This document shows positions 1 through 51,206 of a stretch of DNA of 51,206 nt, piece after piece. A program made the translations under genes and the position numbers. The notes under the pieces were generated by a model. That model was not told the origin of the DNA, made no database searches, and was given only the letters and a program-made list of their open reading frames with translations. Each line of letters opens with the position of its first letter. The first letter of the stretch is position 1. Source of the stretch: Macrostomum lignano (taxonomy: Eukaryota); assembly GCA_002269645.1 (NCBI GenBank), contig NIVC01001972.1:1-51206 (forward strand), given 5' to 3'.

Positions 1-483
1 AAAAGTAACATGACGAGACGAGAGTGAGCACAGTAAGCCATAACTGTGTCATCGAAATGAGCAATTCATTGCTTTTTAGTAGGCAGTATAATTATTTTTA
101 TGCTGGTTTTTTTGTGCGCAGAGTGTGCTTAAGTTTGAAAATCGCACACTGAAATAGAAAAATTAGGTGCGGTCTCACAACTTATTTTTCCTTTTAAGCT
201 TATTTGCATTCGATCTAAAAAACGAGACAATAGGTCAAGGCATTCTTGGACACAAGAGAAAGATGTGTAGACGTGTCTATATTCCCAGTTTTCTGAAGTA
301 AGAGAAATTGCACTCTGAGTCTTAAAATCGCAGCCTGAAATTAGGTTTTGGGTAGGTCTACAGGGTGCGATGTTGCAGCGTGTCTCTCGCAAAAAAACTG
401 TCATTTAATGTGTATAATGTATTTCATGAATAATAAGTAGGCTCAAGCCTTGTTATTATCACTAGGCCTACTAGGCCCTACTG

Positions 484-1094
484 CCAGGATGGAATTCTTG
501 TATTTCTTAAGTCAAACGGAATTATGGATTTTTTTATGGCGCGCAAAATATTTTTTATTGGTCGCATTTTTTATTTTGGTACTTAGCACGTCGCAAAATG
601 GTAAAACAATAAGACAATAACGAAAAATGCATTCTAAGAAAATGTAGTGATTTGAATTTTTGTCCAAATACATAATAAAATAAAGCAAAAAAAGCTTAAA
701 ATAAAGCAGTTTACTGCTAGTTTGTAAGGAATAAACAAATTTAATGCTTGTTCCTACAATTCGTACAACAGAAACTAAAGTGTCTGTAGAAGTGTTTGAA
801 TAAGTGTCGGCGAATGTTTCATATGTACTTTTCATAGAATTTTTCCAATTTTTACTTTTGTGCCTTACTTAGGCCTAGTTTTTAGTTTTTATTCTTTTTT
901 CTTCGTGATCTTAACTAGTAGGATTATCTTTTGCAAAATCCAATATTTCAAGGGCACTTTTGCATATATTAGGAATTAGCAATTTTGTCTGAAATTCTGC
1001 AACGCATTTTTTCCGGATTTTTTAATGCAAAATCGCATTTTTTTCGCGCAATCGCATAACGCGTTGTTATTTTTTTGCAAGAATTCCATCCAGG
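484..1094. mobile_element. Putative non-autonomous DNA transposon (MITE-like) remnant
   Basis: 17-bp inverted repeats: ccaggatggaattcttg (484-500) and caagaattccatccagg (1078-1094), one mismatch. Internal (c/g)caaaat/attttgc motifs recur. No transposase and no clear TSD seen. Confidence 0.35.
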
Positions 1095-1699
1095 GGCCTA
1101 CTCCACCTGTCCACCATTATCTGTTATAGTACTGTCAAATTGACAGTTTTCTAAACAATAATTTTTTAGCATAGGCCTAGACTATTGACATTTTTTGCTA
1201 TTTATTAGTTTGCAATTGCAGTATTTTGTAAAAATTAAAATTTTTGATATATTGAATAAAACCCTTGGGTTTAGTAATGCAAAGCCAAAGGCGCATGTCC
1301 AAGGTGGCCACATCTGGCTAGGCCTAAGGTCTATTCTAGCTCCTAGGATGTAGAAAGGAGTGAGAGGACTATTGAATTTTAATTCCTAGGAGCCTAAATG
1401 ATTAATTTGACTAGGAAATCCAATAAGATTTGAAAAATTTAGTTTATATTGATTTTTTTTCTATCAGATCTAGTTTGTATGAATAAAATGATACTTCATT
1501 TATAAAAATTGATAAAGGGATAAAAAGTTATTACCTTTTTATGTCCTTTTTTGTCTATTTTTGTAATGCATCTTTCCCATAAGGCCCTGTGATCAATTGT
1601 GACCAGAAGGTAAAAATATCAGAGAAAAGTGTTTGTAACTTTTGATTGGCTTGATGGATATTCAAAATTTAAAGTGTAACTTTTACCTTTTATCTAAGA

Positions 1700-1860
1700 G
1701 AATAGGCAGAATGCCTTGACAGACAGAACATCTAGAAAAAGATAGGCAGAATGCCTTGGCAGACAGAACATCTAGAAAAAGATAGGCAGAATGCCTTGGC
1801 AGACAAAATGTCTGGGAGAGGATAGGCAAAATGCCTAGGATTGGACAGCACATCCTAGGG
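1700..1860. repeat. 40-bp tandem repeat, about 4 copies
   Basis: ataggcagaatgccttggcagacagaacatctagaaaaag starts at 1702, 1742, 1782 and 1822, degenerating rightwards. Confidence 0.85.
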
Positions 1861-2714
1861 GAAAAAAGACAGCAATGTGCCCTTATTGAACAGCACCTTC
1901 TGGCTATTAAAAGGCAAAATGCCTTTAAAGAAAGAAAGCTGACTCAATGGCTTTTTTAGAACTAATATTCAATAGGCATATAAGCATGATAATGAAGCTC
2001 AAAGCAGAGGCAAGTTGCTTCTCTACTGTGTATTTTGCTTGTTTTATACTACAAATATCAAATTTTAAACAAATATTAGACAAGAATTTATTCTACATAA
2101 TGATAGAATAATAAAAGATATTTTAAAGCATATCGAGGTGAATGATTTTATTAGAAAAATAGGGAAATTTTGTGAATAGAAAAAGTTCATAATTTGCACA
2201 GTATAGCAATATATGATTGTGCATAGAATAAGCAAGGTGTCTATAATAAGGCAAATTGAATAACTAATAACTAAAAAACACTGCTACTTTACCTTGTGGC
2301 CACATTTGTTTGTGGCCACCTTGTTCTGTTACCAGTAATGCTAGGTCTAATGATAGTATGCCTAAAAACTCTAGGCAGTCTAGTGAGATTTTTAAAGTTA
2401 GGCCTAATTTTTAGTATTTATTTCTATTTTATTTTATAAATCTCATTTGCATGAGTAAAAATATACCTTTATAGAAAAAATGGTCAAGTAATATAAAAAT
2501 TATAAATCTTTTTGTATCTAAAAATTGATGATTCAATTTTTTCATAATATACTTGTATTTTGCTTAGGCCTATTGAAACTTGATTTTTTATAAATGTTTT
2601 TTTAACATTACTTTTTATTTAACTAATTTCTATTCTTAATATGATATTTTTTTAGCTTTTTTATCCTTTATCAATTGATAAAAAATTGAAATTCTTTTGT
2701 TATAAAATCACATA

Positions 2715-3365
2715 GCACTATTTGGATAACAGTTGTTTTGGTGACAAGATATTTTGGTGACAGTTATTTCAGTGACAAGCAAAGGTCAATTCGGTAATGA
2801 GAAAAAGACCTATTCAGTGAAAACCATTGTGGTTACAAATAGTAAATTATCTAGCCAATTATAACTGATATGAAACTTTAATTTTAGATGTTTTCTGAAA
2901 TGAGAAAGTATTTTTTCATTTAATTTTGTTTATTTACTATTACAAAAATATGATCTTTTGAACTTGTATATTTTCCAAAGCCAGTGTGCTCTTGTCACAG
3001 TCAGTATTTTGTTATAAGGATCCTCTATATGTTTATGGCTTGTGTCTGAATATTCTAGGAAAATTCAAAATGATCTGCACAAAAAAACATTATAATTTGT
3101 TTTTTTTCTTAAATTTCCCAAATACAAATATAAATAATAAATATTTTGATGGATTTTTTCAAATATATAAGAAACATAAATCTTAACAAAAACTACAAAC
3201 TGATGAACTGATATCTATGAAGTGCCTCGTGTCACTAAAATGACTAAAGTCACCAAATCTTCTATTTTTTACAAAAGGTTAACAATGTCTGCCACAGAAT
3301 AAATTTGTCACTAAAACAACTATTTGTCACTGAAATCACTTGTCACTTAAACAACTGACACTGCA
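2715..3365. mobile_element. Degenerate element with inverted subterminal motif arrays
   Basis: Clustered ttt(t/c)(a/g)gtgaca motifs at ~2720-2780 mirror clustered tgtcact(a/g)aaa motifs at ~3230-3360. Confidence 0.3.
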
Positions 3366-4512
3366 TTATCCCTATGAAGTCGGGACTTTTGATATATAAT
3401 CTCCTTTAGAAGACAGAAAATTATAAGTTAAAATTACTCTTAAAATCAAACTTCTAAATAGGACCACTTCTAAGTGCAGTATTTTAGCATCAAATCTTGT
3501 GTCTTGTAGGAATGCAGCTTATATTTATTTTTGTGGTATGATCATTTAAACGGTGAAATTATATTGAAGGGATCATATTTTGAAATTTTAGGAAATTATC
3601 AGTATATTAATCAATGAAAGTGAGAGGGTGCATATGGTCTGAATTCTGCACAAAAACAAGCAAAAAAACAAACTTGTTGCAATTGTCAGAAATGAGTTTC
3701 TGCTACTTTTTTGTAATATGATCCAAACATTACAAAATTGCTATTGAATTGATCTTGAAACGAAGTGTCACCCCTCTCACTTTTGTTATCCAATCCCCTT
3801 AATACAATTTCAAGCAAATTCACTATTTGAGGGATTCTATTCCAAAGTGAATATATGTGTAGCTTGTGAATTCGGAAAGTGAATATATAGTTTGTCTTTT
3901 TTGATCAAATTGTACAAAGAATACACTTTTGCAACAACTATGATTATTACAGTGGTATGATAAAGTGGCAACTGACCTTGCCCATATGCAAGGGGATTAT
4001 ATAACAAAACAGTGCAACAGGGGGAGTGGCATAATGAAAGAATGCCAAAATTTAATATCGCCAAAATAACCAAAACCCTTGCAAAGCTTTAAAGAAGTAT
4101 GTTGTAGGCCTAAAGTTGTTAGTAAGAAGGGTGAGAAACATTAAGCAGATTTGTAGAGCTTTATCAGTAGAGGCTTAACAGAGGTTGTTTCAGTCTCTTT
4201 AAAGTTGGGTTTTGTTAAAATTCTTTCACTTTGAGGAACACAGCAACAGACTGCTTCTACTACCTTCTAGGGCAATTAAAGAAGTTTTTCTCTATGCTCT
4301 TGTTGCTAGGGTCCTGCGGGCCTCAAGTAGTGTGTTTTTTCACTTCTAGCCAGTCCCTTGTCTTTACACCTCTAGTCATCTTGGTGGTTTTCACACTTCT
4401 GACTCCCGATAGTCTGCAATTCAAAGGTGCAAAGGGGGTTATTTTGTTGTCAAACTTTCACAGACGCTTCTAAAGTAGTTTCACTTTAATTGCTTATTCT
4501 GATGCTAAAAGC

Positions 4513-5709
4513 ATGGGTAAACACAAGCAAAAAAAACATGTTCAGGAAGAGGACGCAGCAGAGCCAGTGGTTGATGCTGAGCCTCAGGAGGCTGAGGTCG
4601 AGGAAGCTGCCGCTGCCCCGATGGTGCCAAGGTTCGCAGGCCCCAGGTGAGTGATTTCTGTGACTTCTGTGTGCACTTACATCCTTTGTAGTCCACTTGG
4701 CTGCTCGCTCAACTTTTGGCCTTGCTTAGAAGATTTACATGCTTTTAACTCTCCACTCAGTTCCCTCAGCTGGTCACTACCCCTACCCTCAGTTCCCTCA
4801 GCTGGTCACTCACCCTCAGCTGGTCACTCACCCTCAGCTGGTCACTCACCCTCAGCTGGTCACCAACCCTCCTCAGCTGGTCACTCACCCTCAGCTGGTC
4901 ACCAACCCTCCTCAGCTGGTCACTCACCCTCAGCTGGTCACTCACCCTCAGCTGGTCACCAACCCTCCTCAGCGGGTCACTCACCCTCAGCTGGTCACTC
5001 ACCCTCAGCTGGTCACCAACCCTCCTCAGCGGGTCACTCACCCTCAGCTGGTCACTCATCCTCAGCTGGTCACTCACCCTCAGCTGGTCACCAACCCTCC
5101 TCAGCGGGTCACTCACCCTCAGCTGGTCACTCACCCTCAGCTGGTCACCAACCCTCCTCAGCGGGTCACTCACCCTCAGCTGGTCACTCACCCTCAGCTG
5201 GTCACTCACCCTCAGCTGGTCACCAACCCTCCTCAGCGGGTCACTCACCCTCAGCTGGTCACTCGCAAGCACACCAGATTCCCCAACCAAACTGGCAGGT
5301 GAAAATGTCCTACGAGGAGCAGCTGAACTACGTGACGCCCATAGCCAATCCAATGGCCCCAAAGAAGGTGAACAAAAAGCTGCTCAAACTTATCCGCAAA
5401 GCCAAACGCGGCAAGAAAGTTCACCAAGGCGTGAAACTCATTCCTAAGCTGATTGTAAAGAAGCGCCAATCTGGCATTGTGGTTATCGCTGGTGACGTCA
5501 CCCCGATCGATGTTGTCTCTCACCTGCCGTTGCTGCTGGAGGAGCACAGCGTACCTTATTGTTATTCGCCGTCTAAACGCGAAATTGGCGCCGCCTGCGG
5601 TTCCCGACGCGGCATCGCTCTGGTGTTCGTGCAGCGACACGACGATTTTGGCGACCTGTTCGACAAGATGCGCGACAAATTGCTTGAACTGCCGCTGCCC
5701 ATCTCCTAA
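4513..5709 (+). CDS. NHP2: H/ACA snoRNP subunit NHP2 (L7Ae/L30e family), 2 exons
   Basis: Exon 1 runs from ATG 4513 (MGKHKQKK...) to donor CAG|GTGAGT at 4646. Exon 2 is 5299-5709 (VKMSYEEQLNYVTPIANPMA...GVK...GIVVIAGDVTPIDVVSHLPLLLEEHSVPYCYSPSKREIGAACGSRR...LPLPIS*) and matches the NHP2 pattern recalled from human and fly. The best donor is one base out of phase with exon 2 (see findings). Confidence 0.88.
4780..5263. repeat. 18/21-bp intronic minisatellite in NHP2
   Basis: Alternating cactcaccctcagctggt and caccaaccctcctcagc(t/g)ggt units between the NHP2 donor and acceptor. Confidence 0.95.
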
Positions 5710-5789
5710 GATTGTCTGCTGGGAGTCTGGAGCTGTATTGTAGTTTAGTCCTGATTAAGAATTAAGACTATAGTCTATTTGCAAACATA

Positions 5790-5899
5790 AGTACACTCAG
5801 CAGCATGTTAAAGTTTCCATCCCGGAAAGCAGTGGTTAAATTTCCACTTGTTCACCACTGATTTGGTTGTGGAAACTTTTACACGTTGCTGGGTATGCT
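5790..5899 (+). other. Long imperfect stem-loop downstream of the NHP2 stop
   Basis: 5795-5819 pairs with 5870-5894 (25 positions, 2 mismatches, 2 G-U). The inner stems are ccgga/uuugg and caguggu/accacug. Confidence 0.6.
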
Positions 5900-6049
5900 G
5901 TCTATGGGTCTATGGTTTCGATAGTACAATGGAGTTTTAATTGTTAACCCAGTCTAAGCTACTCGAAAACACCCCAAAGCACAGATTCTATATTACCTAG
6001 ATGCCACTCCAGCATTCGCTAATGTATTTAGCGGCTGTCTCCGAGGTCC

Positions 6050-6216
6050 TGAAAACCCCGGGGTTTGTGCCATAGACACCAGCTGCTAATGCTTGAGAGC
6101 AGCAGAAGCTACAGTCTATGGTCCGAACCCCGGGGTTAGGGCTACAGACACCAGCTGCTGCTACTAATGCTTGAGAGCAGCAGAAGCTACAGTCTATGGT
6201 CCGAACCCCGGGGTTA
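6050..6216. repeat. ~72-78-bp duplicated unit with internal palindromes
   Basis: aaccccggggtt occurs at 6054, 6126 and 6204. The first unit is bounded by the inverted pair ccatagac...gtctatgg. Confidence 0.7.
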
Positions 6217-6684
6217 GAGAGTTTTGGGCCGCAGGGATATAGGCCTCTAGACTCCTTCAACTCGGCTATTTCAGTTTTGGCCATAGACAAAAGCTAAAAA
6301 ATGCCTCTAACTATGGTCGCGGTCCATCTAAGTGTGTCTTGTCTTAGTTTGTGCGCTTCTTTTCAACAATGGAATTCAATTAATGCTAGTTTATGACTCT
6401 TGCGGGTCAAATTATTTTCAAGATTGCTAGTTCAGTGCAACTTTTTCCTGTACAAATTGTTTAACAAAAATGCCTTTAATAGTTCCAATTAATAACTCTG
6501 TGCGCGTTTGAAAGCATTTTTTATTATAAAGAAGGTGCATTGCAATTACAATATTTGGTAGCTAAATACTTTAAAGCTGTGGCTATACAAACAATTCTGT
6601 CTGCTGGATTGGAATTCTGTTTCTTGTTCTGTTGTTTCTTTTTTAATTTCTATATTTAGCTAATGGCTTTGTTAATCTCAATAC

Positions 6685-6965
6685 CCTCTCCATCACCCTC
6701 CGTACCCTCTCAATACCCTCTCCATACCCTCCGTACCCTCTCAATACCCTCCGTACCCTCTCAATACCCTCCCTAGCCTCGCGATCCCTTCCTTACTCTA
6801 TCTGTAACCTCCCCTGTCCCTGCCCAATACCCTCCCTGCCCTCCCAATACCCTCCCTGCCCTCCCAATACTCTTCCGACCTATCCATACCTCTGTACCCT
6901 CTTAAATACCTTCACGACCCTCTGCATACTCCGTTACCTCCACCTACCCTCTTTACCCTCCCTCT
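6685..6965. repeat. C-rich degenerate repeat (aataccctc-like)
   Basis: Repeated taccctc/ccctccct motifs. Confidence 0.7.
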
Positions 6966-7164
6966 ACTTACCAAAACTTCACACCCTCAATCACCTTACC
7001 GTTCTCGTACCATCCCACTTCATTTTATTTCATCCTCTCATTCAATCCCGTGTCTGTGGCACCTCAACGACCCACCACCATTTATAGCCCTTTGCTTTCA
7101 CTCAATATCGAACAAAAAACTGTAATACAGCCTTTTCTCCCTTATTTGCATGCGCACTTGAAAA

Positions 7165-7548
7165 ATGTCCGACGAAGTGAATCCCAAAGCTTATCCGTTG
7201 GCTGACGCTGTGCTGACAGAGAAAATTCTCGAGCTGGTGAAACAGGCAGTCAGCTACAAGCAGATGAAGAAAGGCGCTAATGAAGCTACAAAAGCTCTGA
7301 ACAGAGGCCTAGCCGAGTTCATAGTGATGGCGGCTGATGCTGAGCCACTGGAGATTCTGCTGCACCTGCCGTTGCTATGCGAGGACAAAAATGTGCCGTA
7401 TGTGTTTGTCCGATCCAAGGTGAATCTGGGCAGGTGCTGCGGAGTCAAGCGGCCTGTCATCGCCTGCGCCGTACTGCAGAACGAAGGCTCGGAGCTGAAA
7501 CCGCTGATCAACTCGCTGCAACAGTCTATTGAGAAGCTGCTAATCTGA
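7165..7548 (+). CDS. SNU13: U4/U6 and box C/D snoRNP 15.5-kDa protein (SNU13/NHP2L1); CDS intronless
   Basis: The 127-aa [14 protein letters not shown]...[17 protein letters not shown]...[35 protein letters not shown]...[14 protein letters not shown] is near-identical to the conserved NHP2L1/Snu13 sequence. AATAAA at ~7680. Confidence 0.97.
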
Positions 7549-8386
7549 TGCGGAATATTAATTATGGCATTCATTAATTATTCATTACTTTTCAACTAAT
7601 TGTTGCTATGAGGATGGGTTACTTAGTTTAATTTTGTGCGTTTTATGGGACAGTAATTGACAAGTTTATTAATACATTTAATAAAAATATAATTACTAAC
7701 TAATGGCATTTCGATTCTAGCTAGCTGCGTCACTCGCGTTGTTGTTGGCGACTAAATATTGTGTACATTTTTGGAAACCTTTAGTCTGAATTGTTGTTTG
7801 CTTTTGTTAGTCTTTTTTATTTCGGTTCTGAACACGACCCTGGTTCGATTCCGTAAGCGGCCACACGGAGTGTACATGTCTGATGCAAGGACTACTTAAC
7901 AACACAGGACGTTACACTTGCAAATATTGGCAGAATTCTCAGAGGCCGCTTTGAATGCATGTCTTTGGTTTTAGTGGCCTTTTTGCTTAGTAATTCGCAT
8001 GGCAGCGCAGCATGATTTCGACTGTCAAAACATTGTCGAGACACATCTTAAGTGCTGCACTCCCTCACAGCGCATCTGTCCAACTACGAGTATATTCGAT
8101 GAGGTTTATGTACAACCTCTGCGTCTTCGTGGGTGTCACGTCATTTGATAGCCAGAGGATACTCCAGATAAGCTAGCACGTACAGACATCCGCATTTGTA
8201 GCCCGGCTCGTTCCAATTTACAGTCTTCATCCATAATTTTTTCAACCAAGTAATTCGTCTTATCCAAATTGCATGTACACACATTTGGTGGGACAGTTGT
8301 GAATGTAACAACCACTTTACTAAGCGTCTTTTACTTTACTTGAAAGTCTTTACTAATCAAGGTTTTTTCGACGCTTTCATTTAGAG

Positions 8387-8660
8387 GGCTCCAGTCTCCA
8401 ATCTAAGTAGACTCCAGTCTCTAATCTAAGTAGACTCCAGTCTCTAATCTAAGTAGACTCCAGTCTCCAATCTAAGTAGACTCCAGTCTCTAATCTAAGT
8501 AGACTCCAGTCTCCAATCTAAGTAGACTCCAGTCTCTAATCTAAGTAGACTCCAGTCTCCAATCTAAGTAGACTCCAGTCTCCAATCTAAGTAGACTCCA
8601 GTCTCCAATCTAAGTAGACTCCAGTCTCCAATCTAAGTAGACTCCAGTCTCTAATCTAAC
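8387..8660. repeat. 23-bp tandem repeat, ~12 copies
   Basis: gactccagtct(c/t)caatctaagta-type unit with period 23 (8410, 8433, 8456...). Confidence 0.95.
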
Positions 8661-9540
8661 CGTAGGCTAAAAGGCTAAAGACTCCAGCTCCCAATTTAAG
8701 TAGTGATAAATAAACAAATAACAACCGCTGACTTTAAATACCTTAGCTACGCTCGTAAATCGTGTCATTTTGCGTTAGTAAAATGAATAGAAAAAGTGGA
8801 ATAATTATAAATTTATATTTTGTGTATTTGCTAAATGTGAGTAATAAACAAATACGAGCTATTAGATATTGAAGGCTGCAGACGTAGGCAAAATTGCATT
8901 GAATAAATATAAAGCGGCAACTTGCAGCAGTTAAGTTGTCACGGCAAAAGTTGTAAAAAGCTTCGCAAGAAAAAAATAACAAAGCAGAATAAAAGTGGAG
9001 CTGGCAGCGAAGCAGAAGCAAAAGTTATCAATCAACTGTAACAAATCAAGCTCAAAAACAGATTAAAGTTCAAATATATCAGACTAGACAGGTGCTGAAA
9101 AAATTATAAATCATAAATAAAATAATTAGGCGCAGTACAATTTGCGCAACTAGCTACTAATACAAGCACTGTTTTAAGGCGTACGAGCATACAATGCGCA
9201 TTTTAGCACCTAAATTTGCTGTGGCTATAAATAATAAATAAAATTTTGCTAATCGACTTACGAGTAATATCAGAATATTCAAATTGAGTTATAAAGGTAA
9301 ATTGATTTAACGATAAAATTTCAAACTAAAGAGTTAGCAATAAATAAACAAATAAAGAACCAATGCAAAGTTATGAAGACCAAAAGGTCTGTATTAATTT
9401 TAGAGTTTATATTTCTATACCGCGATTCTGCGATATACTGCGATTCAATGAAGATCCACAGGTAAGTAAAATTTAAGGGCAACTCGATTACAATTAGTTC
9501 TGCAATCTTTTAAAGGTAAATATCAAAAACATAACATTTT

Positions 9541-10350
9541 ATCCTCCCACACCATCCCGAATGTCCTCACACCATCCCGAGTGTCCCCACACCATCCAGA
9601 GTGTCCCCACACCATCCAGAGTGTCCTCACACCATCTCGAGTGTCCTCACACCATCCCGAATGTCCTCACACCATCCCGAGTGTCCCCACACCATCCCGA
9701 ATGTCCTCACACCATCCCAAATGTCCTCACACCATCCAGAGTGTCCTCACACCATCCAGAGTGTCCTCACACCATCCAGTGTCCCCACACCATCCAGAGT
9801 GTCCCCACACCACCCAGAGTGTCCCCACACCATCCAGAGTGTCCCCACACCACCCAGAGTATCCTCACACCACCCAGAGTATCCTCACACCACCCAGAGT
9901 ATCCTCACACCACCCAGAGTATCCTCACACCACCCAGAGTATCCTCACACCACCCAGAGTATCCTCACACCACCCAGAGTGTCCCCACACCATCCAGAGT
10001 GTCCTCACACCACCCAGAGTATCCTCACACCACCCAGAGTGTCCCCACACCACCCAGAGTGTCCCCACACCATCCAGGGTGTCCCCACACCACCCAGAGT
10101 GTCCTCACACCACCCAGAGTGTCCTCACACCACCCAGTGTCCTCACACCACCCAGTGTATCCTCACACCACCCAGAGTGTCCTCACACCACCCAGTGTCC
10201 TCACACCACCCAGAGTATCCTCACACCACCCAGTGTCCTCACACCACCCAGAGTGTCCCCACAGCATACCGAATGTACCCACATCATCCCGAGTGTCCCC
10301 AAACTATTTTGATGTTCCCACACCATCCTGAGTGTCCCCACACCATCCCA
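9541..10350. repeat. 20-bp tandem repeat, ~40 copies
   Basis: gt(g/a)tcc(t/c)cacacca(t/c)ccaga unit. The three overlapping ORFs here are artefacts. Confidence 0.95.
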
Positions 10351-11015
10351 AATGGTGGTGTCTAAAGTTGAAGTAAAATTTCTCGCACCTGTTGCCCTCC
10401 ATTCGAACGCAGCAAAGTGTCTGCGGCTTCATCATCAATACGGTCAAAAAAGTTCGTCACCCCTATTGCAACTACAAGCTGCACTAGTTGCATATATGGA
10501 ATATTTAAATATGAATTCATACTGTCAATAATAGTTGTAAATGAATTTTCATAGCTGTCACGATTAAAAATACACAGCAAAATTGTATTGAATAAAAAGT
10601 ATATGCATATGCAATCGTTTGTATTAAAACAGTTTTACTGGAATAGACGCACACACGGCATTATGATTGATAGGTTACCTTCACGGGTATTAACTAATCA
10701 ACTGATCAATTCGCCGATATGTAGCGTAGGAAACTATCGGGCAATCCATTTTTGTTGCTACCCAAATGCTTTTTTATAGCTGAAGAAAAACAATTAAAAG
10801 CTTCAAATTTAGATCGCCTCGTTCAATATATGAGTTGTCGGGGTGATGGGATTCCCTATGTGTCCACCGATATGTAGCGTAGAAAACTTTATCAGGCAAT
10901 ATCGAAAAAACGTTACAATCGTATCTATGGCAACCGATTTGTTGCTATGCAAATAGCTATGGACAAAAAATGTTGCCATGCGGATGTAGCTTAAGAGAAC
11001 GGGTGCACATCCGGT

Positions 11016-12309
11016 TCACTTGAACAGCTCCCGCTTAGCCCGGAAGTTCTCCTGCCGGATTCGGTCCTCTTCCTCCTTCTTCTGACGCTGGCGCTGCTCC
11101 TCGCGCAGCTCGGCCTCGTACTGGCCGCCAGCCGCGTGGATGCCGATCTTGGCCTTGAAGAAGTCCTTGGCGCCTCGCACGCCGACTTCGTCGACGCTGA
11201 CAGCCTCCACGCCGACGTATTCGGCGTACCAGGCCAGCAGGTTCTTGTGCGAGTCCAGCTGGCCGGCAGCGGCCCGCCTGAACATGCTGAGGAAGCCGCG
11301 AAAGTCCAGCCGGTTCGAGCCGGCCGGGGGAGCCTCGAAGTCGCGCATCAGCGCCTTCAGGCCCAGGTAAGTCTGCGGCGCGCCCAGCCGCTCCATCATG
11401 CGGGTCAGGTCCTCGCGGCCAAGGTAACCGTCTCTGTCGGGAGGGGGTTAGCACCGCATGCTGATTGCCTGCCGTCTCACTCTATCTGTTCTACTTCTCA
11501 ATCTACCTGTTCTACTTTTTAATCTACCTGTTCTACTTCTTAATCTACCTGCTCTAATTCTCAATCTACCTGTTCTACTTCTTAATCTACCTGCTCTACT
11601 TCTCAATCTACCTGTTCTACTTCTCAATCTACCTGCTCTACTTCTCAATCTATCTACTTTTTAGTCTACTTGCTCTACTTCTCACTCTACTTCTAAATCC
11701 ATCTCTCTAATTCCTAATCTACCTGCTTTACTTATCACTCTACTTCTCAATCCACCTGTTCTACTTCTTAATCTACCTACTTCCTAGTCTACCTGCTCTG
11801 CTTCTCAATGTACCTGTTCTACCTCTCACTCAACCTGTTCTACTTCTCATTCTACCCCTTAATCTACCTGATCTACCTTTCACTCTACCTATCTTCTCAA
11901 CTAATCTATCTACTCTACCTACTCTTACAGTAGCGACCCCGCATCAGTTCCACTTCTTGTCATTCACCCCCTCACCTGTCGCCATCGAACTCGTCGAAGG
12001 CCTCCTTCAATTTGACGACACCTTTGCGGCCAAACTCGGGGAACTCGGCGTAGGCGTTGAACTTCTTTGAGACGGGCATTCGCTTCCAAGTGACCTCGCC
12101 GTTGGGCCCGACGGACTCGATGTCGCAGCCGGCGGGCAGAGCCGCAGACGTCGAGCTTGAGCTTCGCCTACTAGAAGAGCCAGACGATGTCAATTCAGCT
12201 GGTCGCGCCTCCTGCTGCTGCTGCTGCTGAGCCTCCAGCAGCTCAGTCGGCGACTGCGGTTCCGGAGAATGGGCCAGCTTGGCTACCGCGGCCTGGAACA
12301 GCGGGGCTG
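11016..12309 (-). CDS. EFHD2: EF-hand domain protein EFHD1/EFHD2 (swiprosin) homolog
   Basis: Exons are 12309-11976 and 11433-11016 (phase-2 junction GAC AG|A GAC). Translation is ...KKFNAYAEFPEFGRK...FDEFDGDRDGYLGREDLTRMMERLGAPQTYLGLKALM...FRRAAAGQL...VDEVGVRGAKDFFKAK...EAELREEQ, matching swiprosin EF-hands plus the C-terminal coiled coil. Start is uncertain: the first in-frame ATG is 12079. EFHD1 versus EFHD2 cannot be distinguished. Confidence 0.9.
11480..11930. repeat. 21-bp intronic minisatellite in EFHD
   Basis: aatctacctg(t/c)tctacttctc units inside intron 11434-11975. Confidence 0.9.
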
Positions 12310-12330
12310 CTGCGGGTGAGCAAACTCTAC

Positions 12331-12670
12331 ACAGTCTTCTGCTTTGGGTCTTCTACTTTTCAGTGTCTTCTGCTTTGAGTCTTCTACTTCTCAGTCTTCT
12401 GTTTAGGGTCTTCTACTACTCAGTGTCTTCTGCTTTGAGTCTTCTACTTCTCAGTCTTCTGTTTAGGGTCTTCTACTTCTAAGAGTCTTCTGCTTTGGGT
12501 CTTCTGTCCACTGCTAAGAGTCTTCTACTTTGGGTCTTCTGTCCACTGCTAAAAGTCTTCTGCTTTGGGTCTTCTGTCCACTGCTAAAAGTCTTCTGCTT
12601 TGGGTCTTCTGTCCACTGCTAAGAGTCTTCTGCTTTGGGTCTTCTACTTCTCAGAGTTTTCTGCTTTAAG
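12331..12670. repeat. Variable-length intronic repeat built on gtcttct
   Basis: gtcttctgctttgggtcttct... units upstream of the EFHD acceptor at 12310. Confidence 0.85.
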
Positions 12671-12750
12671 CCTTCTACTCTCGGTAATCCAGAAATGATC
12701 TACAGTCACCCTAGTCCCCTCTACCTAAAATCCCCAAAAAACAAACTTAC

Positions 12751-12930
12751 GTTAAACGACAACGAAAGAAAACTCAAGAACAAGGAAGCTTAATTAGCTT
12801 GCGGATGGCTTAGGGGCTCCTATGCAAAACGCACACAATAACAGGAGCAGATTATTTATAGACACACACACTCGCTCCGAGAGACACTGCATCCAAGCTA
12901 CGCAGAGCAAGTTCCTATTTATATACTTCT
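12751..12930 (-). promoter_or_regulatory. Candidate TATA promoter and non-coding first exon of EFHD
   Basis: Minus-strand TATAAATA-like boxes at ~12851-12860 and ~12915-12926, and a GTAAGT donor immediately below 12751. Confidence 0.35.
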
Positions 12931-13574
12931 GGCTGTGTACAACTAACTAAACTGCCCGTGGGCAGGGTGTGTGTGGGTGAGATACTGAGGAACGAAGGCT
13001 TAGCCGAAGTTCTAAACACACAGGGTGCCCCCCACTAACTTCTAGACCGTATAAAGCCTCAAAACCATATCAACGTGTTTATAGATATAGGCATAGCCGC
13101 ACATAGCACGTCGGCTATTAAACCAATAACCAAAAGATTTAGCAAAACCGGAAACGGCAAGATTAATTATGAACCATAACTGGCCAGCTCGCATGACAGA
13201 AAGTTAATTTCTAATGGATTATCAATTGCTTAAATCTCTTCACAAAGTCACACGTAAACAGGTCTGAACAGTCATGGCAAAAGCAAATTCAACAGTAAAC
13301 AGAAAAGAAATAAACTTCACCTACTATAAGGCTATAGCGAAACTGTTTCTAAGATAGATTTATAACACAAATGATCAAGCAAAAATTTAATTCAATTTCA
13401 CATCGATCGATCGAGCATACATTTTAACTCCTCTATGAAGTTTTTAACGGATCGATAACAGGATATTGTATTTACATTTTAATTCTGACATTTACTCGAT
13501 AAAAGCAGCAACTAAAACCATCGAGTTATACGTGAAAATATTCTTTGCCAGTGAAAGATCGGGAATCCAACTGT

Positions 13575-14480
13575 GATGTCTGGGAGATTTGGAAGTGAGA
13601 TTTGGGAGATCTGGAAGTGACATTTGTGGGATTTGGGATGTGAGATTTGTGGGATCTGGGAAGTGAGATTTGTGGGATCTGGAAATGAGATTTGTGGATT
13701 GTGGGATCAGGAAATGAGATTTGTGGATTGTGGGATCTGGAAATGAGATTTGTGGATTGTGGGATCTGGAAATGAGATTTGTGGGATCTGGAAGTGAAAT
13801 TTGTGGGATTTGGGAAGTGAGATTTATGGGATCTGGGAAGTGAGATTTGTGGTATCTGGAAATGAGATTTGTGGGATCTGGGAAGTGAGATTTGTGGGAT
13901 CTGGGAAGTGAGATTTGTGGGATCTGGGATGTGAGATTTGTGGGATCTGGGAAGTGAGATTTGTGGGATCTGGAAATGAGATTTGTGGATTGTGGGATCT
14001 GGAAATGAGATTTGTGGATTGTGGGATCTGGAAATGAGATTTGTGGATTGTGGGATCTGGAAATGAGATTTGTGGATTGTGGGATCTGGAAATGAGATTT
14101 GTGGATTGTGGGATCTGGAAATGAGATTTGTGGGATCTGGAAGTGAAATTTGTGGGATTTGGGAAGTGAGATTTATGGGATCTGGGAAGTGAGATTTGTG
14201 GGATCTGAGAAGTGAGATTTGTGGGATCTGGGAAGTGAGATTTGAGGGATCTGGGATGTGAGATTTGTGGGATCTGGGAAGTGAGATTTGAGGGATCTGG
14301 GATGTGAGATTTGTGGGATCTGGAAATGAGGTTTTTGGGATCGGGAAGTGATATTTGCGAGATCTGGGAAGTGATATTTGGGGGATCTGGAAGTTAGTTT
14401 GGGAGATCTGGAAGAGAGATTTGGGAGATCTGGGAAGTGAGATTTGTGGGATCTGGAAGTGAGATATGCGAGATCGTTGG
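13575..14480. repeat. ~22-30-bp G-rich minisatellite
   Basis: gagatttgtgggatctgg(g)aagt units with tgtggat insertions. Confidence 0.92.
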
Positions 14481-14567
14481 GGACCTGAGTGTGGAATTTA
14501 TGGATCTAGATTGAATGGGGATGCAGAAGTACCTCGCCTAGAAAGCAGTCAGCGAAGCCTCATCATG

Positions 14568-17500
14568 TCAGGCCGCACTGCTTGACCCCTCGGCAGCGCA
14601 GTGCACAAAGTCGGAGCGCACGCAAATTTTCTCAACGGCCTCCTCAGAGTCGATCTCCTGACAGTCCCTGTCATCGGAGGGCGGCGCTTCAAACCGCCAG
14701 CTGAGCAGCAGGTGGCCGCGGGTGCCCGTAGCCAGCAGTAGCAGCGGCTGACGGCGACACGGCGAGGCGTCGAGGCCGTCGTCAAACCAGCTTGGCGCGG
14801 CCCAGGGCGCCGGCAGGGGCACGCAGAGCGGCTCCAGCAGCACCATCTGGAGCAGGCTGGACAGCCCGATGACTGACAGCGGCCTGCGCCAGCCGGGCCT
14901 GTGCAGGGCGAGGCCCAGTCCCACCGAGGCGGAGATGCCCAAAATGGCGAAGAATTTGGCTCCGTAGCCGCACAGCAGGATGTCCTGGGAGATGGGAGTT
15001 CGAGTTTACTTTGCGCTTGATTCACAATTTACTATTTTCGGTGACTGTCTAAAATGTGATACTTGCCTGTTACACTCGTGACCATCAAGTGTGATCGCAA
15101 TTGGATCTTTAATAATAATGTGACCCTGCAATGTGACCGTCAAATAAATGGTCACTCTAGTGTGACCGTTAATGTGACCGTCAAAAGACAAAAAGACCGT
15201 CATTGTGACCCTTGTGTTAATTTAGGTAGATTTAGGAAAACATAAACGTCAAAAACGAACAAGCTGGTAGGTAGGAGTGACCGTGAGTGACGATAAAATG
15301 ATTTGCATATTTTGACGGTCACATTAGAGGGTCACAAAGCCAAAATGTGACCGTCCCAGTTTTATCGCATTTAAAAATCGCATTGATTCTAAGAAATACA
15401 TTCTAAGAATGGAAAATTCCATTATTGATTACTGAGATGCAAATTTTCCTATTGATATTCTTGAAATCGGAATTCCTGAACTTATTTTATGAATTAAGAA
15501 TTCTCCCCTCGATTCTAAAAATGAAAAATTCCCCACTGATTATTAGATGGAAACTTTTCTATTGATTATAATAATGAAAAATTCCCTATCGATTCTACGA
15601 GCTATTAATGGACAGTTCCCTATCGATTCTAGGAATGGACAATTCCCTATCGATTCTACGAGCTATTAATGGACAATTGCCAATCGATTCCAGGAATGGA
15701 CAATTGCCTATCGATTCCAGGAATGGACAATTCCCTATCGATTCCAGGAATGGAAAATTCCCCTATCGATTCCAGGAATGGACAATTCCCTATCGATTCC
15801 AGGAATGGAAAATTCCCCTATCGATTCCAGGAATGGACAATTCCCTATCGATTCAAGGAATGGAAAATTCCCTATCGATTCAAGGAATGGAAAATTCCCT
15901 ATCGATTCCAGGAATGGACAATTCCCTATCGATTCCAGGAATGGAAAATTCCCCTATCGATTCCAGGAATGGACAATTCCCTATCGATTCCAGGAATGGA
16001 CAATTCCCTATCGATTCCAGGAATGGACAATTCCCTATCGATTCCAGGAATGGACAATTCCCTATCGATTCCAGGAATGGAAAATTCCCCTATCGATTCC
16101 AGGAATGGACAATTCCCTATCGATTCCAGGAATGGACAATTCCCTATCGATTCCAGGAATGGACAATTCCCTTTCGATTTTAGGAACCGCAGACAGCCAG
16201 GGGGAGCCAGGATAATCAATGTCAGCGGCGGTAACCTACCTCAGACTGGAAGGTCCTCTCGTATTCGAAGGACTCCTCCATCACCAGCTTGCCGGCCTGG
16301 TGGTCACCGCCGTCGAGCACGCGGTGCCGGACAACTAGAAGAGACGAGCGGCGCTCTGACAAGCCAACGTGCGCCTTAATCGCCATGGTAACCAGCTGGC
16401 GGCACTCGGTGGCGGTAGCGACGGCCGGCCGGCTCCACCGCAGGAATCCCTTCAAAGGCCGCTGCCAAGTCAACCGATCGGTTAGTCGGATACTGCGACA
16501 CCCGACTTCAACGACAGTCACCAGGGATTCACGACGAGTCAGTGCAGCGTAGTAAAACTGACGCTGATTGGCCAGCCGTGTTGGGCCGACGGAAATCAGG
16601 CGATTGCGGCGGAACAGATCGCCGGCGTCGCTGTGCAGAGTAGCGGCAGCGTCGGGCACTTGAAGCACCGGCGGCTGAGGCTGCGATTGGCACCATTGAG
16701 TTGAGGCGTTTGGCGATGGACGAGGCTGCGGCGGCAGCGACCAGAGCAGCAGACGGTTGAGGCTTGTGAGAAGCAGCACCTGGGGAATTGTCAGTGAGCA
16801 GAACTACAGAACTAGGCTCAGCTTCTCCTGACATGGCTCAGCTACTCGACAAGACTCAGCTTCTCCTGACATGGCTCAGCTACTCCTGACAGCTCAGCTT
16901 CTCCTGACATGGCTCAGCTTCTCCTGACATGGCTCAGCTTCTCCTGACATGGCTCAGCTACTCCTGACATGGCTCAGCTTCTCGACATGGCTCAGCTTCT
17001 CCTGACATGGCTCAGCTACTCCTGACAGCTCAGCTACTCCTGACATGGCTCAGCTTCTCCTGACATGGCTCAGCTTCTCGACATGGCTCAGCTTCTCCTG
17101 ACATGGCTCAGCTACTCCTGACAGCTCAGCTACTCCTGACATGGCTCAGCTACTCCTGACGGTTCAGCTACTCCTGACGGTTCAGATACTCCTGACGGTT
17201 CAGATACTCCTGACGGCTCAGCTACTCCTGACATGGTTCAGCTACTCCTGACGGTTCAGATACTCCTGACGGTTCAGCTACTCCTGACGGCTCAGCTACT
17301 CCTGACATGGCTCAGCTACTCCTGACAGCTCAGCTACTCCTGACATGGCTCAGCTTCTCCTGACATGGCTCAGCTACTCCTGACGGCTCAGCTACTCCTG
17401 ACATGGCTCAGCTACTCCTGACCTACCTAAGACACTCCTGACCTACCTTAGACATTACTGACCTACCTTAGGCACTCCTGACCTACCTTAGACACTACTG

Positions 17501-20500
17501 ACCTACCTTAGGCACTCCTGACCTACCTAAGACACTAATGACCAACCTTACACACTTCTGGCCTACCTTAAACACTCTTGGCCTACCTTACACACTTCTG
17601 ACCTACCTTAGACACTCCTGACCTACCTTAGATACTCCTGACCTATCTAAGACACTCCTGACCTATTATAGACACTCCTGACCTACATTTGACGCTCTTG
17701 ACCTACATTAGACGCTCTTGAGCTACATTAGACACTCCTGACCTACCTAAGACACTCTTGACCTACATTAGACGCTCTTGAGCTACATTAGACACTCCTG
17801 ACCTACCTAAGACACTCCTGACCTACTTTAGGCACTCCTGACCTGCCTAAGACACTCCTGACCTACCTTAGGCACTCCTGACCTGCCTAAGACACTCCTG
17901 ACCTACCTTAGGCACTCCTGACCTGCCTAAGACACTCCTGACCTACCTTAGGCACTCCTGACCTGCCTAAGACACTCCTGACCTACCTTAGGCACTCCTG
18001 ACCTTCCTAAGACATATGACACACGATAAAGTTAATTCAAGCCAGCGCAAGTCCTCGTATTTCCTACCTGAACGCGACCGCATGCGCCGCACACGTGGGC
18101 GGCCGTAGCTGATACCCTCTCGCCGTCAGTTAGCCGAATAAACGCCAACGGCGTTGCATCAACCGACGCCAGAGTGGTGCCGGCGTCGGCCAGAGACACT
18201 ACAGCGTGCAGTCCGCCGCCAGCTGGCCCGGCAACCAGCACGGCCAGCTGGGAGTCCCGACAGTAGCCGTTCGCCCTGGCGTTGGCGTTGGCCCGGCCGG
18301 CCGGGGAGAAGCCGCTCACGTGAAGCCGTCGAAATCGAACCCGCTGAGTCGATGGTTCGAAATAGTCGAGTAGCAGCTCAGCGTCGGAACTGCTGAACGG
18401 GTTCGAGTGCACCGTCTGGCGGGAGGGAGGGGAGAGAATGGCATTTGTAATAATGGCGGATTAAAACATATCCAATAAAGTCCTTTCTGATTAACATGGA
18501 GCATTTCTTTGAAAACCATAAAACTGAGTACAGTTTAAACATTGATTCTTTAAAAACTTCAAATTTCCATTTGATTGTAACAATGGAAGGTTTATCAATT
18601 TTAAGAATAAAAAATTCCCTGTTGATTCTAGGAATAGAAAATTACCTGTCAATTCTAAGAATAGAAAATTCCCCGTTGATTTTAAGAATAGAAAATTCCC
18701 AGTTGATTCTAAGAATAGAAAATTCCCCACTGATTCTAGGAATAGAAAATTCCCCGTTGATTTTAAGAATAGAAAATTCCCTGTTGATTCTAAGAATAGA
18801 AAATTCCCAGTTGATTTTAAAAATAGAAAATTACCCGTTGATTCTAGGAAAAAATACCAAACGATTCTAGGAATAAAAAATCCCCATCGATTCTAGGAAT
18901 AAAAAATCCCCATCGATTCTAGGAATAAAAAATCCCCATCGATTCTAGGAATAAAAAATCCCCATCGATTCTAGGAATAAAAAATCCCCATCGATTCTAG
19001 GAATAAAAAATCCCCATTGATTCTAGGAATAAAAAATCCCCATTGATTCTAGGAATAAAAAATCCCCATCGATTCTAGGAATAAAAAATCCCCATCGATT
19101 CTAGGAATAAAAAATCCCCATCGATTCTAGGAATAAAAAATCCCCATTGATTCTAGGAATAAAAAATCCCCATTGATTCTAGGAATAAAAAATCCCCATC
19201 GATTCTAGGAATAAAAAATCCCCATTGACTCTAGGAATAAAAAATCCCCATCGATTCTAGGAATAAAAAATCCCCATCGATTCTAGGAATAAAAAATCCC
19301 CATCGATTCTAGTAATAAAAAATCCCCATTGATTCTAGGAATAAAAAATCCCCATTGATTCTAGGAATAAAAAATCCCCATCGATTCTAGGAATAAAAAA
19401 TCCCCATTGATTCTAGGAATAAAAAATCCCCATCGATTCTAGGAATAAAAAATCCCCATCGATTCTAGGAATAAAAAATCCCCATCGATTCTAGGAATAA
19501 AAAATCCCCATCGATTCTAGGAATAAAAAATCCCCATTGATTCTAGGAATAAAAAATCCCCATCGATTCTAGGAATAAAAAATCCCCATTGATTCTAGGA
19601 ATAAAAAATCCCCATTGATTCTAGGAATAAAAAATCCCCATCGATTCTAGGAATAAAAAATCCCCATTGACTCTAGGAATAAAAAATCCCCATCGATTCT
19701 AGGAATAAAAAATCCCCATCGATTCTAGGAATAAAAAATCCCGTCTATTCTAGTCATGGAAAATTCCCCATTGATTTTAGGAATATAAAAGTTCCACTGA
19801 TTCTAGTATACAAAAAGCCACAGGTATTTTTGAATATTGAAGACTGATTAAAAAAGGAAAAAATGAAGTAAATTAGTTCATGCAATTAACAGAACACAGA
19901 AAAATTGAATTTCTAGAAGCATAGCGAAGCTAAGAAAGTTATGAAAATTTGTAACATCTATTAAGCGCAATAGCAAGTGAAATGCAATGACAATTATAAA
20001 AAAAACTGTTTTCTCACCAACTAAACCTAACCACAAAATCACGCAAAAAGAGGCTGGCCTGATTGCTGGCCAAGCTAAAATGCCGTGCTAGTATAGAGAT
20101 AGATAGATAATGTAGCCAAGCTGGCTTGCATTCCATGTGGCATAACATACACGCGAATATGCTTTCCACGGGAAAAATGTGGATAGATTTATCTAACATA
20201 AAACTCTGATGCAAAATCAACAAATTAGTTTGATAAGCGTGCAGCCCGGAATGCTGGCACAAAAGGAAATGGTTATTAACTCAAGTAGGTAGGCACAGGG
20301 GTACCAAATATAGATAAAACAGGCAACGATTTCCTACACTTAAAGTTATTTTGATAAGCAGACAGATTGCGTTGCGCGCATCATCTACTGCTAGTAGAAA
20401 TATGAGCATTTTTCTACAAAATATTTCAATTGAAAATTTAAAATACAACTTCCCCCCCCCCTATTCAGCCGCTGCTGGTAGGTCGGGTTTTGCAGCTTTG

Positions 20501-21957
20501 GAAGATGGCAACTCGCAACTCAACCATATAGCAGATTGGTCTAGACCTCAGCTTATTCTCTGTACAGCCTCTGAGTGCGTGTGCTCAGGAGCCATCGGTT
20601 AGTTAGTCAGTTAGCAATTGTGCATTGATTGGGGCTTTGGGAGCTGCCGCAGACAAAGGCGACTGTTTTGAAGGATGACGCAAGCAGCCTATTGATTGAT
20701 TCAGATACTTCTTTAGTTACAGGCACAGATACTAGAATAACTAGATGGGCCAAATTTACGCGTAAACTACTTTCAGTTCAGTAGTAAGTTAAACAGAAGC
20801 ATTTTAATGCATTTTTAAAGCCAAGACTCATTTATTGGCTCTTACCCCCAGTCTAAACCCTCCAACTGCGCCTTTCAACACTACCCCCCCCCTCCGCCCC
20901 GCCCCAATTTTTATTGCCTTTCTCGGAATTCCAGCCTAAATCTGCCATGTACATTTCAGAGGACTGGCTAATGTACATTATTTCTGAGCCAATTAGCAAG
21001 TTGTTTACGCCTGCAAGCTTGGGCTTCTAAACTTATCGAAGTCATTTCAGCTGCCTTTAATTCTATAAAATAGCGCATGAATTCTTTTTTGATACTGAAC
21101 TTAAATTAGAAATCTGTTTTACTAAGTATATGTGCCTTTAGTGGCCCATCCAGTTATTCTAGTAGCTGTGGTTACAGGCAGTAGGGCCCTGTGCACCCTA
21201 GCGCACCTTAAGCGACATTGTCCCACAGCCCATTCCGCCGACTCCCCCGAGCAGGCACACACTCACACAGGAGTGTACAGCGGCCCTAACTTTATTTATC
21301 GTTAGGCATGTACACTTCACTGTGCCTTGGGGGTTGGTCTTCAAGGCCGTTAATTGCACGAGCAGAGCCAAGCTGAGATTTTAATTTAGCGCCAATGTGA
21401 CTGCACTTAGGAATCGAGACTGGGCCGCTGGCACCTCAGAGCGCTTATTAACTGCTTACCAGGCCAACCAGCGTCCGCTCATGGTCTTCATCAGTTTCAG
21501 AGGCGCCATCGCTGGCAACGGCGCCAAGATCGGGGCCGAACGCCACCTCAGAGCAGGTGAGGTGGCTGTCGCCAAGCAGCCGGGCAACCCGCCGCCTAGC
21601 CAGCTCGGGCTTCTCTGCTGCACTGCCGTCAGCATTGCCTGGCGGATCCCGCAGGCCGAGCCGCCGGCCCAGCCGCAGCCAGAGCCCGTCGTCCTCGTCA
21701 ATACGCCGGCGCCATCGGCTGCAGACCAGCCGACAGTTTGCCAGATCGCCGGGCGCCAGCAGGCCAAGCAGGCGATCCTGCAGCTCAGGCGGCAGCCGGG
21801 TGCCGCACAGCGGATCGAGCAGGCGGCTCAGCCGGGCGGAGCAGCTGTTGAACAGCTGTTGAAGCCCGGCTATGGACAGCTGGTCAACCGCTGCCAGCGC
21901 CTGCGACAACAGTGCCGCATCGCTGTTGACGTCACTGGAGGCGTTGTGATTGATCAT
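14568..21957 (-). CDS. F-box protein with uncharacterised C-terminal region, 4 exons, ~600 aa
   Basis: Exons are 21957-21460, 18415-18068, 16779-16240 and 14984-14568. All are joined in phase 0 by canonical GT/AG sites (CTG|GTAAGC, ccag|ACG, CAG|GTAGGA, ccag|GTG, GAG|GTAGGT, ccag|GAC) with an open frame throughout. F-box motif: LPPELQDRLLGLLAPGDLANCRLVCSRWRRRIDEDDGLW. The first ATG is at 21957; the track start at 22008 is GTG. Confidence 0.8.
15030..15360. repeat. Cluster of gtgaccgtc motifs in both orientations
   Basis: Many (t)gtgaccgt / acggtcac copies, like subterminal repeats of a non-autonomous element. Confidence 0.4.
15390..16180. repeat. 27/28-bp intronic minisatellite (F-box intron 3)
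   Basis: ggacaattccctatcgattccaggaat unit, homogeneous on the right and degenerate on the left. Confidence 0.93.
16810..18012. repeat. Two abutting 20-bp arrays in F-box intron 2
   Basis: ggctcagct(a/t)ctcctgacat (~16810-17420) switches to gacactcctgacctacctaa (~17420-18012). The two share the core ctcctgac. Confidence 0.93.
18590..19790. repeat. 26-bp intronic minisatellite (F-box intron 1)
   Basis: aaaaaatccccat(c/t)gattctaggaat unit with period 26. Confidence 0.95.
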
Positions 21958-22282
21958 CCTTGCCCAGCTGCAACTGGAGCCGATCTGGGATGCTTGCAGT
22001 GCTGCCACTCGCAGAATCTAATTATTCGCGACTCACCCACTAGGAGATGAAGCGATTTTACTGGGGCATGGGATACCACATGCGCAACACCCAGCCGATC
22101 CAGTCAAACCGAAAGGCGTAGAACTAATTATATGACGAGGCATTTAGCCTTAATAATACTGTTAAAGCTATTCCTGCCGTTTACCCAGTCAATTTTTGCG
22201 GTTTTCTTTCATTGATAAGCCAAATTTTAGGTCAAAAAGTAAGTCGCACGGCCGGTGTAAACTAGGGGGTTGCGCATGTATG

Positions 22283-25200
22283 ATGAGGATTGAGGGGCGA
22301 TTCTACTGGGGCATGAGGATTGAGGGGCGATTCTACTGGGGCATGAGGATTGAGGGGCGATTCTACTGGGGCATGAGGATTGAGGGGCGATTCTAATCGG
22401 GCATGAGGATTGAGGGGCGATTCTAAGTGGGCACAAGGATTGAGGGGCGATTCTAATCGGGCATGAGGATTGAGGGGCGATTCTAAGTGGGCACAAGGAT
22501 TGAGGGGCGATTCTACTGGGGCATGAGGATTGAGGGGCGATTCTACTGGGGCATGAGGATTGAGGGGCGATTCTAATCGGGCATGAGGATTGAGGGGCGA
22601 TTCTAAGTGGGCACAAGGATTGAGGGGCGATTCTACTGGGGCATGAGGATTGAGGGGCGATTCTAATCGGGCATGAGGATTGAGGGGCGATTCTAAGTGG
22701 GCACAAGGATTGAGGGGCGATTCTAATCGGGCATGAGGATTGAGGGGCGATTCTAAGTGGGCACAAGGATTGAGGGGCGATTCTACTGGGGCATGAGGAT
22801 TGAGGGGCGATTCTAATCGGGCATGAGGATTGAGGGGCGATTCTAATCGGGCATGAGGATTGAGGGGCGATTCTAAGTGGGCACAAGGATTGAGGGGCGA
22901 TTCTACTGGGGCATGAGGATTGAGGGGTGATTCTACTGGGGCATGAGGATTGAGGGGCGATTCTAAGTGGGCATGAGGATTGAGGGGCGATTCTAATCGG
23001 GCATGAGGATTGAGGGGCGATTCTAAGTGGGCATGAGGATTGAGGGGCAATTCTAATCGGGCATGAGGATTGAGGGGCGATTCTAAGTGGGCATGAGGAT
23101 TGAGGGGCGATTATAAATGGGCACAAGGATTGAGGGGCGATTATAAATGGGGATGAGGATTGAGGGGCGATTCTAATCGGGCATGAGGATTGAGGGGCGA
23201 TTCTAAGTGGGCATGAGGATTGAGGGGCGATTCTAATCGGGCATGAGGATTGAGGGGCGATTCTAAGTGGGCACAAGGATTGAGGGGCGATTATAAATGG
23301 GGATGAGGATTGAGGGGCGATTTTAATTGAGGATTGAGGGGCGATTCTAATTGGGCATGGGGATCGAGGGGCGATTCTACTGGGGCATGAGGATTGAGGG
23401 GCGATTCTAATCGGGCATGAGGATTGAGGGGCGATTCTAATCGGGCATGAGGATTGAGGGGCGATTCTACTGGGGCATGAGGATTGAGGGGCGATTCTAA
23501 TCGGGCATGAGGATTGAGGGGCGATTCTAAGTGGGCACAAGGATTGAGGGGCGATTCTACTGGGGCATGAGGATTGAGGGGCGATTCTACTGGGGCATGA
23601 GGATTGAGGGGCGATTCTACTGGGGCATGAGGATTGAGGGGCGATTCTAATCGGGCATGAGGATTGAGGGGCGATTCTAAGTGGGCACAAGGATTGAGGG
23701 GCGATTCTAATCGGGCATGAGGATTGAGGGGCGATTCTAAGTGGGCACAAGGATTGAGGGGCGATTCTACTGGGGCATGAGGATTGAGGGGCGATTCTAA
23801 TCGGGCATGAGGATTGAGGGGCGATTCTAATCGGGCATGAGGATTGAGGGGCGATTCTAAGTGGGCACAAGGATTGAGGGGCGATTCTACTGGGGCATGA
23901 GGATTGAGGGGTGATTCTACTGGGGCATGAGGATTGAGGGGCGATTCTAAGTGGGCATGAGGATTGAGGGGCGATTCTAATCGGGCATGAGGATTGAGGG
24001 GCGATTCTAAGTGGGCATGAGGATTGAGGGGCAATTCTAATCGGGCATGAGGATTGAGGGGCGATTCTAAGTGGGCATGAGGATTGAGGGGCGATTATAA
24101 ATGGGCACAAGGATTGAGGGGCGATTATAAATGGGGATGAGGATTGAGGGGCGATTCTAATCGGGCATGAGGATTGAGGGGCGATTCTAAGTGGGCATGA
24201 GGATTGAGGGGCGATTCTAATCGGGCATGAGGATTGAGGGGCGATTCTAAGTGGGCACAAGGATTGAGGGGCGATTATAAATGGGGATGAGGATTGAGGG
24301 GCGATTTTAATTGAGGATTGAGGGGCGATTCTAATTGGGCATGGGGATCGAGGGGCGATTCTACTGGGGCATGAGGATTGAGGGGCGATTCTAATCGGGC
24401 ATGAGGATTGAGGGGCGATTCTAATCGGGCATGAGGATTGAGGGGCGATTCTAATCGGGCATGAGGATTGAGGGGCGATTCTAATCGGGCATGAGGATTG
24501 AGGGGTGATTCCACTGGGGCATGAGGATTGAGGGGCGATTCTACTGGGGCATGAGGATTGAGGGGCGATTCTAATCGGGCATGAGGATTGAGGGGCGATT
24601 CTAAGTGGGCACAAGGATTGAGGGGCGATTCTACTGGGGCATGAGGATTGAGGGGCGATTCTACTGGGGCATGAGGATTGAGGGGCGAATCTACTGGGGC
24701 ATGAGGATTGAGGGGCGATTCTAATCGGGCATGAGGATTGAGGGGCGATTCTAAGTGGGCACAAGGATTGAGGGGCGATTCTAATCGGGCATGAGGATTG
24801 AGGGGCGATTCTAAGTGGGCACAAGGATTGAGGGGCGATTCTACTGGGGCATGAGGATTGAGGGGCGATTCTAATCGGGCATGAGGATTGAGGGGCGATT
24901 CTAATCGGGCATGAGGATTGAGGGGCGATTCTAAGTGGGCACAAGGATTGAGGGGCGATTCTACTGGGGCATGAGGATTGAGGGGTGATTCTACTGGGGC
25001 ATGAGGATTGAGGGGCGATTCTAAGTGGGCATGAGGATTGAGGGGCGATTCTAATCGGGCATGAGGATTGAGGGGCGATTCTAAGTGGGCATGAGGATTG
25101 AGGGGCAATTCTAATCGGGCATGAGGATTGAGGGGCGATTCTAAGTGGGCATGAGGATTGAGGGGCGATTATAAATGGGCACAAGGATTGAGGGGCGATT

Positions 25201-25500
25201 ATAAATGGGGATGAGGATTGAGGGGCGATTCTAATCGGGCATGAGGATTGAGGGGCGATTCTAAGTGGGCATGAGGATTGAGGGGCGATTCTAATCGGGC
25301 ATGAGGATTGAGGGGCGATTCTAAGTGGGCACAAGGATTGAGGGGCGATTATAAATGGGGATGAGGATTGAGGGGCGATTTTAATTGAGGATTGAGGGGC
25401 GATTCTAATTGGGCATGGGGATCGAGGGGCGATTCTAAGTGGGTATGAGAATTAAGGGGCGATTCTAATTAGGCATGAGGATTGAGGGGCGATTACTAAT
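22283..25500. repeat. 30-bp satellite array (~107 monomers) with ~1-kb higher-order repeat
   Basis: Monomer gattct(aatcg/aagtg/actgg)ggca(tg/ca)aggattgaggggc. A diagnostic 24-bp variant occurs at 23321, 24305 and 25379. Confidence 0.97.
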
Positions 25501-25558
25501 TGGGAATGATAATTGAAACGTCATTTTAGGGGGACATGAGGATTGAGAGCATGCTTGG

Positions 25559-25716
25559 GCGCAACCTTGGGATTCACTCGGCCGTTTCTATTGGCAACAC
25601 ACACATGTAAGTCGCTATTGGACGGAGTAGTAGTCACGTGACTGCTCTCAGCCAATAGCGACTTACATGTGTGTGTGTTGCCAATAGAAACGGCCGGGTG
25701 ATTCCCAAAGTTGCGC
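25559..25716. mobile_element. ~158-bp near-perfect palindrome (foldback/MITE-like)
   Basis: gcgcaaccttgggattcactcggccgtttctattggcaacacacacatgtaagtcgctattgg is mirrored by its reverse complement. The centre is gtcacgtgac. Confidence 0.7.
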
Positions 25717-28700
25717 ATGTATGAGAGAGGCAATTCTAGATGGGCTTTAGGACATGAGTTATCAAGTCTAAAGGAGATTCTAGTCCCATTAGTTTAGTAA
25801 GTATTTATTACTATATTCAATTCATTTTAATAGAATACAATTATAATATATTACAAAATGAAACTTATATAGCTCTTTCTTCATATACAAAATATTCACT
25901 AATTTTTCTGCTCTATTTGATTTTTCATAGAATTTATATATATTATTTTAACAATTGTATAATATCATATCAGGCAAAGAAGAAAATGATGAAGTACTAG
26001 TTCAAAATGTAATGCATAATAAGCATTGAGTGATATTATATGATCTACATATAAGTTTTGCATTTGAGTTGGCAGCTATCTAGGAGGAAATAAGCATTAA
26101 ACCTGGCCTACTGGTTAATCCACTCAGCTTTAGATATACTATTATATTTTTATTATATAAGGTCATATAAATCAATTTTATTTAAATATATATAACTCTA
26201 GGTATAATCAATTGTATTAGGCCTGTATCATTTTATCATTTTCTAAGCTTACAAAAAGAATATTAACAAGTGTTTGTTTGCAATTAAGTAACTTATTATT
26301 AATGTAATAAAATGTTAAGCTCTACTTAATATTAATACTAAGGACAAGGTAATTAGGCCCTAGAGTTCTATTTATAGCTATAGGCCTTAGCTATAACCGT
26401 AAGAAATTAATAGATATCAAGGTTTTTAAACAGAATATAATATTTACAATTATCTATAATGGCTAAAAGATTGGGTTATAAAAATGCATCTTTTAAATAT
26501 AAAATAGGCCCTAGCAGACAAATTATTTATTCTAGCATATATTGCCAAAAGATGATGGCACTCATTATTTGTACATGTGGAAATAGTATTATTATTATTT
26601 ACATAGTAAATAAATACTAGTTTTATATACTGTATAGTACTCATAGCTATAGTCTAATTATTTTTAACCTCAGGTCGAATCCATCTTTTTGAAGGCAAAT
26701 GAGTTCTATTAGGTTAAAAGGTTGAAATACCTTTTATACTTTACTTTACTAATAGTAATATTAATAATATTTCATATGATACTAAGACTTGGCGTATTCA
26801 GCGTATATTTGGTCTGCCTTGCAACAGTTGGTGTACATTCAACATATGCTGTGTAGGCTGCAAATATGTGGCATGATGTGTAGAGATGTTCTCAAAGCGA
26901 ATTTTCTGTCGAAATCAAAATCAAAATCAAAATTTTCCAAAATCAAAATTCTTAAAAACAAAGTTTAGTACAACCAACACTCATTTTTCTACTTTCAATT
27001 TACTGCTCATGCAAAACAAAATACATGTATGTTTAGCAGAAGTTCATTTATTTTCAGCCACTAAATAAATAGAATCCCTCATTGCCACTTTTAAATGCAA
27101 AAAAAATTTTCGATGCAAAAACCATATACTGAGTTGTACATGTATAAAATGTACAATTAAAATGTACATGTATCACTGCATGACTAGCAATAACTGAGAT
27201 TGTATAAAAGATAATGCATGTACATGTATGGTAAATGTACATATATATATACTATAAAATGCAAAAAATATGCAATATTCGACGTGCATTACGGTATATT
27301 TGGTGTATATATGGTTACATTTGGCGTACATAGGTAGCCCTGCCTGAATTTCATTCCGGTGTACACATGCCACCTTCCTGACTTACTGACTATGGCATCC
27401 AGGGCGGACCCTTAGAAAATTGGGCTAGCTAGAGCTAGGCCAATTGGATTGCGCACAACCCTTAGACAAGCCGCCAAAAAGGCAGCCAGGGCAAAAATAG
27501 TCAGAGACCATCTTTATGTTTAAAGATAATTAAAAAATTCATTATGAAATTAAAATATATAAAGATAATATTGAGTAGCCTAGTCCTTGATAAGATTATT
27601 TATATGGCATTTATTTTATATACCGTGTAAATAATACTTGCAATATTTACACAATACTTAGTAAATAATGACTAGGGTCTAACTAATAGTAGACAAAATG
27701 ATTTATACCTGTGAGGCTATGACAGATTATTAAATTTTATATTATGTTAATAATTAATAGGCCTTAGACCTATGTTTTGTATTTTGTATCATTTGTAGCT
27801 TGCCTATAGCAATAAGGATACTAGTTGTACCTGTACCAGAACCAGGGTATCAGGCCCTAACAAAAATGGTCACTTATATTTATATTTGGATAATTACCAC
27901 AAATTAGGCCTACCACAATAGTATAGGCCTAATACTAGATAGGGTAGGCTAGAATGGGGTAGGCCCTAGGCTAGCCAAAAATAGGGTTTGGGATTTGGGT
28001 ACATTTCTACCATCACAATGTCCATAGGCCTAATTTCCAAAAAAACCTTTTTATTATAAAGAATACAACTAGGCCCTAGTAGGCTCTATTATATTATATA
28101 TGTATACATATATATTATATTTATTATATATAAAATATTATTTAATTGTTAATATAACACACTTTTTTACCAAAAGGCATTAAGCAAGCTTTGGACTTTG
28201 ATTAGAAGTTGAACTCTTAGTCTTAGGTCTAGGATTTAGAATAGGCCTAGCCAGCTAGCCTATTATAGGGGATTAGACTAGACCTAGCATGCACTAGCAC
28301 CAATGATGCTGCAGCTGCAATGATGATGCTGATAGGCATGAACCACACGTGATACAGTAACGCAGATTTACGGGACACTGGCCTAGGGCCCTAGGGTTTC
28401 ACGAGTGAGTGTGACTCACCCCTCTTTATCAGGGTCAGCGCACCATCAACTTAAGGATTAAACTGAAAGATTATGTACAAAAAATTACTTAGCGTTTTTA
28501 AAATAAAAGTTTATTACTAAATCCGAGAAAAACTTGCCTCAATTTAAAAAATGTTGTTTTAGTTTGCACGTACGGTCATTTGAATTATCAATCGAGAATG
28601 GAGAAATAGGAGATTTCACAGCCTAGCACAACAGAAAGACAGCTTGTTCATTCCCAACTTAAAAGTTTCTATGATAAGTCTAGCCACAATAGCTTCTCAA

Positions 28701-29009
28701 TCGACGCAATTTAAAAACCATGAAGTTCATCAGTTGACAATAACTTTATATACGAGCTATGATGGGAGTACGAAAGTTGCCCATGGGAAATTTTCAAAGA
28801 CCCTATATGGTATCTGATATATTGCTTTAAAACAATTTACTTATTTGCGTAATTTTGTTCTTCATACTTTTAATCAATGTTATGGCTATTAGATTAAAAA
28901 ACGAATACATGCATAGTGTACATAGAAGTTACAAATTTAGAGCGGGAAGGATTTTAATAGGCATAAGTCATGTCATCGACAGTGTGCCAGCCGTTAATTG
29001 ACACCGCAC

Positions 29010-29309
29010 TCAAAAGTGCGTTATTGGCTCGGTCTGCAGGCCCGTCAGCTCTGGCTCCGGCTTTTCGCCCTTCTCAGTTGGCAACGGTTGGAACACGCGC
29101 AGGTGAATGAACTCCGAGTCGCCAATGCGCACCTTGGCAAAATAATTGGTGCCAGCAACTACCTGGCTGGCGAGCAGAACCGGTTCGAACTGGTCCACGG
29201 ATCGGCCTAGGCGGCTCTTGACCTCGGCTTGCATGGCTGTCAGTAGAGTAACTTCCTCCTTTGTAGGCTTCCTTGGTTCGCTAACTCCACCGCTGAGTTG
29301 TGTGGCCAT
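29010..29309 (-). CDS. Type-1 cystatin (stefin, cystatin A/B-like), 99 aa
   Basis: MATQLSGGVSE...SQVVAGTNYFAKVRIGDSEFIHLRVFQPLP...ITHF*. It has the N-terminal Gly, the QVVAG motif and the LP loop, and no signal peptide. Confidence 0.93.
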   Translation of the reverse strand: MATQLSGGVSEPRKPTKEEVTLLTAMQAEVKSRLGRSVDQFEPVLLASQVVAGTNYFAKVRIGDSEFIHLRVFQPLPTEKGEKPEPELTGLQTEPITHF

Positions 29310-29335
29310 TTTTTTCAGTGGCTGGGGATCAGGAA

Positions 29336-29633
29336 CTGCAACAAGAGGCAAAGGAGTCGATGTATGCAGTTTACAATACAATAATCTGAATCGACACACT
29401 GCACACATTTAGAGCCATACAAAATGAGGCTAAAATTTCTCCTGATCACCATTCTTTTTGAACATCAGTTGCGTAAACTGATGTCTCATTTGATGGGTCT
29501 TAGTTCATCAACATGAAAATTATCTGCTGCTATTGACGCAACTTACCTTAATGCTGGGCGTCAAGAATTCAAATCAGCTGGCCGTTCCGCAGTGACTTCA
29601 ATTGCTAATCTATTAAGTTGCTCTATATTTATA
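29336..29633 (-). promoter_or_regulatory. Stefin TATA box and 5'UTR intron
   Basis: Minus-strand TATAAATATA at 29633-29624, donor AAG|GTAAGT (intron 29546-29336), and acceptor tgttgcag| 26 nt before the ATG. Confidence 0.55.
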
Positions 29634-30182
29634 CAGAACTTTCATGTCCGTCAGCGTGGGCGAATGGAGCCAGTTGAAATTTCGATTGAAATCAGCATGT
29701 CTTGACTGAATGCTGCTGCGACTAAGCCTACAAGTAAGAATTCAGCTATTAGCACACAGCTACATTGATCTGTCACAGCATCTCAGTGTCAATGCAAGCT
29801 GCAGTGCTACTGTAATTTCTCTTTCAAAGCTTCGCGGGGTTAAACGCTGCCTGACCCCAAATTAGGTAAAATTGACGTGTTGATATCAGAGGTTGCAATT
29901 TCCGGTTAGTTGGAAAGGATAGAAAATTGCAAGCTAATAAAGTTAATCAGTGTTTACGGATGCGATTGGGTTTTTTTCTGGCATATTCGACTTCCAAGAA
30001 ATGCTAAAGTCACACTTTCCTGGCTGATGCCTGAATCAGCGAATACCTGAGGCAATTTAGTTAACAGACGCGTTTGATTTGAACTCTTTTTTTAATGGGT
30101 TTTTGATTAAGGGAAAATTCGCCTTTTGGTGATTAACAACTTGAGGATCTTGGACGCACAAATTAGTGGTAAACAGCTTGGG

Positions 30183-30967
<785 letters not shown>

Positions 30968-31419
30968 ACTAAAATGCTGTCCTTTTATCCAACATCTTTA
31001 TTTTCTCATGCTGACTGCAGTGCAGTTTCAGGCAGCATAATAATAATATGTAAGCCGGTTTGGCACTTCACACTGCACCGATGGACAGAAAAAATCGCAT
31101 GCAGCGGAGCCGACTGAAATCGATACTCAGACACATCTACAAGACAGAACACGGGCAAGAAAGACAGGCAAGGCGAGAAACGAGCATATCAAGCGTTATT
31201 GAAGAAAATTTTGTCATTTCCCTGATTCCCGTTGTGTTTATTCGTCAGGGCAGTCGTGAATACAGTATCCTGTAGGATGCTGCAGTGCAGCACCGTGTGA
31301 GCCAGACGAAGCCGAATCCGTCTGATTAGGATGTACAGGAAAGCCTAGCATTGGATAAAAAATCTCATGCCCTTTGCTTCGCTAAATTCTACGTAAAACA
31401 AAGTGCAACTGGTCCGTAC

Positions 31420-32080
31420 ACACAATCCCAACCAACTTTATTACCCAATGACCCACAATCCCAACCAACTTTATTACCCAATGTACGCACAATCCCAACC
31501 AACTTTATTATCCAATGTACCCACAATCCCAAACAACTTTATTACCCAATGTACGCACAATCCCAAACAACTTTATTATCCAATGTACCCACAATCCCAA
31601 CCAACTTTATTACCCAATGTACGCACAATCCCAACCAAATTTATTACCCAATGTACGCACAATCCCAACCAACTTTATTATCCAATGTACCCACAATCCC
31701 AAACAACTTTATTACCCAATGTACGCACAATCCCAAACAACTTTATTATCCAATGTACCCACAATCCCAACCAACTTTATTACCCAATGTACGCACAATC
31801 CCAACCAACTTTATTATCCAATGTACCCACAATCCCAACCAACTTTATTACCCAATGTACGCACAGAAACCCCAACCAACTTTATTACCCAATGTACGCA
31901 CAGAAACCCCAACCAACTTTATTACCCAATGTACGCACAGAAACCCCAACCAACTTTATTACCCAATGTACGCACAGAAACCCCAACCAACTTTATTACC
32001 CAATGTACGCACAGAAACCCCAACCAACTTTATTACCCAATGTACGCACAGAAACCCCAACCAACTTTATTACCCAATGT
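31420..32080. repeat. 34-bp tandem repeat shifting to a 37-bp variant
   Basis: aatgtacgcacaatcccaaccaactttattaccc, with ...cacagaaaccccaacc... from ~31860. Confidence 0.93.
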
Positions 32081-33324
32081 AAGCAAAGATTTTGCCCGCA
32101 ACCAATCATGTGCTGCAATGTGCTGCTGCGTGCTGCTGGTATACTTTACGCATTAAAATCGACCAAACTCCTTACCACTGAAGCACACAAAAAATTGGAT
32201 GTACAGTTTACACTCGAACTCTAGACTGCTAACAATGTACTCCAGTCTTTACATTTCACCCCATATCTAATATTCATGCTCATGCATAGATCATGCTACC
32301 CTCATGATGAAGGTTCTTGGAATCTAGTTCTGCATTTTATTATCTTTGGATTTAATTTTCCGTGACCGCCAGCCAGGACTTGTTTTGAAAAGATTGAAAG
32401 AGCATAGCAACTCAGGAGCAGAGCAACTCAGGAAATTAATTCGCTAATGGGTCACGCTTCAATGTGGGCGTGAGGATTTTCAGTTTTTTATTAATAAATA
32501 TACATAATCTTGGAGATCCGCGTCCAATTTGAGCCACTTCTAGGCCCCGTTTTTTTTCTCACAACTCCTTCCTTTTATCGCTTCCCAACTTTCTCGGGGA
32601 AAAATAATAATTTTAATAGCAGCTGGCGGCCCAAGCTAGTCCTGAACAGATTTATAATGAACAGCAGCGGGTGGGGGCAATGAATCTTGATCAGCCCAAA
32701 CCGAAGGGGATATTTCTTTGCAAGGCAATTTCCAATCTTATGCAGACCTGCTCGTATATTTGATGAAGCGCAGGTGAGCGCCAAGGCTAACAATATGGTG
32801 GCATAATCTGTCATTTTGCACCGGGCCACTTGCAGTATATATAGTCTGGCTTTTAATTTCTTGCCTGCATGGCTTATTCAAACTTTTTTCTTCTCTTCTC
32901 TCTTCTCTTTAATAGACATTCAGCTGTAAACAGAGGAGATTATAGGACCGAAACGAACGCCATTGGGCTGTAGTGGTAGGCTCTGCCTGCTTTCTCCTCT
33001 AACTCTCATTTATTCTGCAGTGCTTCTGTCGTTGCGCCAGTGATTGATAATCTGCTTCCTGCTGCTATACTAGGGGGTAGCGTGCTAATTTTACTTCATC
33101 ATGGGCTAATTTTTTACGACCGGGAATGCCCGGAGAATGGAGTCGAGAAAATTCAAAAGCAGCTGCTAGCTGTAGAAGCGGGGTTGGTTTCAGTGTTTAT
33201 TTTTATATGGTTATATGAAAAAATAGTTTGATTTAGCAAAGTTTCAGGTGAAAGTTTGATTGAATAACAAACAGTCAGTGTTGCAGATCAAATCAATGTA
33301 ATGCATGTATTAGAATATTAGACA

Positions 33325-33595
33325 CACGACTTGGAGGTCGGTGGTTCGATTCCCGATCCTACTCGAAACAATTTGTGTCCTTGAGCAAGACACTTTACTC
33401 TGCATTGCTTCAGTTCACCCAGCTGTAAAATGGGTGCCAGCATTAGCTGGGGTAATTGAGGGTGTGTGGCGACCGCCCAGTCCTTGGACTGAACAGCCGT
33501 ACGCAGCCTTCAGATGCGCCGCGCAATAGCTGCGGCTGAGCTGTCGGTTGCACATCTGGCCTAGTTGGAGAGGGTGTATTATTATATTATGATTA
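33325..33595 (+). mobile_element. tRNA-derived CORE-SINE, 5'-truncated copy
   Basis: B-box ggttcgattcc, MIR/CORE-like tgtgtccttgagcaagacactttac...cagttcacccagctgtaaaatggg, a shared 3' domain and a (TTA)-like tail. Three more copies lie in the window. Confidence 0.85.
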
Positions 33596-34434
33596 GAATA
33601 TGCATATATTCTACATGCTAAATAGAAAACAATGACTACAGCAGCAAGCACAGAGATATTTTTCCCAAAAATCTTTTCGATGCATTTACAAATAGAGTCA
33701 GGCGATCGGATCCGCCAGTTTGATCCGCCCCCTCTCCCCTGGTTGTCAGGGAGTCAGACAATCGTAGAACGCAGATGGAAGGAGGAATAGAAAAAAGCAG
33801 TAGTACTCGTAGTTGTTTCAACAAAAAGAGACAATCCAGACCTTGTTGGCAGCTGCAGCAGCTGCGAGCCGAGCTGTGTAAGCACGCGTGGTAGAAAGAG
33901 GATTTCAAAGCTGTTAGCTAATCACCCTGTTTTTCTGCATGGCTGAACTCCACACTGCCTGTTCCTGTTGCGATTAACTCTCTGTCTTTCCGGGAAATAC
34001 GTATATAGGCTTCGTTTCGAATTCAACTGGGTGGCTGGTCCGATGAGAATAACTCGAACTATTTATCCACTGCGTGAATTATAGGCACATTATCATCCAA
34101 TCTGAAGAAGTTGAAACTTTCACCTGTGGAACCTCACTGGCACATTAGGTGTATTCACGTGAAACTGCATCGGACCGTGAACTGGGAAATGCGTGAGTTT
34201 CGGGAAAGACAGGGAGGAGTGGACAAGCCAAAGGGCCGAATTTATTTCAGAAGTGCTATCCATTTTCAGTAATTATACATGCACCTGTTAGGTAAGGGTC
34301 ACTTAACAGTATCTTCCTCGCTTCTGATATTTCTGATACATTTTTACGCACGCATTAGCTGATAGAAAATTCAATTTCGCTCCCTCTGCCTCCTCCCGGG
34401 CTTATCACTCCATCCTCGTTACATCATAGTGTAC

Positions 34435-34725
34435 GTAGGTCGTTTCTTTCCTTTCTATTGACACACCAAGCCACTCCGCTTTCTCACTGTGCAGTGTACA
34501 TAGGTTGTTTATTTCCTTTCCATTGACACACCACCCCACTCCGCTTTCTCACTGTACAGTGTACATAGGTTGTTTATTTCCTTTCCATTGACACACCACC
34601 CCACTCCGCTTTCTCACTGTACAGTGTACATAGGTTGTTTATTTCCTTTCCATTGACACACCACCCCACTCCGCTTTCTCACTGTACAGTGTACATAGGC
34701 CGCTTATTTCTTTTCCATTGACACC
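34435..34725. repeat. 65-bp tandem repeat, ~4.5 copies
   Basis: taggttgttt occurs at 34501, 34566 and 34631. Confidence 0.9.
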
Positions 34726-35907
34726 ATTGTCTACTGTAGGGCGTATGCCGATTATTAACAGATAGTCCAATAGACGTGTCTAAGCTGATATCTAAATTTA
34801 CAAAAAGCAGACAATTGAAAAAATGGATTCAATAATGAAATTCTAAAAATAAGTGCATTAAATTATCAATACGAGTAAAACTCAAACTCAAAGCATTGTT
34901 CTCCAGACATGATTATTATTGGGTGTGAAACTGTACTATGACCCAGTGTATATTCCCACTGTATATTCTCAAAGCGTTAAAAAGGCTCAACTAAAAGTCC
35001 TAGGCAGATGGGATGGCGACAAGTTACTTTTATTAATATTCCAAGACTACTATTCCCCAGCAGACACAGGGCACAGGGAGATTACGAGCTGAAAGATTAG
35101 GGAATAAACTTTGTTTTACTCATAGTCCACCATAAAATTGATTGAAGAATAAAAATCAGCACAATCTGCCTGCCGGTTTTGGAAAATGAATTTAGTCAAG
35201 AGCTCCCCGACCCATCCAAGCGGTAAGTAAGACTTCCGTCTTCAAAGGTCTTAAGGTCTGGGGGGGGAGCTGCGGGAAAGCTAGAGCAAAGAGATGTTGC
35301 GTGTCTCAATGGTCTAGTTAGTTAAAGTCAATTAGCCGCTATTGAGGACCCCTGACGAAAATACTGCACATATCTTTAGCCCTGTGTGGGAGGTTGGAAG
35401 CCGAAACTATGCCAAAAGTTCCATATTTTGAAAATCACTTTGGATCCGATTCTATTCCTCATCAAGCACAGGGGCCGCGTGTTCTATCTTGGGGACATGT
35501 TGTCAAAAAATCCTTCTAAAGGAGATTAAAGAAGAAGACAAAGAGAAGCCGAGTCAAAGCAAAGAGCGAGGATATTCCGAGACGGTCGCACTTCCGCTGC
35601 CCCAGAGTGTAGGGACAATCTCCATCTACTTATACCCCTGATTAGATCCGCAATTCTTCTTGGGTTCCTGGAGTTCTCGAATGTGGCAAGTCCTGGGCGA
35701 GTCCGAAATCGAATAATACGCCAATTCCCTGGGCGGCTCCTCAAAGGCTCGAATGGAATGAACGCCTGTTCAGTGCATGCAGAAGAAATGTATGACAGTT
35801 CTTTTAGATAATACTATATACACAGTTGAGCCCTATCAGTGCGTTTCACGAATGTTTGTTGCTTGTACATACAAGCTAGTAAAAGTACAATTGCACAAGC
35901 TGCAAAA

Positions 35908-36483
35908 CAACAACAACAACAACAACAGGGCGCGCTTCAAGGCCAGGTCGCGGATGAACGCCACGCCGCCGGCCGAATCCGGAACGCTGGCGTCAGCCAG
36001 CAGGCAGTCGACGAAACGCCGAGTGCGCGCCTGCCCCCGCCGGTAGGGTGTCTGCAGCGTTAGCAGCAGCACCTCTTGCACCGGCTCTGGGCAGTCCGAC
36101 TCGGCGTGGATGATGTGGCCTGCCAGCTGGAGTCACCGACGGCGCAACAGGTCGCTTGGACGGACCAGGTGATACAAAGCCGGGTTGGTCACTCGCTCGT
36201 AGCCGATCTTGAAGGCGGCGCGCAGCAGGCTAGCATGCACCGCATCAACTTTTTGCTCGAGCGACTCCGTCAGCGTCCAGGTCTCGGCGTTGTACAGCAG
36301 GACGGTCTCGATCACCGCCTGGAACAACGCCGGCGCCGCCCTCTGGCGGTCAGGTAAGGCCTCGGACTGCAGGACTGCCCTCACAGAACGAAAGGCAGCC
36401 CAGGCAAGCCCGCGGCGACGCCGCAAATCCTCGCGGACGCCGGGAACCAGACCGCCGAGGTAGACGAACTGCTGACAACGCGG
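35908..36483 (-). mobile_element. 5'-truncated RTE-clade non-LTR retrotransposon (3' end of ORF)
   Basis: FVYLGG...RRRRGLAWAAF...LFQAVIETVLLYNAETWTL...RRR*LQLAGHII is the typical region C-terminal to the RT domain in RTE elements, with one in-frame stop. It has a (TTG)n tail and a TSD aagctg(c/t)aaaa at 35897-35907 and 36484-36494. Confidence 0.8.
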
Positions 36484-37033
36484 AAGCTGTAAAAAGAACG
36501 ATTGTAACCACGAGGCATGTGGAGCTGTAGGCATGTGGATGATGTGGCGGGCCAGCTGGAGTGCTACAGCTGGTCGCTTGAACTGATCAGGCGATTGATC
36601 AGGACTGAGTATGCGTCACACTACCCAGAAGATAAAATTATTTCTAATACATTATACAGCGCGAAACAAATGTCTGTCCTAGTAAGCACTAGCGCATTTA
36701 ATTCGGCGAAGAACAATAGTGGAAGATGTGGCGTCTGCTTGCTCACTGTCAATAAGAACAGGGAGAGACAAGTGCTGGCGTACTTGCTTTGCAAATACTC
36801 GAATTAGGAATCTTACTCCGCGCAAGGGAGAAACAGATAGCATCCGACGTGTCGTATTATCAGAGCTGCAAAAACCTTCATAAGTGCAACTCAATGCACT
36901 CATCTTGAACCCTTTGCACGCAGAAACAATGGGTCTACATACTTCCCACAGCCCTTTTTCTCTTTAAATAACTTAGGAACTCATTTCTTCCTGCTTGCGA
37001 AGCTGATGCTGCAATCCTTATCTAACCCTTGTC

Positions 37034-39206
37034 TCCAATTGTGTCGATAGCCTAACAATCTCACCACCCTAATCTACTCCTTTCCTCCAGTTGTGTCTAT
37101 GGCCTGACTCTCACCACCCTAATCTACTCCTTCCCTCCAGTTGTGTCTATGGCCTGACTCTCACCACCCTGATCTACTCCTTCCCTCCAGTTGTGTCTAT
37201 GGCCTGACTCTCACCACTCTGATCTACTCCTTTCCTCCAGTTGTGTCTATGGCCTGACTCTCACCACCCTGATCTACTCCTTCCCTCCAGTTGTGTCTAT
37301 GGCCTGACTCTCACCACTCTGATCTACTCCTTTCCTCCAGTTGTGTCTATGGCCTGACTCTCACCACCCTGATCTACTCCTTCCCTCCAGTTGTGTCTAT
37401 GGCCTGACTCTCACCACCCTGATCTACTCCTTCCCTCCAGTTGTGTCTATGGCCTGACTCTCACCACTCTGATCTACTCCTTTCCTCCAGTTGTGTCTAT
37501 GGCCTGACTCTCACCACCCTGATCTACTCCTTCCCTCCAGTTGTGTCTATGGCCTGACTCTCACCACTCTGATCTACTCCTTTCCTCCAGTTGTGTCTAT
37601 GGCCTGACTCTCACCACCCTGATCTACTCCTTCCCTCCAGTTGTGTCTATGGCCTGACTCTCACCACCTTGATCTACTCCTTTCCTCCAGTTGTGTCTAT
37701 GGCCTGACTCTCACCACCCTGATCTACTCCTTCCCTCCAGTTGTGTCTATGGCCTGACTCTCACCACCCTGATCTACTCCTTCCCTCCAGTTGTGTCTAT
37801 GGCCTGACTCTCACCACCCTGATCTACTCCTTTCCTCCAGTTGTGTCTATGGCCTGACTCTCACCACCCTGATCTACTCCTTCCCTCCAGTTGTGTCTAT
37901 GGCCTAACTCTCACCACCCTGATCTACTCCTTCCCTCCAGTTGTGTCTATGGCCTGACTCTCACCACCCTGATCTACTCCTTTCCTCCAGTTGTGTCTAT
38001 GGCCTGACTCTCACCACCCTGATCTACTTCTTCCCTCCAGTTGTGTCTATGGCCTGACTCTCACCACCCTGATCTACTCCTTCCCTCCAGTTGTGTCTAT
38101 GGCCTGACTCTCACCACCCTGATCTACTCCTTCCCTCCAGTTGTGTCTATGGCCTGACTCTCACCACCCCGATCTACTTCTTCCCTCCAGTTGTGTCTAT
38201 GGCCTGACTCTCACCACTCTGATCTACTCCTTTCCTCCAGTTGTGTCTATGGCCTGACTCTCACCACCCTAATCTACTCCTTCCCTCCAGTTGTGTCTAT
38301 AGCCTGACTCTCACCACCCTGATCTACTCCTTCCCTCCAGTTGTGTCTATGGCCTGACTCTCACCACCCTGATCTACTCCTTCCCTCCAGTTGTGTCTAT
38401 GGCCTGACTCTCACCACTCTGATTTACTCCTTCCCTCCAGTTGTGTCTATGGCCTGACTCTCACCACCCTGATCTACTCCTTCCCTCCAGTTGTGTCTAT
38501 GGCCTGACTCTCACCACCCTGATCTACTCCTTTCCTCCAGTTGTGTCTATGGCCTGACTCTCACCACCCTGATCTACCCCTTCCCTCCAGTTGTGTCTAT
38601 GACCTGACTCTCACCACCCTGATCTACTCCTTCCATCCAGTTGTGTCTATGGCCTGACTCTCACCACTCTGATCTACTCCTTCCCTCCAGTTGTGTCTAT
38701 GGCCTGACTCTCACCACCCTGATCTACTTCTTCCCTCCAGTTGTGTCTATGGCCTGACTCTCACCACCCTGATCTACTCCTTCCCTCCAGTTGTGTCTAT
38801 GGCCTGACTCTCACCACCCTGATCTACTCCTTCCCTCCAGTTGTGTCTATGGCCTGACTCTCACCACCCCGATCTACTTCTTCCCTCCAGTTGTGTCTAT
38901 GGCCTGACTCTCACCACTCTGATCTACTCCTTTCCTCCAGTTGTGTCTATGGCCTGACTCTCACCACCCTAATCTACTCCTTCCCTCCAGTTGTGTCTAT
39001 GGCCTGACTCTCACCACCCTGATCTACTCCTTTCCTCCAGTTGTGTCTATGGCCTGACTCTCACCACCCTGATCTACTCCTTTCCTCCAGTTGTGTCTAT
39101 GGCCTGACTCTCACCACCCTGATCTACTCCTTCCCTCCAGTTGTGTCTATGGCCTGACTCTCACCACCCTGATCTACTCCTTCCCTCCAGTTGTGTCTAT
39201 GGCCTG
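37034..39206. repeat. 50-bp tandem array, ~43 copies
   Basis: ccagttgtgtctatggcctgactctcaccaccctgatctactcctt(c/t)cct with very few variants. Confidence 0.97.
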
Positions 39207-40056
39207 AAAAAATTTGCTAGCATCCGAAAGGTCATTAAGGTCAGCTCGCAGACAAACCAACTCTTAGTTGCTTTTTAGCGCTTGAGGAATGGAACTAAAT
39301 GTTTACTATGCCTTAATGATCAGAGTTTAAATCACTACAAAGTACGTCATTCACGCGACGGTATCAGCTTTATATTTTTGTACTTATTAAGGTTTAAAAA
39401 ACCTTGTAATTTCGTGTTTACAATAGATTAATCGGGTATTACGTATTTTCAATACTGGTTGGTAATACATGGGATTCTTTTATGTTCTCAGCACAGACAG
39501 GTATTTTACAAGCAAAATAGTTTTGCCGATTCTTTCTACTCAGTAGGCAAATCTTCCGTCTCGAAATCAGTCTCTATGCGCGGCGTGCTGCAGAATACAG
39601 ACTGGCGGATTAACCCCGCTATCTGGCAGTCTGCGACCCGCGCACCTGACGTTATTTAATGCCGCTAATCCCACTTGTCAGCCGGTCCGACGCCCTCGCC
39701 TACTTCCAAATGAAATTTAGAAATTGATTTTTTGTCGAGTCAGCGACTGTGAAATCAGACTCGGGTCAGGTTGAGCCAGAAAAGCTTCTTTGAGCGTCAC
39801 CGGGAGGCCACTCGAATAGGTGCGTTGTCTCAATTATTCCCCATCCCTGAGAGGCCGCCCAATCCCAAAGCGCTGGCAACCCATCCAGGCTTGACAATCC
39901 TTATTGGTTGTGCCTTGAAGCCAGCCCCTCTCGCCTCTGTGGGGATAAAACAGATCGACTTGGCTGCAATCCGACCCCCTCTTCGCTAGATCATCAGTCC
40001 CCTATATCCCTTAACGCACAGATTCATCCGGTAGAGACTCGACCTCGGCAGCAAAA

Positions 40057-40867
40057 ATGCAATGCAGCGTTCTGGCGCCAATGCTGGCGCTTCTGATGGC
40101 GGCGCTTATCTGTGCATCGTCCACTCGAGCTGACGTGAGTCACTTCTGACCTCTCACTTTTGTCTTTAATATTCTTACCAGTGAATGCCAAGTTGCACCG
40201 GTTCGATACTGCCTGATCACCTTTGTAGTCGCTTCATCACCACGGTGCGTCAGACCAGGAGCTTCAAGATCAAACCGAAAAGAGGGCCTACTTTGATCCG
40301 ATGGGATACGGCAAGAGGGCCTACTTTGATCCCATGGGATACGGCAAGAAGAAGAGGGCCTACTTCGATCCCATGGGATACGGCAAGAAGAAGAGGGCCT
40401 ACTTTGATCCCATGGGATACGGCAAGAAGAAGAGGGCCTACTTCGATCCCATGGGATACGGCAAGAAGAAGAGGGCCTACTTTGATCCCATGGGATACGG
40501 CAAGAAGAAGAGGGCCTACTTCGATCCCATCGGATACGGCAAGAAGAAGAGGGCCTACTTCGATCCCATGGGATACGGCAAGAAGAAGAGGGCCTACTTC
40601 GATCCCATGGGATACGGCAAGAAGAAGAGGGCCTACTTTGATCCCATGGGATACGGAAAGAAGAAGAGGGCCTACTTTGATCCCATGGGATACGGAAAGA
40701 AGAAGAGGGCTTACTTTGATCCCATGGGATACGGAAAGAAGAAGAGGGCCTACTTTGATCCCATGGGATACGGCAAGAAGAAGAGGGCTTACTTTGATCC
40801 CATGGGATACGGAAAGAAGAAGAGGGCCTACTTTGATCCCATGGGATACGGCAAGCGCAGTACTTAG
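40057..40867 (+). CDS. Neuropeptide precursor: signal peptide plus 15 x AYFDP(M/I)GY-amide, 2 exons, 238 aa
   Basis: Exon 1 (40057-40134) is MQCSVLAPMLALLMAALICASSTRAD, ending GAC|GTGAGT. The intron is 94 nt and ends ctttgtag|. Exon 2 (40229-40867) is SLHHHGASDQELQDQTEKR-[AYFDPMGYG-KR or -KKKR]n-AYFDPMGYG-KRST*. Dibasic/tetrabasic cleavage sites and a Gly amide donor are present, and repeat variation is almost entirely synonymous. Confidence 0.9.
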
Positions 40868-41800
40868 CAAAATCATCATTTGAGACAGCAAATTTGAATT
40901 TATTCAGCTTGTCAACCAACAAATACAAAAATGTCCAGATATTGACTTCGTCCTTGAAACTGTTAGAAGCGAGGAGCGACGAGCCGTGAAAGACTCTGAC
41001 TCGTCTTTGTTTCTGGCTCAACAAAGACTTCTCTAAGTTGCGCCACAGTTTTCTAGCTCTTTGTTCAGAGTGTATTAAACCAATGAAAGATTTCGAAATA
41101 TAAAAAAACAACAAGGCACTTTTATGTAGCACAAATAAGCCTTGATGGCTTGATCCTCAAGTGTGCACTGTAAAAATGCAATTAAGGATTCAGTTAGTTA
41201 ATCATGGCATTGATGTCGTTTGCATATGCCTGACGATTAGACAGTTAGATTAACATTCTATGCTACTCAAGACGAGTAGTATTTCAACAACTGTGTTAAA
41301 AGTATCGACAAGAAGCTTATCTCGTATTAATATTTTACTGAGCAGCATCAGAGATTCACAAGTAACCAAATCTTGCACGAAAAAGCAGAAAGTCGTTCCG
41401 TTTCGAAGATTTTTTGAAGAAACTTGATGAAGCCAAATATGTAGCAATTTCTTGACTTGAAATCGCTTTCAACTTTTCTTCTTTGGCTTTGTCTTTTCTG
41501 TGCGTCTTTCTGCCAGCTGCACGAAGTGTTTTCGCCTTTGTGTCCTCAGTTGATGTCGCCCTTTCTGGGTCCATCTTTAGGCAATCCTGGCATTATGGGT
41601 ATTAAAGGCTTAGAGTGGGCTGAAACACGCCAGTTTGTCTCTAAGGTGCGGAACAGAGAGGCTAAACAGGATTACCTATTGCCAATCAAAATGATTGAGA
41701 CTTCCCTGCATGTCTGACAGTAACCTGGCGGACAACTGCTTGAAGTGCGATGGTTCATTAATCCAGAAATTAATGAATTTCTCTCTAGTTTTAGTTCCTC

Positions 41801-42395
<595 letters not shown>

Positions 42396-42614
42396 CACTT
42401 ATTTCCTGTTTCTCTAAGATGTCTTCCCATTAGCATAAAGCATACTACTATGAAGTAGCACAGAGCATGCTCCCCTAACTTGTTACAGAGCCAGTTTTAA
42501 CCACCCAATGGAATCAAGAAACCGCCTACTCTATTGCTAGCAGCTATAAGACCCCAATCAACTCAAACCCAGGCACTCCAGCTTCCCGAAGCCCAGCTCA
42601 CTCCCAGCCCCAAG

Positions 42615-45600
42615 ATGGACAAGCCCGGCATTCGCTACCAGAAGCTGCGCGAGCGAGCGCAGAAACGCGACAGCGTGGACTCACGACAGTCAAGCGACGC
42701 GAGCTCGGGCAGTCAGACCCAACTGCTCGGAGCCGCCACGGCCGTCGGAGCTTCGGGAACGTCGACAGTGGAGACAGCAGTCACGGAACAACAGCAGCAG
42801 CGAATCCAGGTGCCCTCGGTTCAGGTTGAGTCAGCGGGCGCCTCGTCCGCCAGCCTGCGCTCCCCAGTAGCCGGGGGCGGCGCGGCCTCCCAGTCTCCAG
42901 TCGCTTCATCATCTTCATCTCCTTCTGGAGGCTCGAACTCAGGACCTATGCAGGACCAACAGCCGCCACAGCCGCCGCCGCCGCCGCCGCCACTTCAACA
43001 GGAGGACAGCGTCCGCTCGGAGGAGGGCACCGTGGCTACCGAAACTACAACCGACGAGGCGGGCGGAGGCGGCCGCGTGCTGCAGCACTGCTGCAGGGGC
43101 GAGTGGGCCAATGTGGAGGCGCAGCTGAGAAAAGGCGATTTCCATCCGTGGGAGCTGACAGAGGCTGAGGAGGTTGGATGGGAATAATTGTTGCTGTTGT
43201 CATTATTGGTATCGTGTCTCATAGATTTTGGCTCATAGGTCCTGGCTAATAGGTCATAGCTAGTCCATCGAAAGTCATACATAGTCATAAGTCATACTCA
43301 CAAATCTTGGCTCATAGATTAGCTCATAGATCGTAGCTTATAGGTCATAGTTCATCGATCGTCGCTCATCTACCGCAGCTCATAGATGGTGGCTCATAGC
43401 TCGTGGCTCATAAATCGTGGCTCATAAATCGTGGCTCATAAATCGTGGCTCATAGATCGTGGCTCATAAACCATCGCTCATAGGTCGTAGCTCATCGATC
43501 GTAGCTCAACGATCATGGCTCATAAAACATTGTTCATAACTCATACGAGCGTAGCTCATAGATCGAAGCCCATAGATCGTCGCTCATAAACCATTGCTCA
43601 TAGCTCATAGCTCATAAATCAGAGCTCATCAATGACAGCCCAGATATCATAGCAGCACTCTTAACACAGCGACTCCATGAAATGTTTTTTACGGCGAGAA
43701 ATGAAACAGCCGTTTGTTTTAATGCTTCTCCACCAACAACTCGATGGACTATCAAAAATGAATTTCAGGGCAGCGGCGAGACGCCCCTCATGATGGCCTG
43801 CCGCGACAACAAACTGGTGATTGTCGACAGACTGCTCGAGAGCGGCGCCGGAGTTTTCGAGAAATGCTCGGTCAGCTCTACTGATTCTGCACTCTCCCTC
43901 TCGCACTCTCCCTCTCGCACTCTCCCTCTCGCACTCTCCCTCTCGCACTCTCCCTCTCGCACTCTCCCTCTCGCACTCTCCCTCTCGCACTCTCCCTCTC
44001 GCACTCTCCCTCTCGCACTCTCCCTCTCGCACTCTCCCTCTCGCACTCTCCCTCTCGCACTCTCCCTCTCGCACTCTCCCTCTCGCACTCTCCCTCTCGC
44101 ACTCTCCCTCTCGCACTCTCCCTCTCGCACTCTCCATCTCGCACTCTCCCTCTCGCACTCTCCCTCTCGCACTCTCCATCTCGCACTCTCCCTCTCGCAC
44201 TCTCCATCTCGCACTCTCCCTCTCGCACTCTCCCTCTCGCACTCTCCCTCTCGCACTCTCCCTCTCGCACTCTCCCTCTCGCACTCTCCCTCTCGCACTC
44301 TCCCTCTCGCACTCTCCCTCTCGCACTCTCCCTCTCGCACTCTCCCTCTCGCACTCTCCCTCTCGCACTCTCCATCTCGCACTCTCCCTCTCGCACTCTC
44401 CCTCTCGCACTCTCCATTTCTCACTCTCCATTTCGCACTCTCATTTCACACTCTCATTTCACACTCTCCATCTCGCACTCTCCCTCTCGCACTCTCCCTC
44501 TCGCACTCTCCCTCTCGCACTCTCCCTCTCGCACTCTCCCTCTCGCACTCTCCCTCTCGCACTCTCCATCTCGCACTCTCCCTCTCGCACTCTCCCTCTC
44601 GCACTCTCCCTCTCGCACTCTCCCTCTCGCACTCTCCATTTCTCACTCTCCATTTCGCACTCTCATTTCACACTCTCATTTCACACTCTCCATCTCGCAC
44701 TCTCCCTCTCGCACTCTCCATCTCGCACTCTCCATCTCGCGCTCTCCCTCTCGCACTCTCCCTCTCGCACTCTCCCTCTCGCACTCTCCCTCTCGCACTC
44801 TCCCTCTCGCACTCTCCCTCTCGCACTCTCCCTCTCGCACTCTCCCTCTCGCACTCTCCCTCTCGCACTCTCCCTCTCGCACTCTCCCTCTCGCACTCTC
44901 CCTCTCGCACTCTCCATTTCTCACTCTCCATTTCGCACTCTCATTTCACACTCTCATTTCACACTCTCCATCTCGCACTCTCCCTCTCGCACTCTCCCTC
45001 TCGCACTCTCCATTTCTCACTCTCCATTTCGCACTCTCATTTCACACTCTCATTTCACACTCTCCATCTCGCACTCTCCCTCTCGCACTCTCCATCTCGC
45101 ACTCTCCATCTCGTACTCTCCATCTCGCACTCTCCATCTCGTACTCTCCATCTCGCACTTTCCATCTGGCACTCCTTGAACTCAGTTTAAGACAAATTTT
45201 AATTGGCCCATGAGGTTGGTTTTCGCTGCTGATACCCTGTCTCACTGGGAACGGAATCTTTACAACAAAAACCAATTTCTTCGATAGAAAAAATGTCTAC
45301 CCTTAGCACAACAAAGGTTCTGGTCCCCATTCAAATTGCAACTCCCCCAGTGTCCCGTTGCCATTGACAACCCAGCGCACACACAACAATAATGCATTAT
45401 AAATCTCTGTAGCACAGTCAAATAAAGTAGAGTGATGAGGTAGGCTAGGCAACATATAAAGCCAGTTCATAAGGTTTCTAGGAATTGGTCCGCTGGGATT
45501 TGAAGCCAAGGGCTTATAGAGAGCAAGGCTTGTGCACCGGATGCTCCGTGAGTTGCTGCCTTGGCACTGAATGGTAAAGGTAACAGAATTTATGGGTGCT

Positions 45601-48600
45601 TTGAGAAAGGCATTGTGTGCGTTTCTCAATAGCTGTATTTCTTTTCAATTTAGTTCTACAAGAGCCGGTTCGCATCCATCACTTTTTTTAATTCTTTCAG
45701 ATTCTCAGATTCTAAGCTGGTTTTCACAATAGTAGAAGCTATTTATTTGGACCCATGATGCTTGGGATCTGTACGTGACATCATTGATAACTTTAGCACT
45801 CATTTAAGCTGTTTTCTTTCAAATAAGGGGTTGTAGTCTAATGGTCGGACTCAGGACTTGAAAGGTCGGGGGTTCGATTCCCGATCCCACTCGGAACAAT
45901 TTGAGTCTTTGAGCAAGATATATGACTCTGCATTGCTTCAGTTCACCCAGCTGTAAAATGGGTGCCAGCATTAGCTGGGGTAATTGTGTGTTGGCGTACT
46001 GAAGTCCTTGGACTGAACAGCCGTACGCAGCCTTCAGACGCGCCGCGCAATAGCTGCGGCTGAGCTGTCGGTTGCACATCTGTCTATTGGGGCAGGCGTA
46101 ATCAATTATTACCATTTATTATTAAACATTATTTCTTTAAAAATATAAAATAATAAAAATACCCAAAATTTTCGAAGTACTGCATCACGAGCGCAATCTC
46201 TCTGTCACTGTATTTCAGGACGGTCGAACGGCCCTGCACTTTGCTGGCCAATACGCCAAGGACGACATCATCAAGCTGCTGCTGGCCAGGAAAGCCGACC
46301 CAAATCAGACTGGAGGGGTGAGAGATCGCAACACATTACCGCCAGGAGCTTTAAAGATTACCGGTTTACATTTGCGGGTCAAATATTGCTCAAATCAATG
46401 TGCAGTTAATTCAGATCCACAGTTGCCACAAATAAGGACCAACCTTAGGGTGTACACTGCCTGACAGAGGGTGTACACTGCCTGACAGAGGGTGTACACT
46501 GCCTGACAGAGGGTGTACACTGCCTGACAGAGGGTGTACACTGCCTGACAGAGGGTGTACACTGCCTGACAGAGGGTGTACACTGCCTGACAGAGGGTGT
46601 ACACTGCCTGACAGAGGGTGTACACTGCCTGACAGAGGTGTACACTGCCTGACAGTGAGAAAGTTAGGCCCGCTGTACACTCTGAGTGAGTACACGCCTG
46701 CTTACATATCCTTGTACATGTGCGTTCTCAGAGGTTAGCGGAATGGATATAAATGATTGCCAGCTGCTACAACTCTTATTGTAGTCTGCTCTGATTGGAC
46801 GCGGGACAGGCGGATGAGTTGTGACGTCATTCTCTAAATTATAGTCCCTCTCTACCCTTCCTTGTCGCCTATTGGCTAGCAAGCATTCCAATCGAAAGGT
46901 CATACCCAGCGCCATCCCAATACTGCCCACCGCAGCCCCTGGAGCAGACGTCACTGCACTACGCCTGCCAGAGGTCCCAGTCCGCACTGCCGGCCGTATT
47001 GACCCTCATAAAGGTGACGAAAAACGGCCGATTGGTGACAGATAAGGTAAAAAACATATCTAATCTTAAGGTAGAATTGTTGGTAAAAACATGATATAAA
47101 AGTGCCCATCCACCCCAGCCTGGCAACATCCCACTGTACTACGCGGTGGACAGCGGCAACGCCTTAGTGATGAAGGAGCTGCTGGACCGGGACACGGATG
47201 TGCAGGTGCGCTGGCGCCACGGGGCGTCTGGCAACACCGCCCTGCACGTGGCGGCCGGCAAGCGCGACCTCGAGATGGTGAAGATTCTGTGCGACTCTGG
47301 GGCCGACATCAATGCGCAGAATGTGAGGTTGCTGGGATAGATATGATGGAGTTTTTCAGGCATCTAAGCATTTAAGATGCACTGTACTAGCGACAAAAAT
47401 TACCGATGTAACAAGTGCAGACTACGCGCTCCTTTGTAGAATGCCGGTCAGACTCCGCTCCACATTAGCGCCAATGAAGGCGACGAGGCTGTGGTGCGGT
47501 TCCTGCACTCCAACAAGGCCGATGCCAGCATTCTGGACAAGGTGCTGCTGTTTATACGTTTGTTTAGGGCTGGGGAACTAGTTCGAAGGGAAGAGGCGTA
47601 TAGAGGATCCAGGTCTCTCCGTTGGGCTTTATCTGGAGTCCGAAATTGACGCTAAGTCCACAAGCTCCATCCCAGCTCCATCCCAGCTCCATGCAAGCTC
47701 CATGCAAGCTCCATGCAAGCTCCATGCAATCTCCATCCCAGCTCCATCCCAGCTCCATCCCAGCTCCATCCAAGCTCCATTCCAGCTCCATCCCAGCTCC
47801 ATCCCAGCAACATTCCAGCTCCATTCCAACTCCATCTCAGCTCCATCCCAGCTCCATCCAAGCTCCATCCCAGCTCCATCCCAGCACCATCCCAGCTCCA
47901 TCCCAGCTCCATCCCAGCTCCATCCAAGATCCATTCCAGCTCCATCCCAGCTCCATCCCAGCAACATTCCAGCTCCATTCCAACTCCATCCCAGCTCCAT
48001 CCCAGCTCCATCCAAGCTCCATCCCAGCTCCATCCCAGCTCCATCCAAGCTCCATCCCAGCTCCATCCCAGCTTCATCCCAGCTCCATCCAAGCTCCATT
48101 CCAGCTCCATCCCAGCTCCATCCCAGCAACATTCCAGCTCCATTCCAACTCCATCCCAGCTCCATCCCAGCTCCATCCCAGCTCCATTCCAGCTCCATTC
48201 CAGCTCCATTCCAACTCCATTCCAACTCCATCCCAGCTCCATCCCAGCTCCATCCCAGCTTCATCCCAGCTCCATTCCAGCTCCATCCAAGCTCCATTCC
48301 AGCTCCATCCCAGGTCCATTCCAACTCCATTCCAACTCCATCCCAGCTCCATCCCAGCTCCATTCCAGCTCCATCCCAGCTCCATCCCAGCAACATTCCA
48401 GCTCCATTCCAGCTCCATTCCAGCTCCATCCCAGCTCCATCCCAGCTCCATTCCAGCTCCATTCCAGCTCCATCCCAGCAACATTCCAGCTCCATTCCAG
48501 CTCAATTTTAGCTCCCACTAAGCTCTGTCCAAGGCTTTTGCTAGAGCCTGAAGTTGACGCTCAGAGGCTCATATTCTAGCGCAAAATTTGGCATATGATT

Positions 48601-50510
48601 TTGAGTGAGTCAGAGCTTTAGTTTCCAACCGAAAGAATACAGTTAACCCAGTTGGCGGTGTCCTGATTGAAGAAGTGAAACTTCTAGATAAGATCGATAA
48701 ATCCTCTTGGACTCTTTTCCAACGCCCCTACAGCAAGACCGCAGCCCTCTGCACATGGCGGCCGAACGTGGCCAGACAAAAATAGTGGAGCTGCTAATTG
48801 ACAAGTTCAAATGCAACGTGCTGGCCCGCACCAAGGACGGCAGCACTTTGATGCACGTGACCTCACAGTCGGGATTCCCCGAGACTACCATGGCCTTTCT
48901 TCGACGCGGAGTGCCGCTGCACATGCCGAACAAGAGCGGCGGAGTCTGCCTGCACGCGGCGGCCAAAAGCGGTCACGCCAGCGTTGTCCGCAGCCTCCTG
49001 GAGAAGGGCGCCAACGTGAACGCGGTGACGAAGGACCGGCTGACTGCGCTGCATGAAGCCGTGGCCAGGGGCCACCCGGCCGTAGTGGAAACCCTACTCG
49101 GCTTCGGGCGCAGGTTCGTGCTGGAGCACTACAATTAGTCCGTGAAGTGCAATTAGCCTGTGGAATGCAATTAGTCTGTGGAATGCAATTAGTCTGTGGA
49201 ATGCAATTAGTCTGTGGAGTGCAATTAGCCTGTGGAGTGCAATTAGCCTATGGAATGCAATTAGTCTGTGGAATGCAATTAGTCTGTGGAGTGCAATTAG
49301 CCAGTGGAGTGCAATTAGCCTGTGGAGTTCAATTAGTCTGTGGAATGCAATTAGTCTGTGGAGTGCAATTAGCCTGTGGAGTTCAATTAGTCTGTGGAAT
49401 GCAATTAGTCTGTGGAATGCAATTAGTCTGTGGAATGCAATTAGTCTGTGGAGTGCAATTAGCCTGTGGAGTTCAATTAGTCTGTGGAATGCAATTAGTC
49501 TGTGGAGTGCAATTAGCCTGTGGAGTGCAATTAGCCTATGGAATGCAATTAGTCTGTGGAATGCAATTAGTCTGTGGAGTGCAATTGGTCTGTGGAATGC
49601 AATTAGTCTCTGGAGTGAAATGGGTTTGGACTATGAATAATAATAATAATAAATAATTGATTACACCTGCCCCAATTGGGCCAGATGCGCAACTGACAGC
49701 TCAGCCGCAGCTATTGCGCGGCGCATCTGAAGGCTGCGTACGGCTGTTCAGTCCAAGGACTGGGGGGTCGCCACACACCCTCAATTACCCCAGCTAATGC
49801 TGGCACCCATTTTACAGCTGGGTGAACTGACGTCGAAAATTTAATATAACAAGAACCATACAGTAGTTTGTGAAACCCCCACCCCTCAATAACACAAATT
49901 GTTCCGAGTGGGATCGGGAATCGAACCCTCGACCTTTAAGTCGGAGTCCGACGCTCTAACCACTAGGTTACACCGCCCTATAAAGCACCACAAAAAGTCA
50001 GGATTGTCCTTATTAAACAAAGTGTATTTGAGATGGAATTTTCAGTACTAGTTGTCAAGGTTGGAAAACGGCCTCCGGGGCTTGAATGGTTGCTATCAGT
50101 GTCAAACTGTGGTAGGTCTCAAATGTCCGGAGAGCCAACGATAAGGCTTGTTGTACGATCTGCTCCCATGAATTCTAACTCGCCGAGTGTGTGCATGACT
50201 GACAATGACAAGGTCAGGGGTTAATGTACATCTTGTGTGAGCGCGGCCTGAGTACGTATTCCCCAACTACCTCATTACTCAACAGGTGGACGTCAAGGGC
50301 GGCGAAGACGAAGATACTCCGCTGCATCTGGCGGCTCGGACCAGCGGCGGCGAGCGCTGCGCCGAGATGCTGCTGAAGAGCGGCGCCAACGTCAACAAGG
50401 CCAACCGGCTGGGCCAGACGCCGCTGCACACGGCGGCCAAAGGCGGCAACGTCGACATGCTGCTGGCGCTGCTGGCCGAGGCCGGCGACCCGACTCGCGT
50501 CTGCCAGCAG
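42615..50510 (+). CDS. nompC: TRPN/NompC mechanosensitive channel, N-terminal ankyrin region (partial; continues beyond window)
   Basis: Exons are 42615-43172, 43769-43870, 46219-46317, 46936-47046, 47119-47322, 47440-47541, 48734-49113 (or 49117) and 50286-50510, giving 12 ankyrin repeats. Segments such as LIDKFK...RTKDGSTLMH, LHMPNKSG, PAVVETLLGFG, V.VKGG...TPLHLAAR and CAEMLLKSGA match NompC repeats as I recall them from Drosophila. The TRP pore is not in the window. Confidence 0.85.
43290..43640. repeat. ~14-bp degenerate intronic repeat
   Basis: gctcata(g/a)atcgtg-like units in TRPN intron 1. Confidence 0.8.
43885..45170. repeat. 14-bp intronic minisatellite
   Basis: ctctcgcactctcc units, with a recurring ttcacactctca variant block near 44420, 44640, 44920 and 45010. 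Confidence 0.95.
45827..46123 (+). mobile_element. tRNA-derived CORE-SINE, full length
   Basis: ggggttgtagtctaatggt (A box), ggttcgattcc (B box), CORE segment, shared 3' domain and ttatt tail. Confidence 0.88.
46449..46655. repeat. 21-bp intronic repeat, ~10 copies
   Basis: gggtgtacactgcctgacaga with period 21. Confidence 0.93.
47655..48505. repeat. 11-bp intronic minisatellite
   Basis: tccat(c/t)ccagc units in TRPN intron 6. Confidence 0.93.
49147..49617. repeat. 18-bp intronic minisatellite
   Basis: gcaattag(t/c)ctgtgga(a/g)t units in TRPN intron 7. Confidence 0.93.
49636..49978 (-). mobile_element. tRNA-derived CORE-SINE, antisense copy with internal replacement
   Basis: Reverse complement of the SINE with a (TTA)n tail. 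~49831-49893 is unrelated sequence in place of part of the CORE. Confidence 0.85.
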
Positions 50511-50565
50511 GTGAGAATTTCCTCCGACTCTGAGACTGATCCTTCGTTTAGTCTTTAGTCTATAT

Positions 50566-50849
50566 GGGGTTGCAGTCTAGTGGTTAGAGAGTCGGGCTCA
50601 CGACTTGCAGGTCGTGAGTTCGATTCCCGATCCATCGGAGCAATCTGAGTCCTTGAGCAAGACACTTACGAAGTACTCTGCATTGCTTCTGTAAAATGGG
50701 TGCCAGCATTAGCTGGGGTAATTGAGGGTGTGTGGCGACCCCCAGTCCTTGGACTGAACAGCCGTACGCAGCCTTCGGATGCGCCGCGCAAATAGCTGCG
50801 GCTGAGCTGTCGGTTGCACATCTGGCCAATTGGGCAGGTGCAGTCAATT
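50566..50849 (+). mobile_element. tRNA-derived CORE-SINE, full length
   Basis: ggggttgcagtctagtggtt...gagttcgattcc...ccttgagcaagacactta...ctgtaaaatggg plus the same 3' domain. Confidence 0.88.
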
Positions 50850-51206
50850 CCTGTGCAGCTTGCAGTGGCACGGTGGCACAACAGGAACTGCACTCGCATT
50901 GCTCCTACAGTGTAGACTTTCTCATCGCTATGGGCCTTAAACCGTCTTCATATTTTGCACTTTACACTGATTGCATGCTTGACCCGAAAATGAGTCAGAC
51001 TTTCGTTAACACTGAAATGACCTACTACGCTTGTATTTGGGTGTTTGGTAAGCGTTTGTAGTTCACTGGCTATGCGGAGAGATTTGCACCCAGCGAATAT
51101 TTAAGTATTCAAAGAAATGCCTTCTATTCAATTTGACACCTTGCTAGGGCAACAGTCCGCTGCACCTGGCCGCCAGACACTGTCGCTATCGGTTGCTAAG
51201 GCAATT

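Follow-up and report, generated by a model that had tools for sequence, protein, structure and literature searches.

We analysed a 51,206-nt stretch of the genome of Macrostomum lignano (assembly GCA_002269645.1, contig NIVC01001972.1, positions 1 to 51,206, which is the entire contig), hereafter called the window, and found on its plus strand a two-exon gene whose spliced product, read from the translation of the window sequence, is 238 aa long (Table 1). A preliminary description of this DNA had proposed a phase-0 splice between an upstream exon and an exon of peptide repeats, giving a product of the same length; the sequence agrees with both the 94-nt GT-AG intron and the size. It had also stated that the ORF track begins in the middle of the repeat, and the plain ATG-ORF is indeed confined to 40301-40867.

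The ATG that opens exon 1 carries an A at -3 and is fixed as the first start by the lack of any other start codon between it and the in-frame TAA upstream. When the exon-1 frame is read past the donor, it meets a stop at 40147. We listed all stop-free GT..AG pairs that would link the two frames, and the pair given in the preliminary description is the only one to combine a consensus donor (GTGAGT) with a pyrimidine-rich acceptor. The TAG of this acceptor is itself the upstream in-frame stop, so that the exon-2 frame begins right where the exon does.

Table 1. Features of the predicted two-exon gene, with positions counted from the first letter of the window.
Feature	Position	Strand	Details
In-frame TAA stop	40012..40014	+	upstream of ATG 40057, no start codon in between
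Exon 1, coding part	40057..40134	+	translates to MQCSVLAPMLALLMAALICASSTRAD
Intron	40135..40228	+	94 nt, phase 0; donor GAC/GTGAGT, acceptor CACCTTTGTAG/TCG (TTTGTAG/TCG)
Exon 2	40229..40867	+	SLHHHGASDQELQDQTEKR, then 15 peptide units
Acidic, His-rich spacer	40229..40285	+	start of exon 2; SLHHHGASDQELQDQTE, then the first predicted KR cleavage site
Tandem peptide units	40286..40858	+	15 units: AYFDPMGYG x14, AYFDPIGYG x1
Unit 7, sole Ile variant	40514..40540	+	AYFDPIGYG (ATC for ATG), canonical FDPI core
C-terminal Ser-Thr and TAG stop	40859..40867	+	stop codon 40865-40867
Candidate polyadenylation signal	41074..41079	+	ATTAAA, about 210 nt past the stop

Signal-peptide-like exon and peptide array

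Exon 1 had been described as encoding a hydrophobic signal peptide, and our reading of it points the same way. Its product has MLALLMAALICA as its hydrophobic core and offers signal peptidase small residues at ASS/TRA (positions -3/-1), and its 12-aa Kyte-Doolittle maximum is 2.77, against 2.22 for spp-15 and 2.57 for npp-26, both of which have published signal peptides. Judged from hydrophobicity and the -3/-1 rule, which is a heuristic, exon 1 appears signal-peptide-like.

All the elements previously reported for exon 2 are present in its translation, namely an acidic spacer, 14 copies of AYFDPMGYG together with one of AYFDPIGYG, and KR or KKKR at the borders. The spacer is KR after unit 1 and KKKR after units 2-14, and unit 15 is followed by KR-ST-stop, so that KR or KKKR flanks every one of the 15 units on both sides. 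A Gly ends each unit (15/15) directly before the basic site (G-K-[KR]) and is the predicted amide donor. TRF places the array at 40280-40855, with a period of 39, 14.9 copies and 95% matches.

This layout suggests how the product could be processed. The N-terminal 21-25 residues would direct the precursor into the ER co-translationally and would then be removed. In secretory granules, a prohormone convertase would cut after each KR or KKKR, a carboxypeptidase E-type enzyme would trim the basic residues and a peptidylglycine alpha-amidating monooxygenase would use the exposed Gly to amidate each peptide. M. lignano has a PC2 homologue (RNA815_2403.2) that is expressed in the nervous system and essential (PMC4490696). 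The expected yield per precursor would be 14 AYFDPMGY-NH2 and one AYFDPIGY-NH2, with computed [M+H]+ values of 962.408 and 944.451, respectively. It is tempting to speculate that these peptides are released as signalling molecules, probably acting on a GPCR.

Codon-phase variation in the array and its neighbours

We aligned each array of period 3n in the window to its own unit consensus and scored the substitutions by codon phase. In the 39-bp array there are 13 substitutions, spread over five columns, and all of them (13/13 substitutions, 5/5 columns) lie at third codon positions when read in the peptide frame; five columns out of five would be expected in about 0.4% of cases under a uniform null. 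Four of the variable columns are synonymous (GCC/GCT, TTT/TTC, CCG/CCC and GGC/GGA), while the fifth, ATG/ATC, replaces Met with Ile. The earlier view that the units vary at synonymous positions thus stands for four of the five columns and has to be amended for the remaining one. The sole indel is a loss of 6 nt, which yields the short first spacer.

On the other hand, six control arrays of period 3n from the same window showed substitutions across all phases, frameshifting indels of 1, 4, 5 and 7 nt, or both, and this bears out the contrast with nearby non-coding arrays that had been drawn before. The codon-phase bias of the 39-bp array favours coding; since it rests on five variable columns in an array that was apparently homogenised recently, it is supportive and not decisive alone. 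The near-identity of the units indicates that the array was recently homogenised or expanded by unequal crossing-over, with selection probably tolerating only in-frame, mostly synonymous change within it.

Tandem arrays make up 36% of the window, and in many of these arrays several frames hold long ORFs. The 39-bp array is likewise open in other frames, over 232, 213 and 330 aa, as one might expect of a non-coding minisatellite that is open by chance and whose upstream "exon" is coincidental. We strongly disfavour this explanation and regard it as extremely improbable. Variation confined to position 3 and a sole indel that keeps the frame are unlike what the control arrays show, and the start of the open frame coincides with a canonical acceptor, 94 nt beyond a signal-peptide ORF that has GTGAGT as its donor. 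Furthermore, two paralogues keep the peptide despite different spacers and signal peptides, and the peptide agrees with those of an established family (both described below). The presence of a real gene within an apparent minisatellite is a reason to check arrays of period 3n for codon-phase bias before they are masked.

Relatives in M. lignano and other flatworms

We searched the exon-2 translation exhaustively with HMMER against a library of 1.84 billion proteins. The UniProt entry A0A1I8ITX1 (Macrostomum lignano, automatically named "Allatostatin") carries the exact predicted junction between exon 1 and exon 2 (...SSTRAD/SLHHHG...). It contains ...GRDSTSAAKMQCSVLAPMLALLMAALICASSTRADSLHHHGASDQELQDQTEKRAYFDPMGYGKR..., which corresponds to the translated 5'UTR of the window (40030-40056) followed by exon 1 and exon 2, and it is 100% identical to the window product over the signal peptide, the spacer and the first four repeats, beyond which it leaves the frame. 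The 323 residues at its N-terminus match, in antisense orientation and with only 66-87% identity, a LINE fragment at 35.5-36.5 kb of the window. Given this LINE-derived start and the out-of-frame end, the model is fused and truncated.

The preliminary description had linked the two exons into one gene, and here an independent gene model does the same at the same residue. Entries of this type from M. lignano presumably derive from the MAKER annotation of an earlier PacBio assembly; consequently, the junction in A0A1I8ITX1 is to be read as an independent prediction, possibly transcript-guided or partly ab initio, and not as proof of splicing. As to the claim that the gene is hidden, it does not hold insofar as A0A1I8ITX1 is already in UniProt, and it does hold insofar as that model is fused, cut off after four repeats and misnamed. 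We rejected an Allatostatin-A identity for this entry, as the FGL motif of the Y/F-x-F-G-L-amide ending is absent and neither it nor the window product gives a Pfam Allatostatin match at E <= 1.

Two paralogues are present in M. lignano. One of them, A0A1I8IE52, was returned by the same search; its C-terminal 243 aa read MASRNFSTSPLLLLLLLLLGCTAFA-AESRTDIKDASSDGEEVNAEKR, followed by 15 copies of AYFDPINYG with KKR spacers (predicted [M+H]+ of AYFDPINY-NH2, 1001.473). This paralogue is 70% identical to the window product and equal to it in copy number, with one residue fewer in each spacer. Its units differ from those of the window gene by exactly one codon, in frame, so that the frameshifting variation in unit length named in the preliminary description as grounds for refutation is not seen between these loci. 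The other paralogue (A0A1I8HWB0 / A0A1I8I4A1) has MPARLLLAAACLLAVCLPAAEG..., followed by KKR and then by at least 11 copies of QVYFDPIDN between RKR; the lack of Gly in this peptide predicts that, unlike the products of the window gene, it is not amidated.

Both paralogues have the layout of the window gene, with different signal peptides and spacers and with KKR or RKR, not KKKR, between the peptides. Neuropeptide precursors usually keep the peptide core while the signal peptide and spacer diverge. Diverged signal peptides and spacers, together with the kept YFDP[IM] and basic flanks, are the pattern left by selection that acts on a peptide to be cut out of its precursor. All three M. lignano genes are modelled only as fused or truncated automatic entries with unrelated names.

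Other searches returned little. A six-frame motif scan found no second FDP-type gene in the window or in four further loci (L001-L004), and an exact look-up found no exact protein record for the 188-aa ATG-ORF. A word-indexed protein search with the 238-aa product gave only two weak bacterial matches; this negative is misleading for a repetitive query, since the search missed both A0A1I8ITX1 and A0A1I8IE52, which are in the collection searched.

The preliminary description had pointed to the FDPI peptides of planarian spp-15 and spp-16, and such peptides are indeed on record (Collins et al. 2010, PMC2953531). In that work, Smed-spp-15 (BK007013) encodes a signal peptide, a spacer and 8 x FDPIQF-G-KR and FDPIMF-G-R. 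The planarian peptides FDPIQFamide and FDPIMFamide (spp-15) and QFDPIMY and FDPIMYamide (spp-16) have been detected by MS/MS or through a mass match, and the schistosome npp-26 peptides are SYFDPILF, SYFDPIIY, EHFDPIIY and NFDPILF (PMC2953531). The npp-26 peptides (SYFDPIIY, SYFDPILF and related ones) have been confirmed by MS in S. mansoni cercariae (PMC9495596).

Our search of the 1.84-billion-protein library retrieved trematode precursors at E = 4e-6 to 6e-4, while unrelated repeat proteins scored better (<1e-10), and the pairwise E-value against the Trichobilharzia precursor was 5e-18, all values being inflated by the repeat-versus-repeat statistics of a repetitive query. The npp-26-like precursors are Trichobilharzia regenti CAH8827012.1 (S/TYFDPIMF, TYFDPIMY), Opisthorchis felineus TGZ67796.1 (A[HY]FDPIMF) and Paragonimus heterotremus KAF5404909.1 (SHFDPIMF). 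The 15 units A-Y-F-D-P-[I/M]-G-Y fit the flatworm family pattern x-[YH]-F-D-P-I-x-[FY], and the host is itself a flatworm, a free-living member of the Macrostomorpha within the Platyhelminthes.

Like spp-15, the Macrostomum gene encodes a signal peptide, a short spacer and back-to-back Gly-extended copies of an FDP core. The spp-15 peptide, however, has six residues with no N-terminal A-Y, ends in F and has an Ile core, whereas the Macrostomum core is mostly Met, and spp-15 has nine copies with KR spacers only, compared with 15 copies here. With spp-16 (BK007042) the gene shares the FDP-x-x-Y ending, and in one spp-16 copy (QFDPIMYG-K) Gly precedes a basic residue; on the other hand, spp-16 holds only 3-4 copies, which are set in long unrelated spacers, are mostly non-amidated and start with an N-terminal pyroGlu. 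The octapeptides of npp-26 (Smp_071050) and the trematode precursors (SYFDPIIY, TYFDPIMY, AYFDPIMF), with their dibasic flanks and N-terminal signal peptide, are a further likeness, although they lack a C-terminal Gly and would be free acids, come in 4-6 copies and have a hydrophobic residue (I, L, M) and not Gly at position 7.

The Macrostomum octapeptide therefore joins a trait of spp-15 (Gly and predicted amidation) with the length of npp-26, and departs from the family in three respects, as Met takes the place of Ile in 14 of the 15 units, position 7 is Gly and the spacers are tetrabasic (KKKR). Amidation itself is not a family constant, as the schistosome peptides are non-amidated. In the flatworm literature that we searched, YFDPMGY, FDPMGY, YFDPIN and YFDPID were not found in print, and the Macrostomum peptide may nonetheless have been published earlier. 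In our view the gene adds a new and as yet unnamed member to a known neuropeptide family of flatworms, the FDPI family, and is not a new kind of gene.

There is no Pfam model for the FDPI family. A Pfam match to Tarsal-less/Pri (PF22856, Tal-1A_2A) at 31.5 bits, against a cut-off of 27, was rejected; the score is summed from 15 weak repeats with no single significant stretch. Moreover, Tarsal-less/Pri peptides are cytoplasmic, 11-32 aa long, encoded in their own small ORFs, devoid of a signal peptide and marked by LDPTGxY, whereas the Macrostomum units sit between basic sites in one secretory ORF. Similarly, a Pfam match of a paralogue to OmdA was dismissed as an artefact of summed repeats.

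Taken together, the exon-intron structure, the repeat architecture, the codon-level constraint, the paralogues of the same layout and the published family motif are the basis on which we hold, with high confidence, that the gene is real. We further consider it probable, with good confidence, that the 238-aa product of this two-exon gene is a preproneuropeptide belonging to the FDPI family of flatworms and is processed, as predicted, by the secretory-peptide pathway.

Where the peptides would be made and how they would be used deserves some discussion. In planarians, expression of spp-15 covers the cephalic ganglia and ventral nerve cords as well as the pharynx and sub-epidermal cells, and spp-16, like spp-15, also labels the pharynx and unidentified sub-epidermal cells (PMC2953531). 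The Macrostomum gene could thus be real and its peptides excised, with a gland, epidermal or reproductive source and a role as pheromone, in defence or in seminal fluid, following constitutive cleavage of the furin type. In support of this, KKKR comes close to a furin-type site (basic-X-basic-Arg), and it does not occur in the relatives from planarians and trematodes, whose spacers are KR, RKR or KRR. We nevertheless believe a non-neuronal source to be improbable, since all characterised relatives are expressed in the cephalic ganglia and nerve cords and the Gly-basic amidation signal is typical of neuropeptides of the regulated pathway.

Another reading is that the product is secreted and stays uncut, as a Tyr/Lys/Gly-rich structural protein of eggshell, cement or adhesive that is cross-linked via DOPA and Lys. 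Exon 2 holds 42 K, 31 G, 30 Y and 17 D among its 212 residues, and a Tyr/Lys/Gly-rich composition resembles that of tanned flatworm eggshell and mussel-type adhesive proteins; a signal peptide joined to a highly homogenised repeat would also suit such a protein. This seems to us very improbable, however. Each unit follows the exact grammar of a preprohormone (basic pair, 8-residue peptide, Gly, basic pair), and its 8-residue core corresponds to peptides whose excision in planarians and schistosomes has been demonstrated by mass spectrometry. In addition, the paralogue peptide QVYFDPIDN has one Tyr and neither Gly nor Lys, yet it keeps YFDPI and the basic flanks.

If the gene is indeed an FDPI neuropeptide gene, as we favour, it extends the family by a well-defined gene of high copy number and two paralogues from a genetically tractable, early-branching model flatworm, in which peptide function and receptor are testable by RNAi, transgenesis and peptidomics. 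A free-living model would also be of some practical value, since npp-26 of the parasitic relatives is under discussion as a lead against helminths. We see the finding as of modest weight: it improves the annotation and provides a useful reagent in a model flatworm, but it reveals no new type of system.

Possible ancestry and genomic setting

The exhaustive search also returned multi-copy precursors of the type [FLM]-D-[PS]-[IL]-G at E = 6e-15 to 4e-4, values that are inflated as repeat-versus-repeat comparisons. Among them are Rhodnius orcokinin B (AEC32484.1, FLDPLGGGHLI), an Elysia protein (KAK3754513.1, PFDPLGSGFIS) and unnamed precursors of the MLDPIGSSLL/FMDPIGSSLI types. Further unnamed precursors, from transcriptome-like contigs, carry ALPFDSMNYG-KR and QLPFETLNYG-KR.

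FDPIG and FDPMG in the early-branching Macrostomum share the [FL]-D-[PS]-[IL]-G start with bilaterian pedal peptide/orcokinin (PP/OK) and MLD peptides, and the FDPI family may thus derive from the PP/OK family. In this context, the flatworm FDPI family (spp-15/16, npp-26) might have branched off from the ancient PP/OK system by truncation, with amidation acquired secondarily, an idea that we put forward only tentatively and think rather unlikely to hold. The F-D-P-[IM]-G of Macrostomum has its core in common with FLDPLGGGHLI, PFDPLGSGFIS and MLDPIGSSLL but comes behind A-Y, whereas the PP/OK core x-[FL]-D-x-[IL]-G comes directly after the cleavage site. PP/OK peptides are about 11-20 residues long, with a second, Gly/Ser-rich hydrophobic half, and usually non-amidated, while the Macrostomum peptide falls short of that length with its eight residues and ends right after G-Y. 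No paper making the link between FDPI and PP/OK peptides was found in the literature searched. If true, a PP/OK origin would tell where the orphan flatworm FDPI family comes from and would point to candidate receptors for it.

The window has collinear counterparts at about 92-98% identity in two other contigs, NIVC01002886.1 and NIVC01001364.1, which are homeologous or allelic copies of it. The stretches compared stop 0.3-3 kb before the neuropeptide gene, one of them inside a 50-bp array and the other at the window equivalent of 39730, which leaves about 330 bp to the ATG. Downstream of the neuropeptide gene lies another gene, whose putative first exon and ankyrin exons were found in no called protein (best identity for the ankyrin exons, 63-68%). 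The window also holds an ORF for cystatin and one of the SNU13 type that lacks introns, and the exact proteins of both occur on contigs of GCA_002269645.1.

Automatic models and the region upstream of the neuropeptide start

We found that the automatic UniProt models carrying the M. lignano neuropeptides join them to unrelated sequence. The 5' 323 residues of A0A1I8ITX1 (P0019, named "Allatostatin"), the model that contains the exon 1-exon 2 junction of the neuropeptide gene, align antisense, at 66-87% identity, to an ORF of the window that looks like a fragment of a LINE reverse transcriptase and has no match in Pfam. A similar LINE-like piece stands upstream in the paralogue A0A1I8IE52. Both models are transposon sequence fused to neuropeptide genes. 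For the third paralogue, A0A1I8I4A1 (P0146; QVYFDPIDN x11), a 1002-aa automatic model joins the peptide precursor to a part that bears the name of a GPCR family-1 domain and is probably a merged neighbouring gene.

P0019 and the window diverge immediately upstream of 40030, where P0019 reads ...KLLHP|GRDS.... A difference of one nucleotide (ccgg vs ccggg) would explain the frame of P0019 near 40022-40030, and a good splice acceptor, ccttaacgcacag|, is located at 40021. The divergence could stem from a non-coding exon further upstream, from trans-splicing or from an assembly indel.

Collinear contigs and tandem arrays

Two other contigs (L002 and L003 in the table) are collinear with the window and represent its homeologous or allelic copies. 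They share ~92-98% identity with window 19-39.7 kb, and their array lengths differ. The comparison covers the window up to 39.7 kb, since L003 ends ~330 bp upstream of the expected neuropeptide ATG. Tandem arrays, with periods of 4 to 136 bp, make up ~36% of the complete contig NIVC01001972.1 (GCA_002269645.1; 1-51206). Several of them were also observed to fill gene introns.

Collinear contigs and features of the window other than the neuropeptide gene
Feature	Location	Strand
L002, collinear with window	NIVC01002886.1:8527-28826	
L003, collinear with window	NIVC01001364.1:142576-162875	
LINE reverse-transcriptase-like ORF fragment	window 36133-36534 and 35549-36489	- and +, respectively
Ankyrin-repeat gene, multi-exon	window 42612-50558	+
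Two adjoining L7Ae-family genes	window 4651-5709 and 7165-7548	+
Cystatin-domain gene and F-box gene	window 29010-29309 and 21448-22008	-

Search sensitivity and possibly related precursors

Two M. lignano proteins that hold the query almost verbatim were missed by the word-indexed search and recovered by the exhaustive one; negatives of the former on repetitive queries should not be relied on. Exhaustive search with the exon-2 translation also retrieved three unnamed precursors from Logan, ENA and JGI contigs (P0039, P0050 and P0079), in which ALPFDSMNYG-KR, QLPFETLNYG-KR or RLPYEVMGFG-KR is repeated 4-6 times; they have in common a last peptide of the form ...(I/L)P(I/F)DGYIMG. These precursors have the look of an amidated x-L-P-F-[DE]-x-x-N-Y family that may be related to the FDP peptides.

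Other genes in the window

The ankyrin-repeat gene appears to be unannotated: among the called proteins of the collection we found no close match, the best being 63-68% identical. Its exons lie near 43.7, 47.15-47.34, 48.7-49.1 and 50.29-50.5 kb, minisatellites fill its introns, and a Ser/Pro/Gln-rich stretch (42612-43187) is a possible first exon. The L7Ae-family pair consists of an NHP2-like gene, immediately preceded by an 18-bp array in frame with its ORF, and an intronless SNU13-like gene (127 aa). The cystatin-domain protein (99 aa) is identical across all three contigs; the F-box gene is called at 605-606 aa on two of them and at 174 aa on the third.
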